Shown one piece after another: positions 1 through 64,000 of a stretch of 64,000 nt of DNA (the stretch's first letter is position 1; every line of letters begins with the position of its first letter). The stretch covers positions 1,248,001 through 1,312,000 of the forward strand of contig OY759316.1 of the NCBI GenBank assembly GCA_963662275.1. Reading direction: 5' to 3'. The DNA comes from Candidatus Cloacimonadales bacterium. Its GTDB lineage: Bacteria > Cloacimonadota > Cloacimonadia > Cloacimonadales > DAONDQ01. Under the pieces are notes generated by a model that saw nothing but the letters and a program-made list of their open reading frames with translations, was not told the origin of the DNA and did no database searches. The translations under genes and the position numbers were made by a program.

Positions 1-1
1 A

Positions 2-856
2 TGGGGAATCAATATCGATGTTCCATCTGGTAACAATTTTACTGATATTTCTGTCGGGGATGGACACTGTCTAGCCTTGGAATCAGATGGTACGCTTGTC
101 GCATGGGGAAGAAATGATTCTTTACAATGCAACGTTCCAGCAGGAATGTTTTTTACTGCGATCTCAGCAGGGAGGAATCATAGTCTTGCCATAAAATCTG
201 ATGGTTCGCTGGTTGCATGGGGAGATAATGCAGATGGTTTATGCAATACTCCGACTGGATATGATTTTACTGCTATTTCAACAGGATACGATCACAGTCT
301 TGCTTTGAAGTCTGATGGTTCAATAGTCGCCTGGGGAAATAACGAATCTGGCCAGTGCAATGTTCCTGGAGGTAACGTCTATACCGCAATAGCTGCAGGT
401 TATTATCATAGTCTTGCTTTAAAGTCGGATGGTTCATTAGTCGCTTGGGGTAATAATTTATTTGGGCAATGTAATGTTCCACAAAGAAGCGATTATGTAG
501 CTATAGCTGCTGGAGAGTATTTTTCCGTTGCAATCGTAAGAAATGGTACTGTGTATAATGATGATCAAACACAAAGTACACCAATCCCATCATTTATCAG
601 AGCTTACCCCAACCCATTCCTACAAGCAGTTGCAGTTAATTTCGAGACAACAATGAAAGGCAATGAGAAAGGCTCACTGACCATCTGCAATCTCAAAGGT
701 CAGAAAGTGAAGGCATTTGAGGTCAGTGCTGTTCATTCGCTGGCTATTTGGAATGGCAGGGATGAGAATGGTCAGAAGTGCGCTTCCGGGATTTATCTTT
801 ACAGATTTTCCACGGGGAATCATCAGGAGACGAAGAAGCTGGTGATGCTGAAGTAG
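2..856 (+). CDS. RCC1/BLIP-II-like repeat beta-propeller protein with C-terminal FlgD-Ig/Por-secretion-type sorting domain (5'-truncated by window)
   Basis: Repeated AIsAGxxHSLALKSDGSLVAWG motifs. C-terminus YPNPF...WNGRDENG...SGIYLY...KKLVMLK. Frame is open from base 2. Confidence 0.85.
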   Translation, partial: WGINIDVPSGNNFTDISVGDGHCLALESDGTLVAWGRNDSLQCNVPAGMFFTAISAGRNHSLAIKSDGSLVAWGDNADGLCNTPTGYDFTAISTGYDHSLALKSDGSIVAWGNNESGQCNVPGGNVYTAIAAGYYHSLALKSDGSLVAWGNNLFGQCNVPQRSDYVAIAAGEYFSVAIVRNGTVYNDDQTQSTPIPSFIRAYPNPFLQAVAVNFETTMKGNEKGSLTICNLKGQKVKAFEVSAVHSLAIWNGRDENGQKCASGIYLYRFSTGNHQETKKLVMLK

Positions 857-876
857 CAGAAGGGTACAGCGTACAG
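857..876 (+). repeat. Short heptamer (NNNNYAG) run after stop codon
   Basis: TAG-CAGAAG-GGTACAG-CGTACAG. Confidence 0.6.
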
Positions 877-1047
877 GGAACGCCGATTTGTTATCGGCGT
901 GCGAGGCGAATTCTTTTCGCCTCTTCTGAATGGGTAATATCGTAAAAGTAATGAAGAACTAACTTCTCCTTAAAGTTATTCGAGAAATGAGTGGTTTGAA
1001 CTTCACTGAAAATGAGTTTTCGCGGCCGAGGATGAATGGTCGATTAT

Positions 1048-1199
1048 GAAGTCCATTTTCCCTTTTAGCCAGGGGGTAATTGATTGTTTGCTTGGGAAAT
1101 TGAACTCCAAATCCTCAGAGGATGAAAAGTCGGGTTTAAAGTCCGAATGCCCTTTTAGTCATGTATTCAATGATAATTTGTTTAGGGCATTTGAACTCC
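1048..1199 (+). repeat. Two tandem units of ~62-bp hairpin family (AAGTCC...GAACTCC)
   Basis: Units at 1048-1108 and 1138-1199; the second is nearly identical to 9545-9606. Confidence 0.8.
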
Positions 1200-1237
1200 A
1201 AACTCTTAGCTTTCATGTAAAATCAGAACTAATACAA

Positions 1238-1267
1238 CCCCCCTTAATCCCCCCTCGGGGAGGGGGG
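1238..1267 (-). repeat. C/G-rich hairpin extragenic repeat
   Basis: CCCCCCTTAATCCCCCCTCGGGGAGGGGGG; reverse-oriented member of a family with 9 copies in the window. Confidence 0.7.
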
Positions 1268-1277
1268 TGGAGCATAA

Positions 1278-2582
1278 TTGAAGAATATAAAGATCATCGG
1301 TGGCGGTCTGGCAGGTAGCGAAGCAGCCTTATACCTAGCAGATAAGAACTGGTATATCGAACTGTATGAGATGCGTCCCAAGGTTCAGACACCTGCCCAT
1401 AACACAGGTTATTTAGCAGAAGTAGTATGCAGCAATTCCTTCAAATCGAAGCTGAGTGATACTTCGTCCGGTTTGTTGAAGCAGGAAATGAAACTCCTGG
1501 GTTGTAAGCTTCTTGAAATTGCAGAACTTCATTCTGTAGCAGCGGGAAATGCACTTGCCATTGATCGGGATGAATTTGCAGCAGATGTGACCAAACGCAT
1601 CGAGAATCATCCAAATATTACGGTAATCAGGGAAGAAGTCAAAGATGTACCTAATTCAACTACAATCATTGCTACTGGTCCTCTTACTTCAGATTCCATG
1701 GTTCTCTCTCTTCAAAAAATGATTGGAAAAAGCCAGTTATATTTCTTTGATGCCATAGCTCCAATTGTCTCATCTGATTCTCTAGATCATAATATCCTTT
1801 TTTCAAAGACAAGGTATGATAAAGGGGAAGCGGATTACTTGAATTGTCCTTTGAATAAAGATGAGTATTATGCCTTTGTGGAAGCGCTTCGGGAATCTGA
1901 TAAACATGAGGCAAAGGAATTTGAGAACCAGTTCTTTCAAAGCTTAGAGTTCAAGTTCTATGAAAACTGTATGCCCATTGAAGAAATAGCACGTAGAGGA
2001 GAGGATACATTACGTTTCGGTGTAATGCGTCCGGTAGGTCTTGAAGATCCCCGAACCGGGAAAAGAGCCTATGCTATTCTTCAGTTGAGAGCTGAAAATA
2101 CGGATAAAACAGCTTATAATCTGGTTGGCTGTCAAACAATGATGAAATATGGTGAGCAAAAACGTATCCTCAGCTTATTACCAGGTTTTGCGGCTGTTGA
2201 AGTGTTGCGTTATGGTTCAATTCACCGAAATACCTATCTGAATGGACCTGAAATACTGGATGAGAGATTATCATTGAAGAACAATCCCAATATCTACATT
2301 GCCGGTCAATTAAGTGGAGTGGAAGGTTATGTAGAATCTATCTTAAGTGGATTATTAGTGGCTCGTATCCTGGATGAGAATCTGCCCATGCTACCGGAAG
2401 ATACAATGAGCGGACAGCTCTGGCGTCATTTAATGGTAAAGAAGGAACAGGCATTTCAACCGATGAATGCTAATTTTGGTATATTACCGCAAATTGAGAT
2501 GGAAAAGAAGAACAAGACTCTAAAAAAACAACTATTATCTGAAAGAGCAATTTTATCTCTAACTCAGTTTCTGCAAGAGTAA
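1278..2582 (+). CDS. trmFO: FAD/folate-dependent tRNA (uracil-54) methyltransferase TrmFO
   Basis: IIGGGLAGSEAA, EVVCSNSF, FFDAIAPIV, RYGSIHRNTY, AGQLSGVEGY and FQPMNANFG motifs. Confidence 0.95.
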   Translation: MKNIKIIGGGLAGSEAALYLADKNWYIELYEMRPKVQTPAHNTGYLAEVVCSNSFKSKLSDTSSGLLKQEMKLLGCKLLEIAELHSVAAGNALAIDRDEFAADVTKRIENHPNITVIREEVKDVPNSTTIIATGPLTSDSMVLSLQKMIGKSQLYFFDAIAPIVSSDSLDHNILFSKTRYDKGEADYLNCPLNKDEYYAFVEALRESDKHEAKEFENQFFQSLEFKFYENCMPIEEIARRGEDTLRFGVMRPVGLEDPRTGKRAYAILQLRAENTDKTAYNLVGCQTMMKYGEQKRILSLLPGFAAVEVLRYGSIHRNTYLNGPEILDERLSLKNNPNIYIAGQLSGVEGYVESILSGLLVARILDENLPMLPEDTMSGQLWRHLMVKKEQAFQPMNANFGILPQIEMEKKNKTLKKQLLSERAILSLTQFLQE

Positions 2583-2744
2583 GTATAATAGTCTGTAATG
2601 GAGTTCAATCTGATATTTATTGAATAGTGTTCAAAATCATATCTTATTGTAATATAGTATAATACGAATTACCCTGCTAATTTCTTCCCATTAAATATAA
2701 AAAATAGATTGACGGAATAATTATATCCTAAGTCACATCAAATT

Positions 2745-2770
2745 ATGCGTATATGAGTAATAATACGCAT
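2745..2770. promoter_or_regulatory. Inverted repeat just upstream of the FadL-like gene RBS (possible operator or 5'-UTR hairpin)
   Basis: ATGCGTAT-N10-ATACGCAT, lying between TTGACG (~2709) and GGAGG. Confidence 0.35.
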
Positions 2771-2786
2771 TCAAGATGGAGGAATT

Positions 2787-4184
2787 ATGAAAACAAAAGG
2801 AATTATTATTTTTATTCTGATGATGTTTGCGATGTCATCGGCTTTATTTGCCGGTGGTTTTGCTCTTTCTGGAATCGGCTCGAAAGCAATCGGTATGGGT
2901 GGTGCATTCCGTGGTCTTGCGGATGATCCAACAGCGATGTATTGGAATCCAGCCGGTTTAAGTTTTATGAATCAAAGCTGTGTTACTCTTGCAGGGGCTG
3001 CGATCATGCCTTCATCTGAGTTTACAGGCTTGAGCAAATCGGTCATATATTCAGGTACGATGGTTCCATTTGATACTTTATCATCTCCCGGTTTTGCTTA
3101 TAATCAGAAAATGAAAGCTGAAAAGAAAACTTGGATGTTCCCCAATGCATTTGGAGTATATTCTTCAGAATCTCCTCTGAAGTTTGGACTTGGTGCTTAT
3201 GTGCCTTATGGCCTTGGAGCTACTTGGGATTTATATCAAACTCCTGATTCTATGGAAGTTGCACGGCACTATTATATGCATGTCGTATATCCTGCCACTA
3301 TGGATAAAAATGAGATGATGAGTTCAATCGGTATTGTAGATATTCATCCCACTTTAAGTTACAAACTGAGTGATAATCTCGCTATTGGTGCCGGCATAAG
3401 CGTTCAATACGGTATGATCGAAATCCAGAAGTTAAAAATGGTGAATGCCTATATTCCAATGTTACTGCATTTAAAGGGTACAGGACTTGGATTTGGAGCT
3501 AACATGGGAGTTCTTTGGAAAGCGACATCAAAACTCCAGGTTGGTGTATCCGGTAAATTACCTTCGATAATTAAACTCGAAGGTGATGGAGATGCCAGCG
3601 TATATCTGAATAACGTAATCATAGGTGTTCCAGCTTCTTCAGGAATGGTTAAGACAGATAAGAGCAGTGCAACGGCAGATGTAAAATTACCTGCTGATGT
3701 TGGTATTGGATTTGCCTTCTATCCTGTGGAGAATTGGGTCGTGACGATGGATTTAACCAATACTTATTGGAGTTGTTTTGATAAGGTTGAAATCGAATTC
3801 GACGATACTTTGAACGTTACTTTTAAGCCCGAAATACCCATTAAACTGAAAAAAGTAGATTTACTTACAGATTGGAATGATACTTTCCGTTTCAGCATGG
3901 GTACTGAATATAAGATGAGTATGATGGCAATACGCCTAGGTTTCTATTATGACGAATCTCCTATTGCAGATAAATCTCTTAGTCCAACCTGGCCTGATAC
4001 TAATGATAAAATGAGTGGAAACATAGGTGTAGGTTTGAAGTTTGGTCAAATGGATTTGGATGTAAACTTTGAACATATTGTATTCACTGATCGTGAAATC
4101 AAAACTCAAACTGCAGACAATATGATCGGTACGTACACAACTTCCATAAATGCTGCAAACGCAGCTTTGACACTGCACTTCTAA
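2787..4184 (+). CDS. OmpP1/FadL/TodX family outer-membrane transporter
   Basis: Signal peptide; GGFAL...GMGGAF..LADDPTAMYWNPAGL; terminal Phe. Confidence 0.9.
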   Translation: MKTKGIIIFILMMFAMSSALFAGGFALSGIGSKAIGMGGAFRGLADDPTAMYWNPAGLSFMNQSCVTLAGAAIMPSSEFTGLSKSVIYSGTMVPFDTLSSPGFAYNQKMKAEKKTWMFPNAFGVYSSESPLKFGLGAYVPYGLGATWDLYQTPDSMEVARHYYMHVVYPATMDKNEMMSSIGIVDIHPTLSYKLSDNLAIGAGISVQYGMIEIQKLKMVNAYIPMLLHLKGTGLGFGANMGVLWKATSKLQVGVSGKLPSIIKLEGDGDASVYLNNVIIGVPASSGMVKTDKSSATADVKLPADVGIGFAFYPVENWVVTMDLTNTYWSCFDKVEIEFDDTLNVTFKPEIPIKLKKVDLLTDWNDTFRFSMGTEYKMSMMAIRLGFYYDESPIADKSLSPTWPDTNDKMSGNIGVGLKFGQMDLDVNFEHIVFTDREIKTQTADNMIGTYTTSINAANAALTLHF

Positions 4185-4200
4185 ATTTCTTGGAACTAAG

Positions 4201-4230
4201 AAAAACCGCCGATTATTTCGGCGGTTTTAT
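4201..4230. terminator. Bidirectional intrinsic terminator
   Basis: AAAAACCGCCGA-TTATT-TCGGCGGTTTT between convergent genes. Confidence 0.85.
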
Positions 4231-4261
4231 TTATAATCTTACTAGGATTTTTCAGACTTAC

Positions 4262-4468
4262 TTATCTTGTGATGGCGTAGTAATTTTCCAATTCCTCTAA
4301 GATGTGATCAATGATAGTATCTGCATCAGGTACATCAAGGGTCTTTCTGTCACCATTATCAAAAGTAATGATCACATTCCCCATGGCTTTTGTGATTTCC
4401 CTGATTTTTGGAATGACAATATGTATCTTTCCTGAATTGCTTTCCTGATAAGTAAAAATAATACTCAT
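4262..4468 (-). CDS. Small hypothetical protein
   Basis: 68-aa ORF with GAGG RBS at the end of a minus-strand gene run. Confidence 0.65.
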   Translation of the reverse strand: MSIIFTYQESNSGKIHIVIPKIREITKAMGNVIITFDNGDRKTLDVPDADTIIDHILEELENYYAITR

Positions 4469-4536
4469 GATAACCTCAATTTTTGTAACGTTACTTCATT
4501 CGTTAACGCCACTGGGTTTATTCCTTGGCGCTTTTT

Positions 4537-5415
4537 TCATTGTTTTACTAAAATATTCTGAATAATTGCTTGATTAGTTACTAACGGATTATCTTTGTCA
4601 TCCTTTGGCAAAGCCTGAATCTTGAGAACGATATCCATTCCAGCCGTCACTTTCCCAAATACAGTATGTTTTCCGTCTAACCATGGTGTTCCGTCTTTTG
4701 CGGTTACAATAAAGAACTGGGAGCCATTGGTATTGGGTCCTGAATTTGCCATACAGAGTTCACCATATAGTACCTTTGCTTTCAATTCCTTTTTTCGCAT
4801 ATCCTTAGTCCCAGTCTTTTCAAGGTAGAATTCTATCGGATGAGCTTTCAATGGTTCACCGCTTTGCATTTTGCCACATGCATTAGCGATATTAACCAGT
4901 ACCGTATCAGGAGTTGTATTTGCCCGAAGATAGGGAACTAAAATGTCTGTAAAAACTTGTAATGCTGTAGCATCATCTTTGATTTCACCGGTAATCGGAG
5001 CTCCCATAATATAAGTTTCATCTTCAAAAGTATATCCTGGACTGCCCTGACCATCATTGGTACGAGTCGTATCTTTTGTATTCGGGTCTCCACCCTGGAT
5101 CATGAAATCTGGAATCACACGATGGAAATACGTACCATTATAGAACTTTTCCTTTGATAGTTTGATGAAATTGGCAACAGTTTTAGGAGCCATATCAGGC
5201 CACAATTCCAGTTGAATATCACCTTGATTAGTCTTCATGATAACGATCTGCTTTGTTTTAGTTAAATCTGTTGTCATCTTTGTTTCATCCTTTGCGGGTG
5301 GTGTTTTATCTTTTTCAGTCTTTTTTGCAAATAGCATACTTGCACTCATAAAAATTAAGATCATGAGCAGTACCGGCAATAGTAGTGTGCGATAATTTGG
5401 TGAATTTCTAAACAT
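4537..5415 (-). CDS. Exported cyclophilin-type peptidyl-prolyl isomerase with internal insertion
   Basis: FHRVIPDFMIQGGDP, MANSGPNTNGSQFFI, WLDGKHTVFGKV; N-terminal signal/anchor. Confidence 0.92.
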   Translation of the reverse strand: MFRNSPNYRTLLLPVLLMILIFMSASMLFAKKTEKDKTPPAKDETKMTTDLTKTKQIVIMKTNQGDIQLELWPDMAPKTVANFIKLSKEKFYNGTYFHRVIPDFMIQGGDPNTKDTTRTNDGQGSPGYTFEDETYIMGAPITGEIKDDATALQVFTDILVPYLRANTTPDTVLVNIANACGKMQSGEPLKAHPIEFYLEKTGTKDMRKKELKAKVLYGELCMANSGPNTNGSQFFIVTAKDGTPWLDGKHTVFGKVTAGMDIVLKIQALPKDDKDNPLVTNQAIIQNILVKQ

Positions 5416-5427
5416 GAATAACTCCTT

Positions 5428-6162
5428 CTAATTTCCTTGTTGTGTAAATTGGCAAAGCTCTGCCTTGCCGTCAATTATTTTTACGTAACTATTAGATAAA
5501 AACCATTCACCACTATTCAAATACACACCTCCGGGGTAGTCAAACTTTACTGCTTGATGAGAATGACCCATAACAATGATGTCATAGATATCAAATGATT
5601 TCTCGGCAAATTCACGAAGCCCCTTTTCCTGCACTTCCTGGAGCGGTCTGGGTACTTTGCGTTTTCTACTGGATCGTGATAGCTGTCTTCCAAGCCATAA
5701 GGCTATATTTGGATGGATGACCCCAAAGAGGGTACGGACAAAGCCAGTTCTGATCACTGATCGGAAGATATGGTAACGTAAATCATTCGATGTATGAAGA
5801 TCACCATGTGTGACCAGTATCTTCTTTCCATCAATAGTATCTGTATATTGATCCTGGCATATTTTGACTTGAAGATATTCAGGGAAAAAGTCCCCGAACC
5901 AGAAGTCATGATTTCCGGGAATCAGTATAAGTTGGCAACCGGATTCCTGTAGGTCAGCCAGCTTCTTCAGAATGGGAAAAAATCCTTTGATGATCACACT
6001 TTTCCAATCATACCAAAGATCAAAGATATCTCCATTGAGAATCAGTAAATCAGCATTTCCTTTCAAAGAATCCAGGAAGGAAATTGCCCTTTTTCGTCGT
6101 TCTCTATCTTCATTAGATTCACAGAACTTGATATGCATATCGGAAATGATATAAATATTCAT
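5428..6162 (-). CDS. lpxH: UDP-2,3-diacylglucosamine diphosphatase (LpxH-like metallophosphoesterase)
   Basis: ISDMH, GDIFD, GNHD, THGD and GHSH motifs. Confidence 0.8.
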   Translation of the reverse strand: MNIYIISDMHIKFCESNEDRERRKRAISFLDSLKGNADLLILNGDIFDLWYDWKSVIIKGFFPILKKLADLQESGCQLILIPGNHDFWFGDFFPEYLQVKICQDQYTDTIDGKKILVTHGDLHTSNDLRYHIFRSVIRTGFVRTLFGVIHPNIALWLGRQLSRSSRKRKVPRPLQEVQEKGLREFAEKSFDIYDIIVMGHSHQAVKFDYPGGVYLNSGEWFLSNSYVKIIDGKAELCQFTQQGN

Positions 6163-6173
6163 ATAGCTATCGT

Positions 6174-6833
6174 TTATTGAGAATTTGTCATGATGTACTG
6201 AAGCATATTCACGCCCATTTGTAATGCCATATCACGTATTTCAGGCGGATCCTTATGTGTCCCCGGATCAGCCCAACCATCACTGATATTGGATTCGAAA
6301 GAATAGAAAACCATCAATCGTCCTGTATCGTCAAAAATTGCAAATGCCTGGGGACGTTTATCTTCATGTATATGAATCTTTGGAAGTCCTTTTGGGAAAT
6401 TATAAAAACAATGGAAGATTGGATGAGAAGCAGGAAGTTCCATGAGAATCTTCTCAGGGAATACACGTCTCATTTCACGACGGAAGGAATCATCCATACC
6501 ATAATCATCATCTGCATAAAGAAATCCTCCCCTTAAAAGGAAAGCTCTTAGTTGCTCGATTTCCCTGTTTGTGAACTTAACATTTCCATGTCCTGTCATG
6601 AATAAAAATGGATATTCGAATAATTTAGCATCAGTTGCTTTCACAATTGCCTGTTCCGAAGAAAAGTCAGTATGAAGTACATCATTGGAATACTTTACCA
6701 GGTTAGGCAGGATTTCCGGATCATTATACCAGTCACCACCGCCGTCATATTGCAGACGTGCCAGTTTTGTCTTTTCAATACTGAAAAGAGAAAATGAAGC
6801 AATTAAGATTAGGATTATCATCCATATTTTCAT
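6174..6833 (-). CDS. DUF4159 domain protein
   Basis: YDGGGDWY, YPFLFMTGHG, GGFLYADD, ALQMGVN. Confidence 0.85.
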   Translation of the reverse strand: MKIWMIILILIASFSLFSIEKTKLARLQYDGGGDWYNDPEILPNLVKYSNDVLHTDFSSEQAIVKATDAKLFEYPFLFMTGHGNVKFTNREIEQLRAFLLRGGFLYADDDYGMDDSFRREMRRVFPEKILMELPASHPIFHCFYNFPKGLPKIHIHEDKRPQAFAIFDDTGRLMVFYSFESNISDGWADPGTHKDPPEIRDMALQMGVNMLQYIMTNSQ

Positions 6834-6941
6834 ATCTTGTTTCCTTGTAGCGAAGGATTATGACACCCTTAGGTTTGACAAGATAATTTTCTTTTTTTGT
6901 AATTCATATGAGTATTATACTGCAATTGGAAGGAACAATTA

Positions 6942-7394
6942 CTAATCATGCGTATTACTAATAACAAAAATGGTGAATAATACTGTTTGTATGATAGCTC
7001 CTGTTGTAGCTCCCTTATATGCAGCATATCTATTCAAAGAAGCAGATCTGTCTTCGTAGCCTTTCTTAAAATCATTTTTTACAAAACCTTCAGGATATCT
7101 TTCCGGTTGAGATATTCCAGCTATAAGTGGTGCGACAATAATACCACCGAAATTAAGTGATAATCCCATTACTAATCCTTTCTGAAATGCTCTGTGAGTG
7201 TTTGTTTGACTCCCTTCATAAAGACCTAATACATAGGACGAATTGTATTGCGCAGGTAAAAACATAGTATCAGAATTTAACGGTATAGAAGAAGGAATGG
7301 CATTTTTAGTATCAGCTTCAATTCCTTCCAGGCATGAAAAGAACAAAAAGCAAACCAGTGAGATTAGAATTATTAATTTAAGCGCTCTTTTCAC
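6942..7394 (-). CDS. Hypothetical membrane lipoprotein
   Basis: Likely GTG start at 7394; lipobox-like FFSC; hydrophobic segments. Confidence 0.55.
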   Translation of the reverse strand: MKRALKLIILISLVCFLFFSCLEGIEADTKNAIPSSIPLNSDTMFLPAQYNSSYVLGLYEGSQTNTHRAFQKGLVMGLSLNFGGIIVAPLIAGISQPERYPEGFVKNDFKKGYEDRSASLNRYAAYKGATTGAIIQTVLFTIFVISNTHD

Positions 7395-7411
7395 TTCAAT
7401 TCTTCCGATAC

Positions 7412-7894
7412 TTAATTCGTGTGATTTAATGCAGCGATTAATAATACTATCATGCAAATCTCACAGGACCACATATAATTCATAAAAAGACCTGGAACAC
7501 CAACACTGGCTTTTCTCTTAGAAACGGAAGCCGCTTTGAATCCACGAATATACTGATTAGAATCCAAGCCTTCTGGAATGGAATCAGGTGTAGCACCTTT
7601 GACACTAATATAAAGGATATGCGGTCCGATGACAGGTATATATGTCCCTAAAAGCAAGGTACCAATAATATACTCTACGTTTGTATCTCTTTTTTTCCAT
7701 CCATCATGATATCCTGCAAGTAATGAAGGGGAATAGGATTTTACAATCGAGGTTGAATCAGTTATGGCGTTATTTATATTGAATACTTGTTGAGTAGAAT
7801 CTGAGCTTGCTTCAGGAAGAGTCATATCAATGCATAATAAGGTACAAATGCTGGATAACAGAATAATTAGTATTAAGGAAGATATCTGATACAT
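7412..7894 (-). CDS. Hypothetical membrane protein, distant paralog of the downstream gene
   Basis: GGAG RBS, signal-like N-terminus, shared PxxxPEG...Y/FxxGF/Y motif. Confidence 0.6.
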   Translation of the reverse strand: MYQISSLILIILLSSICTLLCIDMTLPEASSDSTQQVFNINNAITDSTSIVKSYSPSLLAGYHDGWKKRDTNVEYIIGTLLLGTYIPVIGPHILYISVKGATPDSIPEGLDSNQYIRGFKAASVSKRKASVGVPGLFMNYMWSCEICMIVLLIAALNHTN

Positions 7895-8057
7895 CGCAAC
7901 TCCTTATCACTAAGATAAAACGTAGATAGCCTAAGTCGGTCAAGAAAAATATAGCATGATTCGAGATTAAGAGATTATTAAGAAATAAATTGACCAAGCA
8001 AGTTCACTTCAAGTATCCGTACCTGAAACACAATTATCTACAATCAAAGGAAATGGT

Positions 8058-9005
8058 ATGATTCGCAAAAAAAAATGGAAAAAAGAGATTGAATCGTATG
8101 TAGGAATCATTTTTGGAAGTATCTTCTTTGCACTGGGATATTCTTGGTTTCTCATACCCTATAACATAGCACCTGGTGGTGTAGGGGGAATTGCCCAGAT
8201 CCTGCATTATTTCTTCCAATTACCGGTCGGTTTGACCATGATCATCCTGAATATTCCTCTTTTCGTGATCAGTTTCTTTCTGATCGGGAAATCTTTTGGA
8301 GGTAAATCTGTGTATGGTATGCTGGTCAGTTCTTTCCTTACAGATTTGCTTGGACCGGAATCATTATATAAATTAGGCTTTATTAAGGATTTGGCTAAAT
8401 ATACTTTCGTTGATGAACGTGGACATACAGTCATTGCAATGCTGGCACCTTCCGATATCTATCTGTCTGCCATAGCTGGTTCAGTACTTTTAGGATTGGG
8501 ATTGGGCATTATCTTCCGTTTCCGTGGTTCCACAGGCGGAACGGATATCCCTGTAGCACTTATCAAACAAAGAGCCGGTTTATCCATTGGAACAGGTTAC
8601 TGGATTGTGGAAACAGCGATTATCTTTGCCGTGGGACTGATGCTCCAGGATATGAAACTGATAATCTGGGGCTATATCAATCTCTTTATTTCTACAAAGA
8701 TCACCGATCTTGCCAGTGAAGGAATGCCTTACATAAAAGGTGTCTATATCATCTCTAACCATGTTGACCAGATACGTGATGAAATATATGAAAATATCAA
8801 TCGGGGAGTGACATTCCTGAAAGCTAAGACCGGTTCTGATGAAAAAGACATTGATGTCCTCTTCTGTGTTCTGAACCGGCGCCAGGTCCATGAATTAACG
8901 GAGATAGTGAAAGATATAGATCCTGATTCTTTTATGATCGTGACAGATGTATATGATGTTTTAGGCTATGGATTCAAGACCAGGCAGATAAACTTGAGTG
9001 GGTAA
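8058..9005 (+). CDS. YitT/DUF2179 family membrane protein
   Basis: APGGVGGIA, LNIPLF, GSTGGTDI, RGVT and DPDSF motifs. Confidence 0.92.
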   Translation: MIRKKKWKKEIESYVGIIFGSIFFALGYSWFLIPYNIAPGGVGGIAQILHYFFQLPVGLTMIILNIPLFVISFFLIGKSFGGKSVYGMLVSSFLTDLLGPESLYKLGFIKDLAKYTFVDERGHTVIAMLAPSDIYLSAIAGSVLLGLGLGIIFRFRGSTGGTDIPVALIKQRAGLSIGTGYWIVETAIIFAVGLMLQDMKLIIWGYINLFISTKITDLASEGMPYIKGVYIISNHVDQIRDEIYENINRGVTFLKAKTGSDEKDIDVLFCVLNRRQVHELTEIVKDIDPDSFMIVTDVYDVLGYGFKTRQINLSG

Positions 9006-9035
9006 GAGAACTAAAAATTATAAATTGCAGAACAG

Positions 9036-9080
9036 ACGGTTCATTGAGTGATTTCGAGGTACGAGAAATCGTATAGAAAT
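9036..9080 (+). repeat. Extragenic repeat shared with ~49853-49899
   Basis: GACGGTTCATTGAGTGATTTCGAGGTACGAGAAATCGTATAGAAATG vs GACTGTTCATTGGTTGATTTCGACGAAGGAGAAATTGTATCGAAATG. Confidence 0.7.
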
Positions 9081-9149
9081 GTATCGGTGTAAGTTTAATG
9101 TTTGAAGATTAGAATTGTAGGGATTTATAGCAGGAAATCAGTATGGTTG

Positions 9150-9190
9150 CCCTCCCATTTGTAAAGGGAGGAGTTAGGGGAGAGCTAGTT
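9150..9190 (+). repeat. C/G-rich hairpin extragenic repeat
   Basis: CCCTCCCATTTGTAAAGGGAGG...GGGGAGAGCTAGTT, near-identical to 49779-49819. Confidence 0.8.
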
Positions 9191-9257
9191 CTGCAACATC
9201 CAAGTAGCTCATTCTACCCCCTCATGCAGAACAAGTGGCACTAAAAAGAGATAGTAG

Positions 9258-9328
9258 CCAGCTCCTAACCAGCACCTAACCAGCTCCTAAAGTATTTAGT
9301 TTTTGACTAGCTTCTGATTAGCTTGTAA
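9258..9328. repeat. 11-bp periodic array
   Basis: CCAGCTCCTAA CCAGCACCTAA CCAGCTCCTAA followed by degenerate YTAG-initiated 11-mers. Confidence 0.6.
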
Positions 9329-9372
9329 TTATTCTCATTTATGCTGCTCATATGAGGGCGGTTTATGGGGAT

Positions 9373-9480
9373 ATGATTCGCAAGGACGAGAATGAAAAGC
9401 AGGTTGCCAGTGGTTTGTATTTCTGCAGAATTAAAGCGGGAGAGAAGTCAGAAACTAAGAAGATGATACTGGTAAAATAG
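9373..9480 (+). pseudogene. Orphan 3' fragment of an FlgD-Ig/Por-type C-terminal domain
   Basis: Manual translation MIRKDENEKQVASGLYFCRIKAGEKSETKKMILVK* matches the ends of the other CTD proteins in the window. Confidence 0.8.
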
Positions 9481-9544
9481 TAATGTCGGTTATGAACTTC
9501 CCTGAAAACAGGTTTTCGCTACCGATGATGAAAGGTCGGGTTTT

Positions 9545-9687
9545 ATAGTCCGAATGCCCTTTTAGTCAGGTATTCAATGATAATTTGTTTAGGGCATTTG
9601 AACTCCAAACTCTCAGCTTTCATGTAAAGTCCATTTGCCCTTTTAATCTGGTTTTCAATGATAATTATTTTAGGGTAATTGAACTCC
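9545..9687 (+). repeat. Two tandem units of ~62-bp hairpin family
   Basis: Units at 9545-9606 and 9626-9687 with TGCCCT/AGGGYA stems. Confidence 0.8.
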
Positions 9688-9706
9688 AAACCTAGTAAGA
9701 AAAGCC

Positions 9707-10339
9707 CTATTCAGTAAATTCATCTATCCTTGAAATCAATTCATTCATTTTTGTGAATGAGTACTTTTCTCTTTCCAGTCTTTCTTTACTATTAATCTGG
9801 ATGGAACGGGAGATAGCAGTAGAAGAATGTTGCTTTAACTGAGAAAATATTGTTCTAGTGAATTCTTTCTTTTTAGAGTAAGAAGGGATATACTCTTTTA
9901 TCTTAGGCTCTATCGATTCATAATTGGGGTGATATCGATCAGTATCTATAAAATGAAGTAGAAACCAGAATTCAATACAGGGCATTGATTCAATAAAAAA
10001 GAGAGGAATTGCTTTTTTGGCAGCTCGTTTTTGTAACATTGATTTCTTTGAATCATATCTGTCCATCTGATTCTGTGATAGGATAGTATCCATATCAATG
10101 ACACAAAATACTGTTATCACGTTCGAATTAGATGAATCATCCAGGATTCTTTCGACCATATCTAGCAAACCATTCCATCCCGTCTTTCTCGGTAATTCGG
10201 GCTGAATCTTTATTCGTTTCTCCTTAAATCTATCCACTCGCATGCTTGAAAGATAGTTCTGTTCCGTTTCTCCCTCACAGATAATTCTAATGCTTTTCTT
10301 TAATGCCCGGGTAGGATTAGTCTTTCTTTGATTTCTCAT
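9707..10339 (-). CDS. rloB: RloB family (TOPRIM-like; AbiLii-like) protein
   Basis: IICEGETEQNY, VFCVIDMD, SMPCIEFWFLLHF. Confidence 0.88.
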   Translation of the reverse strand: MRNQRKTNPTRALKKSIRIICEGETEQNYLSSMRVDRFKEKRIKIQPELPRKTGWNGLLDMVERILDDSSNSNVITVFCVIDMDTILSQNQMDRYDSKKSMLQKRAAKKAIPLFFIESMPCIEFWFLLHFIDTDRYHPNYESIEPKIKEYIPSYSKKKEFTRTIFSQLKQHSSTAISRSIQINSKERLEREKYSFTKMNELISRIDEFTE

Positions 10340-11615
10340 TGTCAGTATCCATAACAGGACTGCCTAAATTTGGAATACCACCTAAAGCTCCTTTCCGATA
10401 TAATCTGTCAATTGCATGTTCTTTGCGAACAGGAAATTCTGACACAGAAGCTAGTTCTGTACTTCCATCATTTTTACGGCTGGTTATCCATATAGCATCT
10501 CTTCTTATAATTTCTCTCTCATTTAAGAGTTCTGTGTTTTGTGAGGTAAATATCAATTGGCTATTTCGCGAGTTCAATAAAAAAGTAAGTAAAAAATGTA
10601 TCAATAAATCAATATGCAGTGAATTTTCGATTTCATCAATTAAAATGCAATGCTCTTCCTTTACTAATTCATAAAGAAGTGCAATAAAACCAAAATAACG
10701 TTGTGTTCCAAGTGATTCAGATAAATAATCTATCTGATACATATCTCTGATTGAATTGCCATGAATGAAATGCACCTTAAATTTATATAAATTATCAATA
10801 TAATCTTCAAAAACAGGAGATAACATGGCTAATTCTTCTTTTATGTAGGTTTTTTCAAGGTCATTATCCAAATTGATATTTTGGATATTGAAATCAGCAG
10901 TCTGTAACTGATCAATCAGGAAATGAGCTTGGTTTGAATTATCTTTAAAGAACTTCTCTATTGTTTTTGTTAATAAATCAGAAGAAGGTGTAACTAATGA
11001 TTGCATGTAATCAAGAAACCAGTTCTGGGCTTCTTGAATAGGTCCATTATAATTAATTGCGGATATTCTGTTCAAAATAAGCTGATTTTGAACAGAAACT
11101 TCTAGATCTTTTTGTTGAGCCTTATTGAGGTTAGCCCCTTTCCAGAAAAATTGATATGAGTATTCATTTGGAACTGTTTGATCATCAAAGAGAGATTGTC
11201 TCGAGAATACTAAAGCTTTAGTTCCCTTGGGATAATGGTATAAAGTTTCTTTATAAATGCATTTTCTGGATATTTCTAACCTATATTCATAAGTTATGAA
11301 ATTATGGTAAAAACAGATTTCAATTATTGTATGCTTTGTATTATCTTGGGCAAAAGGGTAAACAGGTATCTTTTTATTTTTATTTCGAGATTCAGTAACA
11401 ACCATATCTCTCAAAAAATCAATAGCTTTTAAGAGATTTGTTTTTCCTGATGCATTTGTGCCATATATCATAGCCATTTTCAAAATACGCATTTTAGGCT
11501 TTTCGATATTAACACAATAATATTCTTCCAAAGTTTTATCTGTGGTTGCGCGGAAATCCAAAGTTATTTTCTCTCTAATGGAAAGGAAGTTCTCCACACT
11601 GAAATATATAATCAT
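10317..11615 (-). CDS. RloA/AAA_21 family ATPase (AbiLi-like)
   Basis: FSVENFLSI, GTNASGKTN, ESLGTQR, LIDEIENSLH, QLIFTSQ, YRKGALGGIP; overlaps rloB. Confidence 0.88.
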   Translation of the reverse strand: MIIYFSVENFLSIREKITLDFRATTDKTLEEYYCVNIEKPKMRILKMAMIYGTNASGKTNLLKAIDFLRDMVVTESRNKNKKIPVYPFAQDNTKHTIIEICFYHNFITYEYRLEISRKCIYKETLYHYPKGTKALVFSRQSLFDDQTVPNEYSYQFFWKGANLNKAQQKDLEVSVQNQLILNRISAINYNGPIQEAQNWFLDYMQSLVTPSSDLLTKTIEKFFKDNSNQAHFLIDQLQTADFNIQNINLDNDLEKTYIKEELAMLSPVFEDYIDNLYKFKVHFIHGNSIRDMYQIDYLSESLGTQRYFGFIALLYELVKEEHCILIDEIENSLHIDLLIHFLLTFLLNSRNSQLIFTSQNTELLNEREIIRRDAIWITSRKNDGSTELASVSEFPVRKEHAIDRLYRKGALGGIPNLGSPVMDTDNEKSKKD

Positions 11616-11754
11616 AGTATCACCCACCTTGTCATGAAATACAGGCAATCTGCATAAAATTGAAAATATATAAATATAAATTGTGTGTCAAGCTAAAATA
11701 TGCAGGAAAAGTGCAAATAATGAGAATTTATTGAATTGATCTGTGTTTTTATAA

Positions 11755-12525
11755 CTAATCTATAGAATCAATTGATTCCAAATATTCCAACGCTTTCTTT
11801 ATTTCTTGAGGATTGATTTCCAGGGTATAGGTCAGGTCTATTTTTGTTGAAAGAACCGGAAGTATAGCTGGGAAATCAATTTTCCCTTTTCCCGGAATCA
11901 AGTGGATATCCTCATGGAAAAGATTATCACTGAGGTGAATATGCCGGATCTTGTCTTTCATTGTATCCCACCAGACTTGGAAGGGAATATTTGAAAAACA
12001 ATGAATATGAGCCACATCCAAACACATCCAAACATACTCTGAATGAATATCAGCCAACAGTTTTTGGAAGAAGGATGGTTCTTTTTCCCATGTGTTTTCC
12101 AAGAGCAATTCTATCTTGTTTTTTTCAATTATCGGCATCAATTCAGATAAAGAATCCTTGAAATAGTTCAGACAGAGCTTCCGTGTGAATTCCGTATGCA
12201 ATGGTAAAATAGCTACATGTAGCACAGCACGCTTAATTCCGCAATCTATGGCAATTTTCAATCCCTCTCTTACGATATCTGTGGCAAGAGTACGAATCCA
12301 TTTATCATTTGAACCAAGATCAAGACCTACGAAGGGGAGATGTGCCACAATAGGAACAGGACCCCGGTTCATCAGTTTTCTGAAATCATCAATAAAATGC
12401 GGATTATGATAGAATTTCTCTGAATCTATGAAAGCAGCTTCGATTCCAATATGATGCTGAACTGCTAACTCTGGCTTGTATTTTTCGAAGGGGATTCGCA
12501 TGAGAATTTGGTTACGTTTAATCAT
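11755..12525 (-). CDS. Sugar phosphate isomerase/epimerase (AP endonuclease 2 TIM barrel) family protein
   Basis: HLPF, LEN, CLDVAH, HIHLSDN, DIHLIPGKG, TLE. Confidence 0.85.
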   Translation of the reverse strand: MIKRNQILMRIPFEKYKPELAVQHHIGIEAAFIDSEKFYHNPHFIDDFRKLMNRGPVPIVAHLPFVGLDLGSNDKWIRTLATDIVREGLKIAIDCGIKRAVLHVAILPLHTEFTRKLCLNYFKDSLSELMPIIEKNKIELLLENTWEKEPSFFQKLLADIHSEYVWMCLDVAHIHCFSNIPFQVWWDTMKDKIRHIHLSDNLFHEDIHLIPGKGKIDFPAILPVLSTKIDLTYTLEINPQEIKKALEYLESIDSID

Positions 12526-13633
12526 TTGGATATATCGCCTTTTGAAATAAATGATAAATACTGATGAGAATTAATTGGTTATTCACATGCTGTTCCACCC
12601 GAAAATGCATTTTCTCCATTTTTTCGAGTAATGAAGGCAATTCTTCATGCAAAGAAGGGTTGGATTGATAGCACATTTCCAAAAGAGATATAATGTCCAC
12701 ATTAATAATGTGTTCAGGTGCGTCATGCAGGAAAGCCAAGTCTCCGACCAGGATGATAAACAGTTCAATAATCTCTGTATAAAATGATGGTCCTCTACTG
12801 ACTTTTCGATCATTGAGGAACTCCAGGAATTTTAAGTCATTTCTTGCCAGGATTGTGTTTAGGAAGGTAATCAAATATGCACGTGCTTCCAATTTTCCAC
12901 TTTCACTTAATCGCAATGCCTGCTTCAAATTACCATTGGAAATTCGAGCGATGGTTTTAGCCGCCACCTTATCCACTAGCATCTTTTCTTCCAGTATATC
13001 TTCAATGATCTTACTGGCTAATGCCTTGAATCTTAAATGCTGGCAACGTGATAATACCGTCGGTAAAAGCAGGGAAGGTTGAACCGTAGTTAAAATAATC
13101 ACCGTTTGTTGCGGAGGTTCTTCCAGTGTTTTTAAAAAAGCATTGGCTGTTTTTGTATTCATGAATTCAGCTTTCTCTATGATACAAATACGATATTTAG
13201 CTTCATTCAAAGACATGCTCATACGGTATTGAAGATGATGAATGCTATCCAGTCGGATTTCGGCATTTGTGGAAAAAAAGAATTCTTTCCAAGGTGTTTC
13301 TATCTTATTTTTGAAATACAATTCGTATTCGGAGATATACTTCGAGACTTGGATATCTCCTTCCTTGCTAAAATTCATATTAGGTGTTGGAAATGCATAG
13401 ATAAAGTCAGGATGACTGAATTGCAGAAATTTTTTACAGGAATTACATACACCACAAGGTTTTTCCTTGTCTTCGCTTAAGCAATTCAATGCCATACCAA
13501 AATATAGAGCGGTAGTGAATTTACCTACACCTTCCGGTCCATAAAATAAGTATGCCTGTCCTACCTTACCCGAATGAATAGCATGATTCAGGACTGAAAT
13601 AGCCTGCTCCTGACCCAGGATGTTTCTTAGCAT
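12518..13633 (-). CDS. holB: DNA polymerase III subunit delta'
   Basis: AYLFYGPEGVGK, PCGVCNSC, HPDF, ANAFLKTLEEPP, PTVLSRCQ. Confidence 0.9.
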   Translation of the reverse strand: MLRNILGQEQAISVLNHAIHSGKVGQAYLFYGPEGVGKFTTALYFGMALNCLSEDKEKPCGVCNSCKKFLQFSHPDFIYAFPTPNMNFSKEGDIQVSKYISEYELYFKNKIETPWKEFFFSTNAEIRLDSIHHLQYRMSMSLNEAKYRICIIEKAEFMNTKTANAFLKTLEEPPQQTVIILTTVQPSLLLPTVLSRCQHLRFKALASKIIEDILEEKMLVDKVAAKTIARISNGNLKQALRLSESGKLEARAYLITFLNTILARNDLKFLEFLNDRKVSRGPSFYTEIIELFIILVGDLAFLHDAPEHIINVDIISLLEMCYQSNPSLHEELPSLLEKMEKMHFRVEQHVNNQLILISIYHLFQKAIYPND

Positions 13634-13634
13634 T

Positions 13635-14240
13635 CTAGATGATGGAAAGCTTACTAATGTGATCGTCAGCTAAGGCTTTATCCAAGATGGTTTTGATATA
13701 CGAATCCGTGAATTCTTCTGCAAGGATATCAAAGATCAATTCATCGTGGTATTGACCGGCGACAAAGTAACTGTTTCTCCGTGTACCCACTTGCTTAAAT
13801 CCGCATTTTTCATAGCATCTGATCGCCCGTTTATTGAATGCGACAACATGCAGAGATATGTTATTCAGGTTCAAGATATGAAAACCGAAATCCAAAACCA
13901 GTTTCACAGCTTCCGTTCCGAACCCTGCATTCCAATAATTGCGATCCCCGATAAAGATACCAAAGGTAGCTTTACGATTGATGGCATCAATACTGAATAG
14001 CCCGGTACCTCCAATAGGTTTGCCTGTTTCCTTATCGACAATGGCAAAATTATAACTGTTACCTGTGGCGTATTGATGAAGAATATCGCGTTCCTTCTCC
14101 ATACTGTACACATTGGAGAGAATATCCATACTGATGCATATCTCAGGATCATTGACCCATTCTGCAAAACGTTCATAATCTTCGGGATTGTGCGGAGATA
14201 GGAAGACCCTTTCTCCAGTTAGTTTTTTAAAGTATTTCAT
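13635..14240 (-). CDS. GNAT (RimL/SpeG-like) acetyltransferase
   Basis: GIFIG..YWNAGFGTEA, NKRAIRCYEKCGF. Confidence 0.88.
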   Translation of the reverse strand: MKYFKKLTGERVFLSPHNPEDYERFAEWVNDPEICISMDILSNVYSMEKERDILHQYATGNSYNFAIVDKETGKPIGGTGLFSIDAINRKATFGIFIGDRNYWNAGFGTEAVKLVLDFGFHILNLNNISLHVVAFNKRAIRCYEKCGFKQVGTRRNSYFVAGQYHDELIFDILAEEFTDSYIKTILDKALADDHISKLSII

Positions 14241-14251
14241 ATTTGCCTCTT

Positions 14252-15682
14252 CTATTTCATTATTGCTTGAAATCGTTTTATGGTTTCTTCAGTGCCCAAG
14301 ATATCTAACGCAGTTGGAATATCGGGACCGGATGTCTCACCCCATAAGGCGAGATTGAGTGGCTGGTAATATTGTTTTCCTTTGATCTCCAATTCTTCAA
14401 TTCCTTTGGAGACTAGTTCAGCTAGTTCATCTTTTGTCCAATTGTATTTTATCCTAAGTCGATCACAAAAATAACTTAGCACTTTTTGGCTTGATGCTGA
14501 AGTCAGAAAATCCTTATCTGTTTCCTTGATTTTGGGAAAGATGTAAAATTTAGCAGCATAATCCGTGATCAATGATAGAATGGAAACATAATTGCGTGAT
14601 TTATCGACAACTTTCAGATACTTTCCGTGGTCACTGATATCAAAACCAGCTTCCAAAAAGTAAGTTCTTGAACAATCAGCTATATATTCTAAAGGCAGAC
14701 TGCGAATATATTGACCATTCATCCAATCCAACTTGGTCACATCGAAAATAGCCCCTGCTTTATTTACATGTGCGAAATCAAATTCTGAGATCATTTCTTC
14801 AAGAGAGAAGATTTCCTTATCACCGGCAGGATGCCATCCTAACAAGGCGACAAAATTAATAATAGCTTCCTTGAGATATCCTTTGCTTAGATAGCTTTCT
14901 ACAGCGACATCACCTTGGCGCTTGCTCATCTTGGAACGATCAGTTCCCAATAGCAATGGCAGATGTACCCAGTGGGGGGGTGTCCAACCAAGGCTTTCAT
15001 GCAGGAATATATGTTTTGGTGTGCTGGAAAGCCATTCTTCACCGCGTATGACGTCAGTGATTTCCATGTAATGATCATCAACAACTGCTGCGAGGTGATA
15101 GGTTGGAAAACCGTCAGATTTGATGATAACCTGGTCGTCGATTAAATCCGATTCAATATCCACCCTTCCCCGAATGATATCATCAAATACAAAACTTTGG
15201 TGTTTGGGAACTTTCATGCGGATTACATGCGGTTCACCATTTAAAAGACGCGCTGTTACTTCATCTTTTGATAAACGGGAACAGCGACCGTCATATTTCA
15301 TGTTGTTGTGTGTTCCTACCTGTTCTTCTCGCATTTGATCAAGGGTTTCCTTGGAACAAAAACAATGATAGGCATGTCCTTTCTCAATTAGCTCCAATGC
15401 ATGTTTCATATATAATGGTAATCGTTGTGACTGAAAGTAGGGACCGAATCCGCCATCTTTATGAGGACCTTCATCATAATCAATTCCTAAAGTGGCAAGA
15501 GAGGTGATGAGATTATCTACAGAATCTTCAACTAAACGGGTTTGATCTGTATCTTCAATGCGTAGAACGAAGGTTCCGCCCATCTTACGAGCATAAACAT
15601 AATCATATAGCGCAGTTCTCAGGCTTCCTAAATGCAGATATCCTGTCGGACTAGGGGCAAAACGTACCCTGATTTTTGACAT
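14252..15682 (-). CDS. gltX: Glutamate--tRNA ligase
   Basis: RVRFAPSPTGYLHLG, RIEDTD, KMSKR. Confidence 0.97.
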   Translation of the reverse strand: MSKIRVRFAPSPTGYLHLGSLRTALYDYVYARKMGGTFVLRIEDTDQTRLVEDSVDNLITSLATLGIDYDEGPHKDGGFGPYFQSQRLPLYMKHALELIEKGHAYHCFCSKETLDQMREEQVGTHNNMKYDGRCSRLSKDEVTARLLNGEPHVIRMKVPKHQSFVFDDIIRGRVDIESDLIDDQVIIKSDGFPTYHLAAVVDDHYMEITDVIRGEEWLSSTPKHIFLHESLGWTPPHWVHLPLLLGTDRSKMSKRQGDVAVESYLSKGYLKEAIINFVALLGWHPAGDKEIFSLEEMISEFDFAHVNKAGAIFDVTKLDWMNGQYIRSLPLEYIADCSRTYFLEAGFDISDHGKYLKVVDKSRNYVSILSLITDYAAKFYIFPKIKETDKDFLTSASSQKVLSYFCDRLRIKYNWTKDELAELVSKGIEELEIKGKQYYQPLNLALWGETSGPDIPTALDILGTEETIKRFQAIMK

Positions 15683-15744
15683 CCTGACTCCTGGTGAGTT
15701 TTATTTCAATATTCGATTTGATAATGAATATGTCAATGAATAAG

Positions 15745-15786
15745 GTGACAGGGTACAGGGTATAGGGTACAGGGGACAGGGTACAG
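15745..15786 (+). repeat. Heptamer array (6 units, GGTACAG type)
   Basis: GTGACAG GGTACAG GGTATAG GGTACAG GGGACAG GGTACAG. Confidence 0.85.
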
Positions 15787-15917
15787 GTGTTTTCGTGTGA
15801 GAAATAGTATAGAGTTGCATCGCGATTAATTATCTGGAATGGGGTGGAATAAATATTGACAATGAGTATAGGAAATACAATATATAATTATATGCAATAT
15901 GAAACAGGTGGTATCTT

Positions 15918-17192
15918 ATGGCTCATCATTCAGCTAAATCAGAATATTATCAATTACAGGAACGGTTGAACCGTTTTCCCCAGGGAGCGCCTCCTTCAGA
16001 TACATTATATAAGATTTTACAAATACTTTTCAGCAAAAAGGAAGCAGAACTCGTTTCCCAACTTCCCATTAAGCCTTTTACTGCAATAGATGCTTCTAAA
16101 ATATGGAAGATACCAGTACCTGATTCCCGGAAAGTGCTTAAAGAACTGGCATCACGAGCTATTCTTGTAGATGCAGATTTTAACGGAATCATTTACTATA
16201 CCTTACCTCCACCAATGGCAGGTTTTTTTGAATTCTCCTTGATGCGTGTCCGTGGTGATATCGATCAGAAACTACTTGGAGAGCTTTATTACCAGTATCT
16301 AAATGTGGAAGAAGATTTTATCCGTGATTTGCTCTTGGGCAGTGAAACACGATTAGGTAGAGTCTTTGTTCAGGAAGAAGTACTGAGTAACGACAATGCG
16401 ATACATATCCTTGACTTTGAACGAGCCAGTAATGTGATTCAGACTGCCACTAAAATTGGTATCGGGATGTGTTATTGCCGTCATAAGATGCAGCATGTCG
16501 GCAAAGCATGTGATGCTCCCATGGATATCTGCATGACATTCAATGGAGCCGGTACATCTTTAATCAAAGCTGGATTTGCCAGGCAGGTTGATGTCTCTGA
16601 GGGAATGGAATTGCTGCACCAGGCGTATGAACATAACCTTGTGCAATGTGGTGAAAACGTGCGTCAGGGAGTCAATTTTATCTGCAATTGCTGTAGCTGC
16701 TGTTGTGAATTTCTTGTGAATGCAAAGAAATTTGGTTCGCTGCAGCCCATTCATACATCCAATTTTATTACACAAGCTGATACTTCTGCATGTATCGGGT
16801 GCGGTAAATGCATCAAAGCTTGCCCGATAGAGGCAATTTCCTACCTGAATCCAACCCCGGGGAATAAAGAAAAACCTAAAGTGCAGATTGACAGAGAGAT
16901 TTGTCTTGGCTGCGGAGTCTGCGTTAGAAGCTGTCCTACAAAGGCACTGTCTTTGGAAAGCCGTCCCGAGAGAATCATCACACCTATCAATTCTGTTCAT
17001 CGGGTTGTCCTGATGGCGATAGAAAAAGGTACGTTTCAAAACCTGCTCTTTGATAACCAGGCATTTGCCAGTCACCGTGCTTTAGCAGCCATATTAGGTG
17101 TGATATTGAAGCTTCCACCTGTAAAACAGATAATGGCGAGTAAGCAGATGAAGTCGGTGTATTTGGAGAAGCTGTGCGCGGGGAGAGGGTAA
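15918..17192 (+). CDS. 4Fe-4S dicluster-binding protein
   Basis: CIGCGKCIKACP, CLGCGVCVRSCP, ICNCCSCCC, CYCRH. Confidence 0.88.
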   Translation: MAHHSAKSEYYQLQERLNRFPQGAPPSDTLYKILQILFSKKEAELVSQLPIKPFTAIDASKIWKIPVPDSRKVLKELASRAILVDADFNGIIYYTLPPPMAGFFEFSLMRVRGDIDQKLLGELYYQYLNVEEDFIRDLLLGSETRLGRVFVQEEVLSNDNAIHILDFERASNVIQTATKIGIGMCYCRHKMQHVGKACDAPMDICMTFNGAGTSLIKAGFARQVDVSEGMELLHQAYEHNLVQCGENVRQGVNFICNCCSCCCEFLVNAKKFGSLQPIHTSNFITQADTSACIGCGKCIKACPIEAISYLNPTPGNKEKPKVQIDREICLGCGVCVRSCPTKALSLESRPERIITPINSVHRVVLMAIEKGTFQNLLFDNQAFASHRALAAILGVILKLPPVKQIMASKQMKSVYLEKLCAGRG

Positions 17193-17194
17193 AG

Positions 17195-17243
17195 GGGACA
17201 GCGTACAGGGTACAGCGGACAGGGTATAGGGTACAGGGGATAG
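17195..17243 (+). repeat. Heptamer array upstream of four-helix-bundle gene 1 (7 units)
   Basis: GGGACAG CGTACAG GGTACAG CGGACAG GGTATAG GGTACAG GGGATAG; reverse complement of the downstream array. Confidence 0.9.
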
Positions 17244-17358
17244 GGGGGGAAAGGGAAATATAGGGGATACAGTTTTTAATTAAGAAAATAATATTTGACA
17301 TATTCTCAATAAATACAGTTCTTAGTGATAACTTTATTCTTAGGGTTTAGGAGGATTT

Positions 17359-17721
17359 ATGCCGGTGCAAAGCTATAAGGAGTTGATCGTTTGGCAAAAA
17401 GCAATGGATTTGGTAGTAGAAGTGTATAAGCTTAGCAGAAGCTTTCCGAAAGATGAGTTATACTCTCTTACTAACCAAATACGAAGAGCTGTTACATCAG
17501 TTCCATCAAATATTGCAGAAGGTTGGGGAAGAAATTCCAGAGCTGAATATCTTCATTTCATATCTATTGCAAAAGGGTCATTGGCTGAAGTTGAAACGCA
17601 ATTACTTGTTGCATTAAGATTGCAATTCATTGACGAACAGCAAATTAATGCTTCATTAAATCTTCGTGAAGAGGTTGGCAAGATGCTATTTGCCTTATAC
17701 GCGAAACTCTCTTCTTCTTAA
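17359..17721 (+). CDS. Four helix bundle protein (23S rRNA-IVP / Avd-like family)
   Basis: LIVWQKAMDL..YKLS..FPKDE.Y.LTNQIRRA..SVPSNIAEG.GR...GSLAE.ETQ; AGGAGG RBS. Confidence 0.93.
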   Translation: MPVQSYKELIVWQKAMDLVVEVYKLSRSFPKDELYSLTNQIRRAVTSVPSNIAEGWGRNSRAEYLHFISIAKGSLAEVETQLLVALRLQFIDEQQINASLNLREEVGKMLFALYAKLSSS

Positions 17722-18096
17722 CCCTGTACCCTGTACCCTGTACGCTGTACCCTATACCCTGTACGCTGTACCCTGTACCCTGTACGCTGTACCCTGTACG
17801 CTGTACGCTGTACCCTGTACCCTGTACCCTGTACCCTGTACGCTGTACGCTGTACCCTGTACCCTGTACGCTGTACCCTGTACGCTGTACGCTGTACCCT
17901 GTACCCTGTACCCTGTACCCTGTACGCTGTACCCTGTACCCTGTACCCTGTACGCTGTACGCTGTACCCTGTACGCTGTACGCTGTACGCTGTACGCTGT
18001 ACGCTGTACGCTGTACGCTGTACCCTGTACGCTGTACCCTGTACCCTGTACCCTGTACCCTGTACCCTGTACGCTGTACCCTGTACGCTGTACGCT
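17722..18096 (+). repeat. Tandem 7-bp array, 53 units of CCCTGTA/CGCTGTA
   Basis: Begins at the first base after the stop codon; irregular mix of two variants plus one CCCTATA. Confidence 0.98.
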
Positions 18097-18113
18097 ACTT
18101 CAACGAGGTGAAT

Positions 18114-19064
18114 ATGATAATACCGATTATTTTGTTAATTCTTGGATTTGCACTGTTACTTTTAGGAGCTGATTGGTTAGTCAGAGGTGGTAGTTCCTTA
18201 GCTAAACGGTTTAATGTACCTGAAATTGTCATTGGCTTGACTGTGGTAGCATTCGGTACATCAATGCCTGAACTCATGGTCAATCTGATGTCCAGGCTAA
18301 AAGGCGTCACAGATATTACTTTTGGTGATGCCATCGGTAGTAATAATTTTAATATTCTCATTATCTTAGGGATAACCGCCCTTTTGTGTCCTCTTGTCGT
18401 AAAAAAAGCCACAATTTGGAAGGAAATTCCGTTTGCTCTCTTTGTCGCTCTATTAGTCATGTTCCTGGCAAATGACCAGTGGCTGAATCCCAGAGCTATT
18501 GATATGCTCAGCAGATGGGATGGAATTATCATGTTGGCTTTCTTTGGTCTCTTTCTTATTTATACAGTGCACTTGAGCAAAACAGGAGCAATTGAAGCGT
18601 CTAATGTAAAGGTGTATTCCTTATTTCTTACCATTGGGTTTATCGTTACAGGTATAGTTGGATTGATTGCTGGTGGGAAGGTTGTTATTACCCAGGCTGT
18701 AATCATTGCCGAACAATTTGGTGTTAGTCAAAAAGTCATAGGACTTACGATCGTGGCTGCCGGAACTTCCTTACCTGAACTTGCAACATCAGTCGTCGCT
18801 GCCTTAAAAAAACACCCTGATATTGCCATCGGCAATATCGTCGGTTCCAATATCTTTAATCTCTTATTCATTTTAGGTATCTCATCAACAATCAGTCCAC
18901 TTCCATACAAAATAGCGTTCAACCAGGATTTTACCTTAATGCTTGTTGCTACTACCTTATTGTTCGTCTATATGTTTATCCCAAAGAAACATCGCTTGGA
19001 TAGATGGCAAGGACTCTTGTTTATCCTCATCTATGTGGGATATTGCGTATATTTCCTGAAGTAG
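18114..19064 (+). CDS. Calcium/sodium antiporter (YrbG/CaCA family), copy 1
   Basis: GTSMPEL, GSNNFN, GTSLPEL and GNIVGSNIFN alpha repeats; start could also be GTG 18108. Confidence 0.93.
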   Translation: MIIPIILLILGFALLLLGADWLVRGGSSLAKRFNVPEIVIGLTVVAFGTSMPELMVNLMSRLKGVTDITFGDAIGSNNFNILIILGITALLCPLVVKKATIWKEIPFALFVALLVMFLANDQWLNPRAIDMLSRWDGIIMLAFFGLFLIYTVHLSKTGAIEASNVKVYSLFLTIGFIVTGIVGLIAGGKVVITQAVIIAEQFGVSQKVIGLTIVAAGTSLPELATSVVAALKKHPDIAIGNIVGSNIFNLLFILGISSTISPLPYKIAFNQDFTLMLVATTLLFVYMFIPKKHRLDRWQGLLFILIYVGYCVYFLK

Positions 19065-19075
19065 GCTGGGGGAAG

Positions 19076-19148
19076 GTGACAGCGTACAGCGGACAGGGAA
19101 TAGGAAGTAGTTAGGTGTTAGGTGTTAGGTGTTAGGTGTCAGGTTCAG
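19076..19148 (+). repeat. Mosaic heptamer array after stop codon
   Basis: GTGACAG CGTACAG CGGACAG GGAATAG gaag TAGTTAG (GTGTTAG)3 GTGTCAG. Confidence 0.88.
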
Positions 19149-19345
19149 AGCAGATGAGCATCATGTAACTATTAACAATCAGATTTCAATACGGCGATGA
19201 GATAAAAGAACACTCGAATCCCAAGATGCAAGGATGAAGATGGTATATTATCTTCTATCTGTTTCCACAGATCTGCATGTCTCATAAACCTACATTCCAT
19301 TTGACACAATTAATTTTTGAAGTATCTTGATACTATGAGGTGTTT

Positions 19346-20296
19346 ATGCTTATACCTATTATTTATCTGATACTTGGCTTTGTATTACTGATTTTAGGAG
19401 CTGATGGACTTGTAAGGGGAGCAAGTTCACTGGCGAAGAGAATCAATGTACCTGAAATTGCCATTGGTTTGACTGTGGTTGCTTTTGGGACATCAACCCC
19501 AGAATTGATCGTGAATATCTTTTCCAGTATCAAGGGTGCTTCAGATATCGCTTTTGGCAATATCATCGGCAGTAATAACTTTAATATCCTGATCATACTT
19601 GGGATTAGTGCTATGATTTGTCCGCTTGATGTTAAGAAAAGCACAATTTGGAAGGAAATTCCTTTTGCTCTATTCGTTGCAATTTTATGCTTGCTCCTGG
19701 TGAATAACAAATGGTTCAATCCCAATGCGATTGATTTGTTGAGCAGATTAGACGGCTTGCTCATGCTGGGATTCTTTGGTTTGTTTCTTCTTTATACATT
19801 GCACTTAAGCAAAACAGGAGCAATTACAGCATCAAATGTAAAGATTTATTCTCTTCTGCTCACAATTGGATTGATAGTAGCTGGCTTTGTCGGTTTGATT
19901 TTTGGAGGGGATTTGGTAGTCAAACAGGCAATCATCATTGCCAAACAATTCGGTATCAGTGAAAAAGTGATTGCTCTTACTATCGTCGCAGCCGGGACTT
20001 CCTTGCCGGAATTGGCAACATCAGCAGTGGCAGCTTTTAAGAAACACCCCGATATTGCCATCGGCAACATCGTCGGTTCCAATATCTTCAATCTATTGCT
20101 GATACTAGGTGTTTCCGCTTTGATTAACCCACCTTTGTATAAAACATCCTTCAACATAGATTTTTACTTGATGATTTTCTCTACTGCCCTGTTATTCGCT
20201 TATATGTTCATTGCTCGGAAACACCGTTTGGATAGATGGCAAGGCGTTTTATTCATCCTGATCTATGTTGTTTATGTGGTTTTTCTACTGAAGTAG
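19346..20296 (+). CDS. Calcium/sodium antiporter (YrbG/CaCA family), copy 2
   Basis: Colinear, same-length paralog of copy 1; start could also be GTG 19340. Confidence 0.93.
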   Translation: MLIPIIYLILGFVLLILGADGLVRGASSLAKRINVPEIAIGLTVVAFGTSTPELIVNIFSSIKGASDIAFGNIIGSNNFNILIILGISAMICPLDVKKSTIWKEIPFALFVAILCLLLVNNKWFNPNAIDLLSRLDGLLMLGFFGLFLLYTLHLSKTGAITASNVKIYSLLLTIGLIVAGFVGLIFGGDLVVKQAIIIAKQFGISEKVIALTIVAAGTSLPELATSAVAAFKKHPDIAIGNIVGSNIFNLLLILGVSALINPPLYKTSFNIDFYLMIFSTALLFAYMFIARKHRLDRWQGVLFILIYVVYVVFLLK

Positions 20297-20306
20297 GTTG
20301 CAGAAG

Positions 20307-20440
20307 GTAACAGCGTACAGCGTACAGCGTACAGGGAATAGGGATTAGGGAATAGGGAATAGGGAATAGGGATTAGGGAATAGGGATTAGGGAATAGGAA
20401 GTAGTTAGTAGTTAGTAGTTAGTGAGGTGTTAGGTGTTAG
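20307..20440 (+). repeat. Mosaic heptamer array after stop codon
   Basis: GTAACAG (CGTACAG)3 (GGAWTAG)9 gaag (TAGTTAG)3 tgag (GTGTTAG)2. Confidence 0.92.
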
Positions 20441-20456
20441 TGAGGAACGGGATTGA

Positions 20457-20650
20457 AATCCCCCCTTGAGAAGGGGGGTAGGGGGGTCTTTTTCTCTGAG
20501 CTGGGACTTGATACATGAAACCTGAAACCTGACCTTCCTTGAGTAGGAGGTGAGTTGTATGGAAATTCGTCCTCAATCCCCCCTTGAGAAGGGGGGTAGG
20601 GGGGTCTTTTTCTCCGAGCTAGTACCTGACACCTGAAACCTCACCCCTGT
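20457..20650 (+). repeat. Direct duplication of a C/G-rich hairpin repeat, each copy followed by C-rich heptamers
   Basis: AATCCCCCCTTGAGAAGGGGGGTAGGGGGGTCTTTTTCTCYGAGCT at ~20457 and ~20574, then CTGAAAC/CTGACAC units. Confidence 0.85.
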
Positions 20651-20726
20651 ATTCCAGGTTTTTCTACATTTAACATCAGATAAATATTGACTGTATTTCC
20701 GCATATACTTACTTATTATTTAGGCG

Positions 20727-21566
20727 GTGTATATGCGAATAATACATCTGATTCCCCTGTTGGGCGTTCTATTCCTTACCGGTTGTGCGACAGCAGATTT
20801 ATCAATCCTGGATAATGCTGTTCCTCTGAAAGCCAAACAATTACAAATCACGGAATATCAGTCTTTGGGCATAGATGCATTTACCTTAGCAGGACAAGTT
20901 CCTGACACACTTGGTTTTGGTGCTATTTCCAAAATCAATCAGCCCTATATTGGATGTTTAAGTGGAATTCAAGTCGGTCTTGGTTTGGGGAAAGACATGG
21001 AAATAGATACAAAGTTGTCTGGTGGTCATGAACCTATTGGAGAAGCATTTCTCATTGCCTATCAGATCAGCATGAAATATCGTCTTTACCATCCTGAACA
21101 GAATGTTTCAATTGCTGTGATGCCTGGTCTCAAGTTTCAAAAGTGTACTGGTGTTGAACTACCTGAACCTCAACTGCTTGGGCATGCTGATATGTATTAT
21201 GATGCTTCTATTCATACTATCGAGATGCCCATAATCATCTCTTGGAAAACGAAGAGCAAATACCCGTTTAATCCATTACCCGGGAAGTATCCATTTCTCC
21301 ATTCCATCATAACAAGGGTAAGTTACGATAGAATAGCGATTGACTATTGGCATTATGTGAATCCAGATAATGAAATTAGAAGGCAGAAAGATGTAAATAC
21401 TTGGAGGGTTGGTTTACTTTATAATCTGGCACTGCCCAATTGGTTATCAATATCGACCTTGAGTGTGACTTGTGGAGTTGAGATCAGTCCCTTGAACTAC
21501 AGTAATGTGAATCTCATACCTGTCATTGCCGTAGGCATGAGATTTCCGCAAAGATATGATTATTAG
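20727..21566 (+). CDS. Hypothetical lipoprotein
   Basis: Lipobox LTGC; 279-aa ORF. Confidence 0.7.
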   Translation: MYMRIIHLIPLLGVLFLTGCATADLSILDNAVPLKAKQLQITEYQSLGIDAFTLAGQVPDTLGFGAISKINQPYIGCLSGIQVGLGLGKDMEIDTKLSGGHEPIGEAFLIAYQISMKYRLYHPEQNVSIAVMPGLKFQKCTGVELPEPQLLGHADMYYDASIHTIEMPIIISWKTKSKYPFNPLPGKYPFLHSIITRVSYDRIAIDYWHYVNPDNEIRRQKDVNTWRVGLLYNLALPNWLSISTLSVTCGVEISPLNYSNVNLIPVIAVGMRFPQRYDY

Positions 21567-21804
21567 CAGGATAGGGGTTTGCGGTAGTAAACCCGTCTTC
21601 TTTTCTCTTCTGCTCTGAACTGTTCTCTGTACGCCTGTTGTCACAATTGGACTAAGATATTATGGACATCATGATAAGTTGTCTTATTAGATAAGGCATC
21701 GATAGTCAAATCTCCACATATTTACATTCTTCATTATATTCCAAAACTAATATCCCAAAACTAAAATAACATATGAACTTGCACTTCTTTGCCCTTAATT
21801 ACTA

Positions 21805-21910
21805 CCTGTTTCATACCAGTTTGATTCCTGTTTCATACCAGTTTCATTCCTGTTTCGCGAGACAGGAAAGAGATTGGATTGGGATTGGTATGGGATTGGA
21901 TATGGATTGG
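21805..21910. repeat. Inverted 11-bp periodic arrays
   Basis: (CCWGTTTSATW)4 CCTGTTTC-GC-GAGACAGG (NNNNGATTGG-type)4. Confidence 0.75.
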
Positions 21911-21934
21911 TAGTATCTTTGCGGTTTATTTGTT

Positions 21935-22016
21935 GAGTAAGACTCCGATCTTACTGCGTTGAGTATGACTCCGATCTTACTTGATTCCTTTCGTGGAGTA
22001 GGATTCCGATCCTACT
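21935..22016 (+). repeat. Three GTAG-type REP-like palindromes
   Basis: GAGTAAGACTCCGATCTTACT, GAGTATGACTCCGATCTTACT, GAGTAGGATTCCGATCCTACT. Confidence 0.75.
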
Positions 22017-22083
22017 AAATGCATTTTGCTCGTTGTGTTCATTTAGTTACTGAGGGTGAAAGGAATTTGACTCACACACACTA

Positions 22084-22172
22084 GACCCCCCTACCCCCCT
22101 TCCCAAGGGGGGAGTTAGTCTCAAGGGTGGTGTAGAAAAGTTCCACACGGGCGTACTGCCGCACGCCCCTAC
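22084..22172 (-). repeat. C/G-rich hairpin repeat plus a GTAG-type REP
   Basis: GACCCCCCTACCCCCCTTCCCAAGGGGGGA is the reverse of the 20460 copy; the minus strand at 22147-22172 reads GTAGGGGCGTGCGGCAGTACGCCCGT. Confidence 0.75.
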
Positions 22173-22182
22173 TCTGCAATTT

Positions 22183-24963
22183 TTAATTTTTAACTTTTAA
22201 TTGTATGATGTCTTCTCTTATGAAATTTGCTTTTCCAAGGCCGATATGCAGAACTTCTTCATTTTGAGAAGTCGTGCCTTTACCACCATTCAATTCACGA
22301 TACCAGTAAATGGGTTTACCATTTTTAATCATGCCAGTGACTCGAATACGTGTACCAAATGCAGGAGAATTAATCATCGTTGGAATTCCAATTAATCTGA
22401 CTCGATTGTTTGTCGGTTGCTTAATTTGCACACGCTTGATTTGAATGATATTTTTTTCCCAGGTTAGTTGAAATTCTACAGAAACATATCCGTTGCTTGT
22501 CACATTATGCAAGAGATGAACTCCGCTGCCGCTGCCAACGCACAGATCGAGCAGACCATCACGGTCAATATCCGCAGTCGCATTTCCCCAGCCGTTATAG
22601 ACCCTGGTTCCTGAGAGCCAGGTCACATCTGAGAAAGTACCATTTCCATTGTTCAAATACAGGTAGGAACGTTCATTTTCATAAATGGATGTGATGAATA
22701 AATCCAAATCACCGTCATTATCAGCATCAAACCAGTTCGGGTCGCTATGCAATTCATCATAATGAATTCCTGACTGATTGGTGATATCTGTAAACTGGTT
22801 GTATAAAATCTTCTGGTTACCGATAATAAGAGTTTTTTTGCCATCATTGCGCAGGAGCATACTCTTATCTGAAATATCCAGATATCTTGGATGAGCAAGA
22901 TTAGCGATAAAGATATCCAAGTCCCCGTCATTATCGAAATCACCCCAATCTGCACCAATCGTATGACCGTAATATCCTTTCTTGAGTTTTCCAGCTAAGC
23001 CATCACGAGCAGCAATATCCACATATTTGCCATCCTGCCAATCCCAGAGAAAGTTACGATCCAAGCGATAATTGCTGACAAAGATTTCTGTTTCACCGTC
23101 GTTGTCATAATCAGCAGGGGAGACCCCTCTGCCGGCTTGTCCATGATCATGTGTATAAGCTGGAGTCCTGAATCCCAGTTCGTTGGAAGCATCATGGAAA
23201 AAGCTCTTTTGATTATCCCAGAAGAAATCAGGATAACCATCACGGACATTCCACGTTTCATAATTAGCAAAATACAAATCGGGAAAGCCATCATGGTTCC
23301 GATCTACCCAAGCTGCCCCTTCTGTAGGGGATTTATCATTGATATCGCCAGCTCTTTCATTTACATCAGCGAATTTTCCATTACCCATGTTCTTGAATAA
23401 GCGGTCACCATTTTCATCGAGGGAAGAAGAAGTCATTACGAAGTCTAATGAACCATCCTGGTTGAAATCGGCAAACAGACCCCCATTCCCGTTGTATTTG
23501 CTCAAACCTGCTGCTTGAGTGATATTCTCGAATTTCAAGTACTTTTTATTCTCATACAAACGGCATCCATTAAAAAGCAAATCGGGGTAATTATCTTCAT
23601 TGAAATCACCGAAAGCCACACGTCCGTAATTGATGGAATCTAAGCCCGCAGTTTTAGTAATATCCCTGAATATAGGACCGTTGTATCTTTTTAAAAACCG
23701 ACACCAGTCTAATAAATCACTGGTAACATTCAACTTTTTCTGGAGTACTTCCAGGTAACCGATAGCTGCTTTATCGAAACGGTTACGAGGAGAACCCAAG
23801 ATAAGGCATTTTGTGAAAGCCAAGGCAGCTTCCATATATGATTGGGGATTGTCGATTAACTGCAGATATTTTCCTTCCCAAAATGTCTTTTCAGCTTGTC
23901 TTCCAGCATCGTTATCATCAAAGATGACAGAATTTAGTTCTTTCATCCCTGAATTCCAGGAGTCTGTTTTCTTAGGTAAAAGAAAACAGAGACTATCTTC
24001 ATTTCCATACCGGTTTAACTCAGAGAGAATTGTATAATAAGAAGCTTTTACAGATAGGAACCGCAGACGGTTCTGCCATTGTCGGTTATCTAGAATCTCG
24101 TAGCTGATTTGAATGCTATCTGTAATCTTAATCTTCATTAAATCAGAAATTGCATTTTTTGCCAGGAGTAACAATTCTTGGTTAGCAGAGCCATTCCTGT
24201 AGTTTTTACGAACATCAGGATCAAGCATCAGAGCTGTTGTTAAAAATACATAATCATGTGCTTCCTTACGTACGGTGAGTAAGGAATCCACAACACGATC
24301 GTAGTATTTTTGATTCACAAGTCCTGAAAGTCTATAATAGCGTGCAGTATTGATCCATTTTGAATGAGGGTACTGAGTTATAAATCTGTTAATCAAGTTA
24401 ATTCGAAGGCTGTCATTCCTTTCCACCGCAATATTATCTATGCTGTCCTTACAAAAATCCCGCTCAATTTCAGGAGAATAATGATCTAATAGGCTTACTT
24501 CCTTAATAAATGCATCATTGTCCATATCTGAAGAAATAAATCGAATGTAAAGATTATCCGCCGGATCTTTGAATAGTGATGCTAATTTTTCGATCAGTTC
24601 CTTCTTTTGATTCAGAAGGATTGGATCATGTGATTTCTGAGTCATATTAAATGCTAATCCAGCAGCATCAAGGTTTCTTGTGTTGATTGCTTCTGCTTCC
24701 AAAATAGTTAGTGCTTTTAATGTATCCTGTTCACTTAAGGCAAGATCAGTAAGAATTGGATATGTCCTGGCATCTTGCGGTATTTTTTGTTGTAAACCTA
24801 ATAATTCTGTTTCATTTGCTTTCAAAACAGACCACAATTCTTTATCATGACATAACTGATAATCTTCGATCGAGATCGGGTTAATAGAAAAAAGTGATGA
24901 TGTTATCCAGAAAGCAATCAGCAGTAACTGACTTTTAATGCACATAAGAATCTCCCATCTCAA
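22183..24963 (-). CDS. Secreted FG-GAP/VCBS repeat (CRTAC1/ASPIC-UnbV-like) protein with helical N-terminal half
   Basis: Repeated DFDNDGDLD-type motifs; C-terminal ELNGGKGTTSQNEEVLHIGLG. Confidence 0.85.
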   Translation of the reverse strand: MRWEILMCIKSQLLLIAFWITSSLFSINPISIEDYQLCHDKELWSVLKANETELLGLQQKIPQDARTYPILTDLALSEQDTLKALTILEAEAINTRNLDAAGLAFNMTQKSHDPILLNQKKELIEKLASLFKDPADNLYIRFISSDMDNDAFIKEVSLLDHYSPEIERDFCKDSIDNIAVERNDSLRINLINRFITQYPHSKWINTARYYRLSGLVNQKYYDRVVDSLLTVRKEAHDYVFLTTALMLDPDVRKNYRNGSANQELLLLAKNAISDLMKIKITDSIQISYEILDNRQWQNRLRFLSVKASYYTILSELNRYGNEDSLCFLLPKKTDSWNSGMKELNSVIFDDNDAGRQAEKTFWEGKYLQLIDNPQSYMEAALAFTKCLILGSPRNRFDKAAIGYLEVLQKKLNVTSDLLDWCRFLKRYNGPIFRDITKTAGLDSINYGRVAFGDFNEDNYPDLLFNGCRLYENKKYLKFENITQAAGLSKYNGNGGLFADFNQDGSLDFVMTSSSLDENGDRLFKNMGNGKFADVNERAGDINDKSPTEGAAWVDRNHDGFPDLYFANYETWNVRDGYPDFFWDNQKSFFHDASNELGFRTPAYTHDHGQAGRGVSPADYDNDGETEIFVSNYRLDRNFLWDWQDGKYVDIAARDGLAGKLKKGYYGHTIGADWGDFDNDGDLDIFIANLAHPRYLDISDKSMLLRNDGKKTLIIGNQKILYNQFTDITNQSGIHYDELHSDPNWFDADNDGDLDLFITSIYENERSYLYLNNGNGTFSDVTWLSGTRVYNGWGNATADIDRDGLLDLCVGSGSGVHLLHNVTSNGYVSVEFQLTWEKNIIQIKRVQIKQPTNNRVRLIGIPTMINSPAFGTRIRVTGMIKNGKPIYWYRELNGGKGTTSQNEEVLHIGLGKANFIREDIIQLKVKN

Positions 24964-25112
24964 AGATTGCTTAAATACGGAAATTATCTTTCTATTGTCA
25001 AGAGAAAGCGGTTTAAATCTAAAATCAATGTAATCTCAGAAATAATTCTTGCAAGATTATTCTGTATTCTTCTTCTGTATTCAACCAAAAACATGAGTTG
25101 GGAGGAAGCAAT

Positions 25113-26297
25113 ATGTATAATGAAGAAATTTCAAAGTACAAATTTCCCTTAGATAGATTCATCACGGAAGATAAATTTGAGAAGATCAAATCCTTCATAC
25201 AAGATAAACCAACGCCAATGTTGATTATAGATCTTGATATCGTAAAAACCAGGTACACAAATCTGGTAAAGAATATGCCCTTTGCTAAAGTATATTTCGC
25301 TGTCAAAGCATGCCCATTGAATGAAGTCATCACAGTATTACGCGATCTTGGTTCAAATTTTGATGTCGCCAGTCGGTTTGAATTGGATCAGGTGATGTCG
25401 TTAGGTGTTTCTGCAGACCGTATCAGTTATGGCAACACAATCAAGAAGCATGGGGATATCGAATATTTTTATCAGAAGGGAATCAGGCTTTTTGTGACCG
25501 ATTCTGATACAGATTTGCTGAATCTTGCCAAATATGCACCCGGTTCCAAGGTGTTTTTTAGACTGTTGACCGAAGGCAGAGGAGCAGACTGGCCTTTATC
25601 CCGTAAATTTGGAGCACATCCGGATATGATCTATTCTCTCATCCTGAAAGCAAAGGAACTTGGACTTAATCCATTCGGATTATCTTTCCATGTAGGTTCG
25701 CAGCAGCGTGATATTGGTCAGTGGGATGATGCTATATCCCGATGCAAGTATCTGTTTGATGCTGCAACAGAACAGGAGATAAATTTAGAGATGATTAACC
25801 TCGGTGGAGGATTTCCTGCTGAATATCTGGAGCAGACATTTCCTGTGGAAGAATATGCCCATGAAATCACCCGATTCCTGGAAGAAGATTTCGCAGATGG
25901 CTTACCGACGATATTCCTTGAACCTGGACGTTCCCTGACTGCTGATGCCGGTATAATCGTTGCAGAAGTAGTGAATATTGCGACCAAATCAAAGCACAGT
26001 TCCAACCGCTGGGTTTATTTGGATATCGGGATGTTTGGTGGTTTAATCGAAACCATGAACGAATCCATTAAATATCCTATATTCTTTGATCGGGAAGGGA
26101 ATGTGGAAGAAGTGATTCTCGCTGGTCCAACATGCGATAGCATGGATATTCTATATGAGAACTATCATTATGATATGCCCGAGACCGTGGAAATAGGAGA
26201 TAAAGTATATATTTTTACTACCGGTGCTTATACAGCCAGTTATAGTTCTGTCTATTTTAATGGCTTTCCACCCCTAAGAACATTGATCTTAGCTTAA
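25113..26297 (+). CDS. Fold-type III PLP ornithine/lysine decarboxylase
   Basis: FAVKAC, SFHVGSQ, NLGGGF, EPGR, GPTCDSMD, GAYT; GGAGG RBS before ATG 25113. Confidence 0.9.
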   Translation: MYNEEISKYKFPLDRFITEDKFEKIKSFIQDKPTPMLIIDLDIVKTRYTNLVKNMPFAKVYFAVKACPLNEVITVLRDLGSNFDVASRFELDQVMSLGVSADRISYGNTIKKHGDIEYFYQKGIRLFVTDSDTDLLNLAKYAPGSKVFFRLLTEGRGADWPLSRKFGAHPDMIYSLILKAKELGLNPFGLSFHVGSQQRDIGQWDDAISRCKYLFDAATEQEINLEMINLGGGFPAEYLEQTFPVEEYAHEITRFLEEDFADGLPTIFLEPGRSLTADAGIIVAEVVNIATKSKHSSNRWVYLDIGMFGGLIETMNESIKYPIFFDREGNVEEVILAGPTCDSMDILYENYHYDMPETVEIGDKVYIFTTGAYTASYSSVYFNGFPPLRTLILA

Positions 26298-26328
26298 TCA
26301 ATGCACTTTGCATAAAAACTTAGGGTTT

Positions 26329-26391
26329 GGAGTTCAAAAACGAGTTAATTTCTAGCGCGTGAAAATTATAACTACAGTGGAGTTGAACTCC
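26329..26391. repeat. Degenerate unit of ~62-bp hairpin family
   Basis: GGAGTTC...GAACTCC ends, 63 bp, weak internal stem. Confidence 0.5.
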
Positions 26392-26533
26392 GAATCACCT
26401 ATAATCGAGATTCTATACTAGTTTTCGAAGGTAATTCGAAGTCCAACATGCTAGAAATCAGCTTTTCAAACTCTCCGACACTCAAGTGCCACCTCTCTTT
26501 ATCCAAAGAGAGGAATGGGTAAAACGCCGATTT

Positions 26534-26577
26534 CCCTCCCTTTGGATAAAGGGAGGGATTAAGGGAGAGTTTGATTC
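26534..26577 (+). repeat. C/G-rich hairpin repeat
   Basis: CCCTCCCTTTGGATAAAGGGAGGG..TAAGGGAGAGTTTGATTC, near-identical to 62859-62902. Confidence 0.8.
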
Positions 26578-26802
26578 TGCAACAGTTTTCAGCAAGGTTC
26601 GAGAGTGTTATCGCAAACAGGTGTAATAACAATAATAATATCTATCAGCAAATATAAATACTTCATAAAAATGGTTAAGTATTTTTATTAACTACACATA
26701 TGGCTCAAAAATTGCTATTATTTTAAATAATATTTGAATTTTTTATTCGGACGCATCATTTATGTAGATGCCAAAAAAGTGATTTTAACCAAGAAGGGAG
26801 AA

Positions 26803-27900
26803 ATGGGAAAGCTTTTATTAATTGGGGTTCTCGTTATCGGTGTGGTTATTTCTACTGCTATTGTTAAATCAAGTGCTCAAGCAGCTCAATTGCCTCAAAT
26901 TGTGATCACAGATGTATCAGCAAAAGAAACCAAGAATTTGTCTAACTATGCTGCGAGATATGCCTTACAATTCGCAGAATCACAGCATTTTCCCGCAACA
27001 AGGGGATTTACAAAAAAACAGACGTTCAACAATTTCTTTTATCGGTTTGGATATATCGATAGCATTCGCTATTCTTATGTGGCTTCAAAACAGAGTTTTC
27101 TAATCAAGGCATATACCCGGACAACGATCAGCGGTAAAACTGCCACGCATGTTGGAATGGCTGGGATCAAGGGTATTAGTCCAATTGGAGGTGTGGGTGA
27201 TATTCTACACTTGAGTTTTGAAAATAACTATCTGGATTCATCACCTAATCATAATGATGGAATTGGTTATGGAAATATCCGTTTTAAAAATAATGGTTTA
27301 AATAATTCCTGCATTTGGCCTGATGGAAATGATGATAAAGTTCTAATTCCAGATAATAATTTCATGGATATGACTCCTGAATTTTCTGTGGTTGTTTGGC
27401 CTAACTGGAACTCAAATCCCAATGGTTGGATACCTATTTACTGGAAATCCTTAACTCCTGGAACTCCAAATGCCAGTACACAACCTGCCTATGGTGCCTG
27501 GATATATCAGGATTATTTATATGCGGGAGTAACAACTGCCTCGGGGCAATATATACAGGCAAAATCTACTACAGATATTAAACCTCAAGGGAATTGGCAT
27601 TTTGTTGCTATTACTTTTGGTCAGAATTATATTAAGCTATATTACGATGGTGCATTGGTAGGACAAACAAGTGCTGCAACATCCCAACCTATTAATTCCA
27701 ACCAGGATTTGATGATATTAACCATGCCTGCAACAAAGACAGTTACTCTTTCACCAGTTTTTTTCAAGGGTCGTTTCGATGAATTTGGAATCTACGGCTA
27801 TTGTTTAACTGCTACGCAAGTGCTTTCAATTTATAACAGCCCCTGTGGCATTATGCCTTCCAGTATGGGGATTCCAGTCGTTGAATACGTAAAAGAGTAG
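26803..27900 (+). CDS. LamG/ConA-like domain protein with PilX-like N-terminal helix, paralog 1
   Basis: MGKLLLIGVLVIG hydrophobic start; WHFVAITF, LYYDG, FKGRFDEFGIY. Confidence 0.85.
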   Translation: MGKLLLIGVLVIGVVISTAIVKSSAQAAQLPQIVITDVSAKETKNLSNYAARYALQFAESQHFPATRGFTKKQTFNNFFYRFGYIDSIRYSYVASKQSFLIKAYTRTTISGKTATHVGMAGIKGISPIGGVGDILHLSFENNYLDSSPNHNDGIGYGNIRFKNNGLNNSCIWPDGNDDKVLIPDNNFMDMTPEFSVVVWPNWNSNPNGWIPIYWKSLTPGTPNASTQPAYGAWIYQDYLYAGVTTASGQYIQAKSTTDIKPQGNWHFVAITFGQNYIKLYYDGALVGQTSAATSQPINSNQDLMILTMPATKTVTLSPVFFKGRFDEFGIYGYCLTATQVLSIYNSPCGIMPSSMGIPVVEYVKE

Positions 27901-28227
27901 TATAGTAGTCAACCATACCACAGACTATTAGTATGTTCGATTTTATTAGAGTTTAAACTTTTGTACGTTTAGTTTCCCACTCATTAGGACATTGATTTAA
28001 TCTGAGAAAAAGAATCTTAATTTGTTGTATTATATTCAAATAGCGGGCAATAAAGTTATTATGCAATCATTATATATTTTCAATATAATTAACTTAACAT
28101 ATATCTAGTAATAATCTTGACTAAAAATTGCAATAATATAGATTAACCCACATAATCTGCAAAAAAAACTTCTTAGCTGATTGATGACTGTATAATTAAT
28201 TGTTCTTTGCAAAAAAGGCGCTTAAAG

Positions 28228-29316
28228 ATGGGAAAACTTTTACTAATTGGTGTTATCGTTTTAGGAGTAGTATTTTCTTCAGCAATCATGAATTCATATA
28301 AAGAAGCTAATAAATTACCTCAAGTAGCACTTGAAGAAGTATCCAGTAAAGAAACACGAAATCTTTCTGATTATGCGATAAGTTATGCACTTCAATTTGC
28401 TGAAGCCCAGCATTTTCCGTCTTCACACGGTTTCAAGAAAAAGCAGAAGTTCAATAATTTTTCTTATCGAAATGGCAAAATTGATAGTATTTCTTATACC
28501 TATATTCCTGCAAAACAGAACTTTCAAATTCTAACATATACTCGGACTCTTATCAATGGTAAAAGCACTTCACATGTAGCTATGGCAGGTATCAGGGGTA
28601 TCAGTAATGTCGGGGGGAAAGGAAATTTGGCACATTGGAGCTTTGATAACAATTTTCTTGATTCATCTCCTAATCATAATGATGGGACTGGGCTTAATGG
28701 TATCCGTTTTCAGAATAATGGACTTAACAATGCGGCTGTATTTATTGATGGAAAAGATGATTATGTTACTTATCCGGATAGTCCAACCCTTGATATGCCG
28801 GTAAATTTTTCCTGGTCTTTTTGGGGCAACTGGAATTCCAACCCTAATGGTTGGATTCCATTCATGTGGAAAGCTTCATTGCCGAATGATGTCAATTATC
28901 GTAATAAGCCATCTTATGGATTATGGATCTATCAAGACTATCTTCATGCCGGTATTTTGACGCAAAACATGGAATGGATTGAAGCCATATCCACAGCAAC
29001 TGTGAAACCCCAGGGTACATGGCATCTTATGTGTATCACATATAATGGATTAACTCTAAAAATATATTATGACGGTGTAGTTGTTGGAACAGCGACAGGC
29101 ACTGTCGGTGGTCCCATATACAATTCTGACCAAATAGTTACGATAGCAAGAATCTCTCAGAATGGTTCCTACTTGTATTTTAAAGGGAGAATGGACGAAG
29201 TTGGTTTATATGACATAGTTTTTACTCCTGCCCAGGTTAGTTCCATTTGGAACAGTAATAATGGTATTTTCCCATCAACTTCAGGAATACCTATTGTAGA
29301 TTATATTAGAGAGTGA
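28228..29316 (+). CDS. LamG/ConA-like domain protein with PilX-like N-terminal helix, paralog 2
   Basis: HWSFD, FIDGKDDYV, WHLMCITY, FKGRMDEVGLY. Confidence 0.85.
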   Translation: MGKLLLIGVIVLGVVFSSAIMNSYKEANKLPQVALEEVSSKETRNLSDYAISYALQFAEAQHFPSSHGFKKKQKFNNFSYRNGKIDSISYTYIPAKQNFQILTYTRTLINGKSTSHVAMAGIRGISNVGGKGNLAHWSFDNNFLDSSPNHNDGTGLNGIRFQNNGLNNAAVFIDGKDDYVTYPDSPTLDMPVNFSWSFWGNWNSNPNGWIPFMWKASLPNDVNYRNKPSYGLWIYQDYLHAGILTQNMEWIEAISTATVKPQGTWHLMCITYNGLTLKIYYDGVVVGTATGTVGGPIYNSDQIVTIARISQNGSYLYFKGRMDEVGLYDIVFTPAQVSSIWNSNNGIFPSTSGIPIVDYIRE

Positions 29317-29369
29317 GGCTGAAGGAATTAAGAATTAGACTTTGTGGGAAAAAGTAGACAAGAATTCTT

Positions 29370-29686
29370 GGAGTCCAAATCGCCTTATCCAGATTGACTT
29401 ATTGCTAAATACTATTGGCGATTCGGACTTCAAGATTTCATACACCTAATTATATAAAAATAAATGAGAACTATGCAAAATTGTCGCTTTCCTGAACTTC
29501 CCAGAAAACGAGTTTTCGTTGCCAAGGATGAAAGGTCGTATCATGAAGTCCACTTGCCCTTTTAGCTACGTTATCAAAGAAATTTATTAGGGCAAATGAA
29601 CTCCAGATACTTAGCTTTCCTGAAGTCCGAAATTCCCTGTTTGATGAATTAGATTTTGATAGTTTTCGAAGGGAATTATGGACTCC
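29370..29686. repeat. Cluster of three ~62-bp hairpin units (one minus, two plus)
   Basis: 29370-29431, 29545-29604, 29622-29686. Confidence 0.8.
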
Positions 29687-30020
29687 AGGTAGCTTACTAA
29701 TCTCTAATCTCTAATCCCTTCCTTTACGTCATAAAAAAATTACAAATATCCTACTTATATATTGATCCAGTGACAGAGAAAATCTTCACTATTCTCCAAA
29801 CATGCTTCAATACTTGTTTTATCGGTGTTAAACTTAAGCAATTTATTGGTATCCAAATTGCATCACATATATATGGAAAAATCGTTATTTCAGTATTGTT
29901 GAACGAAGCTGCAAGCAGCAGTACCGTTCGCAGTAAACTCGTGTTTCATGCATTTAAACTATTGATATACTGAACCCTCACTAAAAGCATACTTACCCCC
30001 AAAATTAACTGGAGGTAAGT

Positions 30021-30893
30021 ATGGAATCATACGAAGTTCGCTTTTTAGAGTGCCTTGATCTTCGAGGCGTGTCCCGAGAGACAAAATACAATTACATCAG
30101 ACAAGTCACTTCTTTAGCATCATATTATGGTCAAGACCCCGGCACACTATCTATTGAACAGGTAAGAACATATTTTGTCTACCTGCATAACGTCAAGAAT
30201 TATAGTCCTCAGAGTTTAAAATCAGCCTATTATGGCATCAGATTTTTTTTCATCCATGTTGTTGGTTTCAGGCAAGAGGATTTTACCTTTTTTAAGGCAA
30301 AGATTGAGCACAAACTTCCTGTGATTCTGACCACAGACGAAGTTAGAATGCTTATCTCCCGCATTCATACTTATGATTATCGACTCTTACTGACTCTTAC
30401 CTATCAATGCGGATTAAGGATTTCGGAAGCAGTCAAGATTAAAATAGCCGATATCAACCGGGAATTGATGACCATCACGGTAAGGCAATCCAAAGGCAAC
30501 AAAGACAGGTCAATACCTCTGCCTGAAAAATTGTATCAGGAACTCCGGGAATATTGGAAAACCCATCAGAACAGACAGCTTTTATTCCCGAGCAGAAGCA
30601 CCAGACAGGCTGATATTAACAGAATGACAACCTCGAACCAGATTTCTGTCCAAACTCTTCGGTCAGCTCTGAAGTCAGCCTTAAAGGAGACACGCATCCC
30701 TAAGCATGTAACCTGTCATACACTCAGACATTCTTATGCCACACATTTATTGGAAGCAGGTGTCAGTATCATCATCATCAAAGACTTGCTCGGGCACGAA
30801 AGTCTTAGAGCGACCATGGTATACGTGCATTTGACTAACGTTTCCCGAGAGCAGTCATGTAAAATCATCAATGAACTGATGAATAAGATGTAA
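30021..30893 (+). CDS. Tyrosine recombinase/integrase with N-terminal SAM-like domain
   Basis: GLRISE, SKGNKDR, HTLRHSYATHLLE, LLGH, TMVY; all catalytic residues present. Confidence 0.93.
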   Translation: MESYEVRFLECLDLRGVSRETKYNYIRQVTSLASYYGQDPGTLSIEQVRTYFVYLHNVKNYSPQSLKSAYYGIRFFFIHVVGFRQEDFTFFKAKIEHKLPVILTTDEVRMLISRIHTYDYRLLLTLTYQCGLRISEAVKIKIADINRELMTITVRQSKGNKDRSIPLPEKLYQELREYWKTHQNRQLLFPSRSTRQADINRMTTSNQISVQTLRSALKSALKETRIPKHVTCHTLRHSYATHLLEAGVSIIIIKDLLGHESLRATMVYVHLTNVSREQSCKIINELMNKM

Positions 30894-32036
30894 ATGGATT
30901 TTAGCAGGATTCTCAAAAACAACCTGTCCGAGTATCTGGAAAAATATGGAAACCAGTCACCGGAAAGCCATTTAAGAGCGATCAGAGATATTCTCCTTTG
31001 CCGGACACCTGAACTGGGCGGAGAAGTCTATTTATGCCAGGAATGTGCGGAACTGCATTATTCCTATCATTCCTGCAAAAACCGTCACTGCCCGAAGTGT
31101 GGCCGTAATGATTCAGCGAAATGGCTGGAAAAGCAGCTTGCCAAACTGCTGCCGGTTAAGTACTTCATGGTAACTTTCACCATACCCCGGGAACTGCACA
31201 AAACATGCCTGTCAAATCAGAAACTGCTTTATGATCTTCAGTTCAAAGCATCATCTGAAGCCTTAAAGACATTGCTTTCAGATCCCAAATATGCCGGTGG
31301 CGTTTCAGGCTTTACCGGGGTACTTCATACCTGGACAAGGCAGCTTGAATATCATCCTCATATTCATTATATAGTCCCCGGCGGAGCTTGGAATAAAGAA
31401 CGAAAGGAATGGCAAAAAGCAGGCAATAAGTTCCTGATTCCGGTCAAAGCTCTTTCGGTGATTTACCGGGCAAAATTCCGTGATTTGCTTCGACTGGAAA
31501 ATCAGCATCTGTTTGGTCGGATATCCCCGCTAGTCTGGCAGCAAAAAGAGTTTGTCACAGACTCCCGACCCGTCGGAAAAGGTCGGGAGGCTCTGACTTA
31601 TTTGGCCAATTATGTGTATCGGACCGCCATCACCAACAATCGCATCCTTTGGGAAAAGGACGGGCTGGTAACCTTTAAATACAAGCCGGCAGGTTCAGCT
31701 AAATTCGCCTTTAAAAGCGTCGACTCCGTGGAGTTTATCAATAAGTTCCTGATGCATGTTCTGCCGCAGGGATTTCAGAAAATCAGATACTACGGATTTC
31801 TCAGTCCGGCGGCAAAATCTGTCTGGGAGATGGTCAACAGCTTTTTCCCAGCAAAGTCCGATTCTAATGACAAGAATCAGACAGCTAAAACTTTTGTAAT
31901 TCCCAAATTTGAAAAAGACCTCTGCCCTAATTGCAAATCAAAGATGACACAGCATGCTTCAATTACCGGAAAACCAAGATCACCGCCTTGGTCGCTGTTG
32001 TTTTTGGCAAATTGCTTTGATGGCGGTAAACTGTAA
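30894..32036 (+). CDS. IS91-family (Y2/HUH) transposase with zinc-binding domain
   Basis: CQEC...HSCKNRHCPKC, VTFTIP, LHTW...HPHIH, YLANY, IRYYG. Confidence 0.93.
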   Translation: MDFSRILKNNLSEYLEKYGNQSPESHLRAIRDILLCRTPELGGEVYLCQECAELHYSYHSCKNRHCPKCGRNDSAKWLEKQLAKLLPVKYFMVTFTIPRELHKTCLSNQKLLYDLQFKASSEALKTLLSDPKYAGGVSGFTGVLHTWTRQLEYHPHIHYIVPGGAWNKERKEWQKAGNKFLIPVKALSVIYRAKFRDLLRLENQHLFGRISPLVWQQKEFVTDSRPVGKGREALTYLANYVYRTAITNNRILWEKDGLVTFKYKPAGSAKFAFKSVDSVEFINKFLMHVLPQGFQKIRYYGFLSPAAKSVWEMVNSFFPAKSDSNDKNQTAKTFVIPKFEKDLCPNCKSKMTQHASITGKPRSPPWSLLFLANCFDGGKL

Positions 32037-32401
32037 GTTAATTTTACCGACGGGATTGTCTTGCCTAAATTATAGAAACAACCGAAATATTACAGGCAAT
32101 TTGCTAAAATACTTGAAAACAATATCAGCCCATACACAAAAAGTCTGATCTCAAAGTGATTTGATAACTTCTGAAAAGAAAATCATCTCTTCCATTGGTA
32201 AAAGACTCTGCTAAAATTGTAAAAATCCAATTCAACCCAAGAAATCTTCAAAAAGCAATTTCCAAATACATATTCAAAATCACCCTGCTACTTGAGCTTG
32301 TTCAACAGCATATCCAATCATGTCTATGATGGGAAATGCTTATTATGTTATATCTACGGATGATGAATCATGAACTGAGCTATGCCAAAAGGAAGGTGAT
32401 G

Positions 32402-33490
32402 ATGGGGAAGCTCTTACTAATTGGTATTGTCGTGATTGGGGTTGTTTGTTCTACAGCTATTTTGAGTTCTAATGCTCAAACAACAAAATTACCGCAAGTG
32501 GCAGTCAGTGAAATTTCCACAAAAGAGACGAAAAACCTGTCTAATTATGCTGTTCGGTATGCACTACAGTTTGCTGAATCTCAACATTTTCCAGCAAGAT
32601 CGGGATTCACGAGGAAGCAGACTTTCAACAATTTTTTTTATCGCAATGGATATATTGATAGTATTCGTTATTCTTATGTGACTTCAAAACAAGCTTTTCA
32701 AATTAAAACATATACTCGAACAACAGTCAATGGAAAGACTGCCAGCCGATGTACGATGGCTGGTATTAGTGGTATTAGCTCTATCGGTGGGAAAGGGAAC
32801 CTGGCTCACTGGAGTTATGATTATAACTTTCTGGATTCATCTCCCAATGGGAACGATGGAACAGGTTTGAATGGTATCCGTTTTCAAAGCAATGGACTCA
32901 ATAATGCAGCCGTATTCATCGATGGACGTAACGATTACGTAACCTACGAAGATAGCCCAACACTTGATATGCCCGTTAATTTCTCCTGGTCATTCTGGGG
33001 CAACTGGAACTCAGACCCCAATGGCTGGATTCCCTTTATGTGGAAAGCTTCCTTGCCAAATAATACTAGTTATTGGAATAAACCAAGTTATGGTTTGTGG
33101 ATCAAGAATGACTATCTCCACGCAGGTATTTTGACGCAAAACATGGAATGGATCGAAGCAATTTCTACAATGCAAGTGAAGCCCCAGGGTACCTGGCATC
33201 TTATGTGTATTACGTATAATGGTTTAACGCTCAAAATCTATTATGACGGTGTTGTTGTTGGAACTGCGACAGGCTCGGTCGGTGGTCCAATATACAATTC
33301 CACTGAAATAGTAAGTATTGCTAGGATATCCCAAGATGGCTCTTATATATATTTTAAAGGCAGGATGGATGAAATTGGTATGTATGATTTTGTATTTACA
33401 CAAGCACAGGTACTATCCATTTGGAATAGTCCGAATGGACTTCTTCCAACAACTACCGGTATTCCTGTTGTAGAATATGTCAAGGAGTAA
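32402..33490 (+). CDS. LamG/ConA-like domain protein with PilX-like N-terminal helix, paralog 3
   Basis: Same architecture as paralogs 1 and 2. Confidence 0.85.
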   Translation: MGKLLLIGIVVIGVVCSTAILSSNAQTTKLPQVAVSEISTKETKNLSNYAVRYALQFAESQHFPARSGFTRKQTFNNFFYRNGYIDSIRYSYVTSKQAFQIKTYTRTTVNGKTASRCTMAGISGISSIGGKGNLAHWSYDYNFLDSSPNGNDGTGLNGIRFQSNGLNNAAVFIDGRNDYVTYEDSPTLDMPVNFSWSFWGNWNSDPNGWIPFMWKASLPNNTSYWNKPSYGLWIKNDYLHAGILTQNMEWIEAISTMQVKPQGTWHLMCITYNGLTLKIYYDGVVVGTATGSVGGPIYNSTEIVSIARISQDGSYIYFKGRMDEIGMYDFVFTQAQVLSIWNSPNGLLPTTTGIPVVEYVKE

Positions 33491-33550
33491 AGCAGAAAGA
33501 ATAGAGAAAAAAGAATTAGACTCTGTGGAAAAAAGTAGCAAAGGAATATT

Positions 33551-33736
33551 GGAGTCCAAATCGCCACCGTGACTTGTTGATTATCGATTAATTATATGCG
33601 ATACGGACTTCAGTATTCCGATTACCTAAACAATTGATTATTATCACTTAAAATTCGTTTATTCCCCTAATGCCGAAGTCCGCAATTCCTATGAATTGGT
33701 AGTAGTATGGTTGTTTTCGTAGGAATTTTGAACTCC
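33551..33736. repeat. Inverted pair of ~62-bp hairpin units
   Basis: 33551-33611 (minus) and 33675-33736 (plus); the upstream flank from 33511 matches ~29330 onward. Confidence 0.75.
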
Positions 33737-33951
33737 GGCATGCTTGTCTGGACTTTTTTCTACAGATTCATAATGAAGCATTGAAATTGAAGAAAAGGTT
33801 GGAGTACCCTATTCTCTAGGTGTGCCAGGCGAATATTTGTCTCCTCCAGTACATATTAATGGTCATTTCAGCTAATCACACTATCTTATCCCATGTCGAC
33901 TTATGTAGTGACCAGAAACTTCATCAGATAATTCTAAAAAAGGAGAACAAT

Positions 33952-34101
33952 ATGTTATTAACGGTTGGTATCATTTTAATCGTGTTATGGTTACTGGGAG
34001 TAGTAACATCATATACATTGGGTGGTTTTATTCACATACTTTTGGTGATTGCTGTTATCGTCATTTTAATTCGAGTGATTAAAGGCCAAAAGGTGCTATG
34101 A
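33952..34101 (+). CDS. lmo0937-family small membrane protein
   Basis: MLLTVGIILIVLWLLG...GGFIHILLVIA; AAGGAG RBS. Confidence 0.85.
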   Translation: MLLTVGIILIVLWLLGVVTSYTLGGFIHILLVIAVIVILIRVIKGQKVL

Positions 34102-34236
34102 TCTCAAATCATCTATAGAAGATTTTGAGGAAAGAACAATAATTTGACAAGAGTAATACCATTTATGTAAATGGTTGCATCAGTTTGTCGTTCATGACTT
34201 TGTAGAGGAGAATCGCAAGTAATGTAGTTTTACATA

Positions 34237-36123
34237 TCATTTTGGTAATGAAAAATAGAATGTAGCTCCCTCATCAATATCTCCCTTAGCCCAGACCTTG
34301 CCTCCATGACGTAAAATAATACGCTGCACAATAGCCAAACCAACGCCTGTGCCTTCAAACTCCTGTGTGCTATGCAGACGCTGGAATATTCTAAAAAGCT
34401 TATCCATATACAGTTGATCAAAACCAGCGCCATTGTCTTTGACAGAAAAAATAATTTCGTTTTCTTGTTCAGCAGCATTCACTTCAATGATCGCCTGCTC
34501 TTTTTTTGATGAGTATTTTACGGCATTCGAAAGCAAGTGAAACCACACTTGACGAATTAGTTTCTCATCTCCAGTAACAATAGGCAATTTACTGACTTCG
34601 AAATCCATCCTCCCTGGATTTCCTGGACTGATAATTTCACGTGCAATAAATTGAACTATTACTTCCATATTTATCTTCGAAATTTGCATTGGTATTCTAC
34701 CGATACGTGAGAATGTAAGCAAGTTATCAATGAGTTTACTCATATCCTTGGTACTTTCCGTGATGATAGAGCAGAGATGCTTACCTTCAGTATCGAGAAT
34801 TGATTTATAATCCTCCTGGAGGATGTGCGTAAATCCATCAACCGCCCGAAGTGGTGTTTGAAGGTAATGGGCTATCGAAGATGCAAAGTCCTCCAGCTCT
34901 CTATTTGCAACTTCAAGTTCTGCTGTACGTTTTGCCACTTGTTCTTCGAGTTCAACAGTATAATTCTTCATATGATCGAACAAGAGTATTTCAGCCTTTT
35001 TCCGTTCTGTAATATCAAAAACTGTACCGATGATAGAAATAAGATTATCATCACTATCATATATGCCTTGAAAAGTAGATTGATAATAACCAATACTTTC
35101 ATCTGGACGAAGGAATTTTTGTTCATAACTTCCCTTTTCATGAGACTCCATTGCCTTCTTAATTAATTCCTGGTCACGTTCGTGGTCTTCTGCCCAAGGG
35201 GACAATGACATGATAGAATCAATTTGAGGCTTGAATTCCCTTGAATCAAGTCGAAAAATCTGATATACTTCATCTGACCAGGCAACATCCCCAGTTTGAA
35301 TATCCCAACTCCAATAACCCAATTGTGCCAATTGTTTAGCTTCACTGAGTTTTCTTTCACTTTCTCTTAATGCTTCTTCGGCTTTTCTTTGTTCTGTGAT
35401 ATCATTAATGCTGGAAAGAATACAGTTTCCGATGTTTAATTTGATCATTAAGGCTGAAAATAAAGTATTAATAATTTTACCGTCTTTCTTTCGGAATAAA
35501 TATTCTTTATTTTTTACCTCACAACCTGAATGAAGAATATTTATAACCTCCTGCCGATCACTTTCCTTTACCCACAATTTTAATCCGATGGAAGAATTGG
35601 TTAAAGCTTCTTCCTGTGTATATCCGATGATTGTGCAAAAAGTATCATTGATTTCGATGAATTTACCATCTTCAGCACGAGTAATGGTGATAGCATAGGG
35701 GGATGTCTGGAATGCCTTGGAAAATTTCTCCTCACTTTCTTTTAATGTTTCCTCAGCGCTTTTCATCTCTGTAATTTCCCTGGAAAGGATAAAAATTCCT
35801 TCGGGTACAGGCTGAATGCTTAGATCAAACCAATTCTTTGAACAATTAGGAAAAACATTATCACTTTCGAAATGATGTGCTACACGCTCTTCCATACAAT
35901 GCTGTAATATTTGAAATACTTCTGTTTGGTTAATTCCATGCCATACATCCATATATTTTTTACCTAGAATTTCTTCTCTGGACAAATGACTGTGAACGAG
36001 AGCAGCATTATTTACATACAGATATGTCCAGTCAAAACCAATGATTTGGCATCCTTCCATCAAACTATCAAATGTTGAACGAAAAAGCTCTTCACTTTTC
36101 TGAATATCATTTGATAAGTTCAT
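34237..36123 (-). CDS. Cytoplasmic multi-PAS sensor histidine kinase
   Basis: PAS/PAC repeats (DITEQRKAEE), HisKA region AHYLQTPL, HATPase NAVKY, DNGAGF, GTGVGL. Confidence 0.92.
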   Translation of the reverse strand: MNLSNDIQKSEELFRSTFDSLMEGCQIIGFDWTYLYVNNAALVHSHLSREEILGKKYMDVWHGINQTEVFQILQHCMEERVAHHFESDNVFPNCSKNWFDLSIQPVPEGIFILSREITEMKSAEETLKESEEKFSKAFQTSPYAITITRAEDGKFIEINDTFCTIIGYTQEEALTNSSIGLKLWVKESDRQEVINILHSGCEVKNKEYLFRKKDGKIINTLFSALMIKLNIGNCILSSINDITEQRKAEEALRESERKLSEAKQLAQLGYWSWDIQTGDVAWSDEVYQIFRLDSREFKPQIDSIMSLSPWAEDHERDQELIKKAMESHEKGSYEQKFLRPDESIGYYQSTFQGIYDSDDNLISIIGTVFDITERKKAEILLFDHMKNYTVELEEQVAKRTAELEVANRELEDFASSIAHYLQTPLRAVDGFTHILQEDYKSILDTEGKHLCSIITESTKDMSKLIDNLLTFSRIGRIPMQISKINMEVIVQFIAREIISPGNPGRMDFEVSKLPIVTGDEKLIRQVWFHLLSNAVKYSSKKEQAIIEVNAAEQENEIIFSVKDNGAGFDQLYMDKLFRIFQRLHSTQEFEGTGVGLAIVQRIILRHGGKVWAKGDIDEGATFYFSLPK

Positions 36124-36437
36124 TGTAATACCCCCTGTGATTCAAAATATAATTATAATTTATATTATTTGAGGAATTATGCAAATTATGAAAGTTAATT
36201 TTTTATAACCAGTCATCTGTCTGAAACACTAGATAACCCAGTTACATCATTTATATTGCCATAGAGAAGTACCTATGCAAACGATCAGGATGTGTTTGTA
36301 ACTATTATCAGGATGCCATGTGGAAACAGCGAACACAAACATTTCATTACCCTTGATTTAATATCGCAATAAACAAGATTTTATTTGCTTGACAAGAATA
36401 CCCTCCTTTCTTTGATAACGCCACATTGTGAATATAC

Positions 36438-36513
36438 GGCGAGATAGCTCAGCCGGTAGAGCAGAGGCCTGAAAAGCCTTGTGTCCCCAGTTCAATTCTG
36501 GGTCTTGCCACCA
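36438..36513 (+). tRNA. tRNA-Phe (GAA)
   Basis: 76-nt cloverleaf: acceptor GGCGAGA/TCTTGCC, anticodon loop CTGAAAA, GTTCAA T-loop, encoded CCA; TTGACA upstream at 36389. Confidence 0.97.
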
Positions 36514-36520
36514 TAAATCA

Positions 36521-36550
36521 AAGGCACTCTTGCGAGTGCCTTTTTCTTTT
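36521..36550 (+). terminator. Intrinsic terminator after tRNA
   Basis: AAGGCACTC-TTGC-GAGTGCCTT followed by T-tract. Confidence 0.85.
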
Positions 36551-36577
36551 CAGTCCCATGACAGGAGAGATAAAAGC

Positions 36578-38122
36578 ATGTATCTATTGAAAAACCTGCA
36601 AATACCAGTACAAAAAGAACCTGATTTAAAACAATACATCTGCAGAAAGCTGGGTATTTCTGCAAATCAGCTCTTACATCAAGAAGTATTATTACGTTCA
36701 ATTGATGCAAGGCATCGTAACAGGCTTAACTTCAATTACACTCTTCTCATAGAAATAGGCGTACCAATTCCCTGCCATGTCGATTTACTGCCTAATCATG
36801 AAGAAATTCCTGACCAGGTTTCTCCTCACAATGTCACGGATATAAATCCTTTCATTATTGGCACTGGACCGGCTGGTCTATTTTGCGCCCTTGCTATGGT
36901 GAAACAGGGATTGCAACCCTATCTGTTTGATAGGGGAGATGATCTTAATGAAAGAAACAAGAAGGTACAAAACTTCTGGAAAACAGGTAAACTTGATCCT
37001 GAATCTAACGTACAGTTTGGTGAAGGTGGTGCAGGCACATTCTCAGATGGCAAATTAACTGCACGCAGCAGGTCACTATACAGCCGGCAAGTATATGAAC
37101 TTCTCATTCAATTCGGGGCAGATGAAAGTATCAAGTTCGAAGCTCTTCCTCATATTGGGACAGATGTTTTGAAAACAGTACTGTTAAATATTCGCAGTTA
37201 TCTTGAGGAAAAGGGATGTCGTTTCTTCTGGAATCACAAACTGGAACAAGCGATTATCGCTGATAACAAGGTTACTGAAGTTGTTATCAATGGTCAGAAG
37301 TACAAGCCTGAAATACTTGTTCTTGCCATTGGTAATGCAGCCCGTGATACATTTGAAATGCTGCATAAACACAGTATCCAAATGGAGGCAAAGGCATTTG
37401 CCGTCGGCGTCAGGATTGAGCATACACAGGATTTCATCAATGAAAGCTTCTACGGAGATAAAACAGATTTCTCCCTGACTGGTCCTGCCACCTATCGTCT
37501 CACAGCTAAATCAGGAAGGCGAGGTGTCTATAGTTTTTGCATGTGCCCCGGTGGTGATGTGATTTCCGCAGCTTCTGAAACGGGTATGCAGGTCACAAAC
37601 GGCATGAGTAACCATCGAAGAAATGGTCGATATGCCAATAGTGCGATTGTAACAACTGTCGATCAAAGTGATTTTGGAGATGGTGTTCTTGCAGGTATCA
37701 GGTTTCAAAGAATGATAGAAGCAAAGGCTTTTCGTCCTGACTATTCAGCACCTATCCAAAAGGCTTCTGATTTCTTACAGAATAAGATTACATCCGGCAA
37801 TATCTCAACATCTTATCGACCAGGCTTTAAAAGTGAAGAACTGAGTGTTTTATTCCCAAAAGATATTATCATTGCTTTAAAAGATGGCTTGAATACATTT
37901 AATAAGAAAGTCCAGGGTTTTTGCGAAAAGGGATTTCTAATCGCACCTGAAACACGAACCTCTTCACCTGTAAGAATTACCAGGGATTTATTGACAGGTT
38001 CTTCCGTTCATATTATTAATCTATATCCTATTGGCGAGGGATCAGGTTATGCCGGAGGAATCATCAGTAGCGCCGTGGATGGATATAAACTGGGACTGCG
38101 TTTAATATTTCGTAGCGCATGA
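36578..38122 (+). CDS. Uncharacterized FAD-dependent oxidoreductase (COG2509-type)
   Basis: IIGTGPAGL, NVQFGEGGAGTFSDGKL, SFCMCPGG, ETRTSSP, GEGSGYAGGIISSA; AGGAG RBS. Confidence 0.88.
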   Translation: MYLLKNLQIPVQKEPDLKQYICRKLGISANQLLHQEVLLRSIDARHRNRLNFNYTLLIEIGVPIPCHVDLLPNHEEIPDQVSPHNVTDINPFIIGTGPAGLFCALAMVKQGLQPYLFDRGDDLNERNKKVQNFWKTGKLDPESNVQFGEGGAGTFSDGKLTARSRSLYSRQVYELLIQFGADESIKFEALPHIGTDVLKTVLLNIRSYLEEKGCRFFWNHKLEQAIIADNKVTEVVINGQKYKPEILVLAIGNAARDTFEMLHKHSIQMEAKAFAVGVRIEHTQDFINESFYGDKTDFSLTGPATYRLTAKSGRRGVYSFCMCPGGDVISAASETGMQVTNGMSNHRRNGRYANSAIVTTVDQSDFGDGVLAGIRFQRMIEAKAFRPDYSAPIQKASDFLQNKITSGNISTSYRPGFKSEELSVLFPKDIIIALKDGLNTFNKKVQGFCEKGFLIAPETRTSSPVRITRDLLTGSSVHIINLYPIGEGSGYAGGIISSAVDGYKLGLRLIFRSA

Positions 38123-38197
38123 CCTCCGGGCATGCATGATGTTGAAAAAGGCTGCCAGGGATGTCAGCCCCTAAACAGATTTAACCAAGAGATAATT

Positions 38198-39412
38198 ATG
38201 ATTCAAACAGATGTTTTGATAGTAGGCGGCGGACCTGCTGGTTTATCTGCTGCAAAATCTGCTGCACAGAAGGGTGTCTCTGTTTTGTTATTCGAAAAGA
38301 GTCGAGAGATTGGATATCCAGTGCATACGAGCGGTGGAAGTTGGATAAAGGAATTGAGAGAGCTAGGTATTCCAGAGAAGTTCATGAATCCAATTTCCAA
38401 AGTCGATTTCATTATTCGAGATGATAAAGCCACATTTGATTTTCCTGAACCTGTTTCATGCGTACTTGATATTCGGGGTCTTTACCAATTCCTTGCGCAG
38501 GAAGCAGCTTTGGAGGGAGCTATCATTCGAGTTAATTCACATGTTACTGAGCCTTTAATGGAGAATGATAAGATCATAGGGGTCAATGTAATCAGAAATG
38601 GTATTAAAGAGGAAGTCAGAGCCAAAGTCGTTATCGATGCCAGTGGATTTCATGGCGTATTAACGCGGAAGCTTGGTTTGATGGATGAAATCACCAGCTA
38701 TGGTTATGGTGCTGAATATGAACTCATTACTGATTCTTGGAAGCAGGATCATGTAGGTTTATTGTTTGGGTCTCAATTTGCTCCAAATGGCTACGGTTGG
38801 GTCTTTCCCTGTGGTGATCACAAGGTTAGAATAGGAACAGGTATCATCTATCCTGATGCTCAGAAGAGTCCCATCCAACTTTTGGATCATTTCATGGAAA
38901 GTGATGACGAAATTGCTCAGAGTTTACGACCATATAGTCTTATGGAAGTCCATCTTGGTTCAGTACCAAACTCCGGTACATTAAAACAGACATACACCGA
39001 TAATTTCCTTATCGCTGGCGATAGTGCAGGTCATGTTTCAGGTATTGCCGGCGAAGGCATCAGATATGCAATTGATATCGGAGGAATGGCAGGTAATGTG
39101 GCAGCAGATGCCGTGAAAAAGAGTAATACTTCAGCTTCGTTCCTGAAAACATTTGAAGCTTCATGGAAGAAAAAATACCAGACGAATTTCTACATTTCAA
39201 ATTTGATTAATCAAAGAATTAGGCAATTTACTGATAGTGAATGGACAGCGAGGATTAAATTACTGAAGCAAGTGGACAAGGAAATTGTCGTTTCCATGAT
39301 GAAAGGAAATTATGATATGAATCTTGTAGCGCTTGTTCTTCGCAAGAATCCTGAATTACTAGTTAGGAAATCTTTTGGGATTATCCGTAAAGCGATTGGA
39401 ATGAAGAAATAA
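38198..39412 (+). CDS. Geranylgeranyl reductase family flavoprotein (DGGGPL reductase-like)
   Basis: DVLIVGGGPAG, EKSREIGYPV, APNGYGWVFP, GDSAG...GEGI. Confidence 0.8.
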   Translation: MIQTDVLIVGGGPAGLSAAKSAAQKGVSVLLFEKSREIGYPVHTSGGSWIKELRELGIPEKFMNPISKVDFIIRDDKATFDFPEPVSCVLDIRGLYQFLAQEAALEGAIIRVNSHVTEPLMENDKIIGVNVIRNGIKEEVRAKVVIDASGFHGVLTRKLGLMDEITSYGYGAEYELITDSWKQDHVGLLFGSQFAPNGYGWVFPCGDHKVRIGTGIIYPDAQKSPIQLLDHFMESDDEIAQSLRPYSLMEVHLGSVPNSGTLKQTYTDNFLIAGDSAGHVSGIAGEGIRYAIDIGGMAGNVAADAVKKSNTSASFLKTFEASWKKKYQTNFYISNLINQRIRQFTDSEWTARIKLLKQVDKEIVVSMMKGNYDMNLVALVLRKNPELLVRKSFGIIRKAIGMKK

Positions 39413-39414
39413 CT

Positions 39415-39479
39415 TGTAGAGTAGGACGCCGATCCTGCTGAATGTAGAGTAGGATGCAGTTCATGCTGAATGTAAAGTA
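39415..39479 (+). repeat. Two 28-bp tandem GTAG-type REP-like units
   Basis: TGTAGAGTAGGACGCCGATCCTGCTGAA / TGTAGAGTAGGATGCAGTTCATGCTGAA. Confidence 0.7.
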
Positions 39480-39491
39480 TTAGGAAGTGAA

Positions 39492-42044
39492 ATGTCAGTG
39501 AAAAGAAATATCAGTGCCTTCATAGGTTCCTTTATTAGCATTGTTCTTCTCAGCATTGCCTTTTGGATCATACATGTAAAACTTAAACAATACCATTATC
39601 ATGAGATTGTATTTGCCATGCATAGCATTTCGAAAATCCACATACTCTGGGCATTGGGGTTAACCTTTGTAAGTTATTTTGTAATGACATTCTATGATTA
39701 TCTAGCTCTCCGTTACGTTAATTTCAAGCTATCCTATTCTAAAATATCCTTTTCCTCATTCATTGCCTATTCATTCAGCAATAGCATGGGGCATCCGCTG
39801 ATCACAGGAGCCGTCAGATACAGATTGTATTCTGCATGGGGATTGAGTGCCATTAATATAGCCAAAGTAGTGGCTTTTTGCACATTTACATTATGGCTGG
39901 GTTTTGTGTTTCTTGCCGGTTTATTCTTTTCGATAGCTCCCATGCATTTGCCTAGTAGTATTCACTTACCGTTTAATTCAATACGCATCATAGGTTTCCT
40001 ATTTCTAAGTATCGTCATCGGGTATTTTGGCTTAGTCTTTCTTAAGAGAATCAAGATTCCATTTAGGAAATGGAGTTTTGAGTTACCACGACCGCAAATT
40101 GCCATCAGCCAGCTCTTTGTATCTTCATTGGATTGGATATTTGCCGGTTCGGTATTATTCTTGCTGCTCCCCCAAGGGCATAGTATTCATTTCTTTACTT
40201 TCATGAGCTTCTATCTACTAGCCCAGGTAATTGCAATCATCAGTCAAGTCCCAGGGGGAATCGGGGTTTTTGAATCTTTAATGTTGCTGTTACTCGGTAA
40301 TGCTTTTACTCCAGCAACAACAATGGGAGTTTTGCTGGCAAATCGCATGATATATTATTTAATTCCTTTAGGATTTGGGTCATTGCTATTTGCCGGTAAT
40401 GAACTTGTTCGTCAACGCAAGCACTTGAAATATGTGATGAACCTCTATGATAAGTTGATTGCTCCACTAGCACCTCAATTATATGCGATTCTTGTCTTCC
40501 TGGGTGGCATTATCTTATTGTTTTCAACAGTGACACCTTCCGTGCATCATAGGTTAATGGCTTTGCAGGAAATTATTCCAGTTCCTGTGATTGAAATATC
40601 TCATTTCATGGGCAGTATCATTGGGATTACACTATTGTTCTTAGCGAGAGGATTACAAAAACGACTCGATTCTGCTTATTATCTGACGATTTTGATGATG
40701 CTAGCAGGCGTACTTGTTTCTTTGCTCAAGGGATTTGACTATGAAGAAGCATTGATATTAAGTGTCATGCTGCTTGTCTTGATTCCCAGTCATCGGCATT
40801 TTTATCGAAAATCATCATTACTTAACCAGCCATTTACACCGATGTGGATATTGTCAATATTCATCGCACTTTGTTGTACCGTATGGCTCGGATTCTTCTC
40901 TTTCAAGCATGTTCAATATGCAAAAGAGTTATGGTGGAGTTTCACTCTTCATGGAGATGCCCCCAGGTTCTTACGTGAATTAGTGGGGCTTGCCGGATTC
41001 CTGTTGATATTCAGTATTATTCGCATGATGCGTATTACATCTCCGAAAATTGATGAAACCCCTGATATGAATGCAGTCAAAGAAATACTAAAATCTTCAG
41101 ATAATACAAATTCTAACCTGGCTTTATTGGGAGATAAACGTTTCTTCTTTAACGAACAGAAAACAGCATTCATCATGTATGCGATTGAAGGAAGAAGTTG
41201 GATTGTCATGGGTGATCCTATTGGTGAAGAATCAGAAATCAAGGAATTAGCCTGGCAATTTAGAGAATATTGCGATAGAAATGGAGGGAGAACTGTTTTT
41301 TATGAAGTTGGAACCAAAAATCTCGACCATTTCCTGGATATGGGTTTAACTCTAACAAAAATAGGAGAAACTGCCAGAATCGATTTGAGCTTATTTGATT
41401 TGGAAGCTGCCGGACATAAAAGACATCGTAGAACGCTTAAAACTGTAGAATTAGATGGCTGTTCCTTCGAAATGGTTCCTGTTGATAAAGTATCGGATAT
41501 CATGCAAGACCTTCAAACAATATCTGATGCCTGGTTAGTTGCCAAGAATGCTCGTGAGAAAGGCTTTTCACTTGGCTATTTCAGCTCTGATTACATCAGG
41601 CAATTCCCTGTTGCTGTTGTGAAAAAAAATGAAGAGATCATTGCTTTTGCGAATATCTGGACGACAAATACTAAAAATGAAATGTCAATCGATTTAATGC
41701 GTTATATCCCTGGTAAAACTGATAGTGTTATGGAATATCTGTTCCTAAAGCTGATTATCTGGGGAAAGGAAAATGGATATCTATGGTTTGAACTTGGAAT
41801 GGCTCCTTTATCCGGGTTGTATAATCGATCGTTAGCACCTTTATGGCATCGGTTAGGCTCTTTGATATTCCAATTTGGCAATCCGGTATATAAACTGCAA
41901 GGGCTTAGAGCATACAAAGAGAAATTTGATCCAACCTGGGAGCCGATCTACATTGCCTCTCCGGGAGGACTGTCGTTACCTGAAATTTTGATAAACCTCT
42001 CTTCTTTGATCTCAAAAGGTTATAAACGCTATCTTAAAACTTAA
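39492..42044 (+). CDS. mprF: Bifunctional lysyl-phosphatidylglycerol synthase/flippase
   Basis: Multi-TM N-terminus with RYRLY and PGGIGVFE; DUF2156 domain with MGDPIG, REKGFSLG, DLMRY, LGMAPL, YKEKF. Confidence 0.95.
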   Translation: MSVKRNISAFIGSFISIVLLSIAFWIIHVKLKQYHYHEIVFAMHSISKIHILWALGLTFVSYFVMTFYDYLALRYVNFKLSYSKISFSSFIAYSFSNSMGHPLITGAVRYRLYSAWGLSAINIAKVVAFCTFTLWLGFVFLAGLFFSIAPMHLPSSIHLPFNSIRIIGFLFLSIVIGYFGLVFLKRIKIPFRKWSFELPRPQIAISQLFVSSLDWIFAGSVLFLLLPQGHSIHFFTFMSFYLLAQVIAIISQVPGGIGVFESLMLLLLGNAFTPATTMGVLLANRMIYYLIPLGFGSLLFAGNELVRQRKHLKYVMNLYDKLIAPLAPQLYAILVFLGGIILLFSTVTPSVHHRLMALQEIIPVPVIEISHFMGSIIGITLLFLARGLQKRLDSAYYLTILMMLAGVLVSLLKGFDYEEALILSVMLLVLIPSHRHFYRKSSLLNQPFTPMWILSIFIALCCTVWLGFFSFKHVQYAKELWWSFTLHGDAPRFLRELVGLAGFLLIFSIIRMMRITSPKIDETPDMNAVKEILKSSDNTNSNLALLGDKRFFFNEQKTAFIMYAIEGRSWIVMGDPIGEESEIKELAWQFREYCDRNGGRTVFYEVGTKNLDHFLDMGLTLTKIGETARIDLSLFDLEAAGHKRHRRTLKTVELDGCSFEMVPVDKVSDIMQDLQTISDAWLVAKNAREKGFSLGYFSSDYIRQFPVAVVKKNEEIIAFANIWTTNTKNEMSIDLMRYIPGKTDSVMEYLFLKLIIWGKENGYLWFELGMAPLSGLYNRSLAPLWHRLGSLIFQFGNPVYKLQGLRAYKEKFDPTWEPIYIASPGGLSLPEILINLSSLISKGYKRYLKT

Positions 42045-42144
42045 ACCAGATGTAGGCATTCTGAAATAAGTGCTACAAATGCCACCCAAAATAGCGACAC
42101 ACAGTCTCCCATTAGATCTAACTCAATTGATAAGATTTCTGATA

Positions 42145-42906
42145 TTATGTTCGTACCTGCCAATCGTCAAATTGGAAGTCCAAGTCTACAAAGCCACACA
42201 TGATATAATTCTTAATTGCCACCGGATTGCTGGCATATAAGTAGAGATAATTATCGGATATTTGGTTGTGATAATCAACTAAGAAATGCATCAGTGATCT
42301 TCCATATCCCTTCCCGCGATATTTTACATGCGTAATGACATCATCGACCCGTGAATAGTGTTCCATGATCTTCAATGATGCTATTGTTACAGGTTTATCC
42401 TCTACAAAACCGACTAGTAAATGAAATGAGGGTAGTTTCAGATGCCTTTCAATGACCTTAACAGTCCATTCACCACCATCATCATCAGAGAAAATGATAG
42501 CATTCACATCGGGTGTAAGTTCATAAATTCTCTGAAATGTGATATTTTGGACGATCCTGACATCCGATGGTTTCTGCCATAAAAAATACTGATTCAAGTT
42601 CTGATAGGCAAGATGGAACTGATATTTATCAAAATAAGGTTGGAGAATATCCAGTTCTTTTGCCTGCATAGAGGCAAAAATACGTGGAATGATCTGTTTA
42701 CTACTGTAAAAGGATAGGATTTCCTGGAATGCATGATCTAAATCAGATGTTAAATCTGTGATTATGGCATGATTGCTGTCCCAGGAATCTTTATTATCAT
42801 CATTATAATAGAGTATCCCATAAGAATTGATGATAGAATCAGCAAAATCCTGTGGGAAATGAATCTCTTTATCAATGAGATCCTCCATATTAAACGATGG
42901 TTTCAT
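42145..42906 (-). CDS. GNAT family acetyltransferase
   Basis: VITHVKYRGKGYG, AIKNYIMCGF. Confidence 0.85.
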   Translation of the reverse strand: MKPSFNMEDLIDKEIHFPQDFADSIINSYGILYYNDDNKDSWDSNHAIITDLTSDLDHAFQEILSFYSSKQIIPRIFASMQAKELDILQPYFDKYQFHLAYQNLNQYFLWQKPSDVRIVQNITFQRIYELTPDVNAIIFSDDDGGEWTVKVIERHLKLPSFHLLVGFVEDKPVTIASLKIMEHYSRVDDVITHVKYRGKGYGRSLMHFLVDYHNQISDNYLYLYASNPVAIKNYIMCGFVDLDFQFDDWQVRT

Positions 42907-43034
42907 TTATGCTCCAAAAGAATGTTACTATCAATTCAGATGACAGTTTAAGTACATGATCTGAATTTGTATCATTCTGCTATACTTTTATTATCGTCAA
43001 GAATTAAATGCAGAAACGATCAGACAGATCACAG

Positions 43035-44895
43035 GAGACTGTTCAAAATTAACCTCCATTTTACGCAGCCTTATTGGTAGTGACAGAGAAAAAGTGGTCT
43101 AAGTGCGACCAATCCACATTTTCTTGACATATGCGGGAGATATTTAAACTTGCTAAAAGTGATTCCTGACGCATGATTGGTTGACCTTTATCGACCAGTT
43201 CTTTGAACCAAAGCGAAAACACAAGGTTGCGGGTGGTTTCTTCAGATTTTAGTCCAAATCTACCGGATGTCACCTTCTTGATTTTGCGGTTCCAGCGTTC
43301 AGAGACATTGGAAGTCAAACCTTTGCTGAGGTGTCTCCAATCACTAATGATATTGCTTTTGATGTATTCGGCGGCGGTTGGGGGAGTAATAGCTGTCAGG
43401 CTTGCGATACCCTTTTTCCTTCCGCCCGCCGTTTCTCTTCGGAAAGCTTTCATAATCCTCTTCTTAAAGAACTTGTCCCTGTCTTCAGGGAGATGACATT
43501 GACTGATTCTTTTGAAGAGATTTCGTATCTTATGGAACTTACAGAGTTGGTAATGGACTTTTGGAAACACTGTTTTTCTTGCAACTGCTAACGATTTACT
43601 GCCATCACTGACAATCAGGGTTGGATCTTTCCTGTAGAGCTGTCTGAAGGTTCTGAAACATGCTTCGAATGATTCTTTCTTTGTGTCAGGATACAACTCA
43701 CAAAACAGAGGGATGTGAGTCACAAAATCAACAATACTGATGACATAGTACGGAATACCTTTGATCTTCACATATTTCTCATCAATGCTGATCTTTCCGC
43801 TCCACTTACCGATTGAGTTCAGAATCAGGCTCTGCAGGTCAGCGATTTCATGCCAGAGATTTGAGACTGTAGCTTTACAGGTGTTGAGCAGCAAAGCTAT
43901 CGTCTCGAAGTTCATACCGCTTCCAACCAGGTAATGTACCAGCAGACACAGGTTCTTGCGTTCCAGACTATGGAACGGCTTTGCATCGGCGGTTCTATGG
44001 GATGTATTGCCTTTAGCAGTCTTCATTTGTTCCAGGAGTCTGTCACAGATAACAGGTGTATTCTGCTGACCGGCAAGCAGTTTCAGCAGATGTACAGCAT
44101 CACCGCCTACTGTCTTTTTCAGAAGAAGCTTCTGAGCTTGCTTAACTACAGACAGAGAATTGACCTGAGAAGCATATTTGCAGAAAGTGGTATAGGACAT
44201 TTTAAAATCATGATGGCTGATGAACTCCTGATACATGACATTTAAAGGTAAAAGCAGGTTATTGATAACAAAATTCTCGATCTGAGGAATACACTCCAGC
44301 AGGTCAACTTTCCGGCTTAAATATGCCAGGATATCATGACCATGCTGCTCAAACTCTTGCCAGAAATTATGTACATTCCTGCGGTCTGCGTAGTTAAACA
44401 GATCAGCTATTTGCTGAAGTGTAAGGAGGTTGTCTCCGCCTATTCCTACTAATAAGCGTAGAAACGCTATTAAGAACTTGTGGTTTGATGTTGTCTCAGG
44501 CAAAGTGAATGAAAATGGTACGTTAATACTTACATGGTATTGGTTACTTTCATGACTAACACTTACCGCTTCTTGAATTGGAGTGTTTTTTTGTCATAAT
44601 ATCCTCCCTTTTGTTACCAGGTAACAAATGCCATTGAAGCTATAGCAAAAAACTTGTAAAGAACTATTTTATATGATTTTAACTACACATTTAGTCAGAA
44701 ACGGCTTCGAAACATTACTTATAATCGCGTGTTTTTCAATTTTAGTCAAAAAGCTTAACTTGTGATTTGGTGTCCTTAGCAGAGCTTATCTGTCAATTCT
44801 GGAAGGTATGTTAAATTATGACCGTTTCGACCACTTTTTTCAACTTGCTACTTTCTAACTTATTGAATATTATGAATAACTTCATGAACAGTCTC
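43035..44895 (-). mobile_element. IS6-like insertion sequence (1861 bp) with 8-bp target duplication
   Basis: TIR GAGACTGTTCA (43035-43045) / TGAACAGTCTC (44885-44895); GATCACAG repeated at 43027-43034 and 44896-44903. Confidence 0.92.
43061..44503 (-). CDS. DDE transposase, IS6/IS240-like catalytic domain with long N-terminal extension
   Basis: ISIDEKYVKIKG, IVSDG, QLCKFH, TSNVSERWNRKIK; the true start may be the out-of-frame ATG at 44597. Confidence 0.85.
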   Translation of the reverse strand: MPETTSNHKFLIAFLRLLVGIGGDNLLTLQQIADLFNYADRRNVHNFWQEFEQHGHDILAYLSRKVDLLECIPQIENFVINNLLLPLNVMYQEFISHHDFKMSYTTFCKYASQVNSLSVVKQAQKLLLKKTVGGDAVHLLKLLAGQQNTPVICDRLLEQMKTAKGNTSHRTADAKPFHSLERKNLCLLVHYLVGSGMNFETIALLLNTCKATVSNLWHEIADLQSLILNSIGKWSGKISIDEKYVKIKGIPYYVISIVDFVTHIPLFCELYPDTKKESFEACFRTFRQLYRKDPTLIVSDGSKSLAVARKTVFPKVHYQLCKFHKIRNLFKRISQCHLPEDRDKFFKKRIMKAFRRETAGGRKKGIASLTAITPPTAAEYIKSNIISDWRHLSKGLTSNVSERWNRKIKKVTSGRFGLKSEETTRNLVFSLWFKELVDKGQPIMRQESLLASLNISRICQENVDWSHLDHFFSVTTNKAA

Positions 44896-44973
44896 GATCA
44901 CAGAACAGAGACTGACAGCTTCTGCCTGCAAAACTTCTTGACACAGCACACGAGTCACAAACTGAATCCATCT

Positions 44974-46155
44974 ATGCGTATAATAGTAAAAAAATTCGGG
45001 GGAACTTCGGTTGGGAATATCGAGCGAATAAAGACGATAGCCCACGAAATTGCCCGTACAAAAAAACCAGATGACCAGATTGTTATCGTTGTTTCTGCTA
45101 TGGCAAAGACAACAGATGACCTGTTTCATTTAGCTTACGAAATTACCGAGCATCCTTCACGTCGTGAATTGGATATGTTACTGACTGCTGGAGAAAGGAT
45201 CAGCATGACTCTTCTATCCCTGGCTTTGCAGAAAGAGAAATTGCCCTCTATTTCGTTCACCGGTTCACAGAGTGGAATTCTCACGGATACTAAGCATGGT
45301 AATGCACGTATACTGAATGTCAGGGCATTTCGAATTAAGGAAGAGCTTTCTACAGGAAAGATTGTCATTGTTGCTGGATTCCAGGGTGTTTCCATGAATA
45401 AGGAGATCACGACTTTAGGCAGGGGAGGGTCGGATACAACCGCAGTTGCTTTGGCTTCCTACCTTCAAGCTGATAAATGCGAGATATTTACAGATGTCGA
45501 TGGCGTTTATACCGCTGATCCACGTATTGTTACAAATGCGAAGAAATTGACTAAAGTGTCCTACCAATTGATGCTTGCTTTGGCGAATAACGGTTCTAAA
45601 GTATTACATCCGAGAGCTGTGGAATTTGCCTGCGCATATAAAATACCCGTGGAAATCAAATCTTCCTTCACTTTTGAAGAAGGAACCTTAATAGCTGAGG
45701 ATATAAATATGGAAGAACGCGGAATTACTGCTATTGCACATAAGGAAAACCTGTGCAGATCACATCTTCGCTTTGCAGATCAAACCCAAATCATCCACTT
45801 TCTATCAAATTTGGGATTTGATATTTTCAATTACCAGGTTATTAATGACAAAGAGATGTATATTTCGGTGGAAGAGAAGTATCAGCATGATTTTCGCAAA
45901 TTACTGACTGATGCCGGGGTAGAGATTATAGATGTGGAAGCGCAACTGGGTTCTGTATCTATTGTCGGTGTAGGTATCAACTATGATTTGGAATTTGTGG
46001 CTAATGTGATGAAAGCCATGGATGATATTAAAGCTACTGTCCGTTTATTACAAAGAAATGACCTGGGTTTGATTCTTATCATTCCCTCAAATAAAGTAGC
46101 GGAGGCTGTTAACGTTCTTCACGAACGCCTGATGACCGAGGATTTGTTTGTTTAA
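44974..46155 (+). CDS. lysC: Aspartate kinase
   Basis: VKKFGGTSV, VVSAM, TTLGRGGSDTTA, TDVDGVYTADP; ATG at 44974. Confidence 0.93.
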   Translation: MRIIVKKFGGTSVGNIERIKTIAHEIARTKKPDDQIVIVVSAMAKTTDDLFHLAYEITEHPSRRELDMLLTAGERISMTLLSLALQKEKLPSISFTGSQSGILTDTKHGNARILNVRAFRIKEELSTGKIVIVAGFQGVSMNKEITTLGRGGSDTTAVALASYLQADKCEIFTDVDGVYTADPRIVTNAKKLTKVSYQLMLALANNGSKVLHPRAVEFACAYKIPVEIKSSFTFEEGTLIAEDINMEERGITAIAHKENLCRSHLRFADQTQIIHFLSNLGFDIFNYQVINDKEMYISVEEKYQHDFRKLLTDAGVEIIDVEAQLGSVSIVGVGINYDLEFVANVMKAMDDIKATVRLLQRNDLGLILIIPSNKVAEAVNVLHERLMTEDLFV

Positions 46156-46198
46156 CGGTTATGAATAACCGTCCACATAATAGATAGGAGTATTAATA

Positions 46199-48226
46199 AT
46201 GAGTAGAAAGATAGTTACCAGTGCACTTCCTTATGCGAATGGTAAATTACATATTGGTCATGTGGCAGGTGCATATTTGCCTGCTGATATATACGTGCGT
46301 TATCTTCGTCTTCAGAAGGAAGATGTGATCTATATATGCGGAACAGATGAACATGGTTCCCCGATATCCATCAAGGCAGAAGCAGAAGGTGTGACACCCC
46401 GAAATATCGTAGATAAATTCCACAAGAGCATTGAAGACAGCTTTATCGGTTTGGGAATTGACTTCGATAACTTTTCCGGAACTGCCCGACCGGAACATCA
46501 TGCTATTTCACAACAGTTTTTTACTGATCTCTTTGAAAATGATTACATCCTAACCAAGATAACCACACAGTTTTATTGTGAAAATGACAAACGCTTCCTG
46601 GCAGACCGTTATGTTGAGGGAATCTGCCCGCATTGCGGAGCAGATGGTGCTCGTGGTGATCAGTGTGATGCTTGTGGTAAGCTTATCGATACCATAACAC
46701 TGAAAGAGCCGAAGTGCAAGATATGCGGGCATACGCCAATTTTAAGGGATACTGAACATTGGTTTCTTGATCTTCCAAAGTTCACAGAGCGTTTGCAGCT
46801 TTGGTTAGAAAAGAAAACTGATTGGAAAGAGAATGTACTCAATTTCTCACTCGGAATGCTGAAGGAAGAATTAATACAACGGTCAATTACACGTGATATC
46901 GATTGGGGTGTTCCAGTTCCCTTACCGAATACCGAAGGTAAAGTACTTTACGTTTGGTTCGATGCGCCTATCGGTTATATTTCATCAACGGTGGAATGGG
47001 CAAAGAAGAAAGGTGAACCTGAACTTTGGAAAGACTACTGGCTGGCTCCTGATACAAAGCTCTATCATTTTATTGGCAAGGATAATATAACTTTCCATAC
47101 AATCATCTGGCCTGCTGTTCTGATGGGACAGAAGACCAAGTACGTTTTGCCATATCATGTACCAGCTAACGAATATCTTAATCTGGAAGGCAATAAAATA
47201 TCCACCAGCCGTAATTGGGCGATATGGGTGGAAGATTATCTGAAATACTTCGATGGTGATTATCTACGCTACGTACTGGCAGCCAATGCTCCTGAAAACA
47301 AAGATAGTGATTTCAGTTGGAAAGAATTCCAGGTTCGAGTGAACAGTGATTTGAACAATGTATTGGGTAATTTAGTGAATAGAGTTTTTACTTTCTGTCA
47401 AAAACAATTCGACAGCAATATATCTTATGTACCACATGTGAGTGAATTCAGTCAATCCACATTGTCCGAAGCTTATTCATTGGTGAATGAAATCAGGGAC
47501 TCATATGCGACTTTCCAAGTGCGTAAGGTTTGTCGTTTGGTCATGGATATTGCGCGTCTTGGTAACAAATATTTCGATGAAACCAAGCCTTGGGCTGAGA
47601 TAAAGAACAATAGAGACAAAGCTGCAGAGACAATGTTTGTTTGTGGTCAGTTAATTCACATTCTTTCTATTGTTTTCTATCCGATATTACCAAAGAGCAT
47701 GAAGAGACTGCGCAAGATGATGAATTTACTCGAAACACCTGACTGGTCAGAATTAGGCGGCTCTTTAAAAGAACCGATAGTAATCTGCTTAATTTCTCCT
47801 CTTTTCCGTAAGATAGAAGATTCAGAAATAGAGCAGCAACTTGAACTTCTCAAGGCTAATTCTGTGGCTGAACCAATCTGCGAAGAAGTGAAAGAGATCA
47901 AACCTGAGATTGAATATGAAGATTTTGAAAAGCTTGATCTTCGTGTGGTGCGTATCCTGGAAGCAGAGAAAGTGCCGAAAACTGATAAACTACTCCACTT
48001 GAAGGTTGATATCGGTGGTATGACCAAGGAGTTGATTGCAGGTATCCAAAAAGCGTACGAGCCGGAAGCAATCATAGGGAAGAAGGTTCTTATGCTTGTG
48101 AATCTTAAACCACGAACAATGCGCGGAATCACTTCACAGGGCATGATACTCTGTGCTGTCAAAGAAGATGGTTTAGCTCTTATGACGCCTGATTTCGATG
48201 TACCGGAGGGTACACCGGTATCATAA
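46199..48226 (+). CDS. metG: Methionine--tRNA ligase with C-terminal tRNA-binding domain
   Basis: TSALPYANG.LHIGH, Zn knuckles, YVWFDA, KISTS, C-terminal SQGMIL. Confidence 0.97.
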   Translation: MSRKIVTSALPYANGKLHIGHVAGAYLPADIYVRYLRLQKEDVIYICGTDEHGSPISIKAEAEGVTPRNIVDKFHKSIEDSFIGLGIDFDNFSGTARPEHHAISQQFFTDLFENDYILTKITTQFYCENDKRFLADRYVEGICPHCGADGARGDQCDACGKLIDTITLKEPKCKICGHTPILRDTEHWFLDLPKFTERLQLWLEKKTDWKENVLNFSLGMLKEELIQRSITRDIDWGVPVPLPNTEGKVLYVWFDAPIGYISSTVEWAKKKGEPELWKDYWLAPDTKLYHFIGKDNITFHTIIWPAVLMGQKTKYVLPYHVPANEYLNLEGNKISTSRNWAIWVEDYLKYFDGDYLRYVLAANAPENKDSDFSWKEFQVRVNSDLNNVLGNLVNRVFTFCQKQFDSNISYVPHVSEFSQSTLSEAYSLVNEIRDSYATFQVRKVCRLVMDIARLGNKYFDETKPWAEIKNNRDKAAETMFVCGQLIHILSIVFYPILPKSMKRLRKMMNLLETPDWSELGGSLKEPIVICLISPLFRKIEDSEIEQQLELLKANSVAEPICEEVKEIKPEIEYEDFEKLDLRVVRILEAEKVPKTDKLLHLKVDIGGMTKELIAGIQKAYEPEAIIGKKVLMLVNLKPRTMRGITSQGMILCAVKEDGLALMTPDFDVPEGTPVS

Positions 48227-48254
48227 CAGCGATGGAAGTTATCTCAATCAATCC

Positions 48255-49706
48255 ATGAAATATATATTCACATTCTTCATGATTACGGGCTGTTTATCAT
48301 TGATGGCAGCCCATATTCATGATGGTGGTCTTTACTTGGATATCCTGATTAAATATGCCAGTCAAACAACGGTTTATGCTGATCATGAACTCAAGGTTGA
48401 ACAAATTTCATTACCCATTTCCTACACATTGATGCCGCCCATCAAAATATCTCTTACTCATTCAGAGGTGGATGATTACTATGCCTTCCTCATTAATACC
48501 ATACCTGTGGAACAGAATAATTCTCCAGATGAAACTAAAACTTTCAAAAAAGTGAGTAAGAATACCTGGGTAGATGGAAAGCTTCTGATTCGTGATTATT
48601 ATAAAATATACGATTCCAGGACATTCCAGACTCATGAAACTGCTGTGCAAATAGCAAAGGCAGAAAAGCGTTCTGTTAAGACCATCGAGAAACTTACTTA
48701 TCCGAATACCCAAGTATCAGTACGTGATCTTAGTGGTGAAGTGCATTATCTCGAATTACCTATACAAATTGTAGGGAAAGATGGTTTACACCTGGATGGA
48801 GAACCTGATGGCTATGCCGGAAACCTGCTAATTCAGCCTGCTGGTAAGGTACTGAGAATTCTGAATGATATTGAGCTTGAAGAATACCTGATGGGTGTGG
48901 TTCCTAATGAAATTGGTGACAATGCCCCCTTGGAAGCATTAAAAGCGCAAGCTGTAGCTGCACGTTCTGAAACAGTCTGTAATCTTTTATATAACAGGCA
49001 TATTGATGATAATGCAGATCTATGTAATACTACCCATTGCCAGGTATATAAAGGATATTTCAAACATCAGTCGAATATCGAAGAAGCTGTATTGGATACT
49101 GCCGGAGAAGTCATGATTTGCGATACCATTCTTGTAGATGCTGTCTATGGTAGTTCCTGCGGAGGAAGTACGGAAGAAAACCAGTATGCCTGGAAAGGGA
49201 AAGCTCTTCCATATTTGAAAAGTGTACCATGTGAGCCTGATGCCGCAGATTATGACCTCATGGATGATGATGACGCGATTAGATGGATAGACCAGAAATC
49301 AACGCTCTCTGATGGTGCAAGTTGGGAAAAACGGGCAACCTCCTGGGATAGAACGATCAGTCGTGAACAGCTTGAAAAGAATAGCGGTATTGCAGGCATT
49401 GAAAACATCATTGTCAAGAAGCGTGGAAAATCAGGCAGGATCATATTACTGGAAATACAGGGAAAAAATAACAGTATTATCCTGGATAATGAATATAAAA
49501 TACGGCAAGTCTTTGGTGGACTGCCAAGCTCCTGTTTTTATGTGACTGGTTCGGGGACATACTTCATAAAAGGCAAGGGATCAGGGCATGGGGTAGGCAT
49601 GTGCCAGGTTGGTGCATTGCGACGTGCCAGGGAAGGAATGTCCTACAAGGATATTCTACATTTTTATTATACGGATTGTGAAGTCTATACGGAATGGATG
49701 GAATGA
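48255..49706 (+). CDS. SpoIID/LytB domain protein
   Basis: LEEYLMGVVPNEI, EALKAQAVAARS, GSGHGVGMCQ, ILHFYY. Confidence 0.92.
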   Translation: MKYIFTFFMITGCLSLMAAHIHDGGLYLDILIKYASQTTVYADHELKVEQISLPISYTLMPPIKISLTHSEVDDYYAFLINTIPVEQNNSPDETKTFKKVSKNTWVDGKLLIRDYYKIYDSRTFQTHETAVQIAKAEKRSVKTIEKLTYPNTQVSVRDLSGEVHYLELPIQIVGKDGLHLDGEPDGYAGNLLIQPAGKVLRILNDIELEEYLMGVVPNEIGDNAPLEALKAQAVAARSETVCNLLYNRHIDDNADLCNTTHCQVYKGYFKHQSNIEEAVLDTAGEVMICDTILVDAVYGSSCGGSTEENQYAWKGKALPYLKSVPCEPDAADYDLMDDDDAIRWIDQKSTLSDGASWEKRATSWDRTISREQLEKNSGIAGIENIIVKKRGKSGRIILLEIQGKNNSIILDNEYKIRQVFGGLPSSCFYVTGSGTYFIKGKGSGHGVGMCQVGALRRAREGMSYKDILHFYYTDCEVYTEWME

Positions 49707-49713
49707 GCATAAG

Positions 49714-49748
49714 GTAACAGGTAACAGGGAATAGGGAATAGGGAATAG
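49714..49748 (+). repeat. Heptamer array after stop codon
   Basis: (GTAACAG)2 (GGAATAG)3. Confidence 0.85.
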
Positions 49749-49777
49749 ATATAGAGGATCAGATGCCTGTCTGAACT

Positions 49778-50071
49778 CCCCTCCCATTTGTAAAGGGAGG
49801 GGTCGGGGGAGAGCTAGTTTATTTCCATATATACGAATTTACATGAAAGCGAGACTGTTCATTGGTTGATTTCGACGAAGGAGAAATTGTATCGAAATGC
49901 ACCGACGTTACACTTCAATAGCTAGGAATGTCGTCTCTTCAATATAAATTGCTCATCTCGATACGTTATTCAGTAGAATAACACTCGATATACGCAATTC
50001 ACTCGGAGAACTCAGCTTTCTTCCCCTGTAGCGAAAACTGAGTATCTGGAGTTCATTTGCCCTAATAAATT
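49778..50071. repeat. Composite extragenic repeat cluster
   Basis: C/G hairpin at 49778-49813; repeat at ~49853-49899 shared with 9036; half unit of the 62-bp family at 50041-50071 that is the reverse complement of 29581-29611. Confidence 0.75.
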
Positions 50072-50088
50072 AAAATGCACTTTGCATA

Positions 50089-51507
50089 CTATCTCGTTAA
50101 AACAGCTTTGCGAATTTCCTTATATTTGCCAATCTCAAGCTGAACAAAGTAAATACCATGAGCAACCTTTGAACCGTTATCTGCTCTGCCATCCCAAGTT
50201 ACAGTGTACTCGCCAATTAGATACTTTTGTGAATTGACCAATGTCCTGACTAACTGCCCTTTTATGTTATAAACAGTCAGAGTGGTAGGGCTAGTCTCTG
50301 TTTGGTTAAACTTGATACTTGTAATTCCTTGGAATGGATTTGGGTAGCAGGTTAATATAGAAGGAATTGGAGGGATTATTGGATCATGAATAGATACTGG
50401 CGCGCTAATCTCAGTCAACCACATTACCTGTTGCTGCCAAGCTTCATAGGTTGGTCGACTAGCCCCTAAGACATAAATTGTATGAGTGTTGAAAGTGACA
50501 GCGTAGTTTGCACAAAACTGCGACATATACTGGTTGATTCGCCAATATACACTACCATTTGTATTATAAACTATTGTGCTAGCAAATCTCCCACCAGTGA
50601 AATTGGGGTCATCTCCAATCCTTGTTTGAGCGGCTACCAACAATTTGTGATTCCAAATCCTCATTCCATTAACTATCGTCACGCTATCTGGTCCGCTGAC
50701 ATTAATTGTAGCGTTCAAATGATAGCTTTCACCATCATCAATAATCACATCAATTATGCTGTTGCACCACGGATCCACTTGACGACCCTGGAGGAATATC
50801 GTATTGCCATCAATAGCAACTCGTGAGTCACTCATGTCAGGAATTTCATGCTCCCATATAATTTGAGGAACTCCGTTTACAATTTTGACTTTAGTTAGTT
50901 TGTTCCCCGTGTTATACACGACTCCCATCGGCATTCCATCAACACAATAGAAAACAGAATCAGTTGCTGCAAAGGCACTATGATCACCGCAACTGGATAA
51001 TCCAGAGGTTGGTATGTGCCAATAATTAATTACTTGCCCCGTAGTATAGTCCAGAAGTATTAAATCACTTCCCATACTGTAAGCTATTAGATATTGCTCA
51101 GCAGCAGTTATTGTAAAACCAATGCCCCCGGTTAGGTAGGGGGCTAGGCTTCTACTCCAAAGAACTTCATTCTGCTCCGATACAACTATAATGTCAGCTC
51201 CATCGGGATAGCATATATTACCGGACGGAGTTACTGCTAGTCCATGCCCATCCATGACTGTACCATTGTAAATGGTATTAATGTTTCTGATCCAATTAGA
51301 CTGCCTTGTTGTGAGATCAAATTGACAAAGAGATGCAGTTGGCAGAGTATTTCTGGTGTAGCCATAGCCATTACTGACAGCCAATTGGTTGGACTGAAGA
51401 GCGAAAGTCAATTGATTTGAATCAATAATTTCTGGCTCACCGTTTTGTGCCCACATTACTGCACTGAGCATGCATAAGGCAAATAAAGTTAAAAGAATTT
51501 GCTTCAT
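50089..51507 (-). CDS. Secreted beta-rich protein with FlgD-Ig/Por-type C-terminal domain
   Basis: Signal peptide; CYPNPF...VYNIKGQLVRTL...WDGRADNG...GIYF. Confidence 0.85.
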   Translation of the reverse strand: MKQILLTLFALCMLSAVMWAQNGEPEIIDSNQLTFALQSNQLAVSNGYGYTRNTLPTASLCQFDLTTRQSNWIRNINTIYNGTVMDGHGLAVTPSGNICYPDGADIIVVSEQNEVLWSRSLAPYLTGGIGFTITAAEQYLIAYSMGSDLILLDYTTGQVINYWHIPTSGLSSCGDHSAFAATDSVFYCVDGMPMGVVYNTGNKLTKVKIVNGVPQIIWEHEIPDMSDSRVAIDGNTIFLQGRQVDPWCNSIIDVIIDDGESYHLNATINVSGPDSVTIVNGMRIWNHKLLVAAQTRIGDDPNFTGGRFASTIVYNTNGSVYWRINQYMSQFCANYAVTFNTHTIYVLGASRPTYEAWQQQVMWLTEISAPVSIHDPIIPPIPSILTCYPNPFQGITSIKFNQTETSPTTLTVYNIKGQLVRTLVNSQKYLIGEYTVTWDGRADNGSKVAHGIYFVQLEIGKYKEIRKAVLTR

Positions 51508-51884
51508 ATTCTTTCCTTTTTTGAATACTCAATTTATCGTTTGTATGACACAATAAGTCTAGTCTATTTCAAATACACATTTTTGATTACAATCAGCTAC
51601 TTGTTCTATATTTTATGCCATTTGTGTAAGTGCTTTCTGTCAATAACAAATTCTGTGGCATCCTAACGCAAGGGGATTTGATAAAATCCACATCAGTATG
51701 TTCCTATTATTCTGGATATGATATTTGAAAGGCAGATAAGTGATTTTAGAAAGTGGTGCTCTGGAGCAGGGAAATTACGAATTATGAATTGGAAGAGCAT
51801 AGCAGAGGCATTAGTATTTATGTAGAAAAAGAGAATATTTGTCAAGAAAAGATGCAGAATCCAGAGCCAAGATGTCGCTATCCA

Positions 51885-52082
51885 TGAGTCCTAAATTCCT
51901 TTAGGTTTGAAGTTTGATTATTAGATTTCGACGGGAATTTTGGACTTCTGGACGCTCTTAAGTCGAAATCTTGAAATTGAATAAAGCAGGTTCTAATGCT
52001 GGGGATGAAAGGTCGGATATGAAGTCCACTTTCCCTTTTAATCAGTAATTAAGTATTAGTTGAGATCGGGAAAATGAACTCC
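51885..52082. repeat. Inverted pair of ~62-bp hairpin units
   Basis: 51885-51948 (minus) and 52021-52082 (plus). Confidence 0.75.
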
Positions 52083-52098
52083 AAATCCTAAGTTTTTT

Positions 52099-52614
52099 TT
52101 AACGTAAGTTGATTTTCAGGACTTTACCATCTGGATAGCGTAAATTCAAGTCATTACCACTCATACGGGCAATTGTAACCATCTTGCTGCCATCATCCAA
52201 TTTCCATTCCTTTGTTTCAGGAGTATAGATTAAAGCAACAGTATCTCCGGCATCTTTACCTTTCAATTCGATAATATCAAAGCGATTCTTTGTAACTGTG
52301 ATCTGATATTCCTTATCACCGCTCTTCACAATCTTCACTTCTTTCTGACCATCAGTCATAGCCATGGGATTTGTACCAGTCCAGAATTCAACTAAATTGA
52401 GTATGTAAAGATCGACAAACATTGCTGCTCCATAAACTGGAACTATTCCTAAGACCCAAAAGATAACATTGTTGAGATACTTGTTATCAGTTGCACTTTC
52501 ATTCCACTTATATACAGCTTTTGTTAAGGTAAAATTCCCCATACAGGCTGTGAACAGGAATGCCACTGCAATAATTGCAATGATCATGGTAAATGATTTG
52601 GTGTTTCTTTTCAT
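52099..52614 (-). CDS. DUF3332 family lipoprotein
   Basis: TACMGNFTLT..VYKWN...PVYG...DLYILNLVEFWTGTNP; GGAGG RBS. Confidence 0.85.
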   Translation of the reverse strand: MKRNTKSFTMIIAIIAVAFLFTACMGNFTLTKAVYKWNESATDNKYLNNVIFWVLGIVPVYGAAMFVDLYILNLVEFWTGTNPMAMTDGQKEVKIVKSGDKEYQITVTKNRFDIIELKGKDAGDTVALIYTPETKEWKLDDGSKMVTIARMSGNDLNLRYPDGKVLKINLR

Positions 52615-52793
52615 AATTTCCTCCAATAGCGTTTGAGAAAAGATTAGAGATTTCGTAAAATATGCAAGTTATTTATTGTGATTTGCGAAAATAAACAGTT
52701 TTTATATGATAGATTTCTTTATTTTGTTTTTTCGCATTTAGAATGTTGACAATTTAAGTGATATTTTGGGATTTAGATTAAGAAGGAGCACTT

Positions 52794-53693
52794 ATGCCAA
52801 ACAAACTTATCAGAGGTATGGCTGGTCAGGAGACATTTCGTTTCTTTGCAGTGGATGCGACCAATGTTGTGCAGGATGCTGTGAATAAGCATCAATTGTC
52901 GGTTACTGCAACAGTCCTGTTTGGCAGGATGCTGATTGCCGGTTTGATGATGGGAAGCGATCTGAAAAATGAGACAGATTCCCTGACTTTGAAGATCAAT
53001 GGCGATGGAGCCATTGGCGGTGCACTTGTAGATTGCCGTTCTAATGGTCGTATTCGCGGATATGTATTCCATCCTGAAGTTGAACTTCCCCTCGAAGAAA
53101 ACTCAAAAAATATACAAGTAGGTAAAGCGGTGGGTTCAGGTATATTGACGATAATCAAGAAATTTGGAATCTCTGCCCCTTACCAAAGTGAAGTTGAACT
53201 CCAGACAGGTGAAGTGGCGGATGACCTGGCTTATTATTATGTGCAATCGGAACAGATTCCCACGGCTGTATCACTCGGTGTGCTTGTGAATCCGGATGCA
53301 ACAGTCAGACGTGCAGGCGGTTTTATGGTTCAAGCATTGCCAAATGCCCCCGAAGAAATGCTGGAACAACTGGAAACAAATATCAACAACATGCCTTATA
53401 TGTCTGATTTATTGGATATGGGGCTGACAATTGAAGAGATATGTGCAAAAGTGCTTTTCAAAAATATGGATCTTCAAATTACTGAAGAACAAGATGCTCA
53501 ATACTATTGTTCTTGCTCCAAGGATTCTTTTGCTCGGGGATTAAGCTTGCTTGATGTTTCAGACTTGGAAGAAATCAAATCTGAACCCGTGACGACTCAT
53601 TGCCGTTTTTGTAATAAAGAATACACTTTTTCCAGGCAGGAAGTCACAGATATCTTGGAAAAGAAGATACAAACAACTAAATTTAACAAATAA
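52794..53693 (+). CDS. hslO: Hsp33 redox-regulated chaperone
   Basis: GDGAIG, YYVQSEQIPT, AGGFMVQALP, CSCS...CRFC. Confidence 0.95.
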   Translation: MPNKLIRGMAGQETFRFFAVDATNVVQDAVNKHQLSVTATVLFGRMLIAGLMMGSDLKNETDSLTLKINGDGAIGGALVDCRSNGRIRGYVFHPEVELPLEENSKNIQVGKAVGSGILTIIKKFGISAPYQSEVELQTGEVADDLAYYYVQSEQIPTAVSLGVLVNPDATVRRAGGFMVQALPNAPEEMLEQLETNINNMPYMSDLLDMGLTIEEICAKVLFKNMDLQITEEQDAQYYCSCSKDSFARGLSLLDVSDLEEIKSEPVTTHCRFCNKEYTFSRQEVTDILEKKIQTTKFNK

Positions 53694-53710
53694 TATAAAT
53701 AGGAGGAATC

Positions 53711-54910
53711 ATGAAAAGAACCGTTGTTGTTGCTGCTAAACGCAGTCCAATCGGTAGTTTTGGTGGTGTTTTTAAGGAAGTTTCAGCCATTGAGTTATGT
53801 ACACAAGTAGTGAAAGCCATTCTACAGGAAACTGGAGTCAAACCGGAAATGATTGATGAAGTTATCATTGGTAATGTCTGTGGTGCTGGTTTAGGACAGA
53901 ACGTAGCACGCCAGGTAACAATCAAATCAGGATTACCTGTCTCCGTTTCTGCATATACTGTTAATAAAGTTTGTGGTTCAGGTATGAAGACAGTTGCTCT
54001 TGCTGCAAATATGATCGCTATGGGTGATGCTGATATCATCCTGGCTGGTGGAACAGAAAATATGAGTCAAATCCCGTATATCCTTCCCGATGCCCGCTGG
54101 GGTGCCAAAATGGGAGATAAGACAATGGTCGATCTGATGATCCGAGACGGACTCAGCGATATCTTTAATAATTATCATATGGGCTTGACAGCAGAGAATC
54201 TTGCAATCCAGTACAATATTACAAGGGAAGAGCAAGATGCTTTTGCTGCTGCTAGCCAGAATAAAACAGAGATCGCCATGATCTCCGGTCGTTTTAATGA
54301 GGAAATTGTACCTATCGTCATTCCGCAGCGTAAAGGTGATCCAATTATCGTTAAGACAGATGAATTCCCACGCAAAGGTACAACCATTGATGCCCTGGCA
54401 AAGCTTCGTCCTGCTTTCAAACCGGATGGCACAGTGACTGCCGGAAATGCTTCCGGTATCAACGACAGTGCCGCTATGCTTCTTCTCATGGGAGAAGATA
54501 AAGCAAAGGAATTGAACTTGGAACCTATCGCTTACCTGGTTTCAAGTGCTTCAGGTGGAGTTGATCCATCAGTAATGGGCTTCGGTCCTGTGCCTGCCAT
54601 CCAGAAAGCTCTTGATAAAGCCGGATGGAAGTTGCATGATGTGGAATTAGCTGAACTGAATGAAGCGTTTGCCTCACAATCGATTGCTGTGATAAAAGGA
54701 CTTGAGGAAGCTGGTTTAGGTAAGCTGGATGCGGATATTATCAATGTCAATGGTGGTGCTATTGCACTTGGTCATCCAATCGGAGCCAGTGGAACCCGGA
54801 TCATAGTTACTTTATTGCATGAAATGATGAAACAGGATAAGAAAAAAGGATTAGCTTCCCTTTGTATCGGCGGTGGTATGGGAATTGCTACAACTTGGGA
54901 AAGAAAATAA
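53711..54910 (+). CDS. thlA: Acetyl-CoA C-acetyltransferase (thiolase)
   Basis: NKVCGSG, NEAFA, GAIALGHPIGASG, CIGGG. Confidence 0.93.
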   Translation: MKRTVVVAAKRSPIGSFGGVFKEVSAIELCTQVVKAILQETGVKPEMIDEVIIGNVCGAGLGQNVARQVTIKSGLPVSVSAYTVNKVCGSGMKTVALAANMIAMGDADIILAGGTENMSQIPYILPDARWGAKMGDKTMVDLMIRDGLSDIFNNYHMGLTAENLAIQYNITREEQDAFAAASQNKTEIAMISGRFNEEIVPIVIPQRKGDPIIVKTDEFPRKGTTIDALAKLRPAFKPDGTVTAGNASGINDSAAMLLLMGEDKAKELNLEPIAYLVSSASGGVDPSVMGFGPVPAIQKALDKAGWKLHDVELAELNEAFASQSIAVIKGLEEAGLGKLDADIINVNGGAIALGHPIGASGTRIIVTLLHEMMKQDKKKGLASLCIGGGMGIATTWERK

Positions 54911-54920
54911 GGAGTATCTT

Positions 54921-57016
<2,096 letters not shown>

Positions 57017-57037
57017 TACAGTCACGAAGTAACTTTT

Positions 57038-57071
57038 CCCCCCACTTTTGCAAAGAGGGGGATTAAGGGGG
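57038..57071 (+). repeat. C/G-rich hairpin repeat
   Basis: CCCCCCACTTTTGCAAAGAGGGGGATTAAGGGGG. Confidence 0.7.
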
Positions 57072-57141
57072 CGTTAGTTCTTCCTATAGTCTGAAATCGT
57101 CACTTTCATGTAAAGTTCATTCACAATAAAAAGGAGTCATC

Positions 57142-57621
57142 ATGAATAGAATCATACTGATATCAGTACTCATCATCGTGTGTAGTTTTGTATGGGCACA
57201 AGATTCTAAGTTTGGGGCAGGTATTATTTACTCAGACCCATCTGGAATTAATGCGAAATGCTGGTTAGATTCTAAATCAGCTCTTGATCTGTCACTTGCC
57301 TGGACTGAGGACAATCATATCCATAATACAGTGATTAGTGCTGATTACATTTGGCATACAAATTCTATCGATGATGGTAATGTGGCAAATCTTGTTGCAT
57401 ATTTAGGACTAGGTTTCCGGGCAGATTCTCATCCCGATGCGAATAATCAGAACAGTGATAATTCCTCTGTGAAACTGAGAACACCAATTGGATTTGATTT
57501 GCTATTCCATGACATTCCTATGGATTTATTCCTGGAATTTGTTCCCATGATGCAGTTTCAACCTGTCTCAGAAGCAGATTTCCGTATGGCTATTGGCATC
57601 AGGGTGTGGCCGTTCAGGTAG
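57142..57621 (+). CDS. Small putative outer-membrane beta-barrel protein
   Basis: Signal peptide; FGAGI...PSGINAK.W, DLFLEFVP, AIGIRVW. Confidence 0.7.
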   Translation: MNRIILISVLIIVCSFVWAQDSKFGAGIIYSDPSGINAKCWLDSKSALDLSLAWTEDNHIHNTVISADYIWHTNSIDDGNVANLVAYLGLGFRADSHPDANNQNSDNSSVKLRTPIGFDLLFHDIPMDLFLEFVPMMQFQPVSEADFRMAIGIRVWPFR

Positions 57622-57629
57622 GGCAGAAG

Positions 57630-57695
57630 GTGCTAGGGGTTAGGTGTTAGGTGTTAGGTGCTAGGTGCTAGGTGCTAGGGGTTAGGTGTTAGTGA
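57630..57695 (+). repeat. Heptamer array (9 units GTGYTAG/GGGTTAG) at the 3' side of four-helix-bundle gene 2
   Basis: Inverted relative to 58106-58439; inner end TTAGTGA. Confidence 0.93.
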
Positions 57696-57713
57696 CAAGT
57701 ATAATTATCAGTA

Positions 57714-58076
57714 TTAAATATTGTTAAGCTTGATTCGCAATGTTGCTAGCATCTTGCTAATTTCATTTTGTAGATCAATGGAAGTTTTTGCTTGTCTTTC
57801 TGTAATGTATTGAAGACGAATTGCTAAAATGATTTGCGTTTCTGTTTCTGCCAGCGAGCCTTGTGCTATAGAAATGAAATGCAGATATTCAGCTTTGGAA
57901 TTCCTACCTTTACCTTCTGCTATATTGGATGGAATTGATACTACTGCTCTGCGAATTTGATTTGTAAGACAATACAATTCGTCATTTGGAAAATTCTTGC
58001 TCAATTGATATATTTCAACAGTTAAGTCCATTGATTTCTGCCATACAATCAAATCTTGATAACTTTTTACAATCAT
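57714..58076 (-). CDS. Four helix bundle protein (23S rRNA-IVP / Avd-like family), copy 2
   Basis: 79/120 identical to 17359-17721 by manual count; AGGAGG RBS. Confidence 0.93.
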   Translation of the reverse strand: MIVKSYQDLIVWQKSMDLTVEIYQLSKNFPNDELYCLTNQIRRAVVSIPSNIAEGKGRNSKAEYLHFISIAQGSLAETETQIILAIRLQYITERQAKTSIDLQNEISKMLATLRIKLNNI

Positions 58077-58105
58077 CTTTCCCTCCTATTATTGTTTCCT
58101 AATCT

Positions 58106-58439
58106 TCACTAACCCCTAACACCTAGCACCTAGCACCTAGCACCTAGCACCTAGCACCTAGCACCTAGCACCTAGCACCTAGCACCTAACACCTAGCACC
58201 TAGCACCTAACACCTAGCACCTAGCACCTAACACCTAGCACCTAGCACCTAACACCTAGCACCTAGCACCTAGCACCTAACACCTAGCACCTAACACCTA
58301 GCACCTAGCACCTAACACCTAGCACCTAGCACCTAACACCTAGCACCTAACACCTAACACCTAACACCTAACACCTAACACCTAACACCTAGCACCTAAC
58401 ACCTAGCACCTAGCACCTAACACCTAGCACCTAACACCT
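58106..58439 (-). repeat. Tandem 7-bp array, 46 full units mostly CACCTAG/CACCTAA
   Basis: 58113-58434 = 46 x 7 bp; begins after add stop + CAGAAG on the minus strand. Confidence 0.98.
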
Positions 58440-58443
58440 TCTG

Positions 58444-59538
58444 CTATATAATCTCTTCCATCTTCAACTTAGAGTTAAATTCTTCCTCTTCCAATATTTC
58501 CATTTCTGCTAATGCTGCATCCAGGATGGCTACTCGTTCTTTGTAAGGAACGAAACCGCTCTTAAAGCCATTGATGATAATTCCTTTTATATCACGGTAG
58601 CTTAGACCCAATAATTCGATTGCCAGCATATACTCATCGGTTACAGTCGTATCGGAGACGGTACGATTATCAGTATTCAAAGTGACTCTTAAGCCATAAT
58701 CAAGATAGAAATCAACCGGATGCATCTGGATGGATTTCACTGCTTTTGTATGGAAATTACTTTTTAGACAGATTTCCATAGGAATACGATGATCATTCAC
58801 ATAATTCAGCAAGTCACCATCTTCAACCAGCCTGGTTCCATGTCCAAGACGATGTGTACCGCAATAATGAAGTGCCTGGTGGATACTGTCAGGTCCATAA
58901 GCTTCACCTGCATGGATAGTTATATTCAGGTTATTTTTCAGAGCGAGTTCAAAAGCATCACGATGTTCCTTCGCCGGATGATTATACTCAGCACCGGCAA
59001 GATCAAAACCAATGACACCACGATTCTTATAGGCAATTGCCAGTTCCGCAAGTTTCAGCGATGTAGCCGGATCCATGTTCCTGATACCGCATATAATGAC
59101 ACCTGTTTTTATATTGAAAACACGCTCTGCAGCTCGAAGACCTTCGATTACAGCATCTGAGATTTCTGTCAGTTTCATACCCTGGTTAGTATGCAGGATT
59201 GGAGAATAACGAACTTCCATATAGCGCACGTTTTCTTTCGCTGCATCTTCTGCCAGTTCATAGGCTGCACGATACAATCCTTCCCGGTTCTGCAGGACGA
59301 GATTCACGATATGGAAACCTTGAAGATATTCGTCCAAGCTTTCACAGGCTTCTGAACAACAGACGATCTTTGCCAATTTTTTGGGATCAGTTTCTGGAAG
59401 CTTGACATCGAATTTTTTAGCAAGGTCAATGATCGTGGCAATACGTACAGAACCATCCAGGTGAACATGCAGATCAACCTTAGGTAATTTTTCTATAAAT
59501 TCTCTTCTTAGTTTCATTTTTCCATCAATTTTTGTCAT
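58444..59538 (-). CDS. add: Adenosine deaminase
   Basis: LPKVDLHVHLDGS, GFDLAGAE, TIHAGE, RLGHG, NTDN. Confidence 0.95.
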   Translation of the reverse strand: MTKIDGKMKLRREFIEKLPKVDLHVHLDGSVRIATIIDLAKKFDVKLPETDPKKLAKIVCCSEACESLDEYLQGFHIVNLVLQNREGLYRAAYELAEDAAKENVRYMEVRYSPILHTNQGMKLTEISDAVIEGLRAAERVFNIKTGVIICGIRNMDPATSLKLAELAIAYKNRGVIGFDLAGAEYNHPAKEHRDAFELALKNNLNITIHAGEAYGPDSIHQALHYCGTHRLGHGTRLVEDGDLLNYVNDHRIPMEICLKSNFHTKAVKSIQMHPVDFYLDYGLRVTLNTDNRTVSDTTVTDEYMLAIELLGLSYRDIKGIIINGFKSGFVPYKERVAILDAALAEMEILEEEEFNSKLKMEEII

Positions 59539-60098
59539 TTTTCACTCCATTTATTCATAAAGAATATGTTTTCTTTGGGTTTGCGTTTCCTGCTTCCGGC
59601 AAAAGAACTCACTGCCTTGGCATATAGTGTCTTCTTATCTTTAGGGTAACCGAAAGGACAGATTGCGATTACACGAATAGAATCAGGTATGTCAAGAAAA
59701 GCTTTTATGCTTGTTTCAGAAAATGCTCCCAGCCAACAGGAACCAACCCCGAAATTCCAGGAGGTAAGAACCATCTGCTGCAAGGCTATAGCTGTATCCA
59801 CTAGATAATAGGATTGTCCATTTAAGACCAAATCCTCCTTGGGTTCAGCACAGGCGATTACTACAAAGGCTGCATCCTTCATGAAGCTGTTCACTAAACC
59901 GATGAATCCGCAATGCAGCGGTAATTTCTGTATCAAAGCCCGATCTGTGATCACAAGAAAACGCCAGGGCTGCCGATTCTGGGTGGAAGGTGCCCACCTG
60001 CCTGCTTCCAATATCTGATCGATAATCTCCTGGGGTACAGGTTCAGTCGTAAAACTACGTACACTCTGACGAGAAAGAACGACATCCATAAATTCCAT
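59535..60098 (-). CDS. Nitroreductase family protein
   Basis: RQSVRSF, APSTQNRQPWRF, GSCWLG, FGYP. Confidence 0.92.
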   Translation of the reverse strand: MEFMDVVLSRQSVRSFTTEPVPQEIIDQILEAGRWAPSTQNRQPWRFLVITDRALIQKLPLHCGFIGLVNSFMKDAAFVVIACAEPKEDLVLNGQSYYLVDTAIALQQMVLTSWNFGVGSCWLGAFSETSIKAFLDIPDSIRVIAICPFGYPKDKKTLYAKAVSSFAGSRKRKPKENIFFMNKWSEK

Positions 60099-60122
60099 AT
60101 TTAATCCTTTTACAAAGATTCT

Positions 60123-60185
60123 GGAGTTCAAATGCCCTATGTTGAGTATAAATTATTCCACTGACTAAAAGGGCATGCGGACTTC
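60123..60185 (-). repeat. ~62-bp hairpin unit
   Basis: Minus strand reads GAAGTCCGCATGCCCTTTTAGTCAG...TAGGGCATTTGAACTCC. Confidence 0.85.
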
Positions 60186-60313
60186 AGAATCGATACTTTA
60201 TCAACTACTCTCCATTCATTCAAAATCAACTTCCAATATAAGTAAATGAAAAGAAGAAGTCAAAGAAAATCTATATCTTACTTGTATTGAGCAATATGGT
60301 TTCATCGCTATAT

Positions 60314-60382
60314 CATTACGGTAGCATTACGGTTTTTTACCGTAATGCTACCGTAATGCTACCGTATTGCTACCGTAATGCT
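60314..60382. repeat. Inverted 11-bp arrays
   Basis: CATTACGGTAG-type unit x2 facing CTACCGTAATG-type unit x4. Confidence 0.88.
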
Positions 60383-60398
60383 CTTATGTTGTAAATTA

Positions 60399-60487
60399 GC
60401 ACAAGCTGAAGACAGTGACTACCGACCGGTAGTAGTATCCTTCAGGTTACTGTAAAATTGCACAAGCTAAAGACAGTGACTACCGAC
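60399..60487. repeat. 28-bp direct repeat pair
   Basis: GCACAAGCTRAAGACAGTGACTACCGAC at 60399 and 60460. Confidence 0.8.
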
Positions 60488-60490
60488 GTG

Positions 60491-62824
60491 CTACTTCAGC
60501 ATCAGCATTTTCTTCGTTACACACTTATCTGTGGCGTTCAGACGATAGAAATAGACTCCGCTTGCGCAGGCTTTTCCATCTCCGTCTTTTCCATCCCAGA
60601 TAATTTTATGCAATTCCAACGGCATATTCTCATTGATCAATTGCCTTACTTTCTGCCCTCTGATATTATAGACAGACAAGGTCACATGGGATGACTTGGG
60701 AATACTGAAAGAAATCGTTGTACTTGGATTGAATGGATTGGGATAATTGTACAGAATTGTAGCGCCTACTTCAGGAGGTAATTCATCTTCATTCCCCACC
60801 GGTATCGATCCAAACTCATAACAGCCCATATCGATGCGGTTATTCCAGATACGGTAATTGCCTGCCAGATCTGAGATAGGCAACGCAAGTCCTGTAGTAT
60901 CCTGTGTACCGGAATCGATACAGAGAGAACCTGCTGCCAGCGAATAGCGTAACGGGTCATATTCGTCACCTCCCAGGAAACCGGGACTTGAGGAGATATT
61001 ATGATTCAAATAATAGACATGATTTGCAGTACTTGAGTTCAATATGCCGGTCTGCCCATTCTGAATACTGTTGTAGTCTAAAGTCAGATCTATATGTTCC
61101 CCATTATCAGGGACGGGAACATGTATTTCATAAGGTGTCTGATTAAGAAAGATTGAGTTCTGTATATGCGCTATCCCATATAGCTGCAAATTGTAATCAT
61201 GTCCAAAATTGTCAACAAAGTCGCAATTTGAGATATTAATATTTGCATTATTGGCAGCACCAAAGTTGATAATACCATTTTCCCCATTAATATTTGAAAA
61301 CAAAGTGTTATTAATGTTCATGGTAATTGGTTGGGCGGGATTATCAACACCGCCAAAAGCAATACACTGAGAATGACTGTCAGCCATAGCCATATGGTCA
61401 AATATGCAATTTTCAATGGATGTATCTGATAATTTTAACCAGATTAAAGGATGAGCCCAGGCACTGACATAAACTGCCGTTGACCTGCAGTTTGTGATCT
61501 TCCAGTTTTTCATCATTCCACTGAACTCTCCATAAATATTAACTACGCTGCCATCATTAAAGGTAACATTATCTATGATAAGACCATCGATAACACTATC
61601 TCGTAAAAAATCTAAAGAAATCAGGTCTGCTTGATACAGAGTTAAATTTTCAGCTTTAATATTTCGAAACGTAATTCGACTTCCTTCAGTACCCCCAATC
61701 AATTTACCATTCATTGAATCCACAAAAGATAAACTCACATCTGCTAGTGTATAATTGCTCTTATAACTTGTTGAAATATCTGTGACATAAATAGAGGAAA
61801 ACTGAGGATGATCCTCTCCAATGATGATTGTACTATCCATTCCTGCCCCAACCACATTCACCCAGCTTTTCATGGTAATGGGGAATATCTGCTGATTTGC
61901 CGTTAACGAAAAGGTTCCCGGCAATATGTGGACAGTCTTTGGATTCAGGCTATCCGCAGCTATGCGGTAGATAGCAGTATGAATTGTCTTTAATGCTGAC
62001 AGGGGAGATAAGCCATCATTCTCATCATTGCCTAAAGGTGACACATAAAGATCATGATTAATTTCTTGAGTAAAGGCGTTTAGGATATGTAAGTTCATGT
62101 AATTCTGATACCCATAATCATTGCAATTCTGAGCAAAATAATTACTTGGATTCAAGACTGTAAAAGTATCCAGGTAAATATCGATATCAGTCCTCGTTCT
62201 CCACACCAGGATATCCTGACTGCCACCGGCGATATTATTATAAATTGAGCAGCGGTTAACAGGATCGAAAGTAACCAAAGAACCTGAATTCGTAATCAGG
62301 ATCCCTCCTCCTCCTGCCAGGCAACGATTATGATAGATTTTAACTCCTGATAAAGTAACAGCAGATCCAGCGGTAATAATCCCGCCCCCCCCCAAAGCGA
62401 TATTATTGAATATTTTGCAGTTTTGAATTATAGCTGTAACATTAGGAGATATTCCTATTCCACCACCATTCCCATTGTTGAATCCATTAGTAAGGGAAAA
62501 TCCCCTAAACTCAATATCCTGGGTATTCGAGAATACTTTAAAGCATGTATATATTGCATTTCCATCTATAATAGTGGAATCAATGTAAGCCGGATTATTG
62601 GTGACTGCTTCCAGACTTTCCAAAGTCAAATTATTGGTACTGATAGAAACATTCTCCACGTACCTTCCGGGGTGAACCAGCACCACATCTCCACTGGCAG
62701 AGGCATCTATGGCAGATTGAATCGTGGTATATTGCTCTGAGCCATCAATATCTACAATGCGGGTAATTCCAAACAACAATCCTAATGAACAGATAAGGAA
62801 TATCAACAGCATCTTTTTTGACAT
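60491..62824 (-). CDS. Secreted beta-helix (pectin-lyase-like/DUF1565) protein with FlgD-Ig/Por-type C-terminal domain
   Basis: YTTIQSAID, GGGI repeats, YVSPLGNDENDG, IDMGCYE, NYPNPFNPST...KKMLMLK. Confidence 0.88.
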   Translation of the reverse strand: MSKKMLLIFLICSLGLLFGITRIVDIDGSEQYTTIQSAIDASASGDVVLVHPGRYVENVSISTNNLTLESLEAVTNNPAYIDSTIIDGNAIYTCFKVFSNTQDIEFRGFSLTNGFNNGNGGGIGISPNVTAIIQNCKIFNNIALGGGGIITAGSAVTLSGVKIYHNRCLAGGGGILITNSGSLVTFDPVNRCSIYNNIAGGSQDILVWRTRTDIDIYLDTFTVLNPSNYFAQNCNDYGYQNYMNLHILNAFTQEINHDLYVSPLGNDENDGLSPLSALKTIHTAIYRIAADSLNPKTVHILPGTFSLTANQQIFPITMKSWVNVVGAGMDSTIIIGEDHPQFSSIYVTDISTSYKSNYTLADVSLSFVDSMNGKLIGGTEGSRITFRNIKAENLTLYQADLISLDFLRDSVIDGLIIDNVTFNDGSVVNIYGEFSGMMKNWKITNCRSTAVYVSAWAHPLIWLKLSDTSIENCIFDHMAMADSHSQCIAFGGVDNPAQPITMNINNTLFSNINGENGIINFGAANNANINISNCDFVDNFGHDYNLQLYGIAHIQNSIFLNQTPYEIHVPVPDNGEHIDLTLDYNSIQNGQTGILNSSTANHVYYLNHNISSSPGFLGGDEYDPLRYSLAAGSLCIDSGTQDTTGLALPISDLAGNYRIWNNRIDMGCYEFGSIPVGNEDELPPEVGATILYNYPNPFNPSTTISFSIPKSSHVTLSVYNIRGQKVRQLINENMPLELHKIIWDGKDGDGKACASGVYFYRLNATDKCVTKKMLMLK

Positions 62825-62857
62825 ATCTTCTCCTGGATTACGATCTTTACCCCTGAT

Positions 62858-62902
62858 CCCCTCCCTTTGGATAAAGGGAGGGGTAAGGGGAGAGTTTGAT
62901 TC
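62858..62902 (+). repeat. C/G-rich hairpin repeat
   Basis: Matches 26534-26577. Confidence 0.8.
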
Positions 62903-62998
62903 ATTTCTGAACCTGTGTATTATTTGTCATGGCTCCTCGCCTTCGCAAGGATGACAACTCAATGAACCAAATAAGAGGATAGACACATGGGTCTGTCC

Positions 62999-64000
62999 CT
63001 ACTTCAATAACATCATCTTATGAGTGATTGAAGTATCATTTGTGGTCATCTTATAGAGATACACTCCGCTTGCACATGAATTACCGGCTGTATCCTTTCC
63101 TTCCCAAATGACACTATGCAATCCTTTTGTAACAAAACCGCTTTGCAACGATTTAACCAACTGCCCCCTGATATTGTAGATATCTAGAGCTACCTTTGCA
63201 TCCTCTTTCAGATTATAGGATATTGTTGTTGTCGGATTAAAAGGGTTAGGGAAATTCTGATTTAGTGACGTAACTGCATTTACAGGTGCATTCATATCAC
63301 TGCCCTTTATACTTACCTGATAATATGGATATGCTGCATTTCCGTCAATAAATGATTTGTTAAGCTTACTGTTAGTTAGTCGAATTGACTTTAGTTCCTG
63401 AGGTTGATTCTTCGATTCGTAATAGAATACAAATTCCACGTTATCAGAAGTGATTGCTTCATCAATATCCAGATTGGCATTGAGTTGCACAAGACTATCT
63501 GTTACTACAACTGCGCCTTTGCAGATTGAATTCACGTAAAGACCGATTTCTTTCAGACTACTCATATTAACTTCTTTTAAATCCAGATAAACAGGAATGT
63601 AATCCAGTTTTGCAGGAAATTCAAAGTGCTTGGTCTCCGGTTTCTTGTCAGGGTTCGTTATACTCGGTGCCCCCCAATGGAAAGTACGGTTATTGCGAGT
63701 CGTTATGACAACCATATCTCCATAATTAAACGGGTAAATCTTGCTAGCACTAAGCCAAATATTATCATGAACGCGCGACATACACCAATCTTTCGTTTTG
63801 ACCATGATAACATTATTCCATATCGATGCTAAAGCAACCTGGGGCAGTGAACTATCCTTCAACGTATAGCCAATCCAATAATATTTATCAGGATCCTGAT
63901 CTAAAAACTTGTATCTATCTATAGCATGATCAAATATAGGATAGCAGCCAATATCAGAAGGCGTTCCATCAGAATCAAACATGATAGGGTCTCCGGCATC
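62999..64000 (-). CDS. Secreted protein with FlgD-Ig/Por-type C-terminal domain (5'-truncated by window)
   Basis: DSDGTPSDIGCY; NFPNPFNPTT...YNIRGQLV...HKMMLLK. Confidence 0.85.
   Translation of the reverse strand, partial: DAGDPIMFDSDGTPSDIGCYPIFDHAIDRYKFLDQDPDKYYWIGYTLKDSSLPQVALASIWNNVIMVKTKDWCMSRVHDNIWLSASKIYPFNYGDMVVITTRNNRTFHWGAPSITNPDKKPETKHFEFPAKLDYIPVYLDLKEVNMSSLKEIGLYVNSICKGAVVVTDSLVQLNANLDIDEAITSDNVEFVFYYESKNQPQELKSIRLTNSKLNKSFIDGNAAYPYYQVSIKGSDMNAPVNAVTSLNQNFPNPFNPTTTISYNLKEDAKVALDIYNIRGQLVKSLQSGFVTKGLHSVIWEGKDTAGNSCASGVYLYKMTTNDTSITHKMMLLK

Follow-up and report, generated by a model that had tools for sequence, protein, structure and literature searches.

Relatives of the cassette and its layout

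Cyanobacterial STRR repeats are intergenic heptamer repeats kindred to the arrays described here. Heptameric intergenic repeats have also been reported from Xanthomonas (GGGAATC) and Nostoc (GGGGA(C/T)T), where, in the accessible part of the report, they show a stop-codon bias, form inverted pairs and are mostly transcribed (PMC4692102), and from the Beggiatoaceae (TAACTGA), for which the accessible part of the source gives the transfer mechanism as not known (PMC4679880). In Coxiella burnetii the helix 45 intervening sequence (IVS), with S23p, carries heptamers and a terminal stem and is cut by RNase III at the first heptamer (PMC4990558, accessible part). In the first-pass annotation of the present locus, its protein family was stated to have been first found inside excised 23S rRNA intervening sequences and to be structurally related to Avd, the RNA-binding accessory protein of diversity-generating retroelements. 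The available text of PMC4990558 backs the former statement, and that of PMC10053308 and 10.1101/2023.10.23.563531, both of which report PF05635–Avd homology, backs the latter.

The window, that is the whole stretch of DNA analysed, comprises 64,000 nucleotides and holds two intact cassettes, the first of which, at 17186–18096, is the subject of this analysis. The gene calls are simple ORF calls rather than the output of a gene finder. The features referred to below are the following.

15740–15787, + strand: gene-less array upstream of the Fe-S gene, of the same heptamer type as the cassette arms; the 3′ arm could pair with it instead
15918–17192, + strand: upstream host gene (424 amino acids) with a C-terminal 4Fe-4S ferredoxin domain; outside the cassette, its stop codon lying at the start of the 5′ arm
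17186–17245, + strand: 5′ arm, a purine-rich heptamer array of AG[CG]GTAC type with clean units at about 17198–17238
17246–17358, + strand: A+T-rich leader whose ribosome-binding site, as read from the sequence, is AGGAGG at 17349–17354
17359–17721, + strand: four-helix-bundle gene of 120 amino acids, TIGR02436/PF05635, a homologue of the pentamers 2GSC and 2RLD
17722–18096, + strand: 3′ arm from array detection, 53 x [CG]CTGTAC, reverse-complementary to the 5′ arm
18108–19064, + strand: downstream host gene, calcium/sodium antiporter TIGR00367; outside the cassette
20310–20446, + strand: gene-less compound array of three heptamer types in succession, past the stop of the second antiporter and followed by a REP-like palindrome
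57628–58439, − strand: second intact cassette of the window, with the gene at 57714–58076 and AGGTGYT arms of 46 and 9 units on either side

The arrangement of the arms is as the first-pass annotation had described it. The G-rich array ahead of the gene runs into the upstream stop codon, its start overlapping the stop of the Fe-S gene and its inner units being decayed. The C-rich array begins at 17722, the first base past the TAA of the gene, and its 53 units (29 CCTGTAC, 23 GCTGTAC and 1 CCTATAC) stop about 10 bases short of the ribosome-binding site of the next gene. The two arrays are mutually reverse-complementary, and the match of 33/35 between 17202–17236 and 17745–17779 was reproduced exactly. 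The same annotation had pointed to a rare variant, GGTATAG/CTATACC, that falls in register between the arms. That alignment stands; the argument built on it was rejected as weak, because registers without the variant score equally and because GGTATAG is present in 7 of the 41 arrays of the cassette-arm type (15 variant against 315 regular units). The 21-mer around the variant occurs five times in the genome, including once in the array at 15740–15787. Beyond the cassette, the antiporter is followed by another array and then by a 74% identical paralogue at 19340–20296.

The segment 17170–17830 is predicted to fold with an energy of −245.8 kcal/mol (z −11.7, matched by none of 20 shuffles), with a long stem around the gene. 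The predicted duplex energies of the 3′ arm are −115.3 kcal/mol with its own 5′ arm, −85.6 kcal/mol with the array near 15740 and −128.8 kcal/mol with that near 20310; by this modelling the pairing of the arms need not be exclusive, and the 3′ arm can pair with neighbouring arrays too. An mRNA-level intervening sequence is a plausible description of the cassette, whose stem is a predicted one. A consensus scan for promoters and terminators returned three promoter-like sites against 2.0 expected, none of them in the leader, and no terminator, and an Rfam scan of 14000–22000 gave no match.

In profile searches the 120-amino-acid protein scores 134.2 bits against TIGR02436 (cut-off 24) and 143.1 bits against PF05635 (cut-off 33.8). 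The closest solved relatives by sequence are 2GSC (xcc0516; E 9.8e-23) and 2RLD, each with five chains; a single-sequence structure model of the protein itself was poor (pLDDT 49.7). The two closest paralogues in this genome differ with a dN of 0.11 against a dS of 1.06, and the copy at 17359–17721 differs from its paralogues with a dN of 0.26–0.30 and saturated dS. Judged by these substitution rates, the cassette ORF is under purifying selection.

As far as the accessible text of PMC4990558 describes the Coxiella 23S IVS, the cassette resembles it in its protein family, in terminal inverted repeats forming a stem (here a predicted one), in heptamers upstream of the ORF (GACAGAT in variable number in Coxiella) and in signs of horizontal acquisition. 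It differs from the Coxiella element in lying between protein genes rather than in rRNA, in its far longer arms (53 units), in an ORF that is under selection where that of Coxiella is described as decaying, and in that RNase III cleavage was shown for Coxiella and is proposed for the cassette (PMC4990558, in the same part). The three 23S genes of this genome lie elsewhere and the cassette is flanked by protein genes; membership among the 23S rRNA intervening sequences was therefore rejected despite the like design, because the cassette lies outside rRNA.

Avd, in the accessible parts of 10.1101/2023.10.23.563531 and PMC10053308, is a homologous pentameric four-helix-bundle barrel that binds RNA flanking its template. 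Assignment of the present protein to the Avd of diversity-generating retroelements was rejected, its scores lying below the family cut-offs (NF033474, 40.3 against 80 bits, E 3e-10; PF22296, 29.3 against 40 bits) and the nearest RVT_1 match being 184 kb away. Between the arms a single ORF was called, with a match to PF05635 and a weak one to bAvd. By sequence the cassette contains no recognisable transposase or reverse transcriptase, and both an insertion sequence and an autonomous partner of MITEs were rejected as descriptions, since no transposase is encoded and the only ORF called is that of PF05635. MITEs, and REP/REPIN elements with their RAYT, exist as few gene-bearing and many gene-less copies with inverted ends in intergenic positions, and the cassette is like them in each of these respects. 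In contrast to them, it ends in tandem arrays that vary in length and sequence, and its gene is not a known nuclease or transposase.

Association of inverted heptamer arms with the gene family

Six TIGR02436 matches, four intact and two partial, were found in this genome (G000). Each of the six is preceded by a purine-rich array and followed by the reverse complement of that array; four heptamer types are involved, matched at each locus. With the arm score taken as the smaller count of tandem units of the two sides, inverted period-7 arms with a score of at least 2 surround 6/6 family matches against 22/3140 other ORFs of the genome, and arms with a score of at least 3 surround 4/6 against 2/3140. 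A cross-phylum set of 79 loci, drawn from the best 80 of 551 confirmed stretches, spans Acidobacteriota, Planctomycetota, Bacillota, Bacteroidota, Proteobacteria, Cyanobacteria and others, and 73 of its loci have at least 150 bases on both sides. Among these 73, still from the best 80 of 551, arms score at least 2 in 54 and at least 3 in 29, and are missing by the score test in 19. Controls on the same sample from the best 80 of 551 gave 0/256 for shifted windows, 11/73 for direct orientation, 5/73 for period 6 and 0/73 for period 8; a period-5 control was unusable, as 5-mers with one mismatch match by chance.

The enrichment of inverted heptamer arrays around this family, which the first-pass annotation had put forward for checking, thus holds. 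Coincidence, whereby the gene landed between two unrelated microsatellites of a repeat-rich genome, might be suggested by the 285 period-7 arrays of the genome and the same-type arrays close by, and is refuted by the counts above (6/6 against 22/3140, and 54/73 against 0/256 from the best 80 of 551) and by arms that are type-matched at each locus; we give it practically no weight.

The family is present in 41 of 61 order-level relative genomes, the other 20 being without a match. The order-level arm test took 87 copies from selected loci of these relatives, 77 of them with full flanks, of which 42 score at least 2, 26 at least 3, and 35 are without arms by the test. With 54/73 cross-phylum copies (from the best 80 of 551) and 42/77 order-level copies armed, arms are common but not universal around the family. 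Of the 29 well-armed cross-phylum copies (from the best 80 of 551), 22 have their start within 30 bases of a co-oriented upstream stop. Short intergenic spaces account for part of this proximity.

Heptamer distance tracks protein tree distance across 62 loci with clear arms (rho 0.43, reached in 0/2000 permutations), a rho that is inflated by kinship; the tree comprises 61 copies with at least three units and one 13/2 locus. This genome, the same-genus genome G001 and G017 each hold both main protein clades, with G-rich units accompanying one and A+T-rich units the other. The family also matched in Bacteroides thetaiotaomicron and is carried by Anabaena PCC 7120. Only four family loci were found in viral contigs, and none of 162 family loci had a 23S rRNA match.

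Changes of position and gene-less arrays

The congener G001, with a mean ortholog identity of 76%, holds nine family matches. Eleven sites are comparable between the two genomes, namely those of the four intact genes of G000 (at one of which the right neighbour alone could be matched in G001) and of seven anchorable G001 genes, the remaining two being unanchored. At none of the 11 is a family gene found at the matching site in both. The first-pass annotation had named array-free synteny in relatives as one observation that would speak against its candidate, a repeat-delimited cassette or minimal mobile unit, and the relatives show no such synteny. That candidate is supported by arms that are enriched, matched within each locus yet differing between loci, and by sites unshared with G001.

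At the present locus, G001 has an AGAATTA-type array straight after the Fe-S stop, and then a TfoX-N gene and further repeats. An assembly gap comes next, at about 0.5 kb downstream of that Fe-S gene, because of which a hidden family copy is possible there. A search of G001 with this antiporter as query gave no match. None of 80 metagenome loci of the C-terminal part of the Fe-S gene has a family gene or antiporter in the fetched flanks, and arrays were found at 0 of 68 distinct junctions of that gene in these loci. G016 contains three copies, 90–93% identical, at separate sites, where the common flank sequence ends in or just beyond the arms. Inspection by eye, with the closest genome at about 76% protein identity, showed no target-site duplication or clean base-precise empty site. 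One copy of the family lies inside an open methyltransferase frame of 1327 codons.

Heptamer arrays are present in this genome beyond chance. Period-7 arrays number 285 against 0 in the block-shuffled genome, and arrays of periods 5, 6, 8, 9 and 10 number at most 7. Period-11 arrays, of which there are 159, include no inverted pairs within 1.5 kb and are apparently a separate matter. The period-7 arrays outside long ORFs number 244, most of them without a gene. They are like the Xanthomonas and Nostoc repeats, as described in the accessible part of PMC4692102, in their period, in a purine strand that starts from near a same-strand stop and in forming inverted pairs. The purine-rich strand begins at most 30 bases from a same-strand stop in 94/244; the opposite polarity gives 13, and the null is 9.3 ± 2.9. 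The stop codon lies inside the array in 37 of those near stops, a count that arises partly by construction because TAA or TAG occurs in many of the units. Whatever their type, the arrays have flanking motifs in common, GCWGAWG on the 5′ side at 55/244 (1.7 expected) and GCAGA on the 3′ side at 90/244 (6.8 expected). They are also clustered: 50 pairs lie at most 150 bases apart, the null mean being 16, and 19 of these pairs are of mixed type.

Inverted pairs form 18 rows, with the purine arm first in 16, and the gene-less ones enclose non-coding DNA, REP-like palindromes or a gene fragment. A tblastn search with 166 family proteins retrieved, besides the four intact genes, just one of the two known remnants and a weak match that has no array nearby. 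The proposition that every array is a decayed cassette is therefore unsupported, as most arrays have no detectable family remnant beside them.

Gene ends were compared between G000 and G001 over 1.19 Mb of the 3.2 Mb of the latter, which gave 466 orthologous ends. Arrays stand at both members of 7 (0.9 expected; two of the seven are the two sides of one junction), in G000 only at 16, in G001 only at 12 and in neither at 431; array-bearing ends are lineage-specific in 16/23 cases for G000 and 12/19 for G001. The heptamers at common ends differ by 2.9 bases on average, against 3.0 for random pairs, so that either certain gene ends have been hit repeatedly or arrays have been rewritten in place. 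In 6 of the 11 filled/unfilled site pairs the genome without the gene has an array, which in four is of the type of the other clade (by eye).

Among the order-level relatives, at least 15 array-pattern matches were found in 13/41 genomes with the gene and in 0/20 without it, these genomes being kin and not independent. Fewer than five were found in 20/41 gene-bearing genomes, and array load shows no correlation with the number of family copies (rho 0.17, p 0.30). These array-load counts use two patterns that cover only some heptamers; many heptamer types in this genome are without G runs.

Proposed mechanism and alternative explanations

The association of the gene with its arms is real, general and poorly explained. 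In the literature searched, outside which lie most subscription journals and supplements, no paper was found that connects the gene family with heptamer arms anywhere other than in rRNA. Already known, from the accessible parts of the sources given above, are the heptamers and RNase III cleavage of the Coxiella element, stop-biased inverted heptamer repeats and PF05635–Avd homology. New from this locus are the two-genome test, with its common positions and replaced heptamers, the common flanking motifs and the test of co-occurrence with reverse transcriptases.

Observed for the cassette itself are how it is laid out, that its arms match locus by locus, that it changes position between relatives, that its ORF is under selection and that it sits just past a host stop. 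On balance we favour a selfish, transposase-free cassette that shares the design of the 23S intervening sequences and sits at mRNA gene junctions; such small selfish cassettes probably form a widespread class, of which the present copy is an intact representative. Transcription of the upstream gene would read through into the cassette, and the arms would pair as a long RNA duplex. By analogy with the Coxiella rRNA element, RNase III, the gene for which is present in the genome, could cut this duplex and free the cassette RNA. Such cutting would spare the neighbours, because the arms lie between the stop codon and the next ribosome-binding site, which may be the least harmful place for a cassette to sit. 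Against this step, cutting the mRNA at the copy inside the 1327-codon methyltransferase frame would not be harmless. The protein would form a pentameric ring like its solved homologues and may bind its own repeats as single strands. Together with host enzymes it could copy or recombine arms into gene ends, favouring places that already hold arms, and it could act in trans on the gene-less arrays, which would be non-autonomous or leftover copies.

An analogy for a ring that would bind its own repeats is offered by TRAP and other ring-shaped proteins that recognise repeats in RNA. A tentative extension, which we consider possible but would not favour, is a class of mobile element devoid of transposase, whose ring protein would recognise the heptamer array of its own cassette and guide how arrays are written or rewritten at host stops. 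If this were true, ORF-bearing rRNA intervening sequences would have a common origin with the 7-base repeats found in cyanobacteria, in Xanthomonas and in Beggiatoaceae, and possibly with Avd, and unrelated heptamers at the same ends would represent overwriting in place by the active clade. The 7-base repeats that have long gone unexplained in bacterial genomes may stem from cassettes of gene plus arms. [quoted passage not shown] The protein gains a candidate ligand in its own heptamer array, with the arrays of other clades as built-in controls, and each question therefore becomes directly testable. Should the cassette move by its own route, this would be a mode of DNA mobility not found in the literature searched.

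The arrays could instead be regulatory repeats kept by the host, acting as 3′-end signals for mRNA stability or termination, with the protein as a cognate factor that controls itself through the flanking arrays and with movement as an incidental matter. The gene-less state of most of the 244 arrays, the 94 that begin within 30 bases of a same-strand stop, the arrays at the same ends in both species (7/466 against 0.9 expected) and the purifying selection on the ORF would all be compatible with this, as would the stop-codon bias and mostly transcribed repeats of Xanthomonas and Nostoc (PMC4692102, accessible part). We nevertheless judge it unlikely, given that the family gene is at 0/11 common sites with the congener, that 16/23 and 12/19 array-bearing ends are lineage-specific with heptamers at common ends no more alike than random, and that 20/61 related genomes are without a family match. 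Another explanation makes the arrays general sites of recombination or cassette assembly at gene ends, loosely like integron attC, and the gene their commonest passenger. It draws on the array that follows the Fe-S gene and each of the two antiporters, on the segment from the Fe-S gene to 20727, which in G001 is wholly different with a TfoX-N gene between arrays, on the REP-like palindromes or gene fragment inside gene-less inverted pairs, and on the clustering of arrays (50 pairs within 150 bases against a null of 16, 19 of mixed type). Arms of at least three units at 2/3140 other ORFs against 4/6 family matches make this decidedly unlikely, and heptamer type follows protein clade, which is unexpected of a neutral passenger unless it has been long linked.

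The selfish cassette might also move through RNA in a different way, if its protein, like Avd, enlisted a reverse transcriptase acting in trans, which would turn the cassette RNA, once excised, into DNA. The similarity to Avd is weak but real (NF033474, E 3e-10; PF22296), the accessible part of 10.1101/2023.10.23.563531 describes Avd as pentameric, as binding flanking RNA and as activating its reverse transcriptase, and the genome has 18 RVT_1 matches. Recruitment in trans is made less likely because no reverse transcriptase is near, the closest lying 184 kb from the locus, and because 7 of the 20 gene-bearing genomes tested gave no RVT_1 match, among them two that are 99% complete, G040 in 2 contigs and G012 in 4. 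One reverse transcriptase query likewise found none in the 79 homologous loci from the best 80 of 551, and we regard this route as very improbable. RVT_1 is present in 5 of 13 genomes without the family gene.

Unusual cassettes and arm contents

A copy of the four-helix-bundle gene (TIGR02436/PF05635) with short heptamer arms is located at positions 2800-3360 of locus L183, within an Eco57I-type methyltransferase ORF of 1327 codons. The reading frame of this copy differs from that of the enclosing methyltransferase, whose own frame runs uninterrupted across the insert. The same arrangement is seen at locus L184. As this arrangement illustrates, a protein gene can host the cassette as an overprinted insert.

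At locus L024 (G012:C4:488371-489129), a single pair of arms encloses two tandem family genes that are 97% identical. No RVT_1 (reverse transcriptase domain) match was found in G012, the nearly closed genome of an order-level relative that carries this locus.

In the source genome (G000; contig C1), the gene between the inverted AAAATTA-type arms at G000:C1:2862523-2863129 is broken and truncated at its 5' end. It has no relation to the four-helix-bundle family, and by eye its product resembles a pyridoxamine-phosphate-oxidase-like protein. A compound array is found at G000:C1:3069733-3070256, where a unit of ~70 bases, composed of several heptamer types and a GCAGAGA motif, is repeated in five head-to-tail copies that are followed by a complementary arm.

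Arrays at the antiporter genes and REP-like palindromes

A tandem pair of calcium/sodium antiporter genes, 74% identical, occupies window positions 18108-20296. A heptamer array lies downstream of each gene, beginning no more than 15 bases from that gene's stop codon, and the duplication may have been driven by these arrays.

REP-like palindromes lie within or adjoin heptamer arrays at window 20450-20480, G000:C1:3230309-3230717 and G000:C1:4091246-4091450; these are therefore sites common to both repeat systems.

23S rRNA genes and repeats of other periods

The source genome carries three 23S rRNA genes, each of 3128 bases versus the 2925 positions of the model, and no period-7 arrays were found inside them:

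G000:C1:2519154-2522281, 23S rRNA gene
G000:C1:2978182-2981309, 23S rRNA gene
G000:C1:3119041-3122168, 23S rRNA gene

A second class of repeat, with a period of 11 and a few unit types, comprises 159 arrays genome-wide, 135 of them outside ORFs. A search across the source genome for inverted pairs of these arrays within 1.5 kb returned none. Two of the arrays lie in the window:

21803-21856, period-11 repeat array
60338-60382, period-11 repeat array

The arrays flanking the four-helix-bundle copies at loci L028 and L150, in the order-level relative G058, appear by eye to have a period of 8 rather than 7.

Follow-up and report, generated by a model that had tools for sequence, protein, structure and literature searches.

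PF05635 is the protein family of 23S rRNA intervening sequences (IVS); it is large, and structures of members have been solved. We know of no function for the family and of no catalytic motif in it. In many bacteria, no other long simple repeats are, to our knowledge, as over-represented as heptanucleotide repeats, which have no accepted cause; the STRR of cyanobacteria form a further class of such repeats. The described system closest to the locus considered here is the IVS in helix 45 of the Coxiella burnetii 23S rRNA. As set out in the accessible sections of Warrier et al. 2016 (PMC4990558), this element has a 28-bp terminal stem and carries AGAAGA followed by two to three tandem GACAGAT heptamers upstream of the S23p open reading frame (ORF), with a strain-dependent number of heptamers. 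RNase III makes its 5′ cut at the start of the first repeat, as was shown experimentally. The same sections treat the IVS as a selfish, possibly mobile element, and their authors doubt that the S23p protein is made at all.

Heptanucleotides that are over-represented in intergenic regions include GGGAATC in Xanthomonas and GGGGAYT in Nostoc (Rehm et al. 2015, PMC4692102), and TAACTGA repeats occur in Beggiatoaceae (MacGregor 2015, PMC4679880). For Xcc, 186 heptanucleotide arrays are reported, with 70 cases of two close convergent arrays (PMC4692102). In the accessible parts of both papers, the roles proposed are G-quadruplex formation or translational effects, and no mention is found of a PF05635 gene, a leader motif or a position relative to stop codons. 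A literature search likewise turned up no publication connecting PF05635 genes in general with heptamer arrays at their flanks, or describing the class of cassette reported below.

The window analysed is a stretch of 64,000 nt (positions 1,248,001 to 1,312,000 of contig OY759316.1) from a Candidatus Cloacimonadales genome, which consists of one 4.38-Mb contig without N. Within it, locus 2 (57622-58446) is exactly the whole gap between two convergent genes. The order is stop-CAGAAG-(GTGYTAG)9, a minus-strand 120-aa gene, and the reverse complement of (GTGYTAG)47-CAGAAG-stop. The features are, in window coordinates:

57619..57621, plus strand: TAG stop of the left neighbour, a 159-aa gene without family match; 2 nt (GG) before the cassette
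57624..57629, plus strand: CAGAAG outer leader of the short arm; pairs with the long-arm leader in the RNA fold
57630..57692, plus strand: short arm, nine in-register GTGYTAG/GGGTTAG units, then TGA
57714..58076, minus strand: PF05635 / TIGR02436 four-helix-bundle gene, 120 aa, from profile searches
58077..58108, minus strand: 32-nt leader from the long arm to the ATG, with the Shine-Dalgarno sequence AGGAGGG at 58081-58087
58109..58437, minus strand: long arm of 47 in-register units, all perfect; relative to the gene, the G-rich 5′ arm
58438..58443, minus strand: CAGAAG outer leader belonging to the long arm, with the adenosine deaminase stop immediately before it
58444..59538, minus strand: adenosine deaminase gene, the upstream host gene on the same strand as the cassette gene; TAG stop at 58444-58446

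The short arm comprises four GTGCTAG, three GTGTTAG and two GGGTTAG units, and the long arm 28, 18 and one of these, respectively, with no other variants. Since the short arm is G-rich on the plus strand, it is C-rich when read along the enclosed gene, of which it forms the 3′ arm; the arm upstream of the gene is rich in G and in purines. The earlier note on this DNA had claimed that both flanks carry the rare GGGTTAG variant near the inner end, close in TTAG-TGA, and begin with CAGAAG just after the TAG of the neighbouring gene. Read unit by unit, the arms agree with this description: on the right, GGGTTAG lies innermost, and on the left it occupies units 2 and 8 of the nine, both arms end in TTAG-TGA, and CAGAAG follows the right-hand stop directly and the left-hand stop after the two G residues. 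The arms are 63 and 329 nt long. Their differing copy numbers (9 vs 47), together with runs and higher-order patterns of the TCC type, are signs of slippage, which acts here as well as the coupling of the arms described below. No terminators are predicted in 56900-59700, and no terminator-like site lies inside the cassette, which also contains no convincing promoter and no transposase-like ORF. Inverted ends are present, and no target-site duplication is visible at 57622/58443.

The enclosed ORF is intact, has a strong Shine-Dalgarno sequence, and is assigned to its family by PF05635 (E 3.2e-42, 143.5 bits, cut-off 33.8), TIGR02436 (E 4.5e-39, 133 bits, cut-off 24) and NF008911 (146.3 bits, cut-off 137). 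The conserved motif of PF05635 / TIGR02436, GxxRxxxSxxxNxxE (as quoted in PMC3936711), takes the form QIRRAVVSIPSNIAE, with R, S, N and E in register and Q instead of G at the first position. By sequence, the closest relatives with a solved structure are 2gsc (XCC0516, E 1.8e-23) and 2rld (E 6.6e-11), each with five chains; XCC0516 is described as a homopentameric toroid in the accessible text of PMC4990558. A protein-atlas search returned PF05635 clusters only, and the PADLOC models of defence systems gave no match. The DGR accessory protein Avd belongs to the same four-helix-bundle superfamily and its profiles match weakly. Identity with Avd was rejected, the scores being 28.4 bits for PF22296 (cut-off 40) and 37.3 for NF033474 (cut-off 80). 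Unlike a DGR, the locus has no template/variable repeat pair. There is no reverse transcriptase (RT) in the window, and the 18 RT matches genome-wide, all outside it, are 17 multi-copy ORFs of 412-465 aa, which we take to be of group II intron type, and one Cas6-RT-Cas1 fusion. Synthesis of the arrays in a telomerase- or DGR-like manner was likewise rejected, because no dedicated RT lies near any cassette.

A paralog of like architecture and the same polarity had been noticed earlier in the window, and this locus 1 is indeed built in the same way:

17180..17246, plus strand: 5′ arm, a degenerate G-rich array of SGTACAG type, continuing from the end of a 4Fe-4S protein gene
17359..17721, plus strand: PF05635 gene, 120 aa, from profile searches
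17721..18093, plus strand: 3′ arm of 53 units, with a Na/Ca exchanger gene starting 10-14 nt beyond its end

The two proteins share 66.4% identity over 119 aa (79 residues). SGTACAG arrays lie on both sides of the locus 1 gene; read on the G-rich strand, the 3′ arm consists of 28 GGTACAG, 24 CGTACAG and one GGTATAG. At both loci the G-rich array is upstream and the C-rich array downstream of the gene, the long arm being the downstream one in locus 1 and the upstream one in locus 2. All four intact PF05635 genes of the genome are flanked by arrays, with a single unit family per locus and at least one inverted pair; three unit families cover the four genes. Two possible PF05635 remnants have flanks of one common fourth family. 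The four cassettes examined have neither a transposase nor a recombinase inside or next to them.

This arrangement extends far beyond one genome. From many phyla, 80 related loci were fetched, of which 75 have usable flanks and 38 have arrays on both sides. The earlier note had argued that units match within a locus and diverge between loci, and had proposed a permutation of left and right units. The result is strongly positive: upstream and downstream units are reverse complements of each other, with at most one mismatch, in 35 of the 38 two-array loci (exactly so in 22), against a mean of 2.98 and a maximum of 10 matches in 2000 rounds of permutation of the 38 loci. Against a background of 627 mismatched pairs, inverted arms above the 99th percentile occur in 67 of 105 loci, and at 65 of these 67 G exceeds C in the 5′ arm. 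Among 26 loci in genomes belonging to the same order, 15 likewise pass the 99th percentile. The flanks are thus coupled, by selection for pairing or by copying, as the note had supposed in place of independent slippage, even though slippage also acts. Both arms evolve in concert, and their units differ between loci and change faster than the protein. Units match, with at most one mismatch, in 54% of the 28 protein pairs that are at least 80% identical, in 21% at 65-80% identity, and in 5-6% below that. A strict specificity between protein and unit was rejected on this basis.

Taken together, these features make it somewhat more probable than otherwise that locus 2 belongs to a class of self-contained hairpin cassettes that is widespread, in which the design of an ORF-bearing 23S IVS is placed between protein-coding genes. 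ORF-bearing IVS are present in Coxiella burnetii and also in Leptospira. In the Coxiella IVS, as far as the accessible account goes, a PF05635/S23p ORF sits in the loop of terminal inverted repeats, and an AG-rich leader and tandem heptamers precede it; the leader is AGAAGA in Coxiella and CAGAAG here. The stem is an RNase III substrate in Coxiella by experiment, and would be one here by analogy. In contrast to the IVS, locus 2 lies outside rRNA, between adenosine deaminase and an unrelated convergent 159-aa ORF, and its arms are whole arrays rather than the 28-bp stem and two to three repeats described for Coxiella. Its ORF is intact with a strong ribosome-binding site, and the cassette unit families recur some 70 times elsewhere in the genome, mostly as solo arrays.

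Expression of the cassette gene would depend on read-through from adenosine deaminase, as no convincing promoter is found in the 32-nt leader. In the RNA, the leader and the outermost units of the long arm would pair with the whole short arm to give a duplex of about 70 bp. The computed fold of the 851-nt sense RNA is consistent with this; it pairs the long-arm leader and outer units with the short arm and has a free energy of -286.2 kcal/mol (z -5.44; 0 of 20 shuffles as good). RNase III, which is encoded by one gene in this genome, probably cleaves such a duplex, as in the Coxiella 23S IVS. Cleavage would release the cassette RNA from the host message, so that the insertion could be tolerated. 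Arm identity may be maintained by pairing selection, by intramolecular template switching, or by both, with copy number drifting through slippage, and solo arrays of the same families elsewhere would be recent products of the cassette system.

This picture of an IVS-type hairpin cassette is complicated by several observations that count against it. The 9 and 47 units of locus 2 make the arms very unequal, so that about 38 units remain unpaired. At the thresholds used, 38 of the 105 loci have no significant inverted arms, and for Coxiella it is doubted that the S23p protein is made at all. The lack of a target-site duplication, and of an excess of G·U-compatible mismatches between the arms (counts below), also counts against this picture. 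In addition, only 21 of the 142 arrays with at least five copies have a reverse-complement partner within 900 nt, and a hairpin role therefore leaves most arrays of the same families unexplained. It is thus the gene cassette that is characterised by pairing, and heptamer arrays at large are not.

The heptamer arrays themselves are a prominent feature of the genome, which has about 291 of them, most of them solo. By one detection rule, there are 293 arrays of period 7, compared with 22, 24, 0 and 1 for periods 5, 6, 8 and 9 and none for period 10, an excess too large to be due to chance. The long arrays show no clean trend in replichore bias. Like the heptamers of Xanthomonas, Nostoc and Beggiatoaceae, as far as these are described in the accessible sections, the arrays are tandem, intergenic and present in many copies, with lengths that vary between close relatives; Xanthomonas, moreover, has its arrays alongside the solved PF05635 member XCC0516. 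The units differ, however, in that GGGAATC and GGGGAYT contain no AG, and the units here have no G-runs. In the present genome, the units follow an N5-AG rule: of 291 units, 244 have AG, where shuffling gives a mean of 166.7 and a maximum of 188, and the same 244 stand against 258 units with at least one G or C. Across phyla, AG is present in 59 of 66 5′-arm units (mean 38.9 and maximum 50 in 300 shuffles). Nothing else about the units is near-invariant.

This near-invariance is the starting point for a different explanation, in which the protein acts in trans. A pentamer would bind (N4-NAG)n repeats in single-stranded RNA or in ssDNA, with each subunit taking up one NAG; arrays at stop codons would be 3′ trailer targets, and the arms of the cassette itself would form an autoregulatory switch between protein-bound and paired states. 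The cassette might then be the autonomous form of a system that seeds and expands N5-AG arrays behind stops. A HutP-like reader of this kind is the foremost idea that we have for the role of the protein; we regard both the binding and the seeding as tentative and, on balance, unlikely. NAG triplets at 7-nt spacing are present in the units, and mosaic arrays hold one N5-AG register across five unit families. Of 265 array clusters, 99 have their start no more than 30 nt from a sense-gene stop codon, against 18 in convergent arrangement. The longest arrays also belong to the unit families of the resident genes, which account for 20 of the 23 arrays with at least 15 copies but for 52 of 248 short ones (Fisher p 3e-10), and the polarity seen in 65 of 67 loci fits a strand-specific ligand.

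A precedent is HutP, whose hexamer, according to the accessible sections of Gopinath et al. 2008 (PMC2425495), binds XAG-N4 repeats of the hut terminator RNA and prevents the formation of a hairpin; XAG occurs three times with a 4-nt spacer, and A and G are specifically recognised. The analogy is functional only: NAG triplets 7 nt apart, and a ring oligomer that blocks a hairpin by occupying the 5′ repeats. HutP has an unrelated fold and uses 3+3 triplets rather than tens, and binding by PF05635 proteins is putative; no HutP homologue was found in the genome. Further evidence weighs against trans-acting recognition. Units differ even between proteins that are more than 88% identical, which would limit recognition to AG and its spacing, and some arms in relatives have a period of 8 or 9. 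Among seven relatives sampled that carry the gene, five (G020, G026, G016, G012 and G027) are at background, with 0-2 period-7 arrays per 200 kb; two gene-less genomes (G014 and G021) have 1 and 0. A general link between gene presence and array density is thus not borne out in this sample of nine genomes, in which only the present one (18 per 200 kb) and G003 are array-enriched. The arrays of G003 comprise five of period 7, five of period 8 and two of period 9, and its orphan arrays include the unit of its own cassette, GGTTGAGAG. Conserved positions of solo arrays were also rejected: in a same-genus genome, five of six checked sites are array-free (one of seven queries had no orthologue), and solo arrays therefore appear as recent gains and not as conserved regulatory sites.

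A further explanation, which we consider improbable, is an element that acts at the DNA level. Here, the inverted arrays would be DNA hairpins or cruciforms, or substrates for recombination; they would make the cassette mobile and give rise to solo arrays at gene 3′ ends, CAGAAG would be an element end or target, and replication template switching would keep the arms in concert. CAGAAG is found at the 5′ boundary of 61 of 265 array clusters, where about three are expected, and at the 3′ boundary of 24, while CTTCTG occurs at 5′ and 3′ boundaries once and three times. Presence and absence in congeners, both of the cassette and of five of the six solo arrays checked, is consistent with mobility. 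In the same-genus genome G001, the neighbours of locus 2 are syntenic across a 228-nt gap without a PF05635 gene, in a site too diverged to define insertion junctions; at one further site, G001 has a PF05635 cassette where the present genome has a solo array only. The family is also patchy within the order (19 of 31 genomes, 0 to 9 copies). Mismatches between the arms, taken as sense RNA, comprise 52 G·U-compatible and 62 of A·C type (p 0.40), and without an excess of the former RNA-level selection is not visible in this test. Against a DNA-level element stand the lack of a transposase or recombinase in or beside the four cassettes, the lack of a target-site duplication, and a protein without known catalytic motif. 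The strict polarity relative to the gene and the preference for sense stops are, moreover, read more naturally at the transcript level. REP/BIME sequences with RAYT, and MITEs, are similar as short palindromic intergenic elements that multiply within a genome; they differ from the cassette in that its arms are tandem arrays and not a single palindrome, and that it has no associated transposase family and no visible target-site duplication.

Locus 2 and its genome tie the PF05635 family to heptanucleotide repeats by rules that can be counted: covarying inverted arms, the N5-AG grammar, a common leader, a start at stop codons, and longest arrays in the families of the resident genes. These rules explain why PF05635 genes are found between operon genes and in cas loci, and why short-read assemblies break there. 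If the protein did read and seed the arrays, one cause would account for the heptanucleotide excess in cyanobacteria (STRR), Xanthomonas and Beggiatoaceae, and an orphan protein family, including the rRNA IVS proteins, would gain a function.

Coincidence, with two convergent genes that each happen to end in a 3′ trailer array of the most frequent family and enclose a small gene unconnected with them, is very improbable: each arm of locus 2 does follow the grammar of solo arrays (stop, CAGAAG, G-rich units in the sense of the neighbour), but loci 1 and 3 have inverted arms although their flanking genes point the same way, each of the four intact genes and the two possible remnants has a single family, partners are rare among arrays at large (21 of 142), and the covariance (35 of 38 loci coupled elsewhere) and inverted-arm counts already contradict it. 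An assembly artefact that created the long arrays or their lengths is equally hard to credit; relatives sequenced with short reads often break here, and three of nine G001 matches touch contig ends, but the genome is a single contig without N, the arrays are shorter than typical long reads, and like architecture recurs at 67 of 105 independent loci. In a survey of 23 listed sequencing runs, whose low-share rows are not counted as evidence, contigs of three runs from two studies, one of them possibly the source sample, contain 0.97 of the sampled words of 57142-58800.

The locus 2 element (window 57622-58446) fills the whole intergenic gap between two convergent genes, one encoding an adenosine deaminase (PF00962, E 2.6e-96) and the other a 159-aa ORF without a family match. 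Two period-7 arrays, located by TRF and by direct reading, enclose the ORF:

57628-57692, left array, in register: stop codon TAG, GG, CAGAAG, 9 units (4 GTGCTAG, 3 GTGTTAG, 2 GGGTTAG), then TGA
57714-58076, minus strand: ORF of 120 aa, with the Shine-Dalgarno sequence AGGAGGG 6 nt 5' of its ATG
58115-58439, right array, minus strand: stop codon TAG, CAGAAG, 47 units (28 GTGCTAG, 18 GTGTTAG, 1 GGGTTAG), then TGA

The right array extends over 329 nt without any further unit variant. What the earlier note had described, namely a gene between self-matched GTGYTAG arrays with CAGAAG starts, a rare GGGTTAG variant and TTAG-TGA ends, proved correct in every detail, for both arrays and the ORF. The encoded protein belongs to the 23S rRNA intervening sequence (IVS) family of four-helix bundles (PF05635, E 3.2e-42; TIGR02436, E 4.5e-39). 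Its NF008911 score exceeds the model cut-off, and its scores against the Avd models lie under theirs. The nearest solved relatives, XCC0516 (2gsc, E 1.8e-23) and 2rld, were each deposited with five chains, and for XCC0516 a homopentameric toroid has been described (PMC4990558). A protein atlas search returned PF05635 clusters only, and the defence-system models of PADLOC gave no match.

Among 80 related contig loci, with record titles spanning Cloacimonadota, cyanobacteria, Clostridia, Selenomonadales, Planctomycetota, Verrucomicrobiota, Bacteroidota, Proteobacteria, candidate phyla and others, 75 are usable once 5 with flanks under 200 nt are left out. Heptamer arrays lie upstream in 53 of these, downstream in 49 and on both sides in 38. 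In 35 of the 38 two-array loci, the upstream unit, once reverse-complemented, equals the downstream unit exactly (22) or with one mismatch (13), and in the other 3 it differs at two positions; permuting downstream arrays among loci in 2000 trials gave a mean of 2.98 matches and a maximum of 10. Direct-orientation comparison of the same 38 loci yielded zero exact matches. The covariance of left and right units is thus confirmed by permutation, and the pairing or copying between flanks proposed in the earlier note is supported.

A period-free test, in which the upstream flank is locally aligned with the reverse complement of the downstream flank, covered the 80 related loci, 25 from same-order genomes and 4 of this genome (109 in total, reduced to 105 by omitting 4 with flanks under 150 nt). 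Inverted arms exceed the 99th percentile of 627 mismatched pairs in 67 of the 105. G exceeds C in the 5' arm, the one upstream of the gene, in 65 of these 67; 55 of the 67 arms are rich in purines, 10 in pyrimidines, and 2 are balanced. Of the same-order loci, 15/26 pass the same percentile, a count that leaves out this genome's two (L093 and L112), short-flank rows and one gene doubled in overlapping loci. Some same-order loci have arms of period 8 (GAGGTCGA) or 9 (GGTTGAGAG).

A 5' period-7 array is present in 66 of the 105 loci, with AG in 59 of the 66 units (300 shuffles: mean 38.9, maximum 50). AT is depleted in the same units (13 vs 32.7), and their NAG triplets are TAG (28), CAG (20), AAG (14) and GAG (7). 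The leader is frequent elsewhere yet not universal, since 23 of 58 loci have GAAG at their outer 5' boundary (two controls: 7 and 5) and 11 of 58 have AGAAG there (4 and 1). Protein identity was compared with unit match for pairs among 68 loci.

Unit match (at most one mismatch) by protein identity
80% or more: 54% of 28 pairs
65-80%: 21% of 104 pairs
50-65%: 6% of 1350 pairs
below 50%: 5% of 796 pairs

Across these 68 loci, the units pass down with the gene yet turn over much faster than the protein; AG, period and polarity are the only conserved features of the unit.

The window (G000:C1:1248001-1312000) derives from a single 4.38-Mb contig. tblastn finds three close paralogues in this genome, and a PF05635 profile search finds four intact genes, every one with flanking arrays of its own, and two weak fragments:

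Locus 1, window 17359-17721: SGTACAG flanks
Locus 2, window 57714-58076: GTGYTAG flanks
Locus 3, genome 4057896-4058258: shares 85% identity with locus 2; upstream array of 14 GTGYTAG-type units, complementary downstream array of only about 3
Locus 4, genome about 4195603-4195968 (within G000:C1:4195400-4196300): divergent paralogue, AAGATTT-type flanks
Fragment, genome 4168649-4168810: E 1.7e-4, one TGA
Fragment, genome 1842215-1842310: E 0.06, weak

Both fragments lie between GAAGTNC arrays and their complements. Locus 4 has three arrays: two complementary ones flank the gene on either side, and a purine-rich one lies about 150 nt upstream of the first of these. As the two upstream arrays enclose a promoter-like stretch (TTGACA...GATATT), alternative pairings are possible.

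Heptamer arrays also occur away from these genes; period 7 is the commonest period under either counting rule.

Tandem arrays in the genome by period (the strict rule covers periods 5-9)
Period 5: strict 22, looser 152
Period 6: strict 24, looser 25
Period 7: strict 293, looser 291
Period 8: strict 0, looser 1
Period 9: strict 1, looser 2
Period 10: looser 0
Period 11: looser 51

The units of the heptamer arrays form 49 classes, and 179 of the 291 arrays make no contact with crude gene calls, which cover 86% of the genome. A reverse-complement partner within 900 nt exists for 21 of 142 arrays of 5 or more copies (4 of 142 when the same probes are shifted by 50 kb); most arrays are solo, i.e. 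without an inverted partner. On the purine-rich strand AG occurs in 244 of 291 units (letter-shuffled mean 166.7, maximum 188, 300 shuffles), and in 244 of the 258 with any G or C; the NAG triplets are AAG (109), TAG (75), CAG (62) and GAG (2). CAGAAG, mostly as ttGCAGAAG, opens 61 of 265 array clusters in G-rich orientation (about 3 expected; p about 5e-57) and is common to all unit families; it occurs at the opposite end in 24 of 265, and CTTCTG at the two ends in 1 and 3. In 99 of 265 clusters a sense-gene stop codon stands no more than 30 nt from the G-rich 5' boundary, compared with 18 for convergent gene ends and 13 and 7 for gene starts (p 1e-14). The ACAGGGT-type array at window 15740-15787, in the divergent region between gltX (-) and a 4Fe-4S gene (+), is an exception to this stop-codon rule, because no sense stop codon precedes it. 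The GTGYTAG and SGTACAG families, which flank resident genes, account for 20 of 23 arrays of 15 or more copies, 12 of 20 at 8-15 copies and 52 of 248 at 4-8 copies (Fisher p 3e-10).

Units can also be combined. Directly behind the second Na/Ca exchanger gene and its TAG stop, a mosaic array (window 20297-20446) joins five unit families head to tail after the leader TTGCAGAAG: GTAACAG, CGTACAG x3, GGAATAG/GGATTAG x9, GAAGTAG and TTAGTAG x2. A single N5-AG register is kept up to an extra G, which shifts it by one before GTGTTAG x2 and TGA; the arms of locus 2 likewise end in GTGTTAG-TGA. The exchanger genes form a tandem pair of paralogues (18108-19064 and 19340-20296), and a similar mixed array (19065-19150; GTGACAG, CGTACAG, CGGACAG, GGAATAG, GAAGTAG, GTGTTAG x3) abuts the stop of the first. 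Higher-order repeats occur at G000:C1:1702569-1703140, where a unit of about 173 nt, each with a CAGAAG leader and a short GTGTTAG array, stands four times in tandem, and comparably at 3069748-3070100 (78-nt spacing) and 1928666-1928869 (57-nt spacing).

The same-genus genome G001 keeps the order nitroreductase, adenosine deaminase (93% identical), 159-aa gene and next gene. Its site orthologous to locus 2 is a 228-nt gap (locus L082, 2578-2805) with no PF05635 gene, in which inverted, AT-rich AATTAAA-type heptamers surround a terminator-like hairpin. The gap holds a gene-less element with a locus-2-like layout and a different unit, and the locus 2 cassette is an insertion or replacement. In G001 the orthologue of the locus-1 host gene is followed by AATTAAG heptamers, a different small gene and AGTAAGA/GTTAAGA repeats that run into N. 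Several PF05635 matches of G001 lie at contig ends. Within the order the family is patchy (19 of 31 genomes, 0 to 9 copies). Seven genes with a stop codon abutting a solo array served as an age check, and six have a G001 orthologue. Since five of these six lack a downstream array, the solo arrays are recent; one orthologue pair aligns cleanly on either side of an insertion, about 250 nt long, beginning at the stop codon. The sixth site carries AATTAAG heptamers plus a PF05635 gene in G001 and a solo GTGYTAG array in this genome, so that sister genomes can hold a cassette or a solo array at one site.

PF05635 genes and period-7 arrays per 200 kb, from 200-kb samples of nine genomes (a small sample of kin)
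This genome: 4 genes, 18 arrays
G003: 5 genes, 5 arrays (also 5 with period 8 and 2 with period 9)
G020: 2 genes, 2 arrays
G026: 3 genes, 2 arrays
G016: 7 genes, 1 array
G012: 6 genes, 1 array
G027: 1 gene, 0 arrays
G014: 0 genes, 1 array
G021: 0 genes, 0 arrays

That the gene suffices to generate arrays is ruled out by the carriers G020, G026, G016, G012 and G027, with 0-2 arrays per 200 kb. Where orphan arrays are present in this small sample of kin genomes, they match resident cassettes in period and unit; GGTTGAGAG, the unit of a G003 cassette, also occurs among the orphan arrays of G003.

The arms could be matched at the level of RNA or of DNA. The sense RNA of locus 2 has a predicted fold of -286.2 kcal/mol (z -5.44; none of 20 shuffles folds as well), in which the short arm is paired along its whole length with the long arm's leader and outermost units. 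Prediction gave neither a terminator-like site nor a good internal promoter at locus 2. G·U-compatible mismatches between arms show no excess (52 vs 62, p 0.40), which weakens purely RNA-level selection; DNA-level copying fits equally well.

The nearest described system is the ORF-bearing 23S rRNA IVS. In the account of Warrier et al. (PMC4990558), the Coxiella IVS has a terminal stem of 28 bp and, upstream of its S23p ORF, AGAAGA followed by 2-3 GACAGAT heptamers, whose number differs between strains; RNase III excises it in vitro and makes its 5' cut at the first repeat. Locus 2 is very probably an IVS-type hairpin cassette outside rRNA. The genome has one RNase III gene, and processing by this enzyme would most likely be a consequence of the predicted hairpin structure. 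Taken as a whole, an IVS-type hairpin cassette outside rRNA that is processed by RNase III is the best explanation, and on balance a probable one. Related repeats have been reported: Rehm et al. (PMC4692102) list 186 GGGAATC arrays in Xanthomonas campestris, with convergent pairs in 70 cases, and GGGGAYT arrays in Nostoc, with no mention of the gene family in passages of that paper on these arrays; MacGregor describes TAACTGA repeats (PMC4679880), and Zhang and Ye record 18 23S_rRNA_IVP genes in cas loci (PMC3936711). A 2025 study of Haemophilus influenzae, in whose text the phrase "heptameric repeat" is counted 19 times, links a 5'-UTR simple-sequence repeat to RNase III (PMC12721329). HutP binds XAG triplets with four-nucleotide spacing, of which only A and G are read (PMC2425495), and offers an analogy, not family kinship, for how a ring protein could read N5-AG arrays; this genome has no HutP gene. 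In the literature searched, supplements aside, no description of heptamer-armed PF05635 cassettes as a class was found; their rules are now countable and testable.

Other repeats and elements were noted as well. A G/C-run palindrome (CCCCCCTTGAGAAGGGGGG, then TAGGGGGGTCTTTTTCTC) is present twice, at window 20455-20500 and 20573-20618, and represents a separate REP- or terminator-like repeat family. Period 11 is a second over-represented period (51 arrays in the genome), with tandem arrays at window 9258-9331, 21803-21910 and 60338-60382. A 114-nt tandem duplication (window 291-510; 1.9 copies, 76% identity) is apparently within coding sequence. Elsewhere in the genome there are 17 multi-copy reverse-transcriptase ORFs of 412-465 aa, which, given their length and multiple copies, we take to be group II introns. 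An 893-aa Cas6-RT-Cas1 fusion protein (Cas1 E 3.7e-59, RVT_1 E 3.4e-17, Cas6 E 1.3e-06) is encoded on the minus strand, in locus L203 at 3718-6399 (G000:C1:3092718-3095399), and its gene has leader-bearing heptamer arrays at a distance of about 1 to 1.5 kb.
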